64,000 bases of DNA from Nannocystales bacterium. GTDB taxonomy: Bacteria > Myxococcota_A > Polyangia > Nannocystales > Nannocystaceae. Where the stretch lies: positions 287,701 to 351,700 of the forward strand of contig JBOEGF010000002.1 in assembly GCA_050633305.1 (NCBI GenBank), given 5' to 3'. The notes beneath the pieces are model-generated. The model saw only the letters and a list, made by a program, of their open reading frames with translations, did not search any database and was not told the origin of the DNA. Made by a program: the position numbers and the translations under genes. Shown one piece after another: positions 1 to 64,000 of the stretch; positions within the stretch are counted from its first letter, which is position 1, and each line of letters begins with the position of its first letter.

Positions 1-5
1 CCGGG

Positions 6-425
6 TCAGGACTCTGGCTGATACGCCGCGGTGAATTCGGCCGAGGGGGGGATGTTTTCGATCACGTCCACCAGGTTTCCGGCGGGGTCCTGCGTGATGA
101 AATGGCGTTGGCCAAACGCTTCGTCGCGCAAGGGCAGCAACGGCGGCAGGCCGCCCTCCTCGACGAGGCGCCTGTATGCCTCCGTCGCATCCTTGACCTC
201 GAGGTTGACCAGGGTCCGGAACTCGAGGTCACGGGACTCGGCCGGAATGGTCGAGTGGCCTGCGGCGAGCACGGCCAACTCGAACTGCGTGGCCGTGGCG
301 TGCCGCAAGCTGACGTACCAGTCGGACTCGAAGCTCACCTCAAAACCGAAGTGTCGACGGTAGAACGCGACCGTTTCGACCACCGCGGGCGTGATCAGCA
401 CGGGATAGCTGCTGGAAAGGGACAT
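6..425 (-). CDS. VOC family (glyoxalase/bleomycin resistance) protein
   Basis: MSLSSSYPVL...VAFYRRHFGFE...LRDEAFGQRHFITQDPAGNLVDVIE is a typical VOC pattern; ATG at 425; divergent from a TetR gene. Confidence 0.9.
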   Translation of the reverse strand: MSLSSSYPVLITPAVVETVAFYRRHFGFEVSFESDWYVSLRHATATQFELAVLAAGHSTIPAESRDLEFRTLVNLEVKDATEAYRRLVEEGGLPPLLPLRDEAFGQRHFITQDPAGNLVDVIENIPPSAEFTAAYQPES

Positions 426-449
426 CGTGGCATCGCCTTTTACGTTCAT

Positions 450-534
450 CGAGTATGTATACTCGTGATTCCGAAGGATGTTACCGACGACGATCTAGCG
501 CTGCGTGAGCCACGTCATACGTACTGCATGTATG
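450..534. promoter_or_regulatory. Putative TetR operator pair in the divergent promoter
   Basis: Palindromes cgagtat-gt-atactcg (450-465) and catac-N9-gtatg (516-534), both with a GTATG half-site, between VOC and TetR genes. Confidence 0.6.
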
Positions 535-548
535 TTAGTCTGCGTCCC

Positions 549-1130
549 ATGCCACGCCGGACCGCAGAGCAAGCGGCGCAAACCCGTCGCGCCCTGATCG
601 AGGCGGGCATCGAGCACTTCGCCGAGCGCGGCTACGCCTCAGCCAAGCTCGAGGAGCTCATCATCTCCGTCGGCGTGACACGGGGCGCCCTGTACCACCA
701 CTTCGGCAACAAGCGCGGGTTCTTCGACGCGGTGGTCGAACACCTGCTCGAGGCGCTCGGCGAGCGCGTGACCCGGGCCAGCGCGAAGGCGGGCGATGGC
801 TGGCCCGGCATCGAAGCTGGCTGCTCCGTCTTCCTGGGCGCCGCGATCGACCCGGTCTACCGCCGTGTCGTGATCATCGACGGCGCTGCCGCGTTGGGTT
901 GGCACCGCTACAAGGAGCTCGACGACCGCTACCTGACGCGTCCGCTCCAGGAGGGTTTGAACGCAGCGGCCCGCGAGCACGCCGACACCGAAGCACTCGC
1001 GACCGCGCTGTCCGGCGCGATGAACGAGCTCGCCCTGTGGGTGGCTGGCCACGACAAGCCACGCGCCGCCCTCCGCCGCGCACGCGGCACCATCGCGGCG
1101 CTGACCGCCTCTGCACGTATCGACACCTGA
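549..1130 (+). CDS. TetR/AcrR family transcriptional regulator
   Basis: MPRRTAEQAAQTRRALIEAGIEHFAERGY...VGVTRGALYHHFGNK helix-turn-helix; ATG at 549. Confidence 0.93.
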   Translation: MPRRTAEQAAQTRRALIEAGIEHFAERGYASAKLEELIISVGVTRGALYHHFGNKRGFFDAVVEHLLEALGERVTRASAKAGDGWPGIEAGCSVFLGAAIDPVYRRVVIIDGAAALGWHRYKELDDRYLTRPLQEGLNAAAREHADTEALATALSGAMNELALWVAGHDKPRAALRRARGTIAALTASARIDT

Positions 1131-1232
1131 CCAATGAGGTCCGGTCACATGCACTGCGCGCCATTGTCATGAAGCACCCAGAATCTCGCGTGTTCGCGAG
1201 ACCTCTTCGACGACGCGCGCGTTCCTGCCCCC

Positions 1233-1763
1233 ATGCACCTCCTCTTGGAACTCCTGGCGGCGCTCGGCCTTCTGGGTCCAACGACCGCCCCCTCCGACGA
1301 AGCCAAGCCCGCCGAGACTCACACCGTGTCGCCGGCCCCGCGCGCGAGCATCCCGCCCAACCTCGAGGCCACTTTGAAAGACGGACCACGAGACAAGCAC
1401 CGGGTGGTCGTCCGGTTCGAGGACGATGTGGATGTCGCCGCGCTCCGGCGGAAGCACGCCTCCACCGCGAAGTTCATGCGCGCGCTGCGTTCACTCCGCG
1501 CACAGGAGCGAAAGACCATGCTCGCGAGGTTTCGGCGAGCAGGGTTGAAGGTCGAGGACATCCACGCGTTCACCCTCGTCAGCGCAGTCTCCCTCACCGC
1601 GCCTGGCCGCGACATCCTGAAGCTGGCGTCCCTCGATGGGGTCACCGCCATCACCGCGCCCCAGAAGCGCAAGCCGACCGGCAAGAAGAGACCGACCGGT
1701 AAGAAGAGTCCGACCGGCAAGAAGAGACCGACCGGTAAGAAGAGACCGACCAGGACCCTGTGA
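1233..1763 (+). CDS. Secreted protein with peptidase-inhibitor-I9/prodomain-like region and basic repeat tail
   Basis: Hydrophobic N-terminus; RVVVRFED...FTLVSAVSLTA...ILKLASLDGVTAI resembles a subtilase propeptide; C-terminal (PTGKKR/S)x4. Confidence 0.55.
   Translation: MHLLLELLAALGLLGPTTAPSDEAKPAETHTVSPAPRASIPPNLEATLKDGPRDKHRVVVRFEDDVDVAALRRKHASTAKFMRALRSLRAQERKTMLARFRRAGLKVEDIHAFTLVSAVSLTAPGRDILKLASLDGVTAITAPQKRKPTGKKRPTGKKSPTGKKRPTGKKRPTRTL
1674..1751 (+). repeat. 18-bp coding tandem repeat, about 4.3 copies
   Basis: ccgaccgg(c/t)aagaagag(a/t) units at 1674, 1692, 1710, 1728, partial at 1746. Confidence 0.95.
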
Positions 1764-1876
1764 ACACGTCAGCGCGCCCGACGGTCGGGACACAGCGCGT
1801 TCGACACCCCAAGAGAGCAAAGGGGCATCCCCAGGCCGAATGCTTGGCTCGACAAGCACCCGCCCGCCCGCCCGTC

Positions 1877-3010
1877 TCAGTAGGAGACCTCGACGGCGAC
1901 GCTCGCCGCGTCGATCTCACTCTGCCAGGGGAACGTGGTCTCGACGTGGCCGAAGCGCAAGCGCAGGGTCTCCCCCTCGTTCGATTGGAGGAAGGAGAGC
2001 AGCTCGCCGCTGTCGATGGTGGTCTCTTCCCAGGTGACGCCGACCGTTCCCACCATGTCCACGGGCAAGTACAGCTCGAAGAGGATCGGGGCGTCGAAGA
2101 CGTCCTCGGCAGGGTCGATCAGGTCGACCCGGAATGCGTTGGACTCGGTCTTCGCTCCACCGGAACCCACCATGATGGTCTGCACGAGGTCGGGCGACAG
2201 CACGGCCCCGGGGTTCTGAGCGAAGTCGACTGAGAACGCCGCTGCGGTGATGCCCACCGGGACCTCGAAGTCTTGATACAGGGTCCGAGCCGCCGGCCCG
2301 CTCGAGAGGCCAGCCGTAACCACACCCGATCCCGCGGCCGTCTCGGTAAACACAGTAGTCTGGTCGATTGCCCCATCGGGGTTGTTCACCGTCATCCAGT
2401 CGGTGAACGCGTCGTCGAAGGCTCCGTTGAGAAGCAGCTCGCGCGTTCCACTGCACAGCGGAGCCTCGCAGCTGTCGCCCTCTTCGCAGGAGTTGTCGCA
2501 AGAGCCACATGCGTCCACCGTGTCGAGCATGGCTTCGCAACCGTCCGCCTCGGGGTCGCAGTCACCGAACCCGTCGTCGCAGGTGAACCCGCAGCCTCCG
2601 TCACACGCGGGCACTCCGTTCGCGCCGTCTGGGCAGACCTCACCACAATCGAGGCAGTTCATCGGGTCGGTCTGCAGGTCGATACACATGTCCCCGCATG
2701 GAGTCAGTCCTTCATCGCAGCTGATTCCACCCGACGAGGAGTCGGCCGCCGTCGACTCCGAACCGCCGCTGGACGCATCGGTCGTGCTGGTGCCACCCGA
2801 AGTCGTCGAGGGGTCGGTCGTGTTCGTGGGGTCGGTCGTGTCCGTGACCGTGGCCGTCGCCGTCGCTGTCGTGTCGGACGAGGTCGACCCCCCGTCGTCG
2901 TCATCGTCCGTCCCGGCGTTCCCTGAGTTCACGTCGTCGCCACATGCCGCGGCGGGGCTGAGAAGGGTCAATAGGAGTAGTCGTCGAAGGGCTGGGTGTG
3001 AAGTCGGCAC
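1877..3010 (-). CDS. Lipoprotein with Ser/Thr linker, Cys-rich repeats and C-terminal beta-sandwich-like domain
   Basis: Lipobox AAAC; S/T-rich linker; CIDLQTDPMNCLDCGEVC Cys repeats; ELLLNGAFD start of a CBM-like domain. Confidence 0.85.
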   Translation of the reverse strand: MPTSHPALRRLLLLTLLSPAAACGDDVNSGNAGTDDDDDGGSTSSDTTATATATVTDTTDPTNTTDPSTTSGGTSTTDASSGGSESTAADSSSGGISCDEGLTPCGDMCIDLQTDPMNCLDCGEVCPDGANGVPACDGGCGFTCDDGFGDCDPEADGCEAMLDTVDACGSCDNSCEEGDSCEAPLCSGTRELLLNGAFDDAFTDWMTVNNPDGAIDQTTVFTETAAGSGVVTAGLSSGPAARTLYQDFEVPVGITAAAFSVDFAQNPGAVLSPDLVQTIMVGSGGAKTESNAFRVDLIDPAEDVFDAPILFELYLPVDMVGTVGVTWEETTIDSGELLSFLQSNEGETLRLRFGHVETTFPWQSEIDAASVAVEVSY

Positions 3011-3191
3011 CGCACTATCGTGCGCCTTCGGGCGACTTCAACAAAGGGCGTGACGCCGGCAAACGTGGCCCGAGTGAGACCCGTTCGCGACATCGCGCGC
3101 GCGAACTTTTCGTACGTTGTTGACCCCCGTCCCGCTACGAGCCGGATCCCCGGAACCTCGTCCCACCAGCTCGATACCGGGCGGCCGCCCT

Positions 3192-3250
3192 CGTCTCGGA
3201 GTCGTGCATGGCGCGACCGGATGGCCAGGGTCGAAGCGTTCCGGGACCCG
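3192..3250 (+). repeat. Internally deleted copy of the RAYT downstream flank (4346-4495)
   Basis: gtctcggagtc(g/a)tgcatggcgc and ggccagggtcgaagcg(t/c)tccgggacccg are adjacent here but about 90 bp apart at 4347-4495. Confidence 0.75.
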
Positions 3251-3805
3251 GCCGCGGGCGACGGCTGATGTACGAAGCACATCTCCCGGCCTGGATCTCT
3301 CCACCTCCCCAGACTCGACGTCTCCCTCCCGCGGTCTATCTTCCTCTTGTGGGCTCGGCAGTCTCCATGTCGCTCCGGAAGACCTCGTAGACCACGAAAT
3401 CAGTGCCGCCCGAGCCCAGGAACTCGGCCAACAGCGGTTTGACCTCCCCCTGCCACGACAGCTTGCCGAGACCGGCGACGATCTTTGGTAACGCAACGGA
3501 CGAGGGCCCTTACAGTGCCCAACGCCGACGCCCGCGTCTCCATGGCTTGGCTTCCCACTCGTGTGCTCGCTGGCAAGACGTGCCAAGGCTGCGCGGACGC
3601 TCCGCAAGCCACGCTCGACGCAGAGCACATGGCACTTCCGATGCTGTTCCAGCGTTCGGTTCTCGTTGCACGGAACTCCATCGCGCGGCTCGAAGGGCCC
3701 AGGCCCCCGCTGGCCGACCGCTGACCCACTAGGGACAGGTTCCCAACGCGTAGGATTTCTCGCAGGGCTCGTGATCGAACTTCGCTCGGGAGCGACTACC
3801 AGTGC

Positions 3806-4294
3806 GTGAACCTTCGTAAAGGACTCTTGCTCGCCTCTTTGGCGGCTATCGTGGCGTGTGACAACGACACGCGGTCGTGCACCGATCAATCGTGCACGCC
3901 CTTGAGGATCGAGATCGAGCTGGACACGGCGTTGCTCAGCGAACCGACGATCGAACTCGTCGCCGATGGCGAACCATTCTCGCAGACCTGCTCCCTCCCC
4001 GAACTCGACGTCTACCGCCCTTGTGTGACGCAAGGGGGCGACCTCGGCGAGCAATTCGCCGTGAGCACCGACTTGCTCGGGCGCGAAGGCAGCGTCGTCG
4101 CGATCATCACAGTGGCCAACTACGGCAAATCCCACAGGACTGGGCCAAGCCAGCTCCAGGTGTCGATCGATGGCGGGGAAGGCGAGGTGTTTGGGGAGGT
4201 GTTCTCGCCCGAATACGAGGACCTCGGCGAGTTCTGGGGCGCGGGCTGTGGCACATGCTCCAGCACGGAAATCCTGCGACCGCTGGCCGACTAG
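3806..4294 (+). CDS. Hypothetical lipoprotein
   Basis: MNLRKGLLLASLAAIVAC lipobox; C-terminal FSPEY..WGAGCGTC. Confidence 0.8.
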   Translation: MNLRKGLLLASLAAIVACDNDTRSCTDQSCTPLRIEIELDTALLSEPTIELVADGEPFSQTCSLPELDVYRPCVTQGGDLGEQFAVSTDLLGREGSVVAIITVANYGKSHRTGPSQLQVSIDGGEGEVFGEVFSPEYEDLGEFWGAGCGTCSSTEILRPLAD

Positions 4295-4309
4295 GACCAA
4301 GCGCGTCAG

Positions 4310-4352
4310 AGGGGGGGGAGAACCTGTCTCGGGGGGGGGAGAACCTGTCTCG
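4310..4352. repeat. REP-like tandem duplet next to RAYT
   Basis: (G)n-agaacctgtctcg twice; acctgtctcg is the reverse complement of cgagacaggt at 5575-5584. Confidence 0.65.
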
Positions 4353-4555
4353 GAGTCATGCATGGCGCTACCAGACCCCCGAGCACTCAACACCCCGCGG
4401 ACGCACGGAGTCTTGCGAAGACTCGAACCCTCCCTGGCCCCGAGGGACGTGCACCCATGCGCCTGACGGCCAGGGTCGAAGCGCTCCGGGACCCGAACAA
4501 CCAGCGCGAACGGACGAGCCAGGGCCCGCCTCCCGGAGTTCCAGTTTTCCCCGGC

Positions 4556-5536
4556 CTACGCGACCAGAAGCAGGTCAAGCGGGATCGGCTCGGTCAGCAC
4601 TTCGTGCCGCAACCGCATCCGGACCGTCCCCGCCGGAAACACCACATCACGCTCGCCAGCGTTCCACCGAGCGAGCGCGAGTCGATAGTCTCGCAAGAAC
4701 CGCCCCCGCAGCCCCCTCATCCGGCTCCGTTGCTCCCGTGTCTGGGTCGAGAACGTCGGCTGCCGGCCAAACAACTCCGCCCCTTTTGTGGGCACGGTCG
4801 ACCAGTGGACTCTCAGAGCGGCCTTCATCCCGAGCACAGGTTTCCCTGCGCGTTCGACCTGAATCTTGGCCTCACGCTTTTTCAGCCCTTCGCGGACTTT
4901 CGCACGAAGCTCCTCATCCGACAGCTCGGGCATGATCCGGGGCCGATCGATCATGAGCACGGCGGTCTCGGGCATCTTCGAGCGGTCCGCGAAGGCAGCT
5001 CGGCCGGAGCGTTGGGAGCGCCGGCGGTGCTTGTGCTGTTGCTTCTTTGACCAGATTCCGATGCGCGGCTTCGAGATGACGTACTGCTTGCCGTACGGCA
5101 TCCGCAGCGAGTTCAACCCCTTCCAGTGCGCGGCCTTGTGGACAATGCCAGCCGCAACGGCGTTGGCGAGGGTGTAGACGCAGTGCTCGAGAACCCTCTC
5201 GTCACCCAGGACTGTCTGAATGCCGGGTCCATCCGCGAAGAACTTGCCGCCCTTGCCGCGGAGCGCGTTCAGCTCGCGGGCGACGACTGCGTTGAAATCC
5301 TGAAGGAAGTCGCTGACTCGCCCGAACCGGTCGAACAACACGATATGGTAGTGCGTCGAGAGGAACTCGTAGAATTCCATGCCCCATTTCTCCCTGTGCT
5401 TCGAGGACACGGCCGCGAAGGCGAACTCAAGAACGCGATTGACGCGTTTTCTGGGAACGAGACGGTAGCTGCGATGGACCGCGCGCACCGTGACGTACAG
5501 CGTGGTGTCAGGATAGAGGTTTCGGGGGCTCGACAT
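4556..5536 (-). mobile_element. REP-associated tyrosine (HUH/Y1) transposase, RAYT
   Basis: YVTVRAVHRSYRL N-terminus; HUH motif STHYHIVL; YTLANAVAAGIV...W; C-terminal VVFPAGT; ATG at 5536. Confidence 0.88.
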
Positions 5537-5574
5537 TGCACGGCAACGGTCGACCGTGGGCCGCGGCTGTTGCA

Positions 5575-5600
5575 CGAGACAGGTCTTCCGGACTGGTCTC
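5575..5600. repeat. REP-like imperfect hairpin upstream of RAYT
   Basis: gagacaggtc-ttccg-gactggtctc; a perfect palindrome acggtcgaccgt lies just before it. Confidence 0.55.
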
Positions 5601-5709
5601 TCCCGCCCCTCTGATCTCCTCGCCCCTCAACCCCAACAGCTGCCGGCGAAGTTTCTAGCCCTTGCGACTGTTCGTTCACGGGCATGCGTTCTAGAGTCCA
5701 GGTGTGACG

Positions 5710-6918
5710 ATGTCTCAAGTTAACCGGGTCGGTTCAGGGCGTGCAGCGAGTCTCGGCTTTGCACTCGGGACACTCGCGACACTCGCGACACTCGGGTGCT
5801 CGAGCGACGAGGCCGGAGCCGGAGCCACCGACGGTATCGAGTCCGCCGGTGTCGACGCTGACCCCGGTGTTTCGGAGTCGACAGGCGACGCACCGTCTTC
5901 GACAAGCTCAGGCGACGCCACCTCCACGGGGCCTGGCGGCGTCACGTCGATGACCTCCGACGACTCCGACGACTCAGACTCCGGCCCCCCGCCGATCGTT
6001 CTCGACGTGAACGAGGTCCCCAAGGGCAGCGCAGCGTGCGATGAGCAAGCACCGACGATCGACTTCGTAGAGCCGACGATGGTCATGGTCCTCGACCACT
6101 CGGGTTCGATGGGCGGCAGCTTCACCGATCCCGTGCTCGGCTCCATCACGCGGTGGAATGCGCTTCACAACGCCGTCACGTTTATCCTCGAGAGCTACGC
6201 ACCGGTCGTCGAGTTCGGCGTCAAGGTGTTTCCCACCAACTCCAGTGACAGCTGCGGCGTCTCGGCGGGCCTCGACGTGGACCCAGCACTCGACAACGAC
6301 GCCCCGATCCTCAGCTCGATACCGCTGGCGTCCAGTAACGGCACCGGAGGCACGCCCGCCTACGAGGCGTTCGTCCAGGGAGCCCTCTCGCTCGTCCTCG
6401 AGGCCGATCCGGACCGGCCTCGCGCCGCGCTGCTCGTCCTCGACGGGGACGCAGGGTGCGCGGGTTCTCCGGCAGCGCTGACGACCGAGATCGACGCTCT
6501 GTTTCAGAGCCACGGGATCCCGACCTATGTCGTCGGCGTCGACATCGGCACGGCCACGGTCGCTGCCATGAACGGCTACGCGGAGGCCGGCGGCGTCCCG
6601 CTCGGCATGCCCGGGGACGTCGAGCGCTTCTACAACGCCACCGACACCACTCAGCTGCAATCGTTCATGGACGTGGTCATCGGCGACTTGCTCAGCTGCG
6701 ACCTTGACCTCGACCCGGCCCCCACGCACCCCAGCCTCGCTGAGGTCGACATCGCTGGCGGTCAGTACGACTTGATCGATTCCGAAGCATGCGAGGCCGG
6801 CGAGGAGGGCTGGACATACAGCGTCGAGTACACCCAGATTCGCCTCTGCGGAGCAGCCTGCGAGGCCTACCGCGACGTTCAGCAGGCCGACGTGGCGTTT
6901 TTCTGCCCGCAGGGATGA
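5710..6918 (+). CDS. vWA domain lipoprotein
   Basis: Lipobox TLGC; S/T linker; MIDAS motif VLDHSGSM, GGTP, VLDG; YVVGV; C-terminal IRLCGAAC. Confidence 0.88.
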   Translation: MSQVNRVGSGRAASLGFALGTLATLATLGCSSDEAGAGATDGIESAGVDADPGVSESTGDAPSSTSSGDATSTGPGGVTSMTSDDSDDSDSGPPPIVLDVNEVPKGSAACDEQAPTIDFVEPTMVMVLDHSGSMGGSFTDPVLGSITRWNALHNAVTFILESYAPVVEFGVKVFPTNSSDSCGVSAGLDVDPALDNDAPILSSIPLASSNGTGGTPAYEAFVQGALSLVLEADPDRPRAALLVLDGDAGCAGSPAALTTEIDALFQSHGIPTYVVGVDIGTATVAAMNGYAEAGGVPLGMPGDVERFYNATDTTQLQSFMDVVIGDLLSCDLDLDPAPTHPSLAEVDIAGGQYDLIDSEACEAGEEGWTYSVEYTQIRLCGAACEAYRDVQQADVAFFCPQG

Positions 6919-7164
6919 GCCCGCACCCAACCACGAGTTCCGCCGCCGCAATCAGCGAAGCGGCACGGACTCTGGCGCACGCGCGACTCAGCCAGGCGTT
7001 CGAAGCTCGGGAACGTGTCCTTCGAGGACATTATCCGCAATAGCCGGCCCCGGCCACAGGCCTGAACATTCCGGGACGTCGACCGCATGCGGCTGTGACA
7101 ATAAAACGTCGACGAGTTGTGGTTGGGCGCGTTCTCGCGCACCCGGAGCGGCGCGTTGTTGCGT

Positions 7165-7386
7165 CTACCGCGTCACGGAGGTGTCCAGGCAAATCGGCTG
7201 GGTCGAGTCGTCCATGGACATGAGCCTATGCTCGAGCGCCTCGATCTCCTCCTGCAACCGCTCGACCACCCTCAGCCTTCGCATCGCGAGCCCGCGATCG
7301 CCCGTCGCGTACGCAGCATTGAGGTAGGAGAGGCGTTGACGACGCAGCGCCCCCAACTCGATCTCCAGATTCGCTCGTGCCGACAC
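7165..7386 (-). CDS. Small helical/coiled-coil hypothetical protein
   Basis: GTG start; LEIELGALRRQRL...VERLQEEIEALEHRL heptad pattern. Confidence 0.5.
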   Translation of the reverse strand: MSARANLEIELGALRRQRLSYLNAAYATGDRGLAMRRLRVVERLQEEIEALEHRLMSMDDSTQPICLDTSVTR

Positions 7387-7633
7387 TCTTGAGTTGTACT
7401 CCGACCCGCAACCGAGGGCCCGAAAACGACGCCGAGATTCGACGTGCGCGCTGGGTCGGTTACGACGCCCACGGGATCGGCGAGGCTGCGACTGTGGAGA
7501 TGTAGGAGCGGTGGGGCCTGGCTGGGGGCGCTCACGCCCCGGACAACTGATGTTCCGCCGTGGTCGCGCGAGACGAATCGGAGAACGTCCGGCGTGGAGG
7601 AGTCGCGGCACGAGGCCCCCGGAAACTAAAAAA

Positions 7634-7670
7634 TTGATAATCCAATCAAACTTGATAATATGATCACATT
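7634..7670. promoter_or_regulatory. AT-rich tandem operator, two TGAT-N6-ATCA palindromes
   Basis: ttgataatccaatcaa (7634-7649) and ttgataatatgatcac (7652-7667), 18 bp apart, in a divergent intergenic region of otherwise GC-rich DNA. Confidence 0.6.
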
Positions 7671-7779
7671 CATCCTGAGGCGGGAATATGAGCCCTCTAG
7701 GGGCACTTCACGGACTCTCGAAGTCGCACGCCCCCAAAGCCCCCGAAGCCTCCGCACTTCGCGCCCCCCATAGCAGCCG

Positions 7780-9762
7780 ATGCCACGCCCGCGCCCGACG
7801 ACAACTCCCCTGACCCCCTTCCGTACCGCGAAGGCGCTCGTCGCCGATCAAGACCCGAGCGGCCACAACGTGTCCGCCTCGACAGCGAAGCGGACACGTC
7901 GGCCTTCGAGCGCCTACGAGTCGAGGGCGCCGCTGTTGATGCTCTCCCTGTGTTTGAGCACGACGGGGTGCTTCAACCCGGACGACGCCCCGGCAGCCGA
8001 CGGCGTTGGCGAAAGCTCCACCGGCATGGCGACCACGAGCGGGGTCGTGAGCACTTCGGGCTCGAGCACAACCAGGTCCAGTACGACCTTGCCCAGCACG
8101 ACCCCTCCGGCCGACACCACCGGCAGCACGAGCGGCGGCACGGAGCTTTCCGAAACGACGACAGCATCGGACGAGACGACGACGGGCGCGCCGGCGGTGC
8201 TTTGTGGCGAGGACGAGTTCGTCGCCTCGGGCGTGTGCCTGATGTGTCCCGAGGCGACGTGGAACGAGGCTGGCGATGATGCGGCCGGCCCGGACACGGT
8301 GTGCGATGACGCGTGCTCAGAGGTGCTCGGGGTGACGTGTGACGTCTACGAGCAGGGGTACGTCAAGGCGAGCAACACCGACGAAGAAGACACCTTCGGC
8401 TTCTCGGTCGCGATCTCCGGCGACACGCTCGCCGTATCCGCGCCAGAAGAGGCCAGCGGGGGCACGGGGGTGAACCCGGACGCTCAAGACGACAACACCG
8501 CCGGACAAGCGGGCGCGGTGTATGTCTTCACGCGCGCCAATGGGGAATGGAGCCAGCAGGCCTATCTCAAGGCGGACAACTCGGACGCAGGCGACCGGTT
8601 CGGGGAGTCGATTGCGCTGTTTGGAGACACGCTGGCGGTTGGGGCTCCGTACGAGGGCAGCGGGAGCGGTGGGGTAAGTCCGCAGGGATCCGCAGACAAC
8701 TCCGCCTCAGGCTCCGGTGCCGTGTACATCTTCGAGCGCAGCGCGGAAACGTGGACGCAGCAGGCATACGTCAAAGCCAGCAACACTGGTGCGGGGGACA
8801 GGTTTGGCGTTTCGGTCGCGCTCTCGGGGGACACGCTGCTCGTGGGTGCGCCCCGGGAGGATGGCGCGACCACGGGGGTGAACCCGGCCGACCAAGGGAA
8901 CAACTCGGCCTCCAGCGCAGGCGCGGCCTATGTCTTTGAGCGGGTCGGCGTCACGTGGGTCCAGCAGGCCTATCTCAAGGCGAGCAACGCCGACGCGGGC
9001 GATCGCTTCGGCTCGTTAGTGGCGTTGTTTGGAGACACGCTGGCGGTGTCTGCCTGGGCTGAGGATAGCGCGGCGGTCGGGGTCAATCCCGACGGTGAGG
9101 ACGACAACTCCACATCCAACGCTGGCGCGGTGTACGTGTTCGAACGCAGCGACGCCACCTGGTCGCAGCAGGCGTACTTGAAAGCGAGCAACACGGACGA
9201 AAACGATGAGTTCGGTTCTTCGGTGGCCCTCTCGGGCGACACCCTTGCAGTGGGGGCGTGGGGGGAGGCCAGCGCGACAACGGGAGTCGACGGTGACCAG
9301 AGTGACAACTCCCTCGTTTTGGCGGGTGCCGTCTACGTGTACCAGCGGGTTGCGGGTGCCTGGTCACAGCAGGCGTACATCAAATCGGACAATCCGCGTG
9401 ACGGTGACAGCTTCGGCGAGTATGGCCTCGCACTCTCGGACGACATCCTGGCCGTCGGTGCTTGGAGAGAAGACAGCGCCGCGACCGGGCTCAACGGAGA
9501 CGCGACCAACGACTTTGCCCCGCAGGCTGGTGCGGCGTATCTGTACCGCCGCATGCGCGAGACGTGGTCGCCCTTGGCGTACATCAAGGCCGAAAACACA
9601 AACTCCGGAGACGCGTTTGGACGCTTTTTCGCGCTGTCGGACGGCACGTTGGTCGTCGGGGCACCGGGCGAGGACAGCGATGCGACGGGAGTCGACGGCG
9701 ACGCCAGCGACAACTCCGCCGACGACGCCGGGGCAGCGTATCTCTACCAAGTTGCCCCCTGA
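7780..9762 (+). CDS. FG-GAP/integrin-alpha repeat lipoprotein (true start possibly near 7939)
   Basis: About 7 repeats of QQAYLKASN..AGDRFG.SVALSGDTLAVGA..E...AGAVYVF; lipobox-like TTGC; S/T linker. Confidence 0.92.
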   Translation: MPRPRPTTTPLTPFRTAKALVADQDPSGHNVSASTAKRTRRPSSAYESRAPLLMLSLCLSTTGCFNPDDAPAADGVGESSTGMATTSGVVSTSGSSTTRSSTTLPSTTPPADTTGSTSGGTELSETTTASDETTTGAPAVLCGEDEFVASGVCLMCPEATWNEAGDDAAGPDTVCDDACSEVLGVTCDVYEQGYVKASNTDEEDTFGFSVAISGDTLAVSAPEEASGGTGVNPDAQDDNTAGQAGAVYVFTRANGEWSQQAYLKADNSDAGDRFGESIALFGDTLAVGAPYEGSGSGGVSPQGSADNSASGSGAVYIFERSAETWTQQAYVKASNTGAGDRFGVSVALSGDTLLVGAPREDGATTGVNPADQGNNSASSAGAAYVFERVGVTWVQQAYLKASNADAGDRFGSLVALFGDTLAVSAWAEDSAAVGVNPDGEDDNSTSNAGAVYVFERSDATWSQQAYLKASNTDENDEFGSSVALSGDTLAVGAWGEASATTGVDGDQSDNSLVLAGAVYVYQRVAGAWSQQAYIKSDNPRDGDSFGEYGLALSDDILAVGAWREDSAATGLNGDATNDFAPQAGAAYLYRRMRETWSPLAYIKAENTNSGDAFGRFFALSDGTLVVGAPGEDSDATGVDGDASDNSADDAGAAYLYQVAP

Positions 9763-10478
9763 ACCCCCGCCGTAACCCCACACCAAGTCGTGGCGACTGC
9801 AACGTCTTCAACCGGCCCCCTTGGAATCCGCGGACAACATCGACCATCGGGATTGTGGCCGAGCCCGGTGACGGGCGGCCAACCTCGTGGCGCACAATAT
9901 CGACGCCCTCGAGAATCCTTTAGCAGCACCGAAGCCATGGGGCTGCGTCGGTTTGTGTGCGTCGCTTTGGGGTTCCTATCATACGACCGACCGGCTCCGC
10001 GGGCGGGTCCAGAGTTCGCCCGCGGGTTTGTTGCAGCCGAGTTGGTCCACCACGGCAAGGCCTGTCGTTGTGCGATTGACGGTGGCCAAAGCGTGGTTCG
10101 ACCCGCGGTACTGCTCTGCAGTGCTCGTACACGCGACGGCGGTTTTCGAGGTGTCGTTGGCGGTCCCGCTCTCCAGCAAGTTATCGGCCGCGGCCGTGGC
10201 TGGGAGGGTCAGCAACGCACCGGCCAACAGGCAGGATGAGAAGAACATGCCGCTCATCACGGTGGTCGTGCCGCTGGGCCCGGTCGTGCTCACAATAACC
10301 TTCGTCCGCGAATCAACCGCCAGGGGTGGACCAACGTCGCTTTTCCACTTCGTTCACCGATTCGCCAGCTCGAGCTCAGTCCTCTTCGCGCCCGATTGAT
10401 GCAATGAATTCATGCCACGCGCGACGCCGTGACGTTGCGCCTCTCCCCGCCGGGGTGCGGCCCTTGTATGATTCGGCG

Positions 10479-11063
10479 ATGTTGCGTCGATCGTTCTTGG
10501 CCTTCGTGATGCTTGCCTTGCCGGCCTGCCCGGCCGATGACGCACCGGAAGAGGGGGCCGAGACGAGCACCAGCGGCGACACGACCGCTGCCGAGTCCAC
10601 CGCCACCATGACGGCTGCGAGCGGACCGGCGACCTCGACAGCGGGCGGCACGACCGACGACAGCGCGACCGGCACGGTGGACAACACCACTGGCTCGAGC
10701 AGCACCATGGGCTCGTCCAGCACCAGCACCGGCGACTACGGCACCAGCTCGGGTTCGACCGGCGCACCGCAGACGACGTACCCCGCGTGCGACCCCCGCG
10801 ACGAGCCGCCCTGTCCTGAGGGCTACGGCAGCTGCTTCGATACGATCCCCGGGTACAACATCTGCAACGTGACCGAGTGCGAAACGGAAGACGATTGCCC
10901 CCTTGCGGATGGCGGCACGGCCGAGGTGCTGTGCGCCGCATTCGGCGGGGGCACGTGCGTGCTCGACTGCCCTGACGGCCTCGAGTGCCCCGCGGGGATG
11001 GAGTGCGTGTTCTTCGAGGCTGCCGGCGTCGAGCGCTGCCTGTGGCCGGTCGACGGCGCATAA
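10479..11063 (+). CDS. Cys-rich lipoprotein
   Basis: MLRRSFLAFVMLALPAC lipobox; S/T linker; C-terminal CVLDC...CPAGMEC domain. Confidence 0.85.
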   Translation: MLRRSFLAFVMLALPACPADDAPEEGAETSTSGDTTAAESTATMTAASGPATSTAGGTTDDSATGTVDNTTGSSSTMGSSSTSTGDYGTSSGSTGAPQTTYPACDPRDEPPCPEGYGSCFDTIPGYNICNVTECETEDDCPLADGGTAEVLCAAFGGGTCVLDCPDGLECPAGMECVFFEAAGVERCLWPVDGA

Positions 11064-11484
11064 CGTCCCAACTGTCGAAACCGCCGGTCAACGGCACTCG
11101 TTCCTCGACGCGCTCGCTGAATGCGAGTGGCTGTTCGCAGCTGGGGCGACAGGGGTGGTGGGCAGGACCTCCCCCCATCATCGGCGGCCCGAGTTTCCCA
11201 CCGGGGGCCAAGAGACATGCACAGCCCGTGTCCCGCATAAGATGCTTCAACGGCACGGGCAACGACAGCTTCGACTCCACCGGGGATTGGGGCACGCTGA
11301 CCGCGAACGCCCGCGCGGTCGCTTGGGTGCAGTCGCTCGTGAGGCGGGCGGCCCTCGGGGCGATTCTGCAGCCCCCGGCCGCTCGTTGTCGACGCAGTGC
11401 CAGCAGCCATCCCGGCTCGAGGCGCCTCGTGTGCACTCGCGTGCACGGGCGAATGACTCGAGAGAGAAGTCGGAGAAGCGAGCG

Positions 11485-12036
11485 TCACAGCGGGCTCGCG
11501 TGGACATAGGCCCAGCTCTGCTCGTCGAACCGAGGGAAGCTCACTTCGCAAGGGTCGGGCGAGTCCAACCCATCCACCCGGGCGAACCCTTGCTCGTCCA
11601 GCGTCCCGCTGCGTACCGACCCGTCGGGTAGCCTCAGCCGATACTCCGCCCGCGCCACCGGAACGTCGTCTTGGTCGATGAGCTGAAGCTCCACGGCGTA
11701 GGCCTCCTCGGTCGATTCGAGGACCGTCAGATCGGACAGGTCGACCTCCGTCTCCGTGGTGGGGCCACACAGGATGGGCAAGGGCCTTCGGAGCTCGACG
11801 TCGATTCGGCCACGCCCGAGTTCTTCGAGCAGGCGATCGACGACGGATGTCAGGTCAGTCCCCGCCATGTCTGCAAAACGGGCCAGCTCGCGCACGCCCT
11901 CGGGCGTCGACCCGTGGTGGCGAAGCTCGGCCTCGACGTGCGGTGCCACGCGCTCGGGAACGGGGGGGCGTGCATTGGCCGTCAGGATGAAGCCCGGAGT
12001 GCGGAGTGTCCCAAAGGTTGCGCTGAAGTCAGTCAT
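11485..12036 (-). CDS. Protein with C-terminal transthyretin/carboxypeptidase-regulatory-like domain of the type seen in T6SS/VgrG-associated genes
   Basis: VELQLIDQDDVPVARAEYRLRLPDGSVRSGTLDEQGFARVDGL..CEVSFP; ATGA overlap with the amidase stop. Confidence 0.75.
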   Translation of the reverse strand: MTDFSATFGTLRTPGFILTANARPPVPERVAPHVEAELRHHGSTPEGVRELARFADMAGTDLTSVVDRLLEELGRGRIDVELRRPLPILCGPTTETEVDLSDLTVLESTEEAYAVELQLIDQDDVPVARAEYRLRLPDGSVRSGTLDEQGFARVDGLDSPDPCEVSFPRFDEQSWAYVHASPL

Positions 12037-13832
12037 GATGGCGTGGCGGAGGCCGGCGCAGCTTCGGCGTCGGCGGTCTCGGGGGGCAGCGGGGTCGCGA
12101 CGGGTGGCCGCAGTGCCGCCGCCGCGTTGTAGAGCCGCTCCGCCACAGCGAGATCGATCGCCCCCTGCTCACGACTGGTCATCCCTTGTCGCGCGAAGTG
12201 ACGGCGGAATCGGTCGGCCGCGGCAAACGTTCGCGCATCGAAGGCCCCGGTGATCCTCAGGGAGTAGCCGACGGTCCGTAGATCGGTCTGTAGCTGTTCG
12301 ATCACCGCGACTTCAGGGGCGTGATCGGGGCGGTCGACTCCGCCATAGTGGGCCGCGCGTCGGCCACGAGCGTCAGCATCACCGCGGTCGAGCTCGAGGC
12401 CCGCGACCGTCGTGAAGACTCCGCCGTAGGCCGTGGCAGGGTCGAAGCTTTCCGCTGGCACCATGCCCAGCCCTGCGTGCTCCAGGCGCTCCCATTCGAA
12501 ATGCAGGCCCGGGTCCCAGCGCCGTTTGCGGTGGTACGTGTCCCGAGGAACCCCGGTCTGTCTCCTCGCATTGCCCGTGGCGACGTCGCAGTGTCCCAAC
12601 ACGCGCGACCCCACGGTTGGGTAGGCCTCCGTGATTTCGCGCGCCAGCCGAAGGATGGTGGCGTATTGCTCTTCGGTGTACGGGGTCTTCGCCCGGGCCA
12701 TGTAGTCGTCGGGTTCTCCCGTGTTTGGATTGATGATCTCGATCCCCAGGGAGTGGTTGACGATGTCTCGATCACCACCCCATCGCCCCACCCCCGCATG
12801 CACCTTGGTGCGGTCGTCGGCGGTCAGCTTGATCGCGTGCCCATCGATGTCGAGCAGGTAGTTGGCCCCCTTGGTCTTGCGCCGGGTTCGCGCTGCGTCG
12901 GCCCATCCGAAGAAGTCGTTGAGAGGCCCGCCGACCCGCGAACCTCCGGTGCAGTGCAGCACCAGCATGCTGATCGCGCCGGTTCCCCCACGACGCGCCC
13001 GAGACCCTGGGTCTTTCCACCACTGAGGCTTGAGACTCAGCGGTAGCTGGGTGGTGGTTGGCGTCCACACCTGACGGTTTCCCACCCGTGCATGGGTCTG
13101 GGCGTTCGGCGGGTCGTAGGGGTCCTCGATGCCGACAAGCCGCCCACCGCGAAGCTCGATGTTCACCGACGCGGCCTTGTAGAGCAGCAGGTGGTCACTG
13201 CGCATGCCGGGCCCGGCGGTGTCCTCCGTGATCCGCTCAGGTGTGATGTCCACAGTGAACACACCCGTGGACGAGGCCGTCGCAAGCAGGCACGCCCCGT
13301 CGCGCCCCGTGCAGTTCCCCTCGGACAAGACATCCCCGTCTTCATTCCGTAGACGCACGGTGGCCGCAATGACCTCGGAACGGTCCGTGGTCAGCTGTCC
13401 GGCGTTGTCCCCTGGTTCCCCAAGGCTCGGTCGGCCGATGCCCCAGCCAAAGATCGGTCGGTCGTCCTCACTTTCGAGTTCTTCGTCCGGTGGGGGGGCG
13501 CCTCCCTCACCGTCCTCGCCCTCGAATGTCCATCGCTGGGGGTCCTGCTGAACGCTGCCGTCGGCGCTGCTCCAGGCCCACTCTCCCAGCCGCTCGCCGC
13601 GTCGCAGGGGGAAGTCTCGGCGGAGGGTCACCCGAATCGAAGTGGGCGCCGCCAGCACGTTTCCGGTGGAGCCGTCGGAGGACGGCGCCACCAGAGCCGT
13701 CCCCGCGTGGAGGACACCGCCGGGTTCCACGGGACGCAGCACATCACCATGGTCGGCGTCGTCGGTCGCATCCTCCTCGGCGGAATCCTCGATGGTGTCC
13801 GCATCCTGGTCTTCGTCGGTTTCATCGCCCAT
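12033..13832 (-). CDS. N-acetylmuramoyl-L-alanine amidase (Amidase_2) with C-terminal PG-binding domain and acidic N-terminal extension
   Basis: LVLHCTGG, HAG..RW, SLGIEIIN, YTEEQY, VLGHCDVA, DPG; QLQTDLRTVGY..TGAFDART..A..RFRRHF; no signal peptide. Confidence 0.88.
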   Translation of the reverse strand: MGDETDEDQDADTIEDSAEEDATDDADHGDVLRPVEPGGVLHAGTALVAPSSDGSTGNVLAAPTSIRVTLRRDFPLRRGERLGEWAWSSADGSVQQDPQRWTFEGEDGEGGAPPPDEELESEDDRPIFGWGIGRPSLGEPGDNAGQLTTDRSEVIAATVRLRNEDGDVLSEGNCTGRDGACLLATASSTGVFTVDITPERITEDTAGPGMRSDHLLLYKAASVNIELRGGRLVGIEDPYDPPNAQTHARVGNRQVWTPTTTQLPLSLKPQWWKDPGSRARRGGTGAISMLVLHCTGGSRVGGPLNDFFGWADAARTRRKTKGANYLLDIDGHAIKLTADDRTKVHAGVGRWGGDRDIVNHSLGIEIINPNTGEPDDYMARAKTPYTEEQYATILRLAREITEAYPTVGSRVLGHCDVATGNARRQTGVPRDTYHRKRRWDPGLHFEWERLEHAGLGMVPAESFDPATAYGGVFTTVAGLELDRGDADARGRRAAHYGGVDRPDHAPEVAVIEQLQTDLRTVGYSLRITGAFDARTFAAADRFRRHFARQGMTSREQGAIDLAVAERLYNAAAALRPPVATPLPPETADAEAAPASATPS

Positions 13833-13835
13833 GGT

Positions 13836-14480
13836 TCAGCACCCGTAGACCTCGCGCAGCCGGTCGCGGACCGCCTCGGTGCAGTTGCCATCGACGTCCA
13901 GACCGTGCGCGGCCTGAAAGTCGCGGATGCCTCGCTGCGTGCGAGGGCCTGCATCGCCGTCTGCAGGTCCGCACGAGAAACCGAGGTTGTTCAGACGGGC
14001 CTGCTGACCCTCGACCGTCTCGGCCGGGTCCAGATGCCCGACCCGCAGGTCCCAGCGCAACGGAGTCTGAGTGTCGTCGTCGGGGTGCAGTTCCAGTCGA
14101 GCTTCTTCAACCCCAAAGGCGACCGGGTGGACGATCGGTCCATCCACGGTCCCTTCGAATCGCTCGGCGCCCGCGGTCAGTACGTACTGCCACCCGTCGA
14201 GGGGTTGGCCGTCGCAGCCCCGCGGCGCCAACCGGAGCTGCTGCCGCGGTCTTTGCACCCGGAATCGGTGCCGAGCATCGACCCGAACCTCGGCAAGCCC
14301 CACAGCAGGGTCGGGAATGACGACCTCGTCCCCGGGCGCCAGGACGTCCGGGTTCTCCCTGCGCTCCCGAAGGGACGCGTTGTCGGGGTGTTCGTAGAGA
14401 TCCGCACCCCGTGCGAAGCCGTGACGCTCGGCCAGAACGGCCAGCGTTTCGCCAGCGACGACAGTGTGACGGACGGGCAT
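13836..14480 (-). CDS. LysM-like plus PG_binding_1 domain protein
   Basis: HTVVAGETLAVLAERHGF...NPDVLAPGDEVVIP; GQQARLNNLGF.CGPADGDAGPRT..GIRDFQ..HGL.VDG. Confidence 0.88.
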   Translation of the reverse strand: MPVRHTVVAGETLAVLAERHGFARGADLYEHPDNASLRERRENPDVLAPGDEVVIPDPAVGLAEVRVDARHRFRVQRPRQQLRLAPRGCDGQPLDGWQYVLTAGAERFEGTVDGPIVHPVAFGVEEARLELHPDDDTQTPLRWDLRVGHLDPAETVEGQQARLNNLGFSCGPADGDAGPRTQRGIRDFQAAHGLDVDGNCTEAVRDRLREVYGC

Positions 14481-15015
14481 CGGGGGACTCTCTGTGGAGT
14501 AGTGATTCCCGGAACCGGATCGTTCCCAAAAAAGACACGCCCCGCGGGCTTCCCGCAGAGCGTCGGTGATTCGAAGGATCCAGCCCGATCCTGGTGGCGG
14601 CGGCGAAGTCGGTGGAGTCGAGGAGGTGTTCCGTGACGCCGCCTCCAGAGGCGATGTGAACGTCGTGCGCGCCCGCGATCAGGAGTCCCGCTGGCGCGCC
14701 AATTCTTCCGTCGGAGAACTCGTCCGCGCGCCAGCAGTACAGTGCGAGCCGAGCGGGGAACCCGTGTAGAAAACTGCGGAGATCGGGGCGAGGCGCGGGT
14801 GGCTCTCGGCCCAAATGCGACAGCGCCCCCGACGGATACTTCGGGAGCGTCCTCGAAGATGCAGAAGCCAGAGCCGTAGCCGTGGGCTCGTCGAGTTCCC
14901 GAGCATCACAGCCTTGTTTGGTGCTCAACAGCATGGCGTCCGGACCGGCCGGTCACGGGTGAGTCGGGGGGGTTGGAGTCAGACCGATGAACGGCCTGTG
15001 ACACACTCCGCGCCG

Positions 15016-16206
15016 ATGTGGCAGCAGCTCAAGAAACTGTTCGAGCGCGTGTTCGGGTCCAACACGGTGTCCACGGTTCCCAATGAAGACGAGGTGGCCC
15101 CCAAGACCCCATCAACCCACCAGTACGAGGTGCTCACGGAGAGTCCGTGGGGCGTGCCTGTGCTCGATGTTCAGCCGCTCACGCGGCATGTGGTGACGAC
15201 GACGCGGAACCCGGAGAACGCGCGAAACAGCGTCTCCTACCGTGGGGACGAAGGGCCAGAGTTCTCGCGGCAGGCCCTCGAGGGGACCCGTACGACCACG
15301 ATGGAGCTTCGGATCCCGATCGACGGCGAGGTCTTCAATGGTGCGATCCACAAGCCGGCGGCAATGGAGGAGAAGTGGGTCCTCTTCCTTCAGGATGGAG
15401 AGCTCCTCTTCGTCCGGAGCTGGACTCGGAAGCTGGCTGTCCGAGCCCAAGTCGAGTTCACGGACAACGAGGCGATCGTCCGCTCGGCGCACGGTGTGTT
15501 CACCGACAGCGACGAGACGCCCGAGTACACGCAGGCTTTCCTCGAATATCTTCTTCGCGACTATGGACTTGGGGAAGGCCTCCCGATGCCAATCCCTTTC
15601 CCCTTCGAGCACCGTCATCACGAGGCCGCCTTGTTTGCGTTCTCGCTTGTCGGCCATACGGCCCGGTTCGTCACCCACCACCGCCCCGTGCTCGCACCGC
15701 CTTACCAGCCACTTCGGACCGTCAACGCACTCCACCTCGCCGTCGCGCAGAAAGACCTCGCCGCCGTGGACACAGCCATCGGTTCTGGGATCTCGCTGGA
15801 CGTCCTGGCTACCGATGGCCTCGCCCCGATGCACTGGGCAGTCGGGTTTGGCACAGACGTGGTGGCCGGGTTGCTCGACCGCGGTGCAGAAGTCGATGTT
15901 CGCTCGGACGAGGGAGCGACACCGCTCATGCAGGCCGTTCAAGGCCGAGACGACGACGCGGTGAACTTGCTACTCGAACGAGGGGCGAGCGCGCGTGCGG
16001 TGGACGAACGAGGCTTCAGCGCGCTTCACCGAGCCGCTGAGATGGGTCAAGAGCATACGGCACGCAGCCTCCTGGACGCCGGGGCTGACCCCATGTGCCT
16101 CGCGGGTGAGCACACACCGTTGACCCTCGCGCGTACCACCGGGGAGGCCGCGATCGTCGAGATGCTGGAAGCAGCAGTTGACCAGGGAAAGACGGATTCA
16201 ACCTGA
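15016..16206 (+). CDS. Ankyrin repeat protein with N-terminal domain of unknown function
   Basis: C-terminal ALHLAV, GLAPMHWA, GATPLMQA, GFSALHRAA, TPLTLA repeats; N-terminal AMEEKWVLF..FVRSWT; ATG at 15016. Confidence 0.9.
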   Translation: MWQQLKKLFERVFGSNTVSTVPNEDEVAPKTPSTHQYEVLTESPWGVPVLDVQPLTRHVVTTTRNPENARNSVSYRGDEGPEFSRQALEGTRTTTMELRIPIDGEVFNGAIHKPAAMEEKWVLFLQDGELLFVRSWTRKLAVRAQVEFTDNEAIVRSAHGVFTDSDETPEYTQAFLEYLLRDYGLGEGLPMPIPFPFEHRHHEAALFAFSLVGHTARFVTHHRPVLAPPYQPLRTVNALHLAVAQKDLAAVDTAIGSGISLDVLATDGLAPMHWAVGFGTDVVAGLLDRGAEVDVRSDEGATPLMQAVQGRDDDAVNLLLERGASARAVDERGFSALHRAAEMGQEHTARSLLDAGADPMCLAGEHTPLTLARTTGEAAIVEMLEAAVDQGKTDST

Positions 16207-16450
16207 GCGATGCCGTCGCGAGTCTCGGACACCCGCCATCTTGATGGCGTCGCTCGCGTCGAGCCCGGCAACAGCGAGGACGACACAGCCCGCCTACGGC
16301 GTCAGCAGCCTCTTGCCGACGTTCGGTAGAGGTCGGAAACTGCGCGAGCGCGAACGAGCAACCCGGCTCAGCCTCCTCGAAACTGGCCGATGGGTGCGGC
16401 AGGTCGTGAAGGTCCGTCAGGTTTTTGCCCGAAACTGCAAAAGCTAACTC

Positions 16451-16882
16451 GTGTATCGATTGTGCAGTCTCGTACTCCTCATCGCAGTCTCTGCCACCGC
16501 ATGCCTCGCCGCGGGTGAAGAACCCGCGGATTCGGAGGCCGCGGCGGTCGAACAGCTCGAGCGCGAGGCATGGGCCGACCCTGCGCTCGCCGATCGGCCC
16601 ACCGGTGGCAACCCATCGTTTACGGACGGACCGCGATCGACGGCGACACTGCGAGCCTGCAACGGACACTTCGATTGTCAAAGCGGGTGCTCGTGCAACG
16701 TCTCGGGGGTCTGTGTTCCTGATGGTTTCGGTCCCGCGAACCCGAACTGTTCGAACCCTCCGCTCAGCATCTGCGCAAACGAGATGGAGTGCCAGCACGG
16801 GTGCGATTGCGTGAGCGGCACCTGCGTTCCCGATGGGTTCGGACCTGCGAACCCGAATTGCGGAGCGACATCTCCGTTGTAG
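16451..16882 (+). CDS. Small lipoprotein with two Cys-rich repeats
   Basis: Lipobox ATAC; CQ.GC.C..SG.CVPDGFGPANPNC twice. Confidence 0.8.
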   Translation: MYRLCSLVLLIAVSATACLAAGEEPADSEAAAVEQLEREAWADPALADRPTGGNPSFTDGPRSTATLRACNGHFDCQSGCSCNVSGVCVPDGFGPANPNCSNPPLSICANEMECQHGCDCVSGTCVPDGFGPANPNCGATSPL

Positions 16883-17128
16883 CGAGCACGATCCGGCGAC
16901 ATGGGTCGCGCCCTCGACTCACCGGTGTCTCGAACGCCGGCGGCGTTGGGCCCTCGCGGCGGGAGGAGGTGGACGGTCGAGTCTTGGACCGCCGTCACTC
17001 GAGCGAGTCTTGCATTTCGGGAAGCCGGCCCGGCGGATGGCGGGGTTTGGCTTGGAACGGGACGCGAGGGGTGGCGGCCCGCCGACCGTTGCGGAAGCTT
17101 TCCGTAGCGTCGTACGTTCGAGTGGCGG

Positions 17129-18109
17129 ATGCTCTTGGCGTTGCCGATCGTGCACGTACTGTCGTGGATCGCCGGGGCTTCGGTGCCGCCCTCGGCCCAA
17201 GACGCAACGTGCGTTCGATGTCATGCACCCGAGGCGGTGCAATGGTCTCTGTCGTCACATCGGACCGCGTTCACGGGGAGCGAGTTCCAGGCTGCCTTCG
17301 CGGTCGAGCCAACCGCGTTCTGTCGCGACTGCCATGCGCCGTCCGACACTCCGGCGGTCGGGGTTGGCTGTCTGAGTTGCCACGAGGGGCCAGATGCCGC
17401 CGTTCTGGCTGGGCCTTCGCCGCGCTCGGACGCACCGGCGCCGCACCCCGTGCTGCGTACTCCGGCGTTTGCGACGACCGACGCCTGTGCTCGTTGCCAC
17501 GAGTTCGCGTTTCCCGACGGCGCGTTACGCGATGGCGTCGCGCTGATGCAGAGCACAGTCACAGAACACGCACAGTCGCCGTTTGGGAACCGTAGTTGCG
17601 GCGATTGCCACATGCCCAAGGTCGGTGATCGCAGGGACCATACGTTCGCGGCATCACGGGACCCTGACGTGCTCAGACAAGCGCTCCGGTGGGCCGTACG
17701 GCGCGTCGACGCGGGCACCGTGGAGGTCTCCTTGTGGGCTGGGGAGGTCGGACACGCCTTTCCGACGGGCGACTTGTTTCGACGCCTCGAAGTCTCGGCG
17801 AATGTGGTCGGCCGTCCCAAGACGTTGGTGCAGCGGTACCTTGCGCGGCACTTTGGGCCCGCCCGGCAGTCGAGTGGTGTGGTGTTGCGCGGGGAAGTCC
17901 GCGACGACCGCGTGCCCGCCAGCGGTGAACCTCGCATCGTCCGGCTCCAGGTCGATGCGGGCCTCGACGACACGGTGGAATGGTCCGTCCGCTACCAGCG
18001 TGTCGCGCACCCCCGCGGCTTCGATCCCCGGGAGGCGCTGCTCGATGGCGAAGTCGAGCTGGCCCGCGGCCAACTCACGACCGTCGACATCGCGGACACA
18101 CGGCCGTGA
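17129..18109 (+). CDS. Multiheme (penta-heme) c-type cytochrome, c554-like
   Basis: Five CxxCH motifs: CVRCH, CRDCH, CLSCH, CARCH, CGDCH; GHAFPTGDLFRRL. Confidence 0.9.
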   Translation: MLLALPIVHVLSWIAGASVPPSAQDATCVRCHAPEAVQWSLSSHRTAFTGSEFQAAFAVEPTAFCRDCHAPSDTPAVGVGCLSCHEGPDAAVLAGPSPRSDAPAPHPVLRTPAFATTDACARCHEFAFPDGALRDGVALMQSTVTEHAQSPFGNRSCGDCHMPKVGDRRDHTFAASRDPDVLRQALRWAVRRVDAGTVEVSLWAGEVGHAFPTGDLFRRLEVSANVVGRPKTLVQRYLARHFGPARQSSGVVLRGEVRDDRVPASGEPRIVRLQVDAGLDDTVEWSVRYQRVAHPRGFDPREALLDGEVELARGQLTTVDIADTRP

Positions 18110-18159
18110 CACCTGCGACCTTCGAGCGAACCCACCCTGAACACGAGCACGAACTCTCC

Positions 18160-19806
18160 ATGCGAACGACCCGTCTCCTTCTCCCCCTCGTGTTCGTCAC
18201 GCTCGGCTGTGATCAGGCCGCTGCCCCCGACGCCGCTGCCAACGAAGCATCCGCCCCCGAGCGGGGCGAGGCCAAAGCCGCCGCCGACCCCAGGCCACAA
18301 GCCCCGGTCCAGGCCCCACCACCGGACTCGAAGGCAACGCCGAAGGAGACGCCGAAGCCTGAGCCGGTCCCGAAATCGCCGTCCCCATCGGCCTCGGGCC
18401 CCTCCTTGCACCTCGTGGCGCGGGCACCCGCGGAAGACACGTTCGACTCGGCGAGGTTCCGCGTGTTCGGAACGCGCGATGGTCAGGTGTTCGCCGCGTT
18501 TGGTCCCCGTCTGATGCGTGCGCGGGCTGACGGCACGCTGGACGACGACCCGCGTTGGCTCAAGGGCATTCACACCGTCGAGCCCGAAGCGGTCACAGGA
18601 TCGGCTTGGTACGTGCAAACCGTGGGTGGGCGCTGGCCCGACGATCTATTCATGACGATCGTGGTCGAACCCAGCTGGCGCGCGATGTGGAACCCGCACG
18701 AGGTCTACAGCTGGTCTGGAGATGGCTGGCGGCAGCTCGAGAATCAGCGCGAGCGCTACCTCGCGTTTCCGCAGCGGCTCGTCTCGTGGGTCGAGGGGTC
18801 GGTGCTCGCGCTCCGCGGGTTCGAGCCTCGCTACGAAAGCTCGAAGTACTGGCTGGACAACGGTGGCCCCCCGCCGGCCGAGGAACAGGCGGTGGCCAGC
18901 GCCATCGCGCGGGCCAAACCGATCACCGTGATTCGCGGTGCTGGCCAGGCTCCCGACTTGGGAGACTCGATGTTCGACATGGATGCGCTGGACGAGGGCT
19001 TGCTGATCGCGGTCGCAAGCGAGAGCACCCACGAGGTCATCCACTACGACAACAGTGCCCGCACCCAGGTGTCGCTACCGCTCCCTGCCGTCGATGGCTC
19101 GAGCCTCGAGGGCGTGGCTTCGTTTGCCTCCGATCGCGCCTACGCATTCGGTGGCGGTGAGAAGTCCCCGTACTTGGCACGCTTCGATGGAAAGGCGTGG
19201 GCGGCGGACACTCCACCCCCGTGCGACGGGCCGATCATCGCAGTGTCGTGGGCCGCGGGCGCAGGCCTGTGGGCGATCTGCGACAGCCATGAGGAGGTCA
19301 TCGCGATTCGAAGTGGCGGACTGTGGCGACGAGCCGAGGGGGGTCAGTGGCAGGGGGTCAGCCCGAAAGACGGCGAGCGGACCACGTCCGTCGTCGCGCG
19401 GGGTGCCGACGACGTCTGGGTCGCCACCACGGGCGGCGTGTATGGGCCGACTGCCCCGTCCACCGTCCTCGAGTGCGCCAGCAACCAGGCTACGGCGACG
19501 ACGGTCCTCGAGTACGCAGACCCGGGGCCTTCCCTGCAGTGTGACGACCTCGCGGCGTTCTACGTCGTCCTCGATGCGAAGCCCGGAGCCCCGCGGCCCA
19601 CCCTCGACGAGGCCCTCGCGGCGGCACAGAAGAAGGTCGGTGAGTCACCGAGCCTATCGATCGCCGAGATCCAGCATCGTGGCGAGACCACCGTGGTTCT
19701 CCACGCCGAGACCTACGAGATGACCGCGAAGAATCGCAAGGCCATCCGCGCTGCGTTCGGTGATGCCCTCGAGGGCACGTTCTGCATCGACCGGCTCCAT
19801 CGTTGA
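18160..19806 (+). CDS. Hypothetical lipoprotein, beta-propeller-like
   Basis: MRTTRLLLPLVFVTLGC lipobox; Pro-rich linker; YLARFDGKAW and ADDVWVAT blade-like motifs. Confidence 0.8.
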   Translation: MRTTRLLLPLVFVTLGCDQAAAPDAAANEASAPERGEAKAAADPRPQAPVQAPPPDSKATPKETPKPEPVPKSPSPSASGPSLHLVARAPAEDTFDSARFRVFGTRDGQVFAAFGPRLMRARADGTLDDDPRWLKGIHTVEPEAVTGSAWYVQTVGGRWPDDLFMTIVVEPSWRAMWNPHEVYSWSGDGWRQLENQRERYLAFPQRLVSWVEGSVLALRGFEPRYESSKYWLDNGGPPPAEEQAVASAIARAKPITVIRGAGQAPDLGDSMFDMDALDEGLLIAVASESTHEVIHYDNSARTQVSLPLPAVDGSSLEGVASFASDRAYAFGGGEKSPYLARFDGKAWAADTPPPCDGPIIAVSWAAGAGLWAICDSHEEVIAIRSGGLWRRAEGGQWQGVSPKDGERTTSVVARGADDVWVATTGGVYGPTAPSTVLECASNQATATTVLEYADPGPSLQCDDLAAFYVVLDAKPGAPRPTLDEALAAAQKKVGESPSLSIAEIQHRGETTVVLHAETYEMTAKNRKAIRAAFGDALEGTFCIDRLHR

Positions 19807-19943
19807 ACGTTCGCCATGGGGCACACCCGGCCGCGACGGTGTTGCACAGGACCAGCACCGCAGCGGCGCAGCTCGATGACGGGCCCCGGGAAATCTTCTC
19901 CGGGGAGGGAACGCGCTGAGCGTCGTGGGTACTGCCCGTCGAT

Positions 19944-20768
19944 ATGAAGACGTTCCGAAAATCTGCGTCACTTCTTGCCGTTTTTGTAGCCGGCTTATGG
20001 GCCCGAGAGGCCGACGCCGCCGTCTGCGACTCGCTGGTGCTCGGCAACAACCCGCAGGATGTGGTCATTGGTGAGGCTGGGTTCGAGACCTGTGTAGGAG
20101 GCCCGTCGCCGTTCTGCTTTTTCCAGCCCTACCTCGGTACGCCGCGACTCGGGGCTTGCTGGCGGGACGACGGCGGGGATTGGCAAATGGAGATCCTCGA
20201 ATGCACGGGCAGCACCGTCGACACCGACATCTTCTTCCTGCAGACCACAGGTGGAGACGACCGCGTCGCGGTCCTCGAGGACGAGCACACGACCGGCGAC
20301 CTGACGCTGTTGCCTGCAGGTGGAGGAACGGGCGCAATGTACTGTGGAAGCACGGGCGACGCCATCGCCCCGTGGAACCCGAACTTCGACTTTCAGATCT
20401 ACGCGTATCTCGGGACCGGCTCGGATCTCTTTCACGGCTCGGACAACCGGGATGTCGTGTGGACGAATGCGCCGCAGATGTCAGGCGGCATCTGGACATC
20501 GCCTGCCGACGGCCCCGGATACGACAAAGTCTGCACCTGGGGCGGCGACGACTACCTGTACGGCGACCTCGACGACTCGTGGACCACCGCGGAAGACTGG
20601 CTCGACGGCGGAGCCAACACCGACCTCTGCGATGGTGACTACAACGTCGATGGAAACGACACCAGCGATCTGCACCGCAACTGCGAGACCCACTACGACG
20701 CGTATCCCGACGCGAGTCTGAACCTCATTCTTTGCGACGACGACGACGACCCCCTCCACGAGTGGTAG
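19944..20768 (+). CDS. Secreted acidic protein with RTX/hemolysin-type Ca-binding-like motifs
   Basis: Signal peptide ending ADA; GGDDRV, GTGSDLFHG, GGDDYLYGD, DWLDGGANTDLCDG. Confidence 0.8.
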   Translation: MKTFRKSASLLAVFVAGLWAREADAAVCDSLVLGNNPQDVVIGEAGFETCVGGPSPFCFFQPYLGTPRLGACWRDDGGDWQMEILECTGSTVDTDIFFLQTTGGDDRVAVLEDEHTTGDLTLLPAGGGTGAMYCGSTGDAIAPWNPNFDFQIYAYLGTGSDLFHGSDNRDVVWTNAPQMSGGIWTSPADGPGYDKVCTWGGDDYLYGDLDDSWTTAEDWLDGGANTDLCDGDYNVDGNDTSDLHRNCETHYDAYPDASLNLILCDDDDDPLHEW

Positions 20769-20901
20769 GGGGGACACCCCAGACAGAGGGCTGCTCGCCC
20801 ACCTGCAGTCGAACTCGCTGGAGTTCGAGACCTGTCGCTTCGGAGCGCGCTTTTCGGGGCGGGCTCCGTCTTGCCATCGCGCTCCGGCGATCGCACCCGG
20901 G

Positions 20902-21723
20902 TCAGTGAAGCAGGAGCTGCAGCGAGAGCGTCTCGTCGAGCGCCTCGAGGATCTCGAGGGCCGGCGCCCACTGAAGCGCGCCCCGAAATCGGACGCCAAC
21001 GACTTCGCAGTTCGGCAGACCAAAGTGCGGAGCCTTCAAAGCCTGGAGCAGTTCCGAGAGGCGGTCGGGGCCTGTGTAGACGTGGCTGATCGACGGGTAG
21101 CCGATCGACACCGGTGGCTCGCTGGCGGCTGCGGGAGAGTCCAACGAGAGCGCGGTGGCCGGGGAGGGTTCGAAAGAGAGCCGCGCGCCGAAGCCGTTGT
21201 TGGTCAGCTGCGGATATCGACTCAGATGGATGCGATCCGGCTCGACGTCGACGCTCACTCGGGAGCAGCGCGGAGGCGGTCGGTCGGTCGCATCCGCCGG
21301 CGGGAGCCTGAACCGGAGCCCGAGTACCCGCAGCGGGGTCTTCTCGCCGCCGACCGGTATGCGGACGACTCCAGAGTCGGGGAGTATGATTTCGGGTAAC
21401 GCGGCGAGCACGTTCTCGACGGGGACGTCATCATCGGGCAGCAAGACATCTGGCTCGCCGGAGCAGGCCCTGCGCAGGTCACCTTCGTGTCGCTTGGTTC
21501 GAAGCGCGTCGAGAATCTCGAGGGGTGTGCCCTGCGAGAGGACGGTCGTCTCCGAGTGGATGCCCGATTGGACCGAAAACTCGCCCGGCGAAAGGGTGAC
21601 CAGGTTGGGTAGAGGCGAGCAACTGGCGTCGGGTCCGGGGGTGGGCGTGGCGGTGCAGCCTGCGACTAGCGCAACACAGCCACAGAGCAGCCGGCTCATC
21701 ACAACTCTTGGACACCCGGACAT
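20902..21723 (-). CDS. Hypothetical lipoprotein
   Basis: LVAGC lipobox; protein-like composition; start uncertain (21723 or 21699). Confidence 0.6.
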   Translation of the reverse strand: MSGCPRVVMSRLLCGCVALVAGCTATPTPGPDASCSPLPNLVTLSPGEFSVQSGIHSETTVLSQGTPLEILDALRTKRHEGDLRRACSGEPDVLLPDDDVPVENVLAALPEIILPDSGVVRIPVGGEKTPLRVLGLRFRLPPADATDRPPPRCSRVSVDVEPDRIHLSRYPQLTNNGFGARLSFEPSPATALSLDSPAAASEPPVSIGYPSISHVYTGPDRLSELLQALKAPHFGLPNCEVVGVRFRGALQWAPALEILEALDETLSLQLLLH

Positions 21724-21814
21724 CGTGGCAGGTTCTACACGACTGCGGTTTGTTCCAGGCGCCTGGTTTGCGGGGTCAGTCCGAGGCGCTTGGTCGTGCC
21801 GAGCCGACCCTGCA

Positions 21815-22516
21815 TCACGGCGCGCGCGACTCGGCACAGCGAAAGCCGATCCTCGCAGAACGCACCTCCGAGACGCGCTCTTGGGGATCCGTCACCCACT
21901 CGGAGACGTTCCCAACCAGGTCGTAGATGCCGTGCACACTGCGACCTTGTGGTGCAGCGCCGACCGGCGCCGTCGGGCCCCGCAGCAGAGGGCAATCATT
22001 TTGCCACGTCGACATCGTCGAACACGTGGGCTCGGACTCTCCCCATGGCCACGTCCGCCCCTCCGCCCCTCCAACGATCTCCCATCGCTGCTCCGCGCCT
22101 GTGGGGAGTCGGCGACCTTGCCAGCTGCAATACGCCTGAGCCTGCCCGAGGTCCACGCAGTTCACAGGGAACCCATCCCGGTCGGAGAAGCTGGAGTTGC
22201 ACGTGCGTTGTTTTCTTCGCTGGCAGCCGGGTAGCGGCGTCTCACACCAACCGTCGTCCTTCTGCCCGAGCTCGAGCTCGCCGCTGCACGCCCCTGCCTG
22301 GACACACTCGTCGTACTGGCGAACGGTCACTTCCGTCGCCTCCAGGCAGTAGGCAGCAATCTCCACCCTTTGGCCGCCACCATCGTCGAGCACGCCTCCT
22401 GGGATCGGGACGCAACCGGTCCGACTCGTTCCGGACGAGTCGGCACCGGGGGCCATGGAGCCTGGCAGCGCGCAGCCCATGGACAGGGCAAGCCAGGTGA
22501 GGAACGCGGTCCGCAT
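21815..22516 (-). CDS. FGE-sulfatase (SUMF1/formylglycine-generating enzyme family) domain lipoprotein, apparently with an internal deletion
   Basis: EVTVRQY..CV.AGAC, PVNCVD..QAQAYC.W.GRRLPT, PWG, DLVGNVSEW, GFRCA; the usual RGGS segment is missing. Confidence 0.82.
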   Translation of the reverse strand: MRTAFLTWLALSMGCALPGSMAPGADSSGTSRTGCVPIPGGVLDDGGGQRVEIAAYCLEATEVTVRQYDECVQAGACSGELELGQKDDGWCETPLPGCQRRKQRTCNSSFSDRDGFPVNCVDLGQAQAYCSWQGRRLPTGAEQRWEIVGGAEGRTWPWGESEPTCSTMSTWQNDCPLLRGPTAPVGAAPQGRSVHGIYDLVGNVSEWVTDPQERVSEVRSARIGFRCAESRAP

Positions 22517-22578
22517 CGCGCGGTTCGAACGCCCCACGACCCCTCGTCCTTTCAGGTCAAGAGAGTTCTGGTGCTGAG

Positions 22579-23250
22579 CTATGGGCGGACCTGTGGCGTC
22601 AACAGCACCGGGTGTTCCACTGAGTATCCGCCTTCGTACGGCAGGCCGATCGCCTCGACAATCGCCACCGTCGCGTCGACGGCCGGTAGGCGAAACGCTC
22701 GAGCGACGCGAACCTTCCGGCACGGCCCGAGAGCTTGGGGAGGCGCGGCGAGGCCTGAGGTGCCGAGGCATCCGTAGCTATCCAAGACGACAACACCGGC
22801 CTTCGAGTGGTCTGCGGAGCGCACACGCACACGAAGGCGCTCCCCGTACACGGGCGGGTCGAGCGGATTCGGCTGCCAGGTGAGCCGTCGGACTCGGCGA
22901 GCCTGCGCTGCGAAACGCCACCGGCGCTCCTTCTTTCCCTGCCGCAGCCGCGCCACGAGGCGGTCGATGTTGCCCTCCCCATCCTCGGCGGTCTCATCGG
23001 GCGGCCCAGCACGAGGCCAGCTGCGAACCTCAACCACGGTGCCTGCACGAGGGCCGGACAGCGTCATGTAGATCTGCCCCGTGCGCCCCTCCCCATCCCC
23101 GTGGCGGATCGTCTGGAAGTACGCCTTGCCGTCACGGGCGGCGTATCCGAGGAAGGAGATCGTTTTCTCCCCCCCGGATGTCGCGCCGGCGATTTCTGGC
23201 GTCGATAGGGCGAGGATCACGAGAGCCGCGGTCGAGACGAGCAGACGCAC
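22579..23250 (-). CDS. Hypothetical secreted protein
   Basis: VRLLVSTAALVILALSTPEIAGA signal; C-terminal GLPYEGGYSVEHPVLL. Confidence 0.65.
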   Translation of the reverse strand: MRLLVSTAALVILALSTPEIAGATSGGEKTISFLGYAARDGKAYFQTIRHGDGEGRTGQIYMTLSGPRAGTVVEVRSWPRAGPPDETAEDGEGNIDRLVARLRQGKKERRWRFAAQARRVRRLTWQPNPLDPPVYGERLRVRVRSADHSKAGVVVLDSYGCLGTSGLAAPPQALGPCRKVRVARAFRLPAVDATVAIVEAIGLPYEGGYSVEHPVLLTPQVRP

Positions 23251-23533
23251 CAATGACACTGACGCACCAACGGGGCGTGGACATTTCAAACGTGAGCTCT
23301 GGCTCCAATGAGCACCGCTCAACCCCTGCCTTCGACAACACCCGCCTGCTCCGGACACAGAGCGCCTCCGAGTGACCGCGGACTCGAAGGGCAACCTGCC
23401 TCCCTGCACGCCTCGCTTCGTGGGTCCGCATGCCAACTCCGCTTCCCTTGGCCTGCCCCGGGCCTGTGCACGACGGTGATGCGGATCTGTGCGGCCGGCT
23501 GACGACGCTCGCGATGGATGAGCAACGTGCAGT

Positions 23534-23998
23534 TCAGGGATACTCGCAGGCCGGTGGTGGCCCGGGGAACCTCCCGTTGCAGAACATGCCCTCCGGGCAG
23601 GTCGTCTCGTCGACCGAGCAGGAAAGCCGACACAGCGACCCGCGAGAACTCTTCACGCAACTGGCCACCGCATCTCCTTCTGGCGGGGCCGGGCAATCCA
23701 TTCTCGCCATGTCACATGCGGGCGTGCAATAGCCCGCGGCTTCCGAGCAGCGGAGACCCGCCACGCACTCCTCGTCGTCAGCGCACTGGTCATAGGCACC
23801 TCCGAGACTCGCTCCGGCCGTGCTCGCCGACCCGGACCTGGTGCCCGTGGACGTGACCCCTCCCGTGGTCGTCGCCCCACCGGTGGAGTCGCTCTCCCCG
23901 GGACCGTCATCGCCGATCGACCGCTCCGGTGCCACAGGATCTGCAGCCTCACTTGCAACCGCCACAGCACGGGTGGAGACGCGTCCGAGCGTCGCCAC
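23534..23998 (-). CDS. Cys-rich protein paralogous to the C-terminus of 10479-11063; 5' end uncertain or degraded
   Basis: S/T linker, then YDQC...CPAPPEGDAVASC...CRLSC...CPEGMFC. Confidence 0.55.
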   Translation of the reverse strand: MATLGRVSTRAVAVASEAADPVAPERSIGDDGPGESDSTGGATTTGGVTSTGTRSGSASTAGASLGGAYDQCADDEECVAGLRCSEAAGYCTPACDMARMDCPAPPEGDAVASCVKSSRGSLCRLSCSVDETTCPEGMFCNGRFPGPPPACEYP

Positions 23999-24039
23999 AC
24001 AATAGGACTTGCGAGCCGCGCTCCATGCTATCCGGGGAC

Positions 24040-24477
24040 ATGGCGTGGACAAACACCGTCTCGAGCATCGCCAACCCCGACGTGCGGGCCAAGTTCGAGA
24101 CGTACCCGCCCGCGATGCAAACGAAGCTCCTGCGGCTACGGCGACTGATCGTCGAGAGCGCGCGGGAACACGGCGTGCTGGGCACACTCCAAGAGACGTT
24201 GAAGTGGAACGAGCCGAGTTACCTCGCAAAGGGTGGCAGTGCGGTTCGCTTCGACTACAAGCCAGCGATGCCCGACCGCTACGCGTTGTACTTCCAGTGT
24301 CAGACCAAACTGATCGCGACGTTCCGTGAAGTCCATCGCGACGCCTTCGAGTTCGAGGGCAACCGTGCGATCGTGCTCAAGCGGTCGGCCAAGGTTCTGG
24401 TCCGGCCACTCAAGCACTGCATCGGCCTGGCCCTTCGATACCACTCGATCAAGCACTTGCCGCTCCTTGGAGCGTGA
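24040..24477 (+). CDS. DUF1801 (YdhG-like) protein
   Basis: LLRLRRLI..ETLKWNEPSYL..GSAVR.D..YALYFQCQTKLI.TF...FEGNRAI..CI.LALRYH. Confidence 0.9.
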   Translation: MAWTNTVSSIANPDVRAKFETYPPAMQTKLLRLRRLIVESAREHGVLGTLQETLKWNEPSYLAKGGSAVRFDYKPAMPDRYALYFQCQTKLIATFREVHRDAFEFEGNRAIVLKRSAKVLVRPLKHCIGLALRYHSIKHLPLLGA

Positions 24478-24621
24478 GCTTCGCAAGCATCCCGCCACGC
24501 GTAGGCGTCAATCATCGACGGGCGTTCGCGCAAGGCCACGGCGTTCGAAACGAGTGTGGGCTGCGACCGCCTGGATGCAGAAAACATGGACGGCACGAAC
24601 TCGGTGTCGTGCGCGGCCGAG

Positions 24622-25410
24622 TCAGTCGACTTCGTAGGTCACATGCACGACGGTGATCACGTCCTTCTCCAGAGAAGACTTGTCGTTGTAGCCCTCCCAC
24701 GATGTTGCAGTGGAGTTGGCGGGGTTGATGTTGATCACGCCCATGTGGGTGTCGACGATCCCTCCCAGGTGTGCCCCGCCGGCGGCTTCCAGGATCCGCT
24801 CGGCTCGCTCCCGAGCGTCTGCCGAAGCCTCGGCGAGGATCTCGATCTTGAGGTCCTCGAGCCCGGTGTAGTGGTACTGGGGCGGGGACGACTCGATGGG
24901 GATGTTCTGATCGAGGAGCCCAGTGATCTCTCTCGAGACCGCTTCGACCTTGTCGACGTCGTCGCTGGTGACGGTGAGGGTTTGGCCTGCGAAGAAGCCG
25001 TCGAGACGCGAGTGCGACACCGCCTCTTCGCCCACCTGTTCGTACTCGGTCTTGTAGGACGCCGAGACTTCGGTGGAGGAGATGCGGATCTCATCGCGTT
25101 CGATGCCGTGGTCGATGAGATAGGCGACCGCTTTCTCCACGTCGGTGTGAACTTTCCGGTAGGCGGCCGCGCGTGATGGAGCCCGGTGACGGATTGTGGC
25201 GTTCCACTCGAGCAGATCGGAGGTGATCCGCTGTGTGGCAGAGCCGGTCACGCGGATCGTGTTGCGCTTCGTTTTGACCTGGTACCAAGCCGTTGCGGCG
25301 ATCGAGACCGAAGCGACGATGCTCAGCGGCACCAGTAGCCGCGTTGCCCAGCCGCGGATCGCTGCGCTGCGGGTAAGCATGTGGGGGTCGGTTGGTTGGG
25401 TTTCGGACAT
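24622..25410 (-). CDS. SIMPL domain (DUF541) protein
   Basis: TM anchor, TIRVTGSA, LKIEILAEASADARERAE.I, KDVITVVHVTYE. Confidence 0.9.
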   Translation of the reverse strand: MSETQPTDPHMLTRSAAIRGWATRLLVPLSIVASVSIAATAWYQVKTKRNTIRVTGSATQRITSDLLEWNATIRHRAPSRAAAYRKVHTDVEKAVAYLIDHGIERDEIRISSTEVSASYKTEYEQVGEEAVSHSRLDGFFAGQTLTVTSDDVDKVEAVSREITGLLDQNIPIESSPPQYHYTGLEDLKIEILAEASADARERAERILEAAGGAHLGGIVDTHMGVININPANSTATSWEGYNDKSSLEKDVITVVHVTYEVD

Positions 25411-25856
25411 GCGTACCTATCGCCGTAGACGGGACGGGCACGCGGCCGCCGAGTTGCAGCGTGCGCCTCTTCTTTCTGCCGGGCTCACCCGACGTTACGC
25501 TCGTGTGCAACGCCTTCCTCGTCGCAGAGCGGGCGCGGTCTTCTTCCCCCCGGTGGGCACCGTCAAGCACGCAGGTCGTGCCCTCGAAGAGGCGGCCTGA
25601 ACGTCATGTTCCCGACTCGATGATCCGCACGACGATCGCCCTTGCCAAGGCGGTCCGCATTTGTTGGTTGCCTCGATGTCCGTGTCGCCTGCGACCTCGA
25701 CAACCGGACGATGGGGACCTGACCTGCCGTCACCGCAGGTTGCCGCGCTGAACTGGCGGCAGTGTGCACGGCGGGCCGCGAGCGAGCGCGATCGTGGAGC
25801 AGCGGCTCTGCGGCCGGGTGTGGATTGGGGTGCGACCAGCGTTGGGTCGAGCCCGG

Positions 25857-26084
25857 CTAGAACAGGGAATACGCAAACGGGGCGATGTAGGCGAGGCCGC
25901 CGGTCAGCCACAGGAGCACGCCTGCACAGAGCAGCACAAGCAGCAGCGGGGCGAGGACAAAGCGCGCCGGGTGCAGAAAGTGGGCGATCAAAGACCCGAT
26001 GGTCTTCAGCCGCGCGCCGAGGCGGTGAAGGGGTCCGGGTCGCGTCGGAGTGCGCGGCGGCGCGATGTCGTTTTCGCCGCTCAT
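25857..26084 (-). CDS. DUF5989/SxtK-like small membrane protein
   Basis: FVLAPLLLVLL...IAPFAYSLF C-terminal signature; ATGA overlap with the carbamoyltransferase stop. Confidence 0.85.
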   Translation of the reverse strand: MSGENDIAPPRTPTRPGPLHRLGARLKTIGSLIAHFLHPARFVLAPLLLVLLCAGVLLWLTGGLAYIAPFAYSLF

Positions 26085-27802
26085 TCGGGTCGGTCGATCC
26101 TCAGGTCTTCGATGAGCATCGAGTCGACCTTGTGCCGCATGAAGAAGGCGAGGGCGTCCTCGGCTCCGGCGACGATAGGTTCTCCCGGACCATTGAGGGA
26201 GGTGTTGAGCGCGATCGGGTCGTGCCCCGAGGCTTTGAGTGCGGTGAGCACTTCGTTGAGTGCGGGGGCACTCTGTGCGCAGACGGTCTGTACGCGAGCG
26301 GTGCCGTCCTCGTGTCGAACGGCGCCGAGCCGGCCAGCGCATTCGGGGCGAATTGGCAGCACGCTGGTCATGAAGGGCGTCATGTCATTGGCGTCTCCCT
26401 CGAAGAAATCGTTGGTGTCCGTCTTGAGCACTGCGGGCGCAAAAGGGCGGAAGGACTCGCGCTGTTTGATGAGGTGGTTGATACGATCCCGGGTCGCTCT
26501 CGCCCGCGGCGATGCGAAGACGCTGCGTTGCCCGAGCGCGCGAGGTCCCCATTCGAAGCGTCCTCGGACCACCGCGATGATCTTGTCCTGTGCGATGAGC
26601 GTGGCCGCCACGGTGGAGGGCTCCGAAACCCGCAGGACCGTCAGGCCAAGCTCTTTGGCGAGCCCGTGAGCGCGAGCTGTGTCGACTTCGACGCCCAAGG
26701 CCGCGGTTCGCATCGCCGCCGGCCGACCGTCGCCGAGTTCGATGCTGGCCAAGATGGCGGCGCCCAGCGCTCCGCCAGCATCGCCCGCGGCGGGCTGAAC
26801 GAACACCCGGTCGAATCCGGATTCACGCGCGAGCCGTGCGTTGGCCACACTGTTGAGGGCCACGCCCCCACCGAGGCAGAGCGCGCCGACCCCCGGCAGT
26901 TGTTGTCGCAGTCGGCGGGACAATCCGAGCAACGCGTCTTCGAGCACGCGCTGCAAGGTGGCGGCCACGTTCGCGTAATGCCGGTCCGCCGGATCGTCGA
27001 AATCCCACTTCTTGCCTGCGGCGCGTCGCGGCCCGAGCAAGGCCTCGAGCTGCGGGCCGAAGCCGAGGTTGGCGTCGCTCATATGTGCGAAGTAAGGCAG
27101 GTGGAGGTGATAGGCGCCGTCGCTCTGAAGGGTGATCAATCGCTCGAACGACTCGCGCAGGCCGTCCGTTCCCGCCCTGCCCCACGCGGCGAGGCCCATG
27201 ACCTTGTACTCCCCCTCGTTGACCGCAAAGCCGAGCCACGCAGTGATCGCCGCGTAGAGCAGCCCGAGCGAATGGGGAAAGTCGATGCTCTCGAGTCCGC
27301 GTAGTTCGGTGCCGTTCGCATGCCAGGTCGTCGTCGAGCTTTGTTCGCCGACGCCGTCGAGCACCAAGACGGCACACGCCTCGTACGGGGATGTGAAGGC
27401 GGCTGCCGCGGCGTGCGTGCGGTGGTGTTCGAGGCACTTCACTTTCTTGCGTTGGACGCCGAGCCCTTCGGCGAGGTGGTCGAGGACCCACAGGTTTCCG
27501 CCGAGCTGAGAGGCCATCGCACGGGGAAACTGCCGCCAGCTGCGTGGCAAGTTGCGCAGCATGGAGACCATGACGCGCTCGAGTTTGTGGAAGGGACGTT
27601 CGTAGAAGGCCACCGCGTCGAGTTGTTCGGCGCGAAGACCCGCGTGGGCCAAGCAGGCCTGCGCGGCCTCGAGCGGCAGGGTGGGGTCGTTCTTGATCCG
27701 GCTGAGGCGTTCTTGCTGGATCGCCACCCGCACCTGTCCGTCCACAACCAACGCGGCGGCCGCGTCGTGGTAGTTGGCCGAGACGCCCAAGACTGCCGCC
27801 AT
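26081..27802 (-). CDS. O-carbamoyltransferase (NodU/CmcH/TobZ/SxtI family)
   Basis: LGVSANYHDAAAAL..QQERLSRIK; EHHRTHAA; DGVGE; HSLGLLY; EYKVMGLA; GGVALNSVAN; EWGPRALG.RS; RESFRPFAP; HEDGTARVQTV; NTSLN..GEPIV. Confidence 0.96.
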   Translation of the reverse strand: MAAVLGVSANYHDAAAALVVDGQVRVAIQQERLSRIKNDPTLPLEAAQACLAHAGLRAEQLDAVAFYERPFHKLERVMVSMLRNLPRSWRQFPRAMASQLGGNLWVLDHLAEGLGVQRKKVKCLEHHRTHAAAAAFTSPYEACAVLVLDGVGEQSSTTTWHANGTELRGLESIDFPHSLGLLYAAITAWLGFAVNEGEYKVMGLAAWGRAGTDGLRESFERLITLQSDGAYHLHLPYFAHMSDANLGFGPQLEALLGPRRAAGKKWDFDDPADRHYANVAATLQRVLEDALLGLSRRLRQQLPGVGALCLGGGVALNSVANARLARESGFDRVFVQPAAGDAGGALGAAILASIELGDGRPAAMRTAALGVEVDTARAHGLAKELGLTVLRVSEPSTVAATLIAQDKIIAVVRGRFEWGPRALGQRSVFASPRARATRDRINHLIKQRESFRPFAPAVLKTDTNDFFEGDANDMTPFMTSVLPIRPECAGRLGAVRHEDGTARVQTVCAQSAPALNEVLTALKASGHDPIALNTSLNGPGEPIVAGAEDALAFFMRHKVDSMLIEDLRIDRPE

Positions 27803-27806
27803 CGCG

Positions 27807-28514
27807 CTACTCCGCGTCCTCGCCCGCGGGCAGCGGCTGCCATCCCTCTCGGACGGGTCGCACGATCCGGACGAGGAGAGCGAGGGGCGCCGCAAGCACG
27901 TAGAGCACGAGCATCGTTGCGGCGTAGGCACTCTCGGCCAAGAACCGTCCGCTGCGGAGCCATGCGCGCCCGAGCTCCCACCGTCGCACTCGCCCGATGG
28001 CGCGCCGCATTGTCCTGGGGTCCCCGGCGAGTTCCAGGAGGAGTGCTTGGGTGTAGCTGGCGTGGCGTCGCTCGTCGACCAAGATGGTGCGTAGCAACGT
28101 GGCGTCGCGCTGCCGATTGTTCGCCTCGAAGTAGCTCACATACGCGTCGAACTGTCGAATCGCCCGCGCCTCGCCCCAATGGACGAAGGCGAGGAAGTCG
28201 AGCTCGCCGAGGCGGTCGAACAGGCCTTCGTAGTCGGCATGCACCCGGCGAACCTCCGCGGTTGGGCGCCCGGCTTGACTCATCAGCTGCACGCTGCGTC
28301 CGGTGAACATCCTGCAATGCCTCGCCTCATCATCCGCGTGACGAAGGTAGGCCGCGGCTCGCGAGCGCGACGATGTCCGGCGGGCGGCCAGCCGCAGGTC
28401 GAGCATGCTCGCCTGCTCTGCGTGCGCAAATCCGTGTAGCATTCGTGCGCTGCGAGCCGGCGTGCGCCAGACCCAACCGCTGGTGACCCGCGCAATTCCG
28501 CCGACGAGGTTCAA
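27807..28514 (-). CDS. Ferritin-like (diiron) domain protein with SxtJ-like C-terminal membrane segment
   Basis: E...DEARH...E...DERRH ligand pattern; C-terminal RAWLRSGRFL...LVLYVLAAPLALLVR; TTG start overlapping the upstream TGA. Confidence 0.8.
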   Translation of the reverse strand: MNLVGGIARVTSGWVWRTPARSARMLHGFAHAEQASMLDLRLAARRTSSRSRAAAYLRHADDEARHCRMFTGRSVQLMSQAGRPTAEVRRVHADYEGLFDRLGELDFLAFVHWGEARAIRQFDAYVSYFEANNRQRDATLLRTILVDERRHASYTQALLLELAGDPRTMRRAIGRVRRWELGRAWLRSGRFLAESAYAATMLVLYVLAAPLALLVRIVRPVREGWQPLPAGEDAE

Positions 28515-30991
28515 AGGCAGATGCCTCCGCCGTTGTACGGCGTACAACGGCCCTCGGAACACGGGTGAAGGGCGTCGCAGGGCGCGTAGCAGTCGTTCGT
28601 CGCGGTGGCGTGGATCGTCCCTTCGGGACACTTGGGTGGGGACAGGGGGTCGCCCTGCGAACAGGCGAGGAGCTGTTTGCAGTCCACCGGGTGGCCCTTG
28701 GCTTGCTGTTTCTTCACGCCGACCTTCCGTTCAACGTCGGCGCGTCCGTTCGGGCCGTAGGCATCGTAGCAACCCTGGCTTGCTTCACCCCATGTCTCGC
28801 GACAACTGGGCTTGCAATCATGAAGACCAACGTCCGTGTAGCGGCCGCCCTCAACACAGGTCTCGTCGTTCGTGACCTCGATGTGGCACTCACACAATGC
28901 CACGCGCAGCTTCGCATCATCACCCACAACTGCTTCGGCGAGCGGTCGGCCTCCCGCCGCACTCTCCACGAAGCTTCCGCTGAATCCGTAGCTGCCGTCT
29001 TCCTTCTTCGGCCAGTCGATCTTGAGTTCGCGACTTCGTGTTTCCCAGTCGAATCGCGCGACCAACGGGGTGCCTTGGGTCAACGGGGTGGTGAGCGAGA
29101 CGCCATCGCGAGTCACCAAGGTCATCACCTCGGGACCGCCACCGCTTGTCACGCTGACACCGGTTGCAGCTTCGTCACCCACGCGTCGCCGGGCGCAACG
29201 CACGCGGAGCCAATCGCCACGGATCTGAGTGCTGCAGCCGGCGTTGCTCGAGCCTGTCACCCTGATCTCATCAGAGGCCAACCAGTACTCCGCGCTTGGC
29301 GGATAGCTCCTCCCCTCGGGCAGGCCGGGTGCGGGAAGGACGAGGCTTGGCGGCGACGCGAGCGTGTTGGCCAGAGCCGAGGCCAACGCCGCGTGCCCTT
29401 TCGCGGTCATGTGGATGTCGCCATTGAGAAAGGCGCCCGGCGACGCATCCCGTAACGCCGCGGTGGCGTCGAGAGCCCGCGCACCCTCGGCCCGGGCGCT
29501 GGCGGTGAGGTCGGCGAGGAGGGCGAGCGATGGTTCCATGTCGGGCCCGTCGTCGACATCGTACTTCTTCCATTCTTCGGCGGAGACCTGGACATCAACG
29601 GGCAAGGCGATGACGACCAGCTCAACGCCGTGCTGCTCGCACAGTGCCGCAAGTTCCTTCAGGTGGGGGGCGAACACCGAAGCTTCTCGCCCCGTCTCGA
29701 TGGCGCCATCTGTGCCTGCGACCCGCCGCAGCGTTTCTCGCTGGTTGGCCATCGCCTGCGCACCTTCGAAGAGATCGCCAGCGGCGATTTGCTCCCGGAG
29801 CTTTTCGCGCTTGACGAGCAACTCCTCGCGAGAGGCTTGGAGAACCTTGGCCTCGGCGCCGGCGGCTGTCCTCCGTGCCGCGACGCGCTTCAGGTGCTTT
29901 CGTCGCGCCCGCGCCGCCCGGTTGATGTGGGCCGCGGTCAGCACAATCGAGCGGGAGGACTCGGAGTAGCGATCGTTGACGATGTCCCCTGGCTTTCCCT
30001 CTGCGACGCGGCGCTCGAAGTCATCCGGATCGTCGTACTCCTCGACCAGCAAGTCGTCGATCGCTGACTGCTTGGTCTGGATGTCGCTCTCGACGGACTC
30101 CAGCCGAGCGAGTTGGGCTTGGGCGCCAGCACGCGCCCGCTGCTTGCGGGCTTGGGAGGTTTGGGTTGAACGGGTCCCTTCGCCGATCAAGTCGTCCCAT
30201 GTCCCCTCGGACGGCACCCCAACGTCGATCGCCTCGGGCCCGGCATCGGCTTCGTCGCGCTGGTACCACCAGCGACGCGCGGCATAGAACAGGTGCGACC
30301 GGGAGTAGAGCCACTGGCGCCCCGGAAAGTCGACCACGCTCTGGGCCGAGGGAGCCGTCTCTTTCCGTACCGCCCAGCCGTCCCAGACCGCATGGCGATC
30401 GGTGTTGGGACGCTCGAGTTCAAAGGGGTCGTTGAGGAAGTTGAGCGTGTAGACGAGGGTCTGCGGTTTGCGTAACTCGATAAGCTCCCGCGCCAGCGCG
30501 AGGTACTCTGGTGGGCCGAAGGTCGGAACTCCCGCATTGAGCACGGGTCGGCCGGTCGCTTCTGCGAGCTTGGCGGAGAACGTCTCGTCGTCGTTGACGC
30601 CCAGCCCGAAAACCTGCGAGTCGCCGATGACGATGACTTCCTCGTTGTTCTCGGGATTGGCCTGCGGCCACGCCGGTCCCCGGTACCCGCTCGAGTTGGT
30701 CGTAATCTCGCTGGTCGGGTTGTCGTGGAGGTGGAAACGCATCTGGGCACCCGCCTCCAAGCGAACGCCGAGCTCGGCATCGGCGACGTAGAAGTTGACG
30801 TGGGGAAAGGCCCCGTCGGCGCGCTTGGTGAAAGCCCATTCCGCGACGGCAAGACCGACCCCGGTACCGAGCAGCAGCTGTGCCGCGACAAACAAGCGCC
30901 GCCACGTCTTGGAGCGGGTTTTCTTGGATCCGGCTTTGCCCGCAGAGGCAGGGTCCGAAACGCGTTCGGGCGAGCGTGTGGGGTCTTCCAT
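28511..30991 (-). CDS. Membrane-anchored SGNH/GDSL hydrolase with coiled-coil insert and Cys-rich C-terminal domain
   Basis: TM helix; TNSSGYRG; IGDSQVFG; VLNAGVPTFG; NFLND; DIHMTAKGH; C-terminal Cys cluster. Confidence 0.88.
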   Translation of the reverse strand: MEDPTRSPERVSDPASAGKAGSKKTRSKTWRRLFVAAQLLLGTGVGLAVAEWAFTKRADGAFPHVNFYVADAELGVRLEAGAQMRFHLHDNPTSEITTNSSGYRGPAWPQANPENNEEVIVIGDSQVFGLGVNDDETFSAKLAEATGRPVLNAGVPTFGPPEYLALARELIELRKPQTLVYTLNFLNDPFELERPNTDRHAVWDGWAVRKETAPSAQSVVDFPGRQWLYSRSHLFYAARRWWYQRDEADAGPEAIDVGVPSEGTWDDLIGEGTRSTQTSQARKQRARAGAQAQLARLESVESDIQTKQSAIDDLLVEEYDDPDDFERRVAEGKPGDIVNDRYSESSRSIVLTAAHINRAARARRKHLKRVAARRTAAGAEAKVLQASREELLVKREKLREQIAAGDLFEGAQAMANQRETLRRVAGTDGAIETGREASVFAPHLKELAALCEQHGVELVVIALPVDVQVSAEEWKKYDVDDGPDMEPSLALLADLTASARAEGARALDATAALRDASPGAFLNGDIHMTAKGHAALASALANTLASPPSLVLPAPGLPEGRSYPPSAEYWLASDEIRVTGSSNAGCSTQIRGDWLRVRCARRRVGDEAATGVSVTSGGGPEVMTLVTRDGVSLTTPLTQGTPLVARFDWETRSRELKIDWPKKEDGSYGFSGSFVESAAGGRPLAEAVVGDDAKLRVALCECHIEVTNDETCVEGGRYTDVGLHDCKPSCRETWGEASQGCYDAYGPNGRADVERKVGVKKQQAKGHPVDCKQLLACSQGDPLSPPKCPEGTIHATATNDCYAPCDALHPCSEGRCTPYNGGGICL

Positions 30992-31263
30992 ATCAGAGGT
31001 GAGGGGGCGGGGATTCCTAGATCTGGGACCAGCTTAACCCCGTTTTGGGCGCCGTCGTCTCTGCGCGTACACGTCCGGGGCGTCGTGTTTGTTCCCCGCC
31101 AGGGGGGCCCTTCGCTCATGTTCTCATGACGGGAGCCACTTCTACGCGCAACGAGCAGATTGGTGCGTGGGGAGCCGGTGACCACGAACCCCCAGCGCAT
31201 CAACGCCCAGCGAGTCGCCCCTAAAAGCCGGCGGCCGCGAACGGGCGCGTGTTCAGGAGTCGG

Positions 31264-34200
31264 TCAGCGGGCCGCGACTGAGCCCACACCAAGCATCGCG
31301 TCGTCGTTCATGACCACGTAGGGCAGCGTGTCGATCTCCAACATTCCCTTGCCGTCGTGAAAGACGGTCTGCACCTGGCCCATCCCGTATCCCATTGGGC
31401 CGCGGGCGTAGTAGTGGACGAACAAGTCGTATGGATAAGCACGAGGCGTCCCTTGAATGACAAAGGTCTCAGGGCCAAACCCGTTGGTCACATCCGCGAG
31501 AAGGTCACCGCCTGAAGGCAGCGCGGGAAGGGCGTAGGAGGCTTCACTGCCCCGTCCGTCTCGAACGTGCAGGTCGACGTCATTGGCGTCGGTCTCCCAC
31601 GTCAGCACGAATCGAAGCGAAGGTTCAGTCGCACGGGACAGACCGAGCTCCCCCAGCTTCTCATCCACCTCCGCTCGTCGACCGGGTTCGCTGCGAACCC
31701 ACGCCGCCGCGACGACGCTCAACTCGTCCGCAAGGGCTGCCTTTGCGGATGCAAAGCGACCATCCGGGTAATCGCGATCGAACCCGTCGACCAAAGCCTT
31801 GAACGCCTTGCCGTACTGCTGCCGCTGCACGTGTACCCACGCGAGCGACCGGTGGCTGCTGGGGTGGTCGGGGCGCTGACGCTGCGCCTCGCGCAACAGG
31901 TCCGTAGCCAACTCGAGACCGCGCGGCCCGAGCGCTTGCAGACGCCCTGCGGAGAATCGAAGCATGGGCGCGCTCGAAGGGTGTAATTCCGCGATGGATC
32001 CATAGGCACGAGCCGCCAGCTCCGTCTTCCCCCGCGCTTCTGCGGCGCGTCCGAGTGCGGTCAGGGCCATGAGATCGTCCGGCGACTCCCGCTGCCAACG
32101 ACGGGCGAGAGCCTCCGCTTCTTCGTCTCTCTTCATGGCGACGAGTCGCAGCACGTCCCGCAGCTGCCCTTCGAAGACCGTCCGGCCATCGCCTGGAATG
32201 CCGGAGACGAAGGACACGGTCTGCTCGGGCACCCAGCCTTCGTGGAACGAGAAGCTCATTCGGACCCGGCCCGTTTTCCCCCCGAAGTTCAGTGTTCGAA
32301 GCCGTTGGTCCATACACCGCCGGATGCTTTGCGTCGCACCAAGGCGATCGCGTAGGAGGTCGACGCCCACGACAACGCCGTCGGAGACCTGCAGCTCGAC
32401 CGTCATCTTCCCCTCTTTGGAGAAGCCCGCGTTGAGTGCGTCGAAGTAACAATCGTCCACAGACTCTCCAGCCACGGCTGCATAGGACTTCGTCGCGGGC
32501 CGGCGGAAGTCGCCCCGAACCTTCCCCACACTGGCTTCAACCCGGGCCGATGGAGGCGCACGTCTTCCGCGTCCCCGCTCCACGACGTGTGACGATTCGG
32601 CCGACGTCGATCCGGCGAGAGAAATGCGGGCCGAGTCACGAGACGCCGTCGCCGAGGACTCGACGACTGCCGTGAAGTCCCGGCTCGAAGAGCGCCCGAC
32701 CGGGATGTTCTTGAACTCGTCCAACGACAGGCTCTTGCCGGGTGACGACCCCGCGGGCGCCTGTGAGGGCGCTTCTTCCCCGGACGTCTCGAAGCCGAAG
32801 CGTTCGTAGTCCTGGTCGGTTTCCAAGACGATCAGGGCCGTGAGGTCGTTGAGAATCTTGTGCTCGACCGATAGCGCCACGAGCTGCTCGAGGTCGGGTT
32901 GTCCGCCCGCGGCGAGCGACTCGAGCTGGTCCTCGACGTGGGCCCGCAACCACCCCCTCTCGAAGTCGGCGTCGTCGCGCGTTGCAACATCCAGACGTTG
33001 AGTGCTCACCTCCCCGCTCGTGGGGCTTAGCCTCACCTCGACGGACGCTTCCTTCGACTCTGTGTGCGCGTAGACGAGCACGGCATCCCCCTGTTGCACT
33101 CCAGCGAGCGTCGTTGGGAACACCCGGCTCGCGCCCTCGATTCGAACCTTCAACGGCGGAGCGGTCGGCCGGAGCAGCCGCATCGCGACGGCCTCGATCG
33201 ACTGCGAAGCGTCGACGACCACCCCGTCTTGTGGCAGAGCCGTGGTCACGAGGTTGTGAAGCACCGTATCGTCCTGAAGGTCGCGGCTGGCGATGACATC
33301 CAGTCGCTGAGCGCCCGCCTTCGAGACCCGCAGCAGGCTGTTGCGCAGCCCGGCCGCATCCCGAGCCCCAGCGGTGAGCATACCGTCGGTGACGAGTACG
33401 ACCCGCGCGTGACTCTGCTTGGCTGCGGCCGCCAGAGCTCGTCCAACGTTGGAGGCTCCCAGCGCACCACGCGAACGCAGCCTCGCGCTTGCCGCGGAGT
33501 CCGCGTATCCGGAGAGTGCGCCGCTGTACACAGGCGCGCCCACGCTCTGATCGAACGGGATGACCGTGACCTCCGCCGATTCGGCTCCCCGCTCGCCAAG
33601 CTCCTCGAGCAGTTGTTCGAGGCGCTCGACCTTGAGACCAAACTCCACGGCCCGCGATGCGCTCGTGTCGAACAACACCGTATAGCCTCCGGTCGGGACC
33701 GCAACATCTTGCGTTGCCGGGACCACCACGCGGGCGAGCAAGTGCTCACCGTGCCGCCAGGCGGTCGCCGACGCATCCGCTCGCTGAACAATGAAGTCCT
33801 CGGTCGGTCGCTGCCGATCCAGTTCCTTCTCAGTCCACGTGCGCTGGCCCGTCGCGGTGTCGAGAACACCCGCCCGAACACTGAGGTTCCGTACCCGAGG
33901 CAGCCCGCGTAGCGCCAAGCGGTAGGGCTGCGATGGCTCGGAGAACGCCTGGGTGTAGCTCACCCTCAGATGGACCTGACCGCGCGCGGCGATCGGAAAC
34001 ACCCGCACACCGAAACGATTGCCGGAGGATTTCTCCAGGAGTGCGGGGTCTCTGTTCTGGTGCAGGGATTCTTCGTAGGCCACCCGCCCCGCCTGTCTCT
34101 CGACGACCGCAGCGTCCTGCCAGTGCTCCCCAATCTTCATCGCGAAGTGCGTGATCGAAGCCCCCGGAGGCAGGGTGAGCTGCAGCTTTCCTTCCACCAC

Positions 34201-34488
34201 ATGCTCCTTGGGGTTGTCGAAGCGGAGCTCGAGGTGGGTCACGGCAACCGGATCGTCGATCTCGGCGCGGGCGCTCATGGAAATGAGCTCGAGTCCCGAG
34301 CCGTCGGAGGCGGTCAGCGACAGAGGCGAGGGGAAGGACGCCAGCTTGGGCGAGACGAAGCCCTTTCCTCCCACGACTGGGACCACTTCCGCGGGCGCCG
34401 GGCCAGCTTCGGAACGATACAGGGGGCGCGCGGCTGTACACGCCGCGAATACGAGAAACGTTGAGACTGGTGCAAGGAGTCGAGACAT
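31264..34488 (-). CDS. VIT + vWA + AgmX/TonB-C-like + TPR + DUF2135(YfaP)-like lipoprotein
   Basis: LSLTASDGSGL, EGKLQLTLPPGASI..FAM, DPALLE (VIT); FDTSASR, VTDG (vWA); CY..AL..EG.MTV (AgmX-C); LRFVLTWETDANDVDLH, DVTNGFGPE (YfaP). Confidence 0.88.
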   Translation of the reverse strand: MSRLLAPVSTFLVFAACTAARPLYRSEAGPAPAEVVPVVGGKGFVSPKLASFPSPLSLTASDGSGLELISMSARAEIDDPVAVTHLELRFDNPKEHVVEGKLQLTLPPGASITHFAMKIGEHWQDAAVVERQAGRVAYEESLHQNRDPALLEKSSGNRFGVRVFPIAARGQVHLRVSYTQAFSEPSQPYRLALRGLPRVRNLSVRAGVLDTATGQRTWTEKELDRQRPTEDFIVQRADASATAWRHGEHLLARVVVPATQDVAVPTGGYTVLFDTSASRAVEFGLKVERLEQLLEELGERGAESAEVTVIPFDQSVGAPVYSGALSGYADSAASARLRSRGALGASNVGRALAAAAKQSHARVVLVTDGMLTAGARDAAGLRNSLLRVSKAGAQRLDVIASRDLQDDTVLHNLVTTALPQDGVVVDASQSIEAVAMRLLRPTAPPLKVRIEGASRVFPTTLAGVQQGDAVLVYAHTESKEASVEVRLSPTSGEVSTQRLDVATRDDADFERGWLRAHVEDQLESLAAGGQPDLEQLVALSVEHKILNDLTALIVLETDQDYERFGFETSGEEAPSQAPAGSSPGKSLSLDEFKNIPVGRSSSRDFTAVVESSATASRDSARISLAGSTSAESSHVVERGRGRRAPPSARVEASVGKVRGDFRRPATKSYAAVAGESVDDCYFDALNAGFSKEGKMTVELQVSDGVVVGVDLLRDRLGATQSIRRCMDQRLRTLNFGGKTGRVRMSFSFHEGWVPEQTVSFVSGIPGDGRTVFEGQLRDVLRLVAMKRDEEAEALARRWQRESPDDLMALTALGRAAEARGKTELAARAYGSIAELHPSSAPMLRFSAGRLQALGPRGLELATDLLREAQRQRPDHPSSHRSLAWVHVQRQQYGKAFKALVDGFDRDYPDGRFASAKAALADELSVVAAAWVRSEPGRRAEVDEKLGELGLSRATEPSLRFVLTWETDANDVDLHVRDGRGSEASYALPALPSGGDLLADVTNGFGPETFVIQGTPRAYPYDLFVHYYARGPMGYGMGQVQTVFHDGKGMLEIDTLPYVVMNDDAMLGVGSVAAR

Positions 34489-34696
34489 CGAGCAGCTCCG
34501 GCATGACGGTGCAAAGCGGGCGCAACACCGTGGCGCTGAATGAACGCTCGAGGGGACCATCAGCTTACGGCGGGTGCCGACGTTGACCGGGCGCGGACCA
34601 ACTGGAGCCTCGATCGACCTGCCTAGCTGTGGGTGAACGCAGCCAGAAACAGGACGTAGGTCGCCCAGTAGAGCCCCTGCTCGGGTTCCTGCAGTG

Positions 34697-34918
34697 TCAC
34701 GTGCGCCAGGCGCCTCCGGGCCTCAACGTCGGCTCCGCAAGCGGATGAAAGACCGGGTGGAGGCTTCGGTCGACTTCTGCGATGCACGCCGCAAGGGGGT
34801 AGATCGGAGGTGTTCGCTGGCCTGCGCCGTTGGATGCGGATGCGATCTGCGGTGCCAGCAAACCCAGCGCGACCAGCCCTACGGCGCGGGCGATGATCGG
34901 GTGCCGACCATGCCTCAC
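34697..34918 (-). pseudogene. 5' fragment of a secreted-protein gene
   Basis: Good signal peptide (VGLVALGLLAPQIASA) and RTPPIYP..C...VDRS..PVFH, then the frame degenerates. Confidence 0.45.
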
Positions 34919-35034
34919 CCACGGAGGGTACCAGCCACCCGAATCGGCTGCCCAACCCGGCTTCTTCCCCTAGGGAAGTCGATAACCCTCCTGGCCTGCG
35001 TGTTTCACATTGACACCTCCGCGTGCCCGCGCTG

Positions 35035-35151
35035 ATGAAGACTCTGTTCGTCACCACCCCCGAGGACATCGCCGCCGAGCTTCACGGTGCTCGGCCACCA
35101 CCTCGAGCCTGTGCGGCCGCGCAACTCCAGCAGTTCTCGGCAGTGCCCTGA
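35035..35151 (+). repeat. About 110-bp dispersed repeat, copy 1 (38-codon ORF MKTLFVTTPEDIAAELHGAR...)
   Basis: Matches 38882-38984. Confidence 0.8.
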
Positions 35152-35439
35152 GCACCCTCAGTCTGGCTCACGATGCCCCTCGCTTCGCCTCGTCTCCGCG
35201 TGCCTGGATTTTCGGCCCCGTGCCTTCACGCTGCCCCTCGCGCCCGCTTTGCCCCTCGATGCCCTCGCCCTGCCAGGGCTCAGCCCCTATCCACAACCGG
35301 CCGCTGGCCCCCTACGCAACGACCGCGCGCGAGCGTCCTCGCCGTACTCCTCCGCACCGGCTTTGTTCCACTTCGTTTCGCGTAAACGCGCTGGGTACGA
35401 CCATGTTCAAGAGGCCCGGGAGGCCCGGGCTCGTGACTC

Positions 35440-36669
35440 TCAATCACCGGATAGCGAAACGTATCGCGTGACTTCGCCAGTGGTGAAGACCTCTGCGAAG
35501 TCGCTGATTCCATCGTCGTTGTAGTCCCCGGCAACGCGTAGAGGCAGCGGAAGCTCCCGCAACTGCGTCGTGTCGTCGAGGCCGGGGAAGTACACGATGG
35601 ACGCCTCTTGATCTTCTGAAGCCCCCAGCGGGCGGACGTCGGAGAACAACAGCCAATCGGGTCGTCCTCGAGTCTTGCCAACCCCGACGGAGACGCCGTG
35701 AGTAGGGTCGGGCTCTAACGCAAGGCTCAGCGGGCTACGCTCACGCAGGCCCTCGCGCCCCCAGTCCACCACGGTCATCGAAGCGTTGTCGTGGAAAATC
35801 ACGACCTCGTCGTCCTCGTCACCGTCGAGGTCAGCTGCGACGACGGACTTCGAGGGGCCCGGTTGAGGAAAGAACTCGAGGGGAAGGGCAACATCCAGCC
35901 CCGCCCCACCCCGCAACACGCTCATCAGAGGCTCGCCCTCGATGCTGGAGTCCGACTCACCGATCCTCACAAGGGCGAGATCGTCGAACTCGTCTCCGTC
36001 GAAGTCGCCAACGATCCCCTCGAGCTCCCCTTCGTGTGTCAGCTCGGCCCGACCAACCTCGAGCAGCCCATCCGCAGCCATCGACCACGCAAGCACTGAA
36101 TACCGAGGCCGATCGCCGTGTAGGGTCACCAACTCACTCGTGCCGTCTCCCTCGAGGTCGAGTACCACGATAAGAAGTGGGGGGCCCTCACGCGGATGGA
36201 CAAGTTTCGTTTCGAGCGTCTGCGAGTTGAGCACGAGTAGATTCCAACCGAGACCGCCCGAGTCTGCTGCGCTTAGGACCAGCTCATCATGACCGTCACC
36301 ATCGAGATCGCCGGCGGCCGGATGAAACGAACTGAGCGACGGCGAGCCCGGGTCAGGACCGAGCACTTCGAGCAAGGGCACGCGTACATCGAGCGGGTTG
36401 AAGAGGGCAAAGGTCTGCGGGGCGAAGCGGGTCGCAAACTGGGGCCGAACGCCGTCACGCGGCTGCAGCAAACCACCTTTGTAGTAGACATTGCGGTATG
36501 GCAAGTCCTGCCCGTCACCTGCCACGAGCTGGCGGTGGCAAAACGGCGCCACGAGCTCGGAACCGGGGCATGGTGAGGGCATCCGCAGCGCTGCGTCCTC
36601 GCCCGACGGGGAGCACCCGAACAAAGCGGCCGCAAGAGAGCACCCAAAGACACGCTGCAGCCCAGGCAT
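35440..36669 (-). CDS. FG-GAP/VCBS repeat lipoprotein
   Basis: Lipobox LFGC; AGDLDGDGHDELV, LDLEGDGTSELV, GDFDGDEFDDLA, ADLDGDEDDEVV, GDYNDDGISDFA. Confidence 0.88.
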   Translation of the reverse strand: MPGLQRVFGCSLAAALFGCSPSGEDAALRMPSPCPGSELVAPFCHRQLVAGDGQDLPYRNVYYKGGLLQPRDGVRPQFATRFAPQTFALFNPLDVRVPLLEVLGPDPGSPSLSSFHPAAGDLDGDGHDELVLSAADSGGLGWNLLVLNSQTLETKLVHPREGPPLLIVVLDLEGDGTSELVTLHGDRPRYSVLAWSMAADGLLEVGRAELTHEGELEGIVGDFDGDEFDDLALVRIGESDSSIEGEPLMSVLRGGAGLDVALPLEFFPQPGPSKSVVAADLDGDEDDEVVIFHDNASMTVVDWGREGLRERSPLSLALEPDPTHGVSVGVGKTRGRPDWLLFSDVRPLGASEDQEASIVYFPGLDDTTQLRELPLPLRVAGDYNDDGISDFAEVFTTGEVTRYVSLSGD

Positions 36670-37256
36670 AGTGCGAAAGACGCTACGCCGACTCGCCTCG
36701 ATTGGGCAGGGTTTTGGGACCCCTCTGGTTGACCCCGCGTCCATCTGCGGGCAGAGGCGGTCCCCACGGCATCCCCGTCAGCCCTAGGGGCCTTCGGCCG
36801 GCGCCCCGGACGATAGTCCCTGACCTCTCTCGTTCGTCGACCAGCGCGCGGACTTCCGGGTGGGCGGAGGCGAGTGTCACCCAGGCCGCACGAACGGCGG
36901 AGGTTGGCGCGGTCGTGTGAAGCAGGCGTGCGGGCTCACGGTCCACGTGCAGGCGTGAAGGCGTGACCTCGGAATGCTCCACATCCACGACGTCCGAGAG
37001 AGGCGCGGGTGCCGTCCAAGGTCTCGAGTTCAATCGAGCTGAGTCATCGGGATCCGAGGCCGGCAACGGTGCGCGCCCGGAGACGCAGGAACCTTCCCCA
37101 AGCTCGGAGTCACCAGCAGCGGTGGACGAAAAAACACCGGGCCCGGACGAGATCTCCGAGTATGACGGCGTCCCGCCGTACTCCTCCACACCGGCTTTTT
37201 CCCAGTTCATTTCGCGCGAGCGTTCGCGTCGAGCCTCGGTCGAAGCCTCGTCTGGA

Positions 37257-37925
37257 CTACTGAGTCTCTCCCATCAGGCCGTCCTGCAGCCGAATGCCAA
37301 AGCGCATGGTGTGGCACAGACCGGGCGCCAGAGCGTAGAAGCGAAAGTTCTCAGGCGGGATCCCGAGCGCATGCAGGTCCCCGTACACAGTATCCGGATT
37401 CGACCCGTTGCCGGCCGAGTGGATCCCACCCATGACATTCTTAGAGTCCGCATACCAGCCGCCTCGGTGACTGGACCCGGCGAGCACAGCGTAGAGTTGG
37501 GCAGGAGGCGTGTTGCCCATCTGTTGTAGAAGGATCCTCCAGCTTCCCTCCCGCCTTCCCCATCCGGCGCCCGTGCCCCCGGGGTAGTACCCGCCGGTCA
37601 AGTGTGCCAGTCCGATCCGTGTGAACCGGTTGTTGTGTGGGTCATAGGCTCCGATGGCGATCGCGATGCACGAATCGAGTCCCGAGGTCCAAATCGTCCC
37701 GGCGGTCGCAAACTGGTGGTCACCGGTCTGCACATGAGTCTGCGGCCCGATCAGGGGAGCCCGCAGCCGCGGGCGCGTGCGTGGAGCTCTGGTCGTCGAG
37801 AATCCGCCCTGCAGCGTTGCCTGACTCGGCACCATCGCAGCCACCGTCGCGATGTAGACCTGTTGGTAGGTGAGCCCGTCGGCCGTGCGGTAGGCGTGTT
37901 GGGGGTGTGCCGGAACCCAAGGCAT
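37257..37925 (-). CDS. CheD/CNF1/YfiH-like cysteine deamidase fold protein
   Basis: IWTSGLDSCIAIAI..YD......IGLAH matches the CheD TxGLGSC...GLAH Cys-His dyad; later YAVLAGS. Confidence 0.7.
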   Translation of the reverse strand: MPWVPAHPQHAYRTADGLTYQQVYIATVAAMVPSQATLQGGFSTTRAPRTRPRLRAPLIGPQTHVQTGDHQFATAGTIWTSGLDSCIAIAIGAYDPHNNRFTRIGLAHLTGGYYPGGTGAGWGRREGSWRILLQQMGNTPPAQLYAVLAGSSHRGGWYADSKNVMGGIHSAGNGSNPDTVYGDLHALGIPPENFRFYALAPGLCHTMRFGIRLQDGLMGETQ

Positions 37926-37947
37926 CGCAGTCAACGTAGAGCGGCCC

Positions 37948-38295
37948 TAGATCGGAGACCATGTCGGTTCGGTCTCACCTCGAACAGCCAGGCGGACGGT
38001 TGTTTGAACCTCGACGTCCTGCAGCGGTTCGAACGCTTCGAGCACCGCCATGGTGCCATCGTCGAAACGGGTCTCCTACTGGCGCTCGACCAGCACGTCG
38101 TCGCCGATCCACACCGTGGCCGTGATCGAGTCCTCTCCCGCGACGTGCGGAACGTGATCGGCTCGGCGGGGAGGTCACCGTGGTGCGGTTCCATCACCGC
38201 GACCGTGCGTGCCTCGGGCCTCACGAACGTCGGTGTCGGGCACATCGGGAGGACGGCCCGCGACGAGCATGGCGAGCGTGTGCAGCAGGCCCATC
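37948..38295 (-). pseudogene. Frameshifted remnant of a secreted-protein gene
   Basis: Protein-like segments (MGLLHTLAMLVAG; FVRPEARTVAVMEP; GEDSITATVWIGDDVL; ETRFDDGTMAVLEAF) split over frames, with an internal stop. Confidence 0.35.
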
Positions 38296-38636
38296 CGCAC
38301 GGATGCTCACACCGAGCACGTCTCTGAGTTCGGGCGGCTGCGGCAAGTCGAACGAACTGCGCCCCGCCCTCGCCGCGCATGCGTTTCCCGTCGGCCGGCA
38401 ACGAGAGAGACCTGTTTCTCGGGCAGGACGTCTGCCGACAGGGCCAGGAAAGCCCGCGGCGTTGAGCATGGTGCCCAGTGCTGCAGCACCCACGTAGTGT
38501 TCCTGACACTCAGGGCAGCGCGTTCTCGATTCGTGCTTCCCACGCTGTGCGCCAACCCCGGCGGCTGAAACAAAAAAAGTGACCCATGCGACCGAAACTC
38601 TCGTCACAGGCAGCGCGCACCGAGTCTACCTACCCG

Positions 38637-38846
38637 ATGAAAAGAAAGAACAAAACGCCTTCTTGCAAACGCAACCTCAACCGCGAACTGCCCGACGCGT
38701 TGCTTGAGTCTGTCACGGGCGGCGCGAACCCAGGCGCGGCGCCTGTGGCCAGTTTGCCGTCAATTGGCACGATAGGGTGCTTCCCGCCCGTGGGTACCGT
38801 CGGCTGCTTCCCACCCGTTGGCTGCTTCCCACCCATCGGCACCTAG
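38637..38846 (+). CDS. Putative RiPP/bacteriocin precursor with double-glycine leader
   Basis: Leader ending RELPDALLESVTGG; core ANPGAAPVASLPSIGTIGCFPPVGTVGCFPPVGCFPPIGT; GCFPP repeats differ at synonymous sites. Confidence 0.72.
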   Translation: MKRKNKTPSCKRNLNRELPDALLESVTGGANPGAAPVASLPSIGTIGCFPPVGTVGCFPPVGCFPPIGT

Positions 38847-38881
38847 GCCGAGCACTGCTGTGCACCCGCTGTACCGGGCCC

Positions 38882-38984
38882 ATGAAGGTGACTCGTCACC
38901 ACGCCCGAGGACATCGCGGCCGAGCTCCACGGTGCTCGGCCGCCGCGAGCCTGTACGACCGCACAACTCCAGTTGTTCTCGGCG
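38882..38984 (+). repeat. About 110-bp dispersed repeat, copy 2
   Basis: Matches 35035-35151; 5' frameshift after atgaag. Confidence 0.8.
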
Positions 38985-39209
38985 CTTATTCCTTTGGAGC
39001 AGAGCACCACAAGCACACCCTGCGAACACCACGACGTCTACCCTCAGCTATGGGTCGCGGGTCGCGCGCATGCCACCCGGAGACCTCCCAACAACCCAGG
39101 GACATTCGGGAGGAAGGTATCGCGGAGGTTCACCGGGACGAAGCGGGGCGCGTTGTGGCCCTTTGTCTGGGGGGAGCCCTCCAACTTGGACTGTGCTATT
39201 AAGCCTTTC

Positions 39210-39728
39210 ATGGGGTGAACTAAGGCTGTATGTCGAGTGCCAGCACGCAGGTTGGGAGTTCGTCGGCAACAAGACAACACAGAAATACTACAGGTTGTTC
39301 GCGATACTGGGTGCGAAAGGATTCGAAGAGTACCTCGAAGGCCTGATGTCGTTGACATCAGTCCCAGGGCCCCAGACGATCCATCTCCGGCAGTCCTCCG
39401 AGCCCTCAAACTGATGCACGGGGATGAAGATTTTGCAGTTCATATGGGGCTCCAGGATCTGCTCGACTATCCCTGGAGCGCGACAGAGCCCAAGCGATGC
39501 CTGGCAGGTCCGCTCGCCTTTCATCAGTACGAAACCGACGGAAAAGACGAGTTCCTACTGGACGAGTCTCGCGAAGAGTTCGCGAAGAGCTTGGGCCTAT
39601 CGGAGGTCACGAACCAGACGATGCGCGCTCTCATTCGGGAGCGCCCTGCCGTTCTGGCCGACCCGTTGCGAGAATCTGCGGGTGCGTACACCTTCGTTCG
39701 ATCGAATCTACGGCGGCCCAGCAACTAA
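39210..39728 (+). pseudogene. Frameshifted hypothetical gene (MG..LYVE...YYRLFAILG...PDD.S pattern, reminiscent of phage-type hypotheticals)
   Basis: Continuous protein-like sequence needs about 2 frameshifts; AT-richer than surroundings. Confidence 0.5.
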
Positions 39729-39959
39729 GCTTCGCCGAGGCTGTCGAGTGGTTCGAGTCTTGTGTTGAGGAGCCTGGACGAAGACAGGCTCGTGTCATGA
39801 TGATCATAGGTATTTAGAGCCGTCTGAGTCCACGCGACACATTCGACGCCAAGCGTCCGCGGTGAGGGACCCGACACCACTCGCCGCATCGGACGGATCA
39901 ATACGAGTCAGCGCACGGACAGCAGCGAGACGCATGTCTGCATCGACGGCGGTTAAAGG

Positions 39960-40125
39960 CAAGGAAGGTCTACGCGACTCGGTACCTCTTCGAGAGCTTC
40001 TTCCACCGCCTCAAACGCTTCCGAGCCATCGCGAGGCGTTTACGAAAAGACCAGCCGCAGCTTTCTGGCCTTGGTCCAGTTCGCCTGTTCGATTCTTTGG
40101 CTGGAATCGAATTGAGGACACCCCC
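39960..40125 (+). mobile_element. IS5-family transposase C-terminal remnant with right end
   Basis: KVYATRYLFESFFHRLKRFRAIA.R/YEKTSRSFLALVQFACSILWLESN* with one frameshift, then ggacaccccc end. Confidence 0.85.
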
Positions 40126-40147
40126 GAGTTGTTCTACCCTTCAGGTA

Positions 40148-40717
40148 ATGGAGCCCACTGAGTCCGATCGACTGCGGACCGCGTTCCCTACGGCGCTGCG
40201 CAATGACGTGGAACGTGCCCTCGCTGTTCTGCCTCCAACGGCGCATCCCCCGACTCAGGACGTGGGGCCCGTCCTTGTCGCAGGGGAACGCATTCGTATC
40301 CCGCACAGGATCTACTCGTCAGAGCCCAACGAGGTTCAACTCGATGGGCTCTCCCCGCTCCACCGGAAACTCGTCGCCTGCCTATACACGAGACATCACG
40401 ACGGGTTTGTGCGTGAGAAGCACTTGCGCGAACTACTGAGAGATGCCGAACGGTGGGTCGTCCCGTTTGTAATCCAGCTTGTTGGCGAGTACGTGCTTGA
40501 AGTCATACTGCTGTTGGAGTCCCGAGCCCCGCTGTTCCAGCAGCCTCACTTCGTCACCTTCGCACGCGCGAACCCCGACTTCATCGACCTGACGAAGCAG
40601 CGCGCGATCAGCTATTGGGACTGCTACCATCGCCACCGCTATCCCAAGTTGAAGGACTACCCCGGCGTCAAGCTCATCGAGGCATTGGAACGAGCGTCGG
40701 CCACCCAAGCTGACTAG
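40148..40717 (+). CDS. Hypothetical protein (immunity-like)
   Basis: IPHRIY...CLYTRHHDGFVREKHL...WVVPFVIQLVGEYVLEV...QRAISYWDCY; clean ORF from ATG 40148. Confidence 0.82.
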   Translation: MEPTESDRLRTAFPTALRNDVERALAVLPPTAHPPTQDVGPVLVAGERIRIPHRIYSSEPNEVQLDGLSPLHRKLVACLYTRHHDGFVREKHLRELLRDAERWVVPFVIQLVGEYVLEVILLLESRAPLFQQPHFVTFARANPDFIDLTKQRAISYWDCYHRHRYPKLKDYPGVKLIEALERASATQAD

Positions 40718-40721
40718 CAAG

Positions 40722-40765
40722 CTAGCTAGGGGGTGTCCTCAATTCGATTCCAGCCAAAGCACCGA
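40722..40765 (-). mobile_element. Second right end of the same IS5-family element, inverted
   Basis: 40729-40759 is the perfect 31-bp reverse complement of 40095-40125; on the minus strand it reads ...ggacaccccctagctag with a CTAG target-like site. Confidence 0.85.
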
Positions 40766-41178
40766 AACGTCAGCACGTGCTTTCCCTTCACCGGGTCACC
40801 GAGGGAGAGGGGAAGCTGGCGGAGTTCGGGCCGGAGCGCTGCATGTTTGGTATCACCTCGTCGGAACCGGCCGATGGCTATTCCCCGGACTGGGCGCTCG
40901 AGTAGCCGCAGGCGCGCAGGCGCGCAGGGGTGCTCGTGGCGACGCAACGGCGCGATATCGGCGTACCGCTGAAGGTGACACGAGCCCCCGTTCGCACCAA
41001 TTCTTCTCTGCCAACCTCCTGACGCCCCGCGACTGACGACGGCATCGAGCGACGGCCGGAACGATGAGCAGACACGCCCACGGAGGTGAGCGTGCGACTT
41101 GGATTGCTTCCGCCACTGCGAAGCATGCTTCCCTCCGGCGCGCATCGTTGGGCCTGTACGTAGGTCGTCTTGACGGTC

Positions 41179-42153
41179 TCATCTGGCGACGTCGCTACCG
41201 CCGGACCAGTCAAAGATCCACTCGTGCGCCTCAACCCGCTCGTGCTTCTCCCCGTCGACGATGACAGTGACGCGGAGTTCGAGCATCGCTTGGGTTGGCA
41301 GCAGTGTGATGGGGTCGGTCACAGTTTCGGCCGTCGATAGACGGCGGACCTGCATCTGGTCACTGCGCGTCTCCCAATCGGAGACAGGAAGCGGCGTGTC
41401 GCCGTCGACACTCTCGGAGAACTGCAAGGCCATCGTGCCAACTGCAGCCGCTGCCGCCGGCCCCTCCAGAACCGAGGATGCCCGCATCCGCACTCGCCCG
41501 TCCGCAGCCCCGAGATGCTCGACGGTCGCGGGTATCGAGAGCGGACGACCAAGAACGCTAACTTCAAACGCCCCATCGAGGCTTTCCCCGGGCTCCAACT
41601 GCATACCGATCCACAGCTCGACCCAAGTTCTCCAGAACTCGCCGAGTTTCTCGTCGAGCATCGCCTCCATCCCCGGGACCGCCATGGACTTGTGGAGGGT
41701 GGCAACCATCTCGTCGGGAAGAACCCCTTTCATCGCGGCCAGGAAAGCGTCCATGTCGACCCCAAGCCAACGTCCGTCCGAACTGACACGATACGGCGGC
41801 AGGCGCCCAACAGCCTGGGTCGCGACTTGGTCGAGAGCAGCCACAACCCTGGGGTCTTGCAGGTCTAGGCCTTCGACCTCACGGAATTCAAAGTTGCGAT
41901 AGAAGATGAGCCAGTCGTCTCCGTCCCGCTCCGTCGCGATCCGGTAGTGTGTCGTGGAGTGCCGTCCCTTCTTCAGGATGCGCTCGGTGACCTCGGCCGT
42001 CGCGCCGTCGGGCCAGTTAAAGCGAAGCGCTTGTCTCGCCGGGGGGGCAGAGGGTGCACGTTCGGCCGGGGCGTCGACGCTCGAGCGTGGGGCGCAGGCG
42101 CCCGCCAAGAACAAGCAACAGAGGCCAGCAAGGGCAATTCGTTCCAGTCGCAT
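41179..42153 (-). CDS. Hypothetical lipoprotein
   Basis: LAGAC lipobox; LRFNWP..A.V. Confidence 0.85.
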   Translation of the reverse strand: MRLERIALAGLCCLFLAGACAPRSSVDAPAERAPSAPPARQALRFNWPDGATAEVTERILKKGRHSTTHYRIATERDGDDWLIFYRNFEFREVEGLDLQDPRVVAALDQVATQAVGRLPPYRVSSDGRWLGVDMDAFLAAMKGVLPDEMVATLHKSMAVPGMEAMLDEKLGEFWRTWVELWIGMQLEPGESLDGAFEVSVLGRPLSIPATVEHLGAADGRVRMRASSVLEGPAAAAAVGTMALQFSESVDGDTPLPVSDWETRSDQMQVRRLSTAETVTDPITLLPTQAMLELRVTVIVDGEKHERVEAHEWIFDWSGGSDVAR

Positions 42154-42391
42154 GCCTACCTACACAACGTACGCACGGAAGCCGAGCGAGAACAACCGCA
42201 AACCTTGCCCACAACGCCTACTGCATCGACAATGTTCTCCGTCGAGTGAGTGCGTGCCCCAGTTCGTACGCGATCGCTTCAGCCGAGCAGCGCCAGCGGT
42301 CCCGTTCCTTCACCGACAGGGACTTCCTTGCTTGTGCTGGCGCGTCGATCGAGCCCAACTCTTGGACCCAACACTCGTGGCATGATGGGGA

Positions 42392-43327
42392 GTGCTCCGC
42401 CGTTTTGCCATGCTTGTGTCGGTGCTCGCCGCATGCATGCCCGTCGTCCAAACCGAGGCTGAAACCGAGCACGGCTCCGATTCGGGCTCGGAGTGGGATT
42501 CGGCTGAAATCACCGGAGACTCGCCGTTCCCACCGCCAGTTGAGGGGTACTCGAGTTGCGCCCCAACGGTACACCGGGGCACGGTACCTCGCTCCCAAGT
42601 GGCCAGCTCGCTCGCGGCCACGCTTTGTATTGCACAGGAAGAATGCTGCCCGGATGCTCGGCCTTCCCCGAGCTGTCGTCATTCGATGAACATGGGGTTC
42701 GAGGAGCTTGATGCACGCGCGGAGGAGCTCGGCCTCGCCTACGATGACGTATGCACGGGCATTCAGCGGGCGATCGTTGGCGGCCTCGGATGCGAAGGCA
42801 TGTCCCCTCAAGACACCAGTCTCGGGGCTTGTTCGATTTACTACGGCGATGGAGAGGAAGGCGACCCCTGCGAGGCGATCGGGACCCTCGGCTCGACCTG
42901 CGCCCAGGAGTTTTCGTGCGCAGCCGGCTCATGCGTCGACCCGTGCAGCGCAGCTCCCCAGGACCGACCCTATGTCTACGGCTACGCCTGCGTTTCCGGA
43001 GAGGTCCCCGCGGGGTATGAATGCAGAGCCCCGCCCTCTGTCGGGGACGCGTGCGACGGCGTGTGTGAAGAAGGGTCGTACTGTGCGGGTCCAGACGCCT
43101 CTTGCGCACCCGGCTGCCTCGGGCGCTGCGTTCCCGACGAGCCGCTCGGTTCCCCCTGCGCCGTCGATGGTGATTGTCGCGAGGCGGTCTGCATCGAACG
43201 AACCTGCTCCGTCGGCCAGCCCAAAGGCGCGCCGTGTGCCCCCGGGTGCGGCCTGGGCCTCAGCTGCGACGCCGAGCTCGGCATCTGCCAGCACACTCCA
43301 AGCGTATGCCGCTCGACCGCCGGCTGA
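42392..43327 (+). CDS. Cys-rich lipoprotein
   Basis: LAAC lipobox; many G..C...C Cys modules. Confidence 0.82.
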   Translation: MLRRFAMLVSVLAACMPVVQTEAETEHGSDSGSEWDSAEITGDSPFPPPVEGYSSCAPTVHRGTVPRSQVASSLAATLCIAQEECCPDARPSPSCRHSMNMGFEELDARAEELGLAYDDVCTGIQRAIVGGLGCEGMSPQDTSLGACSIYYGDGEEGDPCEAIGTLGSTCAQEFSCAAGSCVDPCSAAPQDRPYVYGYACVSGEVPAGYECRAPPSVGDACDGVCEEGSYCAGPDASCAPGCLGRCVPDEPLGSPCAVDGDCREAVCIERTCSVGQPKGAPCAPGCGLGLSCDAELGICQHTPSVCRSTAG

Positions 43328-43405
43328 GCAACGAACCCCGGCCAGGGGACCACGAATCGCCACTCGAGTAGGTTCTTCCCATATCGGTGGTACGCTCAAA
43401 CCTGG

Positions 43406-44584
43406 GTGTTGGATAGGGTCATTGGCGTGGGCGTAGGATTTGCCCTCGGGTTTCTCACGTGCGCCGCTTCCTGCGAGCGTTCGGAGGAGGAGTGCCCGTC
43501 GGTTGACCCGCGGCCTGGCTGCACGTCCGATTGCGGAGCCCCCGGATCACTGCTGTGGGAGCGAACCTTTCAAGGAGGTGCCTCGGGCCGCGTCGCCGCG
43601 CTCACTGTCGACGCGTGCGGATCTGTCATCGCCACGGGGGAGGTGCGCCCGAGTCGCTTTACGGGCAGCGAGGAGATCTGGGTTGCGACCTACCATGCCG
43701 ACGGAGAGCTCGCGTGGAGTGTCGCAGATCGGCTGACACACGGAGCCACCGGAGCCGCGGTCACGCTCCACGAGGGTCGGATCTATGTGGGCGGTCAGGC
43801 TATCGTCTCTGGAGTTGGCCTCGCCTCAGGCGACCGACGGCCGCTGGTGCGCGCCTACTCGACCCAAGGAGAAGGGCTTCAGACGCACATACTCGGAGAT
43901 GACGACCTGGATGTGGTCGATGGGTTCGCGATGGACGCTGAGGGACGCTTCCTCGCCCTGACCCGGCTGGGCAGCACTTGGACCATCCCACCTCAGGAGC
44001 CGCCGGTAGAGACGTTCGACTTCACTGAACTCAGGGCGGTCGCCAGGATGGTGGCGTCTGGTGATGGTCGGGTCGCCGTGTTGGGCGCGTCTGCCACCGA
44101 CGATCTCACTGTGCTGTTGCTCGTGTACGACAGCGAAGGGACCGAGATCTGGCGGGCGTCGAGGGACGTATTCCCTCGCCACGTCGGGTTCGACGGTGAA
44201 GGAACACTTGTCATTGTCGACGGACCGGAGGACGACGTGATCACCGTGCGCCGATACCTCCCTTCGGGGGGGACGGCCGTAGCGGAGAGCGTACCCCTTC
44301 CCTCTGGGGTTCGGCTGTTCGCGTCTACCGTGGACCAGCGCGGTCGGGTGGTTGTCGGAGGAGACCTCGAAGACGCACAGGGTCTTCGCGTACCGTGGGT
44401 CGCACGGTTGTCCGCAACCGGTGTCGAGTGGTCGTGGACGCGGCCTGACCTGCCCGGGGACGGTTCGGTTCAGAGTTTGGCTGTCGATGCCGTCGATGCC
44501 GTGTTCGTCGGTGCTCGTGTCGATGTGTCTGCACTCTCCGGGATGATCGGTAGCGACATTTGGATTGGACGGCTTGCACCATGA
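43406..44584 (+). CDS. Beta-propeller (SBBP-like) lipoprotein
   Basis: AASC lipobox; ALTVDACGSVIATG, IWVATYHADGELAW, LAVDAVDAVFVG, DIWIGRLAP. Confidence 0.82.
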   Translation: MLDRVIGVGVGFALGFLTCAASCERSEEECPSVDPRPGCTSDCGAPGSLLWERTFQGGASGRVAALTVDACGSVIATGEVRPSRFTGSEEIWVATYHADGELAWSVADRLTHGATGAAVTLHEGRIYVGGQAIVSGVGLASGDRRPLVRAYSTQGEGLQTHILGDDDLDVVDGFAMDAEGRFLALTRLGSTWTIPPQEPPVETFDFTELRAVARMVASGDGRVAVLGASATDDLTVLLLVYDSEGTEIWRASRDVFPRHVGFDGEGTLVIVDGPEDDVITVRRYLPSGGTAVAESVPLPSGVRLFASTVDQRGRVVVGGDLEDAQGLRVPWVARLSATGVEWSWTRPDLPGDGSVQSLAVDAVDAVFVGARVDVSALSGMIGSDIWIGRLAP

Positions 44585-45885
44585 GGATTCATCTTCGGGC
44601 AGCACTCGGACTGTGCAGCGTGCTCCTTGGACTCGGCGCATGCGAGGAGCCCAAGATCGCGGGTTCGAAGGGCGTCGTTCGTGTGGGGCGGCACAACTGC
44701 GCGAGCTTGGGGGACGGGAACGTCCGCTGCTGGGGAGGCGGCGAGGAACTTCCCTACGTAACGAACTGGGCAGGTGGTGCAGACCCAGAACAACTCTATG
44801 CAATTGCGCCCGTCCACATCGCGCCCGGCGTGACCGACTTCGACACAGATGACGCGATGTGTGTGGTCACCCGGGACGGCGACGTCTGGTGCTTCGGGAA
44901 CAACCTCTCGGCCGGGGAGGAAGTTCGAACCCCCTATCGCCCGAGCATCACATCCGTCGGAGAACCGTTCGTTCACGTCCGTACAGGACAGGGTCGGACC
45001 TGCGGCATCACAGAGGCTGGACGCGCATGGTGCTGGGGCGAGAACTCCGCCGGTGAACTCGGACTCGGGGACATCGGGGACGTTGGGGACGACGAGACCC
45101 CCCAAAGCGTCGGCCCGCTTCCAATTGAGGCGGACGTCAAAAGCGTAGCGTTCGCATGGCGCGAGACGTGCGTCCTGACCACGGCTGGTGTCGTGCGATG
45201 CTGGCCTGCGGGGACGGGAGCTGCCGACGGGACAACAGTTGACTTGCCGTCGAGTGCTGAGCAGATCACGGCCGGGACCGAGCATTTCTGCGCACGGCTT
45301 GAAGACGGTCGAGTGTACTGCTGGGGCCAAGTGGCCGGCGGTCGATTGGGCCTCGGACTGGGGAGCGTTTCGGGGCCGTGTTCCACCTGTGACGACGGCC
45401 CGCAATGTTGCATTGGCGACGATGAGTCCGTTGCATCCGCGGGTCCCGTCGCGCTGGGCGGGCGGGCGACCGACATCGATGCGGGAACCGGGGTGACGTG
45501 TGCAGTGCTCGAGGCGGGTGGCGTGAGGTGCTGGGGACGCAGCACCTACGGCGTCGTTGGCCTCGCGGAGGTTCAAGTGGTTGGCAAGCACGAGACCCCC
45601 GACGCCGTCCCCACGCTCGATCTCGGCGGCCCAGCGCAGCAGGTGTCGGTGGGCTCCTCCGAGGCGTGTGCCTGGATGACGGACGAGAGCATCCGCTGTT
45701 GGGGCTGGACAGATTGGTGGGACGGATTCGACGATCACGTCTGCTGGATCGAGACAGAGATCCCTTCCGACGGATCGCATGGCATCTTCCCCACGATCGA
45801 GCGAGAGTTCTCCTGCGAGCTGCATCCGCGTTGTTGCATCGGCGATGACGAGTCTCCCAAGGACGGGCCCCTCGTCCCGTTGTGA
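44581..45885 (+). CDS. RCC1-repeat lipoprotein
   Basis: LGAC lipobox; repeated HNCA..DGNVRCWG, TCGI..AGRAWCWGEN..GELG, HFCARLEDGRVYCWG; ATGA overlap with the upstream gene. Confidence 0.92.
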   Translation: MRIHLRAALGLCSVLLGLGACEEPKIAGSKGVVRVGRHNCASLGDGNVRCWGGGEELPYVTNWAGGADPEQLYAIAPVHIAPGVTDFDTDDAMCVVTRDGDVWCFGNNLSAGEEVRTPYRPSITSVGEPFVHVRTGQGRTCGITEAGRAWCWGENSAGELGLGDIGDVGDDETPQSVGPLPIEADVKSVAFAWRETCVLTTAGVVRCWPAGTGAADGTTVDLPSSAEQITAGTEHFCARLEDGRVYCWGQVAGGRLGLGLGSVSGPCSTCDDGPQCCIGDDESVASAGPVALGGRATDIDAGTGVTCAVLEAGGVRCWGRSTYGVVGLAEVQVVGKHETPDAVPTLDLGGPAQQVSVGSSEACAWMTDESIRCWGWTDWWDGFDDHVCWIETEIPSDGSHGIFPTIEREFSCELHPRCCIGDDESPKDGPLVPL

Positions 45886-45949
45886 TCGAGCCTTGCGGCG
45901 GACGGTGAAGACGCGAGTGACCGGCACCGGCCGTCGTCCAGGTGTCGGA

Positions 45950-45986
45950 CGCGTAGCCAAATACGACAGCACTGTCGTATTTGAGC
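45950..45986. repeat. 37-bp repeat with 11-bp inverted repeat, copy 1
   Basis: aaatacgacag-ca-ctgtcgtattt (45959-45982); second copy at 55098-55134. Confidence 0.85.
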
Positions 45987-46067
45987 TGCGACGTCGGGCG
46001 GCGCAGCTTCCGGTTCCCATCAGGTCTCGTGAGAACGAGCGAAACGCGGAGGGTTCAGACGCGGCCG

Positions 46068-46143
46068 GCATTCAGGGCTCGAACACGTCCGTCGGGTCTG
46101 ACACGGTCGCAGCCCGCACGAGCCGGCGGTCGAGCGTCTCTGC
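46068..46143 (-). pseudogene. 76-bp remnant of an Rpn gene 3' end fused to an unrelated fragment
   Basis: Matches 50286-50361 with 3 mismatches; AETLDRRLVRAATVSDPTDVFEP*. Confidence 0.85.
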
Positions 46144-46613
46144 CAGACCCACGCTGAACTTGACGCCCTGTTCCACCCGGCGCAGCAAGAGCTCGGCCTC
46201 GGTGCGATAGAGGATCTGAGGGGAACCGAGCCCTTCAAAGTCGGCGACTGCAGCGTCCAACACGCCCTCGAGAACCCGCGTCGTTTGGAGCACGCCGTCG
46301 TGGAACTCCACCTGGTCGACCGCAGCGTCATTGACGACGAACACGAAACCGACCGGGCCTTGTCCACCTGCGTATCCTCCGAGAAACCGGGAACTCCGCC
46401 GCGGGCCAGCAGGACTCGTATTCCGTGCCCAGCGACACGTCGGTCACGACATCCTCGCCGGCGTCGGGGATGGGCTCCCGCCTGAAGCGGTTCCTCGATG
46501 ACTCGTTCCTTCGATCGTCGTGATCATCTGCTGCGCGACGCCGTGGAAGAACCCCGGCTCGTTGTGGAGGACGACGGCTGAGTGGCCGTTCGATGACGAA
46601 GTTTGGCGCCCGT

Positions 46614-47921
46614 CTAGCTCTCATCGAGAACGAAGGTCGCGATGGCGTCGATCGCTGCGGCATCCACGTGCCCGAGCCGTTTGTACTCGTCTGGGCCCGG
46701 AGTACCTTCTCCCAGCATGAACATGTGGTTGACCCCCGGGATCTGTACGAACGTGGCTGGAGTTTCGCCCAGCGCCTTTTTCCACTTCCCAGCTTCGGAG
46801 AGCGGCACTTGGTAGTCCCGCTCTCCAAACATCAACAAAGCGCGCTTCCCGGCCCCCTTCAGGCCATCCGCCGGGTTGTTCCCGTTCAGGTCAGCCCAGA
46901 ACCGATTGGGGGCACCCATTGTTGAGCCCGGCGTGGATCCGTCCAGCGCCGCGATCCGCGTCGACATGTTTCGGACCAGCGCGAGCTGTGCCCGCTCGGC
47001 AACCGACAGCTCTCCGTCAAGGTTTGCGAGGTACTCGGCCTGCACTGGGATGAGCGAGGCAAGCGGAGAAATGTTGGCCGCGAGCAAGACCACACCAGCA
47101 CACGACGGAACCTCGCTCGCGATCCACGGCAGGACATGCCCGCCCAAGCTGTGGCCCGCCAGATACACCGGAGCCCCGCCCGCAAGTTCGTGAGCAGCTG
47201 TTGCTGCCCGCACAGCATCCTCGACGACAACTTCGCGGACGCCTACGCTAGCCTCCACCTCAGCGAGCGCCGCCGGGTGCACGAACGTCCGCTTGTCGTA
47301 GCGGAGCGTCGCGATCCCGTGAGCGGCCAAACCCCAGGCGATATCGCGAAACGGGCGGTTGGGTCCGAGACGCTCATCGCGGTCATGCGGACCCGACCCG
47401 TGAACGAGTACCACCCATGCGCGCGGATCCTCGGGGAGTGTCACGGTGGCCGACAGCGGCCAGGCCTCACCGGGAAGTGCCAGGGCCTCTTCGTGAAAGC
47501 CGCTGAGGTCCGCCTTGGGGTTCGGGCGCCAGTCCATCCATCGCAGGGAGGTGAGCCGGCCTTCTTCGGTACGAAGCGCCCGCAGCGGAACGAGCACGCC
47601 TCCGAACGTGAAGAACAACCGCGTTACAGTGCCGTCGTGGCTCGAATCGACCGCAGCCAAGCCTGAACAAGGCCCGAACGCGTCGATCAGCCCGTTCCAC
47701 TTGGTCTCGAACCCATCGCGGCCTTCCTCCGTGTCAAGAAGATCGTGCGCCTCTTGTAGCCGCCCTTCGCACGCCGCGGTCGCAAAGGCCTCCACCGGCG
47801 AGCTCTGGGCCTCGGTCTTTGCGTTGGACGACGCGTCAGGTTGCGCCGTCGTCGGACTTGGCAGCGACGGCGTGCTGCAGGCGAGGCTCGAGGTCAGTGC
47901 TAGGACGGGAAGAAATCGCAT
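46614..47921 (-). CDS. Alpha/beta hydrolase lipoprotein with DUF3887-like N-terminal domain
   Basis: SLAC lipobox; VLVHGSGPHDRDE, LRYDKR, GHSLGG nucleophile, GERDYQV, NHMF. Confidence 0.92.
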   Translation of the reverse strand: MRFLPVLALTSSLACSTPSLPSPTTAQPDASSNAKTEAQSSPVEAFATAACEGRLQEAHDLLDTEEGRDGFETKWNGLIDAFGPCSGLAAVDSSHDGTVTRLFFTFGGVLVPLRALRTEEGRLTSLRWMDWRPNPKADLSGFHEEALALPGEAWPLSATVTLPEDPRAWVVLVHGSGPHDRDERLGPNRPFRDIAWGLAAHGIATLRYDKRTFVHPAALAEVEASVGVREVVVEDAVRAATAAHELAGGAPVYLAGHSLGGHVLPWIASEVPSCAGVVLLAANISPLASLIPVQAEYLANLDGELSVAERAQLALVRNMSTRIAALDGSTPGSTMGAPNRFWADLNGNNPADGLKGAGKRALLMFGERDYQVPLSEAGKWKKALGETPATFVQIPGVNHMFMLGEGTPGPDEYKRLGHVDAAAIDAIATFVLDES

Positions 47922-47953
47922 GCTGTCTCCTGTTGAGCTCGTCTCGCAGCTGC

Positions 47954-48358
47954 TTAGGCGCGCGCGAGGCCACAACGTAGCTTCGAACCCCGACCGCGGT
48001 CATCTTCGAACTCGATGAAGACCCCGCGACCTCCGCTCCCGGGGACCGAGAACTCGGTCCCCCGGCCCGATCGCCGAAGCCAATTGAAGCCAACGCCTCC
48101 GGCAATGGACATCCTCGTCACGACGACCGAACGAATCGAATGGAGGGGAACGCAGCGTTCGAGAAGACCGAAGCGAATCCGACACGACTCGCTATCGATC
48201 TCCACGCGCACCACCGCGAACAAGAACCAGACCACAGCGAGAACACCGACAACGGCGAGCTTCCAAGTCGCGGCCAGTGCAGCAAGCACCGCGACCACCA
48301 GAACCGTACCCAGGAAAACCTTCCCGGGTACGCTCGTATGTTGCTTCCAAGGCTTCAT
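47954..48358 (-). CDS. Small membrane protein (2 TM plus PH-like domain), 3' end probably frameshifted
   Basis: Two hydrophobic segments, VRVEID...IRFG...VPL.SIRSV...GVFIEF; a typical tail VASRAPKQL lies in another frame. Confidence 0.55.
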   Translation of the reverse strand: MKPWKQHTSVPGKVFLGTVLVVAVLAALAATWKLAVVGVLAVVWFLFAVVRVEIDSESCRIRFGLLERCVPLHSIRSVVVTRMSIAGGVGFNWLRRSGRGTEFSVPGSGGRGVFIEFEDDRGRGSKLRCGLARA

Positions 48359-48545
48359 CGGTGAGAGCGCAGAGGGAGCAGGTACAGGCACAGGACACCC
48401 ACCATGGTGATCGAGAAGTTCGTGATCCCGTGTAGCAGCAAGATCCCGACGTGAAGTGCGACCGCCGGCACGAAGATCGCGCGTCGAAATCGCGGACCGA
48501 CGAAGATCGAGACCGCCAACGTACACTCAAACAAGATCACCAGGT
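48355..48545 (-). pseudogene. C-terminal remnant of an HTTM/SdpB-like membrane protein
   Basis: VILFECTLAVSIF...AVALHVGILLLHGITNFSITMVGVLCLYLLP*; upstream part absent, Fic gene in its place. Confidence 0.6.
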
Positions 48546-49542
48546 CCGTCAGCTGAGGCGCGAAGCCTCGATCCGCGTCGCTCACAACAGCACATGGATC
48601 GAAAACCGCACACTCGCCCTGGACGAGGCGGTCGCGGCGATCGAGTCCAAGGCCGCCGGATCTGAGAGCCGGACGAGCCCCGAGGTCGAAGTCCGCAACT
48701 ACTTCGATGCCTTGGCGCTGATCGACGACAACCTCGACGTCGCGCCCGACGAGGATTGGATGCGCCGGCTCCACGCCACCATCATGCGGGGCGTTGGATC
48801 CGGCCGACCTCGGGAGCGCTCGGAGTATCGACAAGGCACCGTCCAGATCGGCAACTTCGCCTACGTGCCACCGGCTTCGGAAGATGTTCCGGGCTTGATG
48901 GCGGACTTGTCCGACTGGGCCTCGACGGCGACGGACGAACTCCCCGACGACCTGGTTGCAGCGATCCTTGCCTACCAGTTTGTCACCATTCATCCCTTCA
49001 TGGACGGCAATGGTCGGACCTGCCGAGCGCTCGCGACCTGGGTGCTGCGGCGCCGCTACGACCCGAAGGGCCTGCTCAACGTTGAGGAGTTCTACGTCGG
49101 AGACCTCGACGGGTACTACGGCTCTCTTCAGATGGGACTCCATCCGATCTACTACGAGTCCAACGAGAACGGTAGCCGCTCGGATCCGGATCTCAGCCCG
49201 TGGCTCGACTACTTCTGCGCCGCTTTGGGCGAGGCCGCTGGACGGATGCGGGAATCCATCACCGCGAGCTTCCGCGCGCGCCATCCGGAGCTTCTCGATG
49301 ACCCGCTGGTCCACCTCCCGGACAACCTGCGTCGCTTCCTTGTAGACCTCGATCCGCTCACCCAGCTGTTTGGTGCGTCCGAAGTTAGCGGTCGCTTTCA
49401 CGTGAGCCCGAAGACGGCACGGGTGTGGCTCAAAGGCTGGAGCCAGGCGGGTTTCATCGAGCCTGGGACTCCGGGCGCACTGCGGGTGCACAAGTTTCGA
49501 CTGACCTCGGCTTGGCTCGGGCGGCTCGATAGCGGAAGTTGA
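48545..49542 (+). pseudogene. Fic family (class II-like) protein, 5'-truncated
   Basis: Canonical HPFMDGNGRTCR; inhibitory-type HNSTWIEN; C-terminal wHTH-like region; native N-terminus missing because upstream DNA is the antisense HTTM remnant. Confidence 0.8.
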
Positions 49543-49714
49543 TCGGAGCCAATAGAGGAAGTCGTTTGGTAGGGGCTCGCGGAAAACCTGAGTATTTTCA
49601 GCAAGTGCACCAGCCTTCGCCGGGAAATAGTGCCCATCGGCGACGGGAGTAGTGGGCGTTTACTGAGGACCAAACTTCGCGGAGAATGCTCCGACGGCGA
49701 GACTCGACGCCCCT

Positions 49715-50164
49715 CTACTCGCCCGCGCTTTCCGGCAATGCGGCGAGGCCAATCTCGTCTCCGATGTTGGCACCGACGAACGCGCCTGTCGCGTGGTGAA
49801 CCTCGAGCCCCGCGCCTCCGAAGCCGGAGGCCGGAGCGAGCCGGGCGATCAGCTTGCCCTGGGCCGCCTGCTGGGCCGGCAGCTTGTCGTTGGTCCAGGA
49901 CAAGCTCAGCTCGCAGCCGTCGTAGTTCGGCGGAAGTCTGCCAAGGTCCACCGTATCGGTCGTGATGTCGAATTCGGCAATGTAGACGGCCCACAATTCA
50001 AGTTGACCCCGGCTGGTCTCGACGACGACAGGGCTCGACTGCTCGATCTCTCCCCACGACTCGTTCCAGACGATCCAGACGTTGCGGATACGCGCGCCAA
50101 CGAAACCAATGTACTCGCACTTTTCCACTTGTCGCTCTCCGTATGTCGGTTTCTGGTCACCCAA
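49715..50164 (-). CDS. Hypothetical protein
   Basis: FVGARIRNVWIVW...PVVVET..GQLEL...NIGDEIGL; acidic, protein-like. Confidence 0.65.
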   Translation of the reverse strand: MGDQKPTYGERQVEKCEYIGFVGARIRNVWIVWNESWGEIEQSSPVVVETSRGQLELWAVYIAEFDITTDTVDLGRLPPNYDGCELSLSWTNDKLPAQQAAQGKLIARLAPASGFGGAGLEVHHATGAFVGANIGDEIGLAALPESAGE

Positions 50165-50289
50165 TCCGCGTCGGAGTTTAGCGACGCGGGGCAGGCCAGT
50201 CCGAAAGTGATGTCCGGTAGTACGCGTCGCGGACCGTCGACCGTCGACTGGCTTGGTTTCCTGGACACTCGCTCGCGATACGGGAGCAT

Positions 50290-50529
50290 TCAGGGCTCGA
50301 ACACGTCCGTCGGATCTGACACGGTCGCCGCCCGCACGAGCCAGCGGTCGAGCGTCTCTGCGTCGCCGCAGCTCTCGATGCGCTCCTGCACGTCTGCAGA
50401 GACATGTAGGCCGCGCGCACGAAGGATGACGAGGAGCGCCTCGACCTTGCCCTCCGCTTTGCCCTCAGCCTTTCCTTGCACGAGCCCCTTGGCGTGTCCT
50501 TCGGCGTGGAGTTGTTCTTCGATCGTCAT
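50290..50529 (-). CDS. Putative internal RpnS antitoxin of copy 1 (79 aa)
   Basis: gagg-ccgtgacc-ATG; MTIEEQLHAEG...GKAEGKAEGKVE...LDRW. Confidence 0.6.
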   Translation of the reverse strand: MTIEEQLHAEGHAKGLVQGKAEGKAEGKVEALLVILRARGLHVSADVQERIESCGDAETLDRWLVRAATVSDPTDVFEP

Positions 50530-51281
50530 GGTCACGGCCTCGGCAGTGGGCGCCTGCCCATCAAGGATGGCACGGAACTCGGACAGCTGCAGGTCGCGTG
50601 AGGCCTTGGCGATGTAGCGCAGGAGCACGATGAGCAGGTCTTTGCCTCGGGGTGTTTGCGCGAGCGATTCGAGGTCCCCTGCCCACGACGGGAGATTTCG
50701 AAGAAGCGTGTCTCGGTCACGAGCGTCGCGCAGCAGCCACAGGGAGAGCCGCGCGGCGTTGGCGAGCTCCCGAGCGCGCAGGTCGGCGTCGCTGGAGTGG
50801 TGGAGGTCGTCGATTGCGTACTGGAAGTCGGGGAGGACGCCCGGCGCGAGTTCGGCGACCGAGGCTGCGAACAGGTCGGCGAACCGACTGGGAGCCGTCC
50901 AGCCCCCCGGGACGTGGGCGAGGACCGCAGGGATATGAGGGGCAGCGGATCCTTCGGATATTCGCTTGCGTGGCGCGTCCAGATTCGGACCATGTAGCGA
51001 AGCAGTCGCAGCGCCATGCGTGGCTGCGCCGTAGACTGATGCTCGAACAGGACGTAGACGAAGACGGGCTCCTCGGATGGACGCGTGGCGGCGGAGAAGA
51101 GCAGGTCGCTGTGCTGGTCGGCGAGTTCTTCGTCAACGTAGGTACCGGGTTGGGGGGTGAGGCTGGACCAGTCGATGCGGGCGGCGATGTGGCCGGGGAG
51201 GATGTGTTGCAGCTCGGCGGCGGCGTGTTCGGGTTGGCCGAAGATGGTCTTGAACAGCGCGTCGTGGGGGGCGTTGGTCAC
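50290..51281 (-). pseudogene. Rpn/YhgA-like PD-(D/E)XK nuclease (Transposase_31), copy 1, frameshifted
   Basis: PHDALFK, SDLLFS, YVLFEHQS, LRLLRYM; 1-bp deletion near 50934 (gggatatgagg vs gggatgatgagg in copy 2). Confidence 0.92.
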
Positions 51282-51321
51282 CGGGGGAGTGACGTAGCAC
51301 TGGGCGCGGGCGCAGGCTCGG

Positions 51322-52305
51322 ATGCGTTCGGGGCTCGGACACCTGTCTTCTGGGGACGTTGTCGACGATGCGCAGGGCCGCCGGCATGACCGAGGTTTTC
51401 AGTCCAGCGGTCGCTGCTGTCGTGTCTCCGACCTCGCGATTCGGTTGAGTGGGGTGTGGTTCTCCTGGCCTGGCCGTCGGATGGCCTCGGCTGGCGACGA
51501 AAGCCCGTCGCTTTCGGAGAGGACGTCGACCTCAAGCTCGCCCCAACCGAGGACGAGGACAGGCAAGGCACGAGGCCGCATGGCCTTGAGAACGCTGGGC
51601 GAGCGTCGAGTGACCACGCGAGAGGTCGCGCCGCTGCTGGTCGTGGTTCCCGCGCCGGGCCCTGAGCGAGCGCTTCAGGAGGACGAGTATTTCTCGGTGA
51701 GCGTCGATGCCTTGGGGTTCGACCGCAATGGCCTGCTGTGGGCGACGGGCGATCAGCGACTCTACTATTGCAGCGTGGCGACGGGGATCTGTGCGACCCA
51801 GGGCATCCTTCCCCCCGACGCTTGGTCGATCTGGTTCGCCGATAACCCACAGGGCGAGGAGGTTCTGCTCGCCTCGGATGTCGACTTCACGACGAGCCTC
51901 CTGCAGCGGCTCGCTGTCCCCTCGATCTTCGGTCCGCTCGCAGGTGAGCTCTTGGGAAGAGTGGAGCTGTGCGCCGAGCCGGGCCCAGCAGCGCCGCCAG
52001 GTCTCGCGGCCGTCGGCGCCGGTCCAGTGCAGAAGCAGGGCGGCGTGGCGGTCGCTGTCGTGCGAGACGAGGGCGCGCTCAGGTTGACGTTTCTCCAGTT
52101 CGGCCTGGCGCCCGGGGTGGTCGAGCAACACCGACTGCCCGAGGAGCTTCGGCCGGTTGCGCTCGTCCCCACGGACCGCGGCGTTCTCCTCTTCGGAGCA
52201 CAGGGGGCGATTCACGAGTGGTCGTCGAGCGGAGGCCTCCGAAAGCTTGCCGAGACAGGGTACGAGTGGAGGGCAGCGGCGGGGTTTGAGCTGGAGGTGC
52301 CATGA
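51322..52305 (+). CDS. Gene X copy 1, hypothetical beta-propeller-like protein (start uncertain)
   Basis: VDALGFDRNGLLWA...YYCSVATGIC...ETGYEWRAAAG; the only uninterrupted copy of three. Confidence 0.55.
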   Translation: MRSGLGHLSSGDVVDDAQGRRHDRGFQSSGRCCRVSDLAIRLSGVWFSWPGRRMASAGDESPSLSERTSTSSSPQPRTRTGKARGRMALRTLGERRVTTREVAPLLVVVPAPGPERALQEDEYFSVSVDALGFDRNGLLWATGDQRLYYCSVATGICATQGILPPDAWSIWFADNPQGEEVLLASDVDFTTSLLQRLAVPSIFGPLAGELLGRVELCAEPGPAAPPGLAAVGAGPVQKQGGVAVAVVRDEGALRLTFLQFGLAPGVVEQHRLPEELRPVALVPTDRGVLLFGAQGAIHEWSSSGGLRKLAETGYEWRAAAGFELEVP

Positions 52306-52577
52306 GGGTGTGCGGCACCAGGGTGAGATGAGGGCGGACCAATCGATCTCTCCGGTCGAGCCTTCAAGACCTCGAGCGCGTAGTAGCCATCGAATCCCTC
52401 GAATGAGAGCGTCCAGTCTGGCCCGACGCCGTCGGGCAGCTCGGGTGACTGGGAGTGCGTTTCCCGGTGGATGGACGGCAACGGATATGTCGGTGGATTG
52501 AGTGCGCGCAGTGCAGTCTGCAGCGTGGCACCCTACTGCAGGTTGTCGCGACGCTCGACAGGCTCGCGGACGATGGG

Positions 52578-52601
52578 GCTGGTGCTGGTGCTGGTGCTGG
52601 T
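52578..52601. repeat. (gctggt)4 microsatellite
   Basis: Direct reading. Confidence 0.85.
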
Positions 52602-52773
52602 GCCGGCCCCGCGGGCCGCCTCGGAACTCGGATATCGCCTCGGCGTCCTTCGCCGTTGCATACCGATCACGCCGTCCAGTCCACCCAGCGTCGGCGCAGA
52701 ATGCGCCGGCTGAAAATGCTCAACAGCTCAAGCCCGAAACGACGCAAGGATATGGCACAATCAGAAGAACGGC

Positions 52774-53868
52774 GTGTACTCCGATTGCGATTTTGACTTC
52801 GACAGCTGTACCGCGGGCGGAGGAACACAAATCCTTCGACGAATATGGTGGCCACCCCACGGCATTGTGACTATCGACTACGGTCTGGACGTCGACTGCA
52901 GCGCTGCCGAGGGCGAATACACAGATCAAGGGCTAGAAACCACGATCGGCGAGTGGCCGTTCGACCGAAAGGAAGAAGCCCTAACTCGCCGATTCGGACA
53001 AAACTGGCCTCCCAACAGCACCCCAATGGCCTGCGCGAGCGACGAGCTTCTTGCCACGAAGGATCGCTGTTCTATCCCTGAATCGCTGGAGCCCACCGCA
53101 GGTGCACCGAGTCACTTCGGGGCGGAAGAGGACCCCGCGGGGACCTCGGCTCACCTGGAGTGGAGCTGGGCGGGGCTGACAGGGCGTCTCGAAGAGACGG
53201 AGATTGACCTCGATCTTCGCCACAGCATCGTCCAATGTGACCATGCAAAGAGCGGAAACTGTCTAAAACTTGCTGCCTTGACAGCCTCAACGGACAGCAC
53301 ATACGCCGTCGACGGATCGACTATCCAGCTAAGCGATCTACAGCTGCAGATTGTCGGACAGGAGAAGGCGGGAATTCCTCTGGGCCGACGAGATTCGTTC
53401 AAGATCGCTCCAGGCTCACTTGAGTCGCTTGTTTCTTTCCAGTCGAGCGAGCGCGGCGCGACATCCGTATCACTCAAGAACGCCGCAGAAGCCACGGGCC
53501 GAATATCCCCGACATCAGGCGCCCTGACCATCCGAGGCCTAGTATTCAACTTCGGAGGGTTGGGGTTCGAGGCTCGTCTGACCCTAGATATCACGGCGAA
53601 CTACACCGAGCGGCCGCCCGAGACATCGATCGCGATCGTGGAGGCTCCCCGAGACTGCGCCTCTCCGATGGTATTCCGTGGGATATCGAACGATCTCGAC
53701 GGCGGGGAGCTCCACCATCACTGGTGGTCAAACAAAGGGAACCTCGGAGATGGCCCGTTACTTGAGGCCGTGCTCCCAGCTGGGCCCAATTTCGTCGTCC
53801 TCACGACGTCTGATGCCGAGGGCAACTTCTCCACCGACAACGTTGAAATCGATCGGCGTTGCGAATGA
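52774..53868 (+). CDS. Hypothetical protein with C-terminal PKD/Ig-like domain, probably 5'-truncated
   Basis: SNDLDGGEL.H.WW...G.GP.LEAVLPAGP..V.LT..DAEG; AT-richer; no clear N-terminus. Confidence 0.65.
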   Translation: MYSDCDFDFDSCTAGGGTQILRRIWWPPHGIVTIDYGLDVDCSAAEGEYTDQGLETTIGEWPFDRKEEALTRRFGQNWPPNSTPMACASDELLATKDRCSIPESLEPTAGAPSHFGAEEDPAGTSAHLEWSWAGLTGRLEETEIDLDLRHSIVQCDHAKSGNCLKLAALTASTDSTYAVDGSTIQLSDLQLQIVGQEKAGIPLGRRDSFKIAPGSLESLVSFQSSERGATSVSLKNAAEATGRISPTSGALTIRGLVFNFGGLGFEARLTLDITANYTERPPETSIAIVEAPRDCASPMVFRGISNDLDGGELHHHWWSNKGNLGDGPLLEAVLPAGPNFVVLTTSDAEGNFSTDNVEIDRRCE

Positions 53869-54959
53869 CTGTTCGTACGACGAAGACGTATACCGTCATC
53901 TCGCTCTTCACCCTCGCGAGCTGGCTACCCGGATGTGAGGCCGATGGGGGCGGCGACGAAGTGTTCGCCAGCGACGAACTCGTCATCCTGTCTGTTCCCG
54001 GAGAGGTTCTCTGCAACGGGTCGGTGGATGGCGTGGTGCGTGAGTACGACAGGATCGCCCGCCTCCACGTCGGCGACGCCTCCATCCCCACAGAGAAACT
54101 CGTCGCTCGGGTAGGAAGTCGGGCGGGTGAAGAGTTCTGCGATTTCGGAGACAGTTCGCTCGGCGGCTGCGCTGGCTACACCGAGAACGGCACGCTCACG
54201 GCAGTGGGACAAGTAGACGTCATCTCCCACGAACTCGTTCACGGGATCCGACGACAGTTCGGGTACTTCGGTAACCGGTTCATCGAGGAAGGTCTTGCGG
54301 AGTTCGATCGCGCAGGGGCGTTTGGAGACTTCGGTGCCGCACCAACAACAGTCGACGTCGACGCACAGCTCGAAAGCTTCGGGGGCGATGGCTCGTCCTA
54401 CATTGGGGCGATGACCTTCGTCGCCTTCTTGTTGGACCGGCACGGCGAGGACGCAGTTCGCGAGGCAACACGCACGCAAGCCTACGGGGACGCGTTGACT
54501 CGGGCAGGGTTGGACGACTGGTTCAGCACGAGCTTCGGTGAGCCCCTTGCAGAAACGATCGCCGCTTTCGAAGCGGCGGACGCACCGGCGCTGACTCAGC
54601 GTGCCGGTCCGTGCGCGCTCGAAGTCAACGACCCAGCTCCGCCCACCACCACGAGCGAAGTTCAGTGCTCGACGAACGGCATTGGTGTCATCTCGCCGTC
54701 GCTGGGGCCGGACCGACTTGAGAGCTTGCCAGAGTGCTTCACTACACCGGGAGGAGGCGCGAGCGTCACCCACCAGTCGTCAGAGGATGTCGTCATTACG
54801 GTCACGTCCTGGGCATGTGAGAATGGCGAGCCGCAGAACCGAGCCGCCACGATCCTTCGCGCGGGAGAACAAGCGGAGGTTGGTCCAGAGAGCTGTATGT
54901 TTAGTATCAGCTCGTCGGGACCAGCTGATGGCTATTTGTTGGACTGGGCGCTCGAGTAG
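53865..54959 (+). CDS. Lipoprotein with HExxH...E (gluzincin/peptidase MA-like) motif
   Basis: LPGC lipobox; ISHELVHGI..FIEEGLAE; FVAFLLDRHG; ATGA overlap with the upstream stop. Confidence 0.82.
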   Translation: MTVRTTKTYTVISLFTLASWLPGCEADGGGDEVFASDELVILSVPGEVLCNGSVDGVVREYDRIARLHVGDASIPTEKLVARVGSRAGEEFCDFGDSSLGGCAGYTENGTLTAVGQVDVISHELVHGIRRQFGYFGNRFIEEGLAEFDRAGAFGDFGAAPTTVDVDAQLESFGGDGSSYIGAMTFVAFLLDRHGEDAVREATRTQAYGDALTRAGLDDWFSTSFGEPLAETIAAFEAADAPALTQRAGPCALEVNDPAPPTTTSEVQCSTNGIGVISPSLGPDRLESLPECFTTPGGGASVTHQSSEDVVITVTSWACENGEPQNRAATILRAGEQAEVGPESCMFSISSSGPADGYLLDWALE

Positions 54960-54964
54960 TCGCG

Positions 54965-55106
54965 GCGCTACATCCCACAGCATGGGGTCGAGCGCATGAC
55001 CGGGCAGCAGCGCACCCGTGGGGTCAACGATGTGGATCATCGCGACGTCGCCCTCCTACCCGCCGACCGCGATGCACCGGTCGTCCGGGACCTCGACCGC
55101 GTAGCC
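54965..55106 (-). pseudogene. Gene Y fragment
   Basis: Aligns with 61249-61390 (IHIVDPTGALLPGHALDPM vs THIADPTGSLLPGNAIDPM). Confidence 0.7.
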
Positions 55107-55134
55107 GAATACGGCAGCACTGTCGTATTTGAGC
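55098..55134. repeat. 37-bp hairpin repeat, copy 2
   Basis: gaatacggcag-ca-ctgtcgtattt; two A>G changes relative to 45959-45982. Confidence 0.85.
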
Positions 55135-55310
55135 GCTATTTCGCCCTATCTCGCAGGCGCTCCCAAGGATGAAACTGCTGACGCGCTAGAAGCACGGGTT
55201 GAAGCAGCTTCCGAGCTTCTGAGAGGGAATTACAGGAGCGCGATTGTTCATGACTAAGTCCGAAGCTCCGAACCGGTGACGCGACGCCACACGCTACGCC
55301 CAGCTCGCGG

Positions 55311-55390
55311 TGCGTATTCCCGTATTCCGGTCGCACTTGGGCACGGATTCCGGCCGGACCTGGGCAAGGATTCCGGAGCACTTGGGCAGG
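55311..55390 (+). mobile_element. Orphan IS21-family-like terminal end
   Basis: TGCGTATTCC start followed by three roughly 22-bp direct repeats attccgg..(c/g)ac(t/c)tgggca, the multi-repeat architecture of IS21 ends; no istA/istB follows. Confidence 0.65.
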
Positions 55391-55824
55391 CTTAGCCTGA
55401 ACGTGAGTGGTACCCGAACAGCGGTGCGGCTGAATCGCGGAGGCCCCGAGAGACCGTACGGAAAACAGGTTGGCGGGGCTGCGCAGGCATCTTCAGAGCG
55501 TGAGCTGTCCGGGCGGATGCTGCAGCTCGGCCGTGTCCATCGCCGACGACGAGTCCGGACCTCAGTCGGGGTATCGAGCCGACGACACCGTACTGACGGG
55601 CGTCGCCAGAGGACCCACGAAGGCCGAACCGGCGCGCGTCGACCGACCTGCTCAGGGGTCGGTGGTCATACTCGCCGTAGTCACCACCGTCGCACTCCAT
55701 TGGGTGGTGTCGACCGCAGGGGCGACCGGCGAGGGACTTCGAGAGACTCCGAGCTTCCTGGTCGACGCTCCGGTCCTCGTCTGCTCGGCGGTCACCAGCC
55801 CCCCTCAACCCTACCAGGTAGCGT

Positions 55825-56805
55825 TCAAGACCCGAACACATCGACCGGATCGGAGACAGTCGCCGCCCGGACGAGCCAGCGGTCGAGCGTCTCCGCGTCA
55901 CCGCAGGTCTCGATGCGCGTCCGAACGTCTGCGGGAACATGGAGTCCGCGTGCACGAAGGATGACGAGGAGCGCCTCGGCCTTGCCCTCCGCCTTTCCCT
56001 GCACGAGGCCCTTGGCGTGTCCTTCTGCGTGGAGCTGTTCTTCGATCGTCATGGTCACGGCCTCGGCTGTGGGCGCCTGCCCGTCAAGGATGGCACGGAA
56101 CTCGGAGAGCTGCAGGTCGCGTGAGGCCTTCGCGATGTAGCGCAGAAGCACGATGAGCAGGTCCTTGCCTCGGGGTGTTTGTGCGAGCGTTTCCAGGTCT
56201 CCCGCCCACGACGGGAGGGTTCGTAGGAGTGCGTCGCGGTCTCGGGCGTCGCGCAGCAACCACAGCGAGAGTCGCGCCGCGTTGGCGAGCACCCGAGCGC
56301 GCAGGTCGGCGTCGCTGGAATGGTGCAGGTCGTCGATTGCGTACTGGAAGTCGGGGAGAACGCCCGGCGCGATGTCGGCGACCGGGGCTGCGAATAGGTC
56401 GGCGAACCGCGTGGGAGCCGTCCAGCCGCCCGGGATGTGGGCGAGGACCGCAGGGATGATGAGGGGCAGTGGCGCGTCAGGGTGCTCATTCGCGTGGCGT
56501 TGCCAGATCCGGACCATGTAGCGAAGCAGTCGCAGCGCCATGCGTGGCTGCGCCGTAGACTGATGCTCGAACAGGACGTAGACGAAGACGGGCTCCTCGG
56601 ATGGACGCGTGGCGGCGGAGAAGAGGAGGTCGCTGTGCTGGTCGGCGAGTTCTTCGTCGACGTAGGTGCCGGGTTGTGGGGTGAGGCTGGACCAGTCGAT
56701 GCGCGCGGCGATGTGGCCGGGAAGGATGTGTTGCAGCTCGGCTGCAGCGTGTTCGGGTTGGCCGAAGATGGTCTTGAACAGCGCGTCGTGGGGGGCGTTG
56801 GTCAC
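55825..56805 (-). CDS. Rpn family recombination-promoting nuclease/putative transposase, copy 2, intact (326 aa)
   Basis: GTG start; PHDALFK, SDLLFS, EHQS, RLLRYM, LPLIIPAVLAH, C-terminal EGKA repeats; putative internal RpnS at 55825-56052. Confidence 0.93.
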   Translation of the reverse strand: MTNAPHDALFKTIFGQPEHAAAELQHILPGHIAARIDWSSLTPQPGTYVDEELADQHSDLLFSAATRPSEEPVFVYVLFEHQSTAQPRMALRLLRYMVRIWQRHANEHPDAPLPLIIPAVLAHIPGGWTAPTRFADLFAAPVADIAPGVLPDFQYAIDDLHHSSDADLRARVLANAARLSLWLLRDARDRDALLRTLPSWAGDLETLAQTPRGKDLLIVLLRYIAKASRDLQLSEFRAILDGQAPTAEAVTMTIEEQLHAEGHAKGLVQGKAEGKAEALLVILRARGLHVPADVRTRIETCGDAETLDRWLVRAATVSDPVDVFGS

Positions 56806-56849
56806 CGGGGGAGTGACGTAGCACTGGGCGCGGGCACAGGCTCGGATGC

Positions 56850-57330
56850 GTTCGGGGTTCGGACACCTGTCCTCTGAAGACGTTGTCCACGATGCGCAGG
56901 CCGCCGGCATGACCGAGGTCTTCAGTCCAGCGTTCGCGACTGTCGTGTCGCCGACCTCGCGAGTCGGTTGAGTGGGGTGTGGTTCTCCTGGCCTGCCCGT
57001 CGGATGGCCTCTGCAGGGGACGAAATCCCGTCGCTCTCGGAGAGGACGTCGACCTCAAGCTCGCCCCAACCGAGGACGAGGACAGGCAAGGCACGAGGCT
57101 GCATAGCCTTGAGAACGCTGGGCGAGCGCCGAGTGACCATGCCAGAGGTCGCGCCGCTGCTGGCCGCGGTTCCCGTGCTGGGCCCTGAGCGAGCGCTTCA
57201 GGAGGACGAGTACTTCTCGGTGAGCAGCACCGACTCCCACGGGAGCTTCGGCCGGTTGCGATCGTCCCCACCAACCGCGGCGTTCTCCTCTTCGGAGCAC
57301 AGGGGGCGGTTAACGAGCGGTCGTCGGAGG
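56850..57330 (+). pseudogene. Gene X copy 2 with an internal deletion of about 425 bp
   Basis: Homologous to 51322-51702, then jumps at a gagc microhomology (~57223-57226) to the equivalent of ~52123; homology ends near 57330. Confidence 0.82.
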
Positions 57331-57391
57331 CGGGCGCTGAACCCCACGGCCCCGGGTCGATCGCATGACTCAAGAGCAGCCGAGCCGCTGC

Positions 57392-58468
57392 TTAGCCCCC
57401 GATCTCCCGCAGCCCGAAGTACATATCGTCGGAGGACCGATTGGAGATTCGGACCGACCATGTGCCCGGCAGCAACCGATCCGAGTACACGCGGGGTTCG
57501 TCCATGAATGCCCCCGTTTGGATCTCGGACTCGCTGCATTCGCCGCACCTCATCATGACAACATCCACGTTCTTCAAGGAGAACTCAACGTCGGTCTCTT
57601 CTTCGAGCGTGAAATGCAGTACTTGTTTGGGCGCGTGCAGTTCGAGGACATCGGAGTCGAATCCCTGCACATCGGGACCGTCGCAGTCCAGCGGGCCATC
57701 TTGAACGATCGGCAATACGGTGGAGATCCCGTGCTCGCACGCCCAAATCGGATGGTTGCACATCGGCTCGGTGGACAGCGTTTCGAGCTGGGGCTGCAAT
57801 GGCTCTCCGAACACGTCTTCGAAGACAACGCCGATCTCGGCAACCGAAGCGTCGCGCGGGAGGTCTTCGTAGAAGCTTCGATAGCGCTCGACCCCGTACT
57901 CTTCGATCAATCGGCCTGTAAACCCGCCCGCCGCGTTGTAGCCGAGGTTCCAAACCTCGAGGAGCTCGGTGGATGTTTGGGACTCCAGCAGCGGTTCGAC
58001 GAGCTCCGGCGGTATGGTCCACTTGCTGAACGGCCGGGAGCCCCAGTATGTGGCGACACCCTCGGAAAAGAACGGCGGTGCGTCGATGTCGGCGATGAGG
58101 TGGACCAGTTCATGCTCGCCGGAAGACGTTTGACGGATCCACGCTTCCCTACTGGAGGGCGACGCACACCCTGTGCTCTGTGTAGAGCAGCCGAGCGAAG
58201 CCCAGGGCTGTTCGCCTGGCGACACAACCTCCATTTGCCCGCGCCACCCTGCAAGCTCGAAATCCCATCGGTCCGCGACGCTTTCGACAAACCGATCGTA
58301 TCCCGGGAGCGTGCCGGCGCAGATTTCCACGTCGCTAGGCAGCACGACATCGAGCCACTCACCCGAGACCTCGCGCTCGACCTCGGCCTCGCCGCAGGCT
58401 ACGGACGCGGCAAGGCCGAGCGCGACGGCACACTGCGAGGTGACCACGAATGGGGTCCTGTTTTTCAT
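57392..58468 (-). CDS. Lipoprotein with HExxH...E motif, paralog of 53865-54959
   Basis: SVAC lipobox; EICAGTL..YDRF; GEHELVHLI..FFSEGVATY; FTGRLIEEYG. Confidence 0.85.
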   Translation of the reverse strand: MKNRTPFVVTSQCAVALGLAASVACGEAEVEREVSGEWLDVVLPSDVEICAGTLPGYDRFVESVADRWDFELAGWRGQMEVVSPGEQPWASLGCSTQSTGCASPSSREAWIRQTSSGEHELVHLIADIDAPPFFSEGVATYWGSRPFSKWTIPPELVEPLLESQTSTELLEVWNLGYNAAGGFTGRLIEEYGVERYRSFYEDLPRDASVAEIGVVFEDVFGEPLQPQLETLSTEPMCNHPIWACEHGISTVLPIVQDGPLDCDGPDVQGFDSDVLELHAPKQVLHFTLEEETDVEFSLKNVDVVMMRCGECSESEIQTGAFMDEPRVYSDRLLPGTWSVRISNRSSDDMYFGLREIGG

Positions 58469-58510
58469 GGTCGCCGGCGTTCGAGTACGAGACTAACGCG
58501 GCGACAAGGG

Positions 58511-59285
58511 TCAGCGATCGAACACGTCTACGGGATCGGAGACAGTGGCCGCGCGGACAAGCCAGCGGTCGAGCGTCTCCGCGTCACCGCAGGTCTCGAT
58601 GCGCGTTCGGACATCTGCGGGGACATGGAGTCCGCGTGCGCGAAGGATGACAAGGAGCGCCTCGGCCTTGCCCTCCGCTTTGCCCTCGGCCTTTCCCTCG
58701 GCCTTGCCCTGTACGAGACCCATGGCGTGTCCTTCAGCGTGGAGTTGTTCTTCGATCGTCATGGTCACGGCCTCGGCAGTGGGCGCCTGCCCGTCAAGGA
58801 TGGCACGGAACTCGGACAGCTGCAGGTCGCGGGAGGCCTTCGCGATGTAGCGCAGAAGCACGATGAGCAGGTCTTTGCCTCGGGGTGTTTGCGCGAGCGA
58901 TTCGAGGTCTGCCGCCCACGACGGAAGGCTCCGCAGGAGCGAATCTCGGTCTCGTGCGTCGCGCAGCAGCCACAGGGAGAGTCGCGCAGCGTTGGCGAGC
59001 GTTCGGGCGCGCAGGTCGGCGTCGTTCGATCGGTGCAGATCGTCGACTGCGTAGTGGAAGTCCGGGAGAACTCCAGGCGCGATGTCGGTGACGGAGGTGG
59101 AGAAGAGGTCGGCGAACCGTGTCGGGGCGGTCCAGCCACCGGAGACCTGGGCGAGAACGGCGGGGATGATGAGAGGCAGCGGATGTTCGGGGTGCTCGTT
59201 CGCGTGCCGGGTCCAGCTCCGAACCATGTACCGAAGCAAGCGCAACGCCATGCCAGGCTGCGCGCTGGATTGATGCTCGAACAGG
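58511..59285 (-). pseudogene. Rpn copy 3, 5'-truncated (starts at LFEHQS)
   Basis: Homology to copy 2 stops near 59285; putative internal RpnS at 58511-58762 is intact. Confidence 0.9.
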
Positions 59286-59287
59286 CC

Positions 59288-60223
59288 ATGCGCGGCGACG
59301 TGGTCTTCCGAGTCTACGGGGTAGTGACCAACCGAACCGACGATGTGTATCTCGGCACGTTCCGCACTCGAGCCCTGGCCGCGGCTGAGATCGCGACACT
59401 CAGTACTCGCGAGATGCACGGAGAGAACTGGGCCCGCCGCTACCATGACGGTGGGTTCGTCGTCCGGGAGGTCGTGGTCGAAACGGACTTCGAGATCCCC
59501 TCGCGACCCAAGCCACGGGACGCCTGGGCCGTGCGTACGACGGAGGTTTCTGGCGGCGAGGGTGTGTGGCCTTCGACGGCGGTGGAGGTGTGCCGACGCG
59601 GCGAGCACGGGCTCGAACCGGCCGCGTCGTACGTCCGGAACCACGGGCTGTACCGGACGTTCGAGCCGTTCCGCCAGGGGGACCGAGAGCTCGCCCTCAT
59701 CTCTCGAGACTACGAGGCGACCGCGGTGCTGGACTTGGTCACAGGGGAAATCATCGCGGAGGAGGACGAAGATCATAGGGGCTTTTGCCCGGTTGGGTTC
59801 TACGTACCCGACTGGTGGGACCTCCACGATGGGAGTGTCATCCCGGGCAGCAAGCATTGGAGCCCGGACAGGGAGTGGCCGAACGGGGACTTCGGGTTCG
59901 TGTGGGGCTGCCACTGGGGCGACGACACCTCATGGAAGCTTCAGCACTTGGATCTGTCGCGCGTGAGCGAGGGCATCGTGACTCGCAGCGAGCGGTTCGG
60001 GTATCTCGAGCTCGCGGATCACGGGTGGGAGCCGGCGTGGCTGGATGTGGACAGGGAGCGAACGGCACCAGCTTCGAAACCGCCGGCGTTTCTGCGGGTT
60101 TGGATTGAGTCTGGGGAGGCTCGGGTTGGCGTTGGGTCGGAGCTTCGGTTCGAGGTCGGGAGTGGGGAGTTGGATCGGTGGCAGCTGAGGTGTTTGATGC
60201 GGGCTGAGAGTGGGCCGGAGTAA
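59288..60223 (+). CDS. Hypothetical protein occupying the place of the Rpn copy 3 5' end
   Basis: MRGDVVFRVYG...TFEPFRQG...GFCPVGFYVPDWWD...WGCHWGDDTSWKLQHLDLS...RFGYLEL; clean coding frame. Confidence 0.82.
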   Translation: MRGDVVFRVYGVVTNRTDDVYLGTFRTRALAAAEIATLSTREMHGENWARRYHDGGFVVREVVVETDFEIPSRPKPRDAWAVRTTEVSGGEGVWPSTAVEVCRRGEHGLEPAASYVRNHGLYRTFEPFRQGDRELALISRDYEATAVLDLVTGEIIAEEDEDHRGFCPVGFYVPDWWDLHDGSVIPGSKHWSPDREWPNGDFGFVWGCHWGDDTSWKLQHLDLSRVSEGIVTRSERFGYLELADHGWEPAWLDVDRERTAPASKPPAFLRVWIESGEARVGVGSELRFEVGSGELDRWQLRCLMRAESGPE

Positions 60224-60319
60224 GAGAGCGAGCGCTCCCAGGTTCGACAGCCATCGTGCTCTGTTCCCGCAGCCAGCCAGCACTCGCGCTTCGCACCGAC
60301 CGACAGCAACGCGTTGACA

Positions 60320-61064
60320 CGACAACGGCGACGCGAGAGGTCGCACCACGTCGGAGGGCCCAGGAAACTCGCCATCGTACGAGAGCTGGCCGATCCTGGT
60401 CGCGGTTGCCGTGCTGGGCCCTGAGCGAGCGCTTCAGGAGGACGAGTATTTCTCGGTGAACGTCGATGCCTTGGGCTTCGACCGCAATGGCCGGCTGTGG
60501 GCGACGGGCGATGAGCGACTCTACTGTTGCAGCGTGTCGACGGGGATCTGTGCGGCCCAGGGCATCCTTCCCCCCGACGCTTGGTCGATCTGGTTCGCCG
60601 ACAACCCACAGGGCGAGGAGGTTCAGCTCGCCTCGGATGTCGGCTTCACGACGAGCTTCCTGTAGCGGCTCGCTGTCCCCTCGATCTTCGGTCCGCTCGC
60701 AAGTCAGCTCTTGGGAAGAGTGGAGCTGTGCACCGAGCCGGGGCCAGAAGCGCCGCCGGGTCTCTTGGCCGTCGCCGCCGGTCCAGTGCAGATGCAGGGC
60801 GGCGTGACGATGGCTGTCGTGCGAGACGAGGGCGCGCTCAGGTTGACGTTTCTCCAGCTCGGCCTGGCGCCCAGCGTCGTCGAGCAGCACGGACTGCCCG
60901 GGGAGCTGCGGCCGGTTGCGATCGTCCCCACGGACCGCGGCGTTGTTCTCTTCGGAGCACAGGGGGCGATTCAGGAGTGGTCGTCGGGCGGAGGACTCCG
61001 AAAGCTTACCGAGACGGGGTACGAGTGGAGGGCTGTGGGGGGGTTTGAGCTGGAGTTGCCGTGA
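60320..61064 (+). pseudogene. Gene X copy 3 with a premature stop
   Basis: Homologous to 51610-52305; CAG>TAG at 60663-60665; extra segment near 60350-60390. Confidence 0.85.
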
Positions 61065-61415
61065 GGGTGTGCGGTAGCAGGGTGAGATGAGGGCGGACCA
61101 CCCCCGATCTCTCCGGTCGAGCCTGGGGAGACGTAGAACTCGAGAACGCGGTCGTAGGCGGAGTGCTCGTTGTCGGCACCGTGAGAGACCAACACGGCAA
61201 GGCGCTGCGCGTCGAGGCGGTCAAGCTTGAGGAGGGGTTCGGAGGCGGGCGCTGCATCCCGCGGCATGGGGTCGATCGCATTGCCGGGCAGCAGCGAACC
61301 CGTGGGGTCGGCGATGTGGGTCGTCGCGACGTTGGCCTCCTGTCCGCCGATGGTGATGCGTCCGTCGTTCAGGACCTCGAGTGCGTGGCCATCGGATCAC
61401 TCGATCGAAAGCGGC
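61065..61415 (-). pseudogene. Gene Y remnant (longest copy), convergent with gene X
   Basis: Both ends match 52306-52410, which lacks about 245 bp of the middle; part of that middle matches 54965-55106. Confidence 0.6.
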
Positions 61416-61444
61416 CGATCTGGCGCGATGGCATCGCGTTGATC

Positions 61445-61487
<43 letters not shown>

Positions 61488-61589
61488 GGGCTGGTCGATG
61501 ATGCAGACGCGTCCGAGGCGGGGCTGGCTTCGGTTGTTGAGCTGCCTCCGGTGGTGGAGCTATCTCGTACTCCCCGTCGGGTCCGCTAA

Positions 61590-61930
61590 CTGCCGTGAGT
61601 GTGGTCCTCGGTGGCCCCGAAGCGATTGGGGTTCAGGAACCGCACGCGAACATGTCCGGCCGCAGTGCGCTGCCCTGCGTCGAGGTAAAAGGCGGTCCCA
61701 GCACGTAGCGGTAGGCTCGCTCCAGCCGCTAGAGTCTCGACCGTTCACCGTGACGGCGGCGTACAGCTGCATGCCGAGGCATCGGCGGAGCCGGTCGTGG
61801 CTCGCACGGCAAGCTCTCGCCGAACGCAATGGTAGCGCGAGCTAGACTCTGACCACGAGCGCCTCGTCCACAGGCTTGCTCATTCAGGCCGAGCGAACGA
61901 AGCCGACTCTCCCCCAGCCGGTGCGGAACG
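61590..61930 (-). mobile_element. Degenerate IS91-family (Y2) transposase remnant
   Basis: Across frameshifts: GMQLYAAVTVNGRD / RLERAYRYVLGPPF / TAAGHVRVRFLNPNRFGAT, compared with the IS91 pattern GFxLHA...DR..LERLCRY..RPP...DG.VR..LK.PW.DGTT. Confidence 0.65.
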
Positions 61931-62169
61931 ATCCAGCGAGTGTTTTCGACCGAATGAGGTCTCGGAGCTCGGGTCGACGAGTCCTCGATGACATAGGCGG
62001 CCACGGCAACCCAACCCATGCGCCCTCATTCGGGGGAGCACCAGGACGCTCACACTCGTTCATGGCGCGGCCAAGTTTGCACCTCCCCAGGACCTGGACA
62101 AGGAACTTCGCACACCACGTGGGAGCCCCACTGTTGTGAAGGTTGCTAAGCTTCTGGTAGCCAACATAC

Positions 62170-63582
62170 ATGCACCGCCTTGAGGACCTTGAGTCTCATT
62201 CCACATTCGAGAACCTCTGCAAAGACGTTCTGATTGCAGTCGGTTGTCGAAACGTACGAGGGATCGGAAGTGGACCAGATCAAGGGAGCGACATCATGCT
62301 GGATCTCCCGCGAGAGAGCCCACTCGGGCTTGAACTGACACCATTTGTCGTGCAGTGCAAGTGGGTCACATCCGCCCTAGGGCAGGCTGCGATATCAGGC
62401 ACTGTCAGCTACCTTTCACTACATCGTGCCCAAGGGCTACTCATCATCTCAACGGGAGGGTTCTCTGGAACTGCGGTGACGAAAGCCAACGCAATTTCAC
62501 AAGATACAACAAACCCCTACACAGTCATACTTTGGGACTCGACCACACTACATGCAAAACTCGATCGCCACCCGTGGATCGCGACACACTACTGGCATCG
62601 CAACAGCCAAGAATACTCCGGAGGTGTGGATGTCGATAAGTTTCCAGCTTTCAGTCGTGCCAGCATACTCCAGAGACTCCAACGTGACCCTGTGTACGCA
62701 GACACCTCAACGGACTGGTACCGCAAGACGCCAAGCTACCCCCCAACTCAACTCCAGGCAGTGGCTGACCTAATCGACAGGTACCGAACGGCTCCGCCTG
62801 TTGTGCTGGTCATCACGGGCGCCATTGGCTCTGGCAAAACAAGCCTTGCGCACATCTTGCTGACAGAGGTCGGCGCCTGTCCCGATGCTTGCATGTCCTA
62901 CCACATGTACAACGAGCTGTACTATTACTACGCACGCGACAGAGGACGAGCCCTACCACTCCTACTTGGAGCGCTTCTGGATCTGGATTTCCTGATCATT
63001 GACGACTTTGGCTATCGACTGCCAAATGGCACTTCGAACTCGCCCCCTGCCAAATTGCTCATTGACCTTGTCAGGAAACGAGCCAACGAGGGACGCCCAA
63101 CGATTGTAATATCGGCAGGCGCCCAGATGGTCCCCGACTCAATTCAGGAGTTCACAAGGTGGGCAACCCGCTACTATCACAGCATTCATCTTGGCGATCA
63201 CAGCTGGCGCAAGGGAGCCAAGCCACCCGAGGTCGACGAAGAAGACAAGAGGAGATACACAGGATTCATGAGCCGGGGGTGGCTCTCCGAAAAAATGACA
63301 GCCATCGAAGAATCCGCCGAAAGAGCAATCGATCTTCTCACGAAGCCCGACGAGCAAATCGAAGCCCACTCTGACTTCCTGGGCGAGATGGGCCACGGGG
63401 CACCCGACCGCACACAACTGGTCAAGGACGAGATTGAAATCGCCATTGCACTGAGTCGAGAATACCGCCACTTCATCGAAAGTCTCCCATGGAGACATAT
63501 TTCATTTCACAACGTTGAGCTCCACTCAACCAAACCAACACAGGCGTTTGAGGTCCGTGGCACCGAAACTGACGAGTCGTGA
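62170..63582 (+). CDS. Mrr-like restriction endonuclease domain fused to a DnaC/IstB-like P-loop ATPase
   Basis: FENLC.DVL...GSGPDQGSDI...VVQCKW...GLLIIS..FS...LWD; Walker A GAIGSGKT; Walker B FLIIDDFG; LVRKRANEGRPTIVIS; visibly AT-richer. Confidence 0.82.
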   Translation: MHRLEDLESHSTFENLCKDVLIAVGCRNVRGIGSGPDQGSDIMLDLPRESPLGLELTPFVVQCKWVTSALGQAAISGTVSYLSLHRAQGLLIISTGGFSGTAVTKANAISQDTTNPYTVILWDSTTLHAKLDRHPWIATHYWHRNSQEYSGGVDVDKFPAFSRASILQRLQRDPVYADTSTDWYRKTPSYPPTQLQAVADLIDRYRTAPPVVLVITGAIGSGKTSLAHILLTEVGACPDACMSYHMYNELYYYYARDRGRALPLLLGALLDLDFLIIDDFGYRLPNGTSNSPPAKLLIDLVRKRANEGRPTIVISAGAQMVPDSIQEFTRWATRYYHSIHLGDHSWRKGAKPPEVDEEDKRRYTGFMSRGWLSEKMTAIEESAERAIDLLTKPDEQIEAHSDFLGEMGHGAPDRTQLVKDEIEIAIALSREYRHFIESLPWRHISFHNVELHSTKPTQAFEVRGTETDES

Positions 63583-64000
63583 AGAGGAAGCCGGTCTAGC
63601 AACTTGTGGGCTTGACCATTTGACCGTCGCCTCTCAGAGTCCTCCAGCTGGCTCACCGATCAAGGCCGACGAAACGTGAGCGAAAACGTTGGCGAGCCTC
63701 GTGGTTTTAGCGCGCCATAATTCCCCCGCCCGGAGTTGGGAACCTGGCAGCTCGCTGATGAACCCAACCTGGGGACACGAGCAGATAAACCGCAAAGGGT
63801 CCTCGAAGCTCAGCACCCATTGACGCCACGGCCTCAGGCAAGCGGTGCCGGGAGCGCAGCGCCGCGGTCTCGCCCGTGGGCCAGCCAACGCACGAGGGGC
63901 CGATGCCCCGGCTCTCGCACCCGAAAGGAACGCGCAGGCTGTCCCCGTCCCCGTAACGAGCGCATTGCGCCACCAAGAGTAAGTCCTCGCCCTGGCGGGC

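What the first reader, a model, noticed from the sequence alone, without database searches (positions are those of the whole stretch)
38637..38846. Orphan double-glycine RiPP-like precursor with three GCFPP core repeats
Seen: a 69-aa ORF with a basic N-terminus, the leader motif ELPDALLESVTGG, and a core containing GTIGCFPPV-GTVGCFPPV-GCFPPIGT. The GCFPP repeats differ at third positions (ggg/ggc, ccg/cca), which argues for selection on the peptide rather than simple slippage. Established: ELxxxxLxxVxGG is the C39-peptidase double-glycine leader motif. No maturase or peptidase-transporter is visible in the window. Inference: a multi-core precursor processed in trans (Cys heterocycles or thioethers, Thr/Cys crosslinks, or short cyclic peptides), possibly a new myxobacterial RiPP family.
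Basis: partly seen in the sequence, partly recalled or inferred. Interest (0 to 1): 0.72.

Follow-up and report, generated by a model that had tools for sequence, protein, structure and literature searches.

The report
Stranded double-glycine repeat peptide gene
This is very probably a real small gene for an export-tagged peptide carrying a rare repeated Cys-Phe-Pro-Pro motif; it now sits alone among transposon debris, most likely cut off from the enzyme gene that once followed it, so it points to an undescribed peptide family whose chemistry is still open.

Summary
The 69-codon ORF, its double-glycine leader and three CFPP repeats are confirmed. Repeat copies 1 and 2 differ at 8 bases, 7 at third positions (p about 0.003). 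One homolog came out of 1.84 billion representatives: a 62-aa metagenome peptide with a different GG leader and three CFPPIGT units. So the conserved unit is C-F-P-P-[IV]-G-T, not GCFPP. Its contig could not be read. The leader, linker and bases before the start codon resemble precursors that precede a JmjC oxygenase in 3 of 72 family genomes, one of them this genome. Here an IS91-family fragment starts 12-13 bases after the stop, and the neighbours are decayed fragments. The genome has five C39 transporters, each with its own precursor; no YcaO was found. Best reading: a displaced precursor, exportable in trans, that has lost its partner enzyme. Modification in trans, multi-core cutting and expression are not shown. 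The scan had not noted this motif before.

The parts
38622..38636 (+). Motif before the start codon (G-x-x-TCTAC-N5-CG-ATG), shared with three JmjC-linked precursor genes; supports 38637 rather than 38586 as the start
   Evidence: 8 of 9 invariant bases match; a match with at most one mismatch occurs at 150 of 237,861 ATGs of the genome. The motif window was chosen after seeing the sequences.
38637..38723 (+). Leader peptide, 29 residues, ending Gly-Gly; Leu at -12, Leu at -7, Val at -4
   Evidence: fits the hydrophobic -4/-7/-12 rule for C39 peptidases (PMC10885120, passages read)
38724..38777 (+). Ala/Pro-rich linker, residues 30-47
   Evidence: Leader end plus linker is 14 of 27 identical to the JmjC-linked precursor of G467; the linker alone beats 998 of 1000 shuffles against that precursor but not against the other two
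38778..38798 (+). Repeat 1, C-F-P-P-V-G-T
38805..38822 (+). Repeat 2, C-F-P-P-V-G (no Thr)
38823..38846 (+). Repeat 3, C-F-P-P-I-G-T, then stop; the same C-terminus as homolog P0003
38859..38986 (+). Decayed fragment of the 3' end of an IS91-family transposase gene, where a downstream partner gene would begin
   Evidence: 76-80% identical to full-length elements at C50:12212-13946 and C40:23990-25723, with frameshifting indels; the C50 element has Zn_Tnp_IS91 and Y2_Tnp domains
38019..38407 (-). Truncated, frameshifted piece of a gene whose intact paralog is C18:914047-914664
   Evidence: 70% identical, indels of 4, 2, 1 and 1 bases, stops in frame
37164..37216 (+). Right end of an IS91-family element
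34981..35391 (+). Further IS91-family 3' fragment with its right end
   Evidence: 71% identity over 434 bases
39965..40128 (+). End fragment of another insertion sequence (IS5-like by recalled motif), with an inverted 41-base copy at 40725-40765

Best explanation
A real precursor-peptide gene, stranded by mobile-element rearrangement. Its 5' part (bases before the start, leader, linker) belongs to a lineage that in related genomes heads a two-gene cassette: precursor followed at once by a tailoring oxygenase, with no transporter alongside. Its core is a different, rare module, C-F-P-P-[IV]-G-T repeated three times. An IS91-family (rolling-circle) event replaced whatever followed the stop codon. 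How it would work today: if translated, the leader helix (Leu-12, Leu-7, Val-4) docks on the C39 domain of one of the five peptidase-containing ABC transporters encoded elsewhere; the peptide is cut after Gly29, and a 40-residue, uncharged, hydrophobic core (3,767 Da, 3 Cys, 9 Pro) is exported without its dedicated modification, at most with one disulfide. In the ancestral cassette the repeat was most likely the site of modification, my guess being a Cys(i)-Thr(i+6) link across the Pro-Pro turn or oxidation of Phe or Pro. Shown: the ORF, selection on the repeats, one homolog, leader kinship, IS debris, transporters in the genome. Inferred: loss of a partner gene, cleavage, export, any chemistry.
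For: Third-position bias in the repeats. Homolog P0003, E 1.2e-4 among 1.84 billion representatives, with a GG leader, three units and the same C-terminus. A profile built only from two JmjC-linked precursors of other genomes ranks the cognate precursor first (E 1e-5) and this ORF second (E 0.0015) of 205,263 frames. Among 15 other precursors the three JmjC-linked ones score highest against residues 1-46 (64, 60, 56; next 53). The pre-start motif is in these three and in the target, and in none of the 10 other precursor genes whose upstream bases were printed. All 3 close JmjC orthologs found in 72 family genomes have such a precursor directly upstream, and no C39 transporter lies on the 17-kb and 8.8-kb stretches read from G020 and G467. 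The IS91 fragment begins 12-13 bases after the stop; both flanking pieces carry frameshifts while the ORF is intact. IS91-family elements carry flanking DNA (PMC9330008, passages). A 759-base contig of public run X1 spans ORF and IS junction, with one synonymous difference in the ORF (depth 3.3, may be an error or the same campaign).
Against: No intact cassette with this core was seen anywhere, so the lost partner is inferred; no JmjC remnant lies downstream. With three training sequences the MNIO-cluster precursor scores as well as the target (E 2.7e-4 against 3.2e-4), and the DNA profile ranks the target third at E 0.26, absent from the top 8 when only foreign sequences are used. The target lacks the His/Trp/Asp motif common to the JmjC-linked cores. 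Its leader fits the four transporter-adjacent leaders poorly (rank 138 of 205,263), so export in trans is not assured. IS91 remnants are common here (47 matches on 18 contigs), so adjacency can be chance. Weak coding scores. P0003 is a single sequence and repeats inflate its E-value; about one protein in the library would end in this heptamer by chance, though hardly also with a GG leader and three copies.
Confidence: 0.5

Rival explanations
1. An active RiPP precursor modified in trans by an enzyme of this genome: most plausibly the class I LanB/LanC pair (methyl-lanthionine rings from the 3 Thr, 2 Ser and 3 Cys), otherwise the JmjC oxygenase about 87 kb away on the same contig (Phe or Pro hydroxylation) or the two-MNIO pair.
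For: LanB and LanC are present; the lanthipeptide precursor shares some leader and linker sequence (17 of 46 identical, E 0.001; score 53). The JmjC leader kinship. JmjC enzymes act on RiPP cores: CzlI turns Phe into Tyr (PMC11575548, passages) and BipG is an ornithine hydroxylase (PMC12707348, passages). The ORF stays intact amid decay.
Against: Each of these enzymes has its own adjacent precursor. The last 14 leader residues score only 9 against the lanthipeptide leader. Thr-to-Cys spacing upstream of each Cys differs between target (3) and P0003 (4). No His in the core for a MINA/NO66-like enzyme. No YcaO. No Asp, Glu or Lys in the core for the two ATP-grasp ligases.
Confidence: 0.22
2. A stand-alone, unmodified secreted peptide that never had a maturase: a Pro-rich, three-Cys peptide exported by a shared transporter and acting as a signal, a soft-metal binder or a narrow toxin against other bacteria.
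For: A second free-standing GG peptide lies at C2:278090-278257. C39 domains can be tolerant of core sequence (PMC10885120). Both known members have three Cys. An earlier, unchecked scan note describes stand-alone GG peptides in Acidobacteria (e1-1068833); the nearest Atlas clusters are unnamed 65-66 aa Acidobacteriota proteins, at lead level only (scores 0.87-0.89).
Against: The core has no charged residue, unlike most class II bacteriocins (comparison recalled). An odd number of Cys. The closest leaders all precede an enzyme gene.
Confidence: 0.2
3. Not a working gene: a chance or dead frame in a region of transposon debris, with repeats made by slippage.
For: Low coding scores; no promoter-like site; absent from 6 of 6 congeneric genomes; this exact sequence is not in the 15-billion collection; a profile from the genome's seven other leaders ranks it only 16th, E 84.
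Against: Third-position bias (p 0.0026), the homolog, the leader and pre-start kinship and the intact frame rule out a chance frame; a recently silenced gene stays possible.
Confidence: 0.08

Closest known systems
Double-glycine leader peptides of C39 peptidase-containing ABC transporters (ComC/ComA, LahA/LahT; PMC10885120, passages read)
   Same: Short N-terminal leader ending GG with hydrophobic residues at -4, -7 and -12.
   Different: No transporter or enzyme beside the gene; a core that matches no Pfam or NCBIfam model; a Pro at -11.
Plesiocin (group 2 graspetide; bioRxiv 10.1101/2021.03.09.434688, passages read)
   Same: Precursor with tandem core repeats; a plesiocin-like cluster with LFIEDL leader and TTxxxxEE repeats is in this genome.
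   Different: The target has neither LFIEDL nor any acidic core residue, so ATP-grasp side-chain esters cannot form.
JmjC-type RiPP hydroxylases CzlI (curacozole, PMC11575548) and BipG (biphenomycin, PMC12707348), passages read
   Same: Precedent for JmjC enzymes modifying a precursor peptide, CzlI on Phe; the target's closest leaders precede a JmjC gene.
   Different: Those are tailoring steps in larger clusters. Here the related cassettes have two genes, and the target has no JmjC gene beside it.
Class I lanthipeptides
   Same: Cys and Thr/Ser in the core; T-x-G-C recalls nisin ring B (recalled); LanB and LanC occur in the genome.
   Different: The enzymes lie on another contig with their own precursor; T-to-C spacing is not conserved in the homolog.
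IS91/ISCR gene capture (PMC9330008, passages read)
   Same: Passenger DNA lying between IS91-family remnants, upstream of a transposase 3' fragment.
   Different: Only decayed fragments remain; no right end follows the fragment at 38859-38986, and capture itself is not shown.

Membership tests
Double-glycine (C39/PCAT) precursor | Leader ends in GG/GA/GS | tested here: met
   Gly28-Gly29
Double-glycine (C39/PCAT) precursor | Hydrophobic residues at -4, -7, -12 | tested here: met
   Val, Leu, Leu (rule)
Double-glycine (C39/PCAT) precursor | A C39 transporter in the genome | tested here: met
   5 matches, none in the window, each beside another precursor
Double-glycine (C39/PCAT) precursor | Cleavage after GG and export | not testable with these tools
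   Needs an assay; leader ranks only 138th with the transporter-adjacent leader profile
JmjC-linked GG precursor cassette (seen here, unnamed) | Leader and pre-start motif of the lineage | tested here: met
   the DNA profile alone is not significant (E 0.26)
JmjC-linked GG precursor cassette (seen here, unnamed) | JmjC gene directly downstream | tested here: not met
   IS91 fragment instead; no remnant by tblastn
JmjC-linked GG precursor cassette (seen here, unnamed) | Core motif VHxWDG...HI | tested here: not met
YcaO azole/azoline RiPPs (LAPs, cyanobactins) | YcaO cyclodehydratase | tested here: not met
   0 matches, genome 92% complete, control rang in 5 of 14
Class I lanthipeptide | LanB and LanC available | tested here: inconclusive
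   One pair on C10 with its own precursor
Class I lanthipeptide | Dehydration and thioether rings | not testable with these tools
   Needs co-expression and mass spectrometry
Class II lanthipeptide | LanM dehydratase domain (PF13575) | tested here: inconclusive
   0 matches, but the control rang in 0 of 14; the only LanC-like match is the 353-aa stand-alone protein
Graspetide | Acidic acceptor residues in the core | tested here: not met
   No Asp or Glu in the 40-residue core
Radical-SAM thioether RiPPs (sacti-/ranthipeptides) | SPASM radical-SAM enzyme with peptide-recognition domain linked to the precursor | tested here: inconclusive
   7 SPASM matches and 1 weak PqqD match, none in the window; no GG precursor among genes called beside them
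Multi-core RiPP (cut into several products) | Conserved protease sites between cores | tested here: not met
   Spacers differ within and between the two members; repeat 2 runs straight into repeat 3

The most novel reading that the evidence does not exclude
The target and P0003 are the first two members of an undescribed RiPP class whose repeated C-F-P-P-[IV]-G-T unit is cross-linked or oxidised by a dedicated enzyme, and whose core module moves between leader lineages: here it is grafted on the leader of a two-gene GG-precursor/JmjC cassette, itself apparently undescribed, and is still processed in trans by that JmjC enzyme, giving a natural chimeric precursor.
Probability: 0.22. Interest if true: 0.68.

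Novelty: new variant of a known kind. Interest (0 to 1): 0.42.

Why it matters
The leader type and export route are well known; the repeat core is not. Two otherwise unlike precursors sharing the same heptamer and C-terminus suggest a rare peptide family that neighbourhood-based genome mining cannot see, because one member has no enzyme beside it. If the leader and core do come from different lineages, it is a natural case of leader-core swapping and of IS91-type elements breaking up RiPP clusters. The value is limited by having two members, no known context for either, and no expression data. The side finding, a conserved GG precursor plus MINA/NO66-like JmjC gene pair, is more directly testable.

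Tried and rejected
Homolog searches without a credible hit: word search of 5.8 billion proteins with the target (3 candidates, none scored), with P0003 (only itself) and among longer proteins (2,673 candidates, none scored); 60 related genomes (48 of 60 had matches at E up to 1; the two best foreign ones were read and are repeats without a leader); 401 phylum genomes by profile and by pattern (only G000; the profile scored 15 candidates per genome); 72 family genomes by pattern (only G000) and by leader profile (strong hits only the 4 training loci); genome, metagenome and viral collections (none confirmed); tandem-motif scans gave 9 metagenome and 5 genome stretches, all 14 read, none a GG precursor (the pattern needs TGC at the first Cys, and it did not return the P0003 contig); plasmids, only E 0.4 or worse. 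P0002, the other hit, is an abalone repeat protein and was dropped as chance. JmjC loci were read for CFPP cores: small GG-type ORFs beside 7 of 13 loci, none with the motif; none beside 5 class-level and 2 plasmid loci. Structure prediction of the two-sequence alignment (P0003 modelled) gave pLDDT 49 and was not used. Expression: no RNA holder listed. The piece at 39965-40128 looked at first like the end of a prolyl oligopeptidase gene but is an insertion-sequence end. The 86-codon start at 38586 was set aside because the pre-start motif sits at 38637. Literature: the motif strings gave only unrelated abbreviations (listing only); CFPP had 0 occurrences in the 20 papers listed of 86; searches for JmjC with RiPP terms showed no GG-precursor/JmjC cassette in the listings. 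The library lacks most subscription papers, and no supplements were opened, where precursor tables could hold this motif.

Full report
Observation. Window 38637-38846 (+) translates to 69 residues with a basic start, a leader ending ELPDALLESVTGG and three GCFPP motifs. The window is C2:287701-351700 of an 11.0-Mb, 65.9% GC, 92% complete assembly. No call named the taxon; I infer a Plesiocystis/Nannocystis-like myxobacterium from size, GC and a plesiocin-like cluster. The tandem motif is unique among 205,263 six-frame ORFs. Copies 1 and 2 differ at 8 bases, 7 at third positions (p 0.0026); copies 2 and 3 differ in one codon, so the last copy is young. Coding statistics are poor (hexamer score -0.12 per codon, codon adaptation 0.56), but the conserved JmjC-linked precursor of the same genome scores 0.59. 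No promoter-like or terminator-like site was found. The leader has Val-4, Leu-7, Leu-12, the pattern that C39 domains read (PMC10885120, passages). The 40-residue core has no charged residue, 9 Pro, 3 Cys, 3 Thr, 2 Ser, 3 Phe, and a mass of 3,767 Da.

Relatives of the core. Pfam and NCBIfam give nothing. An exhaustive search of 1.84 billion representatives gave two hits. One is an abalone repeat protein, dropped as chance. The other, P0003, is a 62-residue singleton from a 6,132-base JGI/IMG contig, with a different GG leader and three CFPPIGT units at a 10-residue period, ending like the target. The shared unit is therefore C-F-P-P-[IV]-G-T; the Gly before Cys is not conserved, the spacers differ, and the target's middle copy lacks Thr. 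By background frequencies about one protein in that library would end in this heptamer; a GG leader and three copies on top make chance unlikely, but this is one sequence. Every further search was blank: 0 of 71 family genomes, 0 of 400 phylum genomes, and 14 of 14 pattern hits in the genome and metagenome collections were unrelated frames (TGC required at the first Cys). The P0003 contig was not recovered, so its gene context is unknown.

Relatives of the leader. The genome holds eight other GG-type precursors: five beside the five C39 transporters (two ATP-grasp clusters, one class I lanthipeptide cluster, two clusters with unnamed enzymes), one before two MNIO genes, one before a JmjC gene (C2:238908-239105), and one alone (C2:278090-278257). 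The JmjC protein is MINA/NO66-like (E 4e-21) with an invariant H-x-D...H triad. Close orthologs (56-58% identical) occur in 2 of 71 other family genomes, and each follows a GG precursor with a Pro-rich linker and a VHxWDG...HI end; 400 class genomes added no further close ortholog. These three precursors are the best matches to target residues 1-46 among 15 tested. A profile from the two foreign ones ranks the cognate first and the target second in this genome (E 0.0015), the MNIO precursor third (E 0.073); with all three, the MNIO precursor ties. The three genes share nine invariant bases before the ATG; the target matches eight, which 150 of 237,861 ATGs do, and none of ten other precursor genes shows the motif. 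A DNA profile ranks the target third but at E 0.26. A profile of the genome's seven other leaders ranks it 16th (E 84), and one of the four transporter-adjacent leaders 138th. I read this as moderate evidence that the 5' part descends from the JmjC-cassette lineage, while the core does not.

Surroundings. The gene sits in a mosaic. An IS91-family transposase fragment starts at 38859, 12-13 bases after the stop; further IS91 pieces lie at 37164-37216 and 34981-35391. The full element is at C50:12212-13946 (Zn_Tnp_IS91 and Y2_Tnp) and C40:23990-25723; 47 matches lie on 18 contigs. Upstream is a truncated, frameshifted copy of a C18 gene; downstream are another gene fragment and an insertion-sequence end. 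In the six congeneric genomes only these pieces match among the 150 places listed, not the ORF (58 more were not listed; one search also found no homolog there). IS91-family elements move flanking DNA (PMC9330008, passages). In the JmjC cassette of this genome the enzyme gene begins 50 bases after the precursor, where the target has the IS fragment; no JmjC remnant is detectable. A low-depth contig of one public microbial-mat run spans 38420-39171 with the ORF intact and one synonymous difference in it; it may come from the same campaign.

Enzymes available in trans. No YcaO. One LanB/LanC pair. Seven SPASM matches, without GG precursors among the genes called beside them. Seven MNIO matches; by my reading of the neighbours four of the five outside the C38 cluster lie near signal-peptide-type small proteins and none near a GG precursor. 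Three JmjC_2 matches. The core cannot take ATP-grasp side-chain esters and lacks the His of the JmjC-linked cores; lanthionine chemistry is possible on composition. JmjC enzymes do modify RiPP cores (CzlI, Phe to Tyr, PMC11575548; BipG, PMC12707348; passages), and bacterial JmjC proteins were predicted to modify peptides in secondary metabolism (PMC2938197, passages).

Mechanism and odds. Most likely (0.5): a displaced precursor that lost its partner; if made, it is cut after Gly29 and exported by a shared transporter as an unmodified 40-mer. Rivals: modified in trans by LanB/LanC, JmjC or MNIO (0.22); a peptide that never needed an enzyme (0.2); a dead or chance frame (0.08). Cleavage, export, expression and all chemistry are inferred. 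Multi-core cutting has no support beyond the repeats.

Novelty. The leader and export logic are known; I found no description of the core motif or of the two-gene JmjC cassette, in listings of an incomplete library, with no supplements opened. Papers of which I saw passages: PMC10885120, PMC9330008, PMC2938197, PMC11575548, PMC12707348, bioRxiv 10.1101/2021.03.09.434688 and 10.64898/2026.10.04.756588 (one passage, not relevant). Verdict: new variant of a known kind, interest 0.42; the novel reading has probability 0.22 and would deserve 0.68.

Noticed in passing
G000 C2:237544-239105 (L042/L062); L063 (G467); L064 (G020): Two-gene cassette: GG precursor with conserved VHxWDG...HI end followed by a MINA/NO66-like JmjC oxygenase, with no transporter nearby; 3 of 72 family genomes. 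Candidate histidine-hydroxylated RiPP; no description found in three literature searches, and no scan note matched its sequence.
   Followed up: partly
L068, L073, L075, L080: More distant JmjC genes also have small GG-type ORFs beside them, with other cores (Pro-rich, or Thr/Asp-rich after an EARLxAIAGG leader); L074 has a small Asp/Ser/Cys-rich peptide upstream.
   Followed up: partly
G000 C2:278090-278257 (L097): Second free-standing GG-leader ORF, 55 residues, with a 16-residue core; no enzyme beside it.
   Followed up: partly
window 37257-37925 (-): 222-residue orphan ORF between IS91 remnants; a Cys...His pattern recalls CheD/CNF1-type deamidases (recalled); only a weak XopAK model hit (E 0.08, far below cut-off), no PDB sequence match.
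   Followed up: partly
G000 C50 and G002 C18: IS91-family 3' fragments recur many times on single contigs with unrelated genes between them (10 matches on the 42-kb contig C50; a run of near-identical copies on G002 C18), suggesting arrays built by one-ended rolling-circle transposition.
   Followed up: partly
G000 C10:588253-604961 (L043): Plesiocin-like graspetide cluster next to a class I lanthipeptide cluster, each with its own C39 transporter.
   Followed up: partly
G000 C14:444683-449680 (L046): ATP-grasp ligase, short Cys/Asp-rich GG precursor and C39 transporter.
   Followed up: partly
window 40088-40765: A 189-residue orphan ORF flanked by inverted 41-base insertion-sequence ends, like a miniature composite element.
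   Followed up: no
window 26081-30991 (-): Carbamoyltransferase operon about 11 kb from the finding; no link seen.
   Followed up: no
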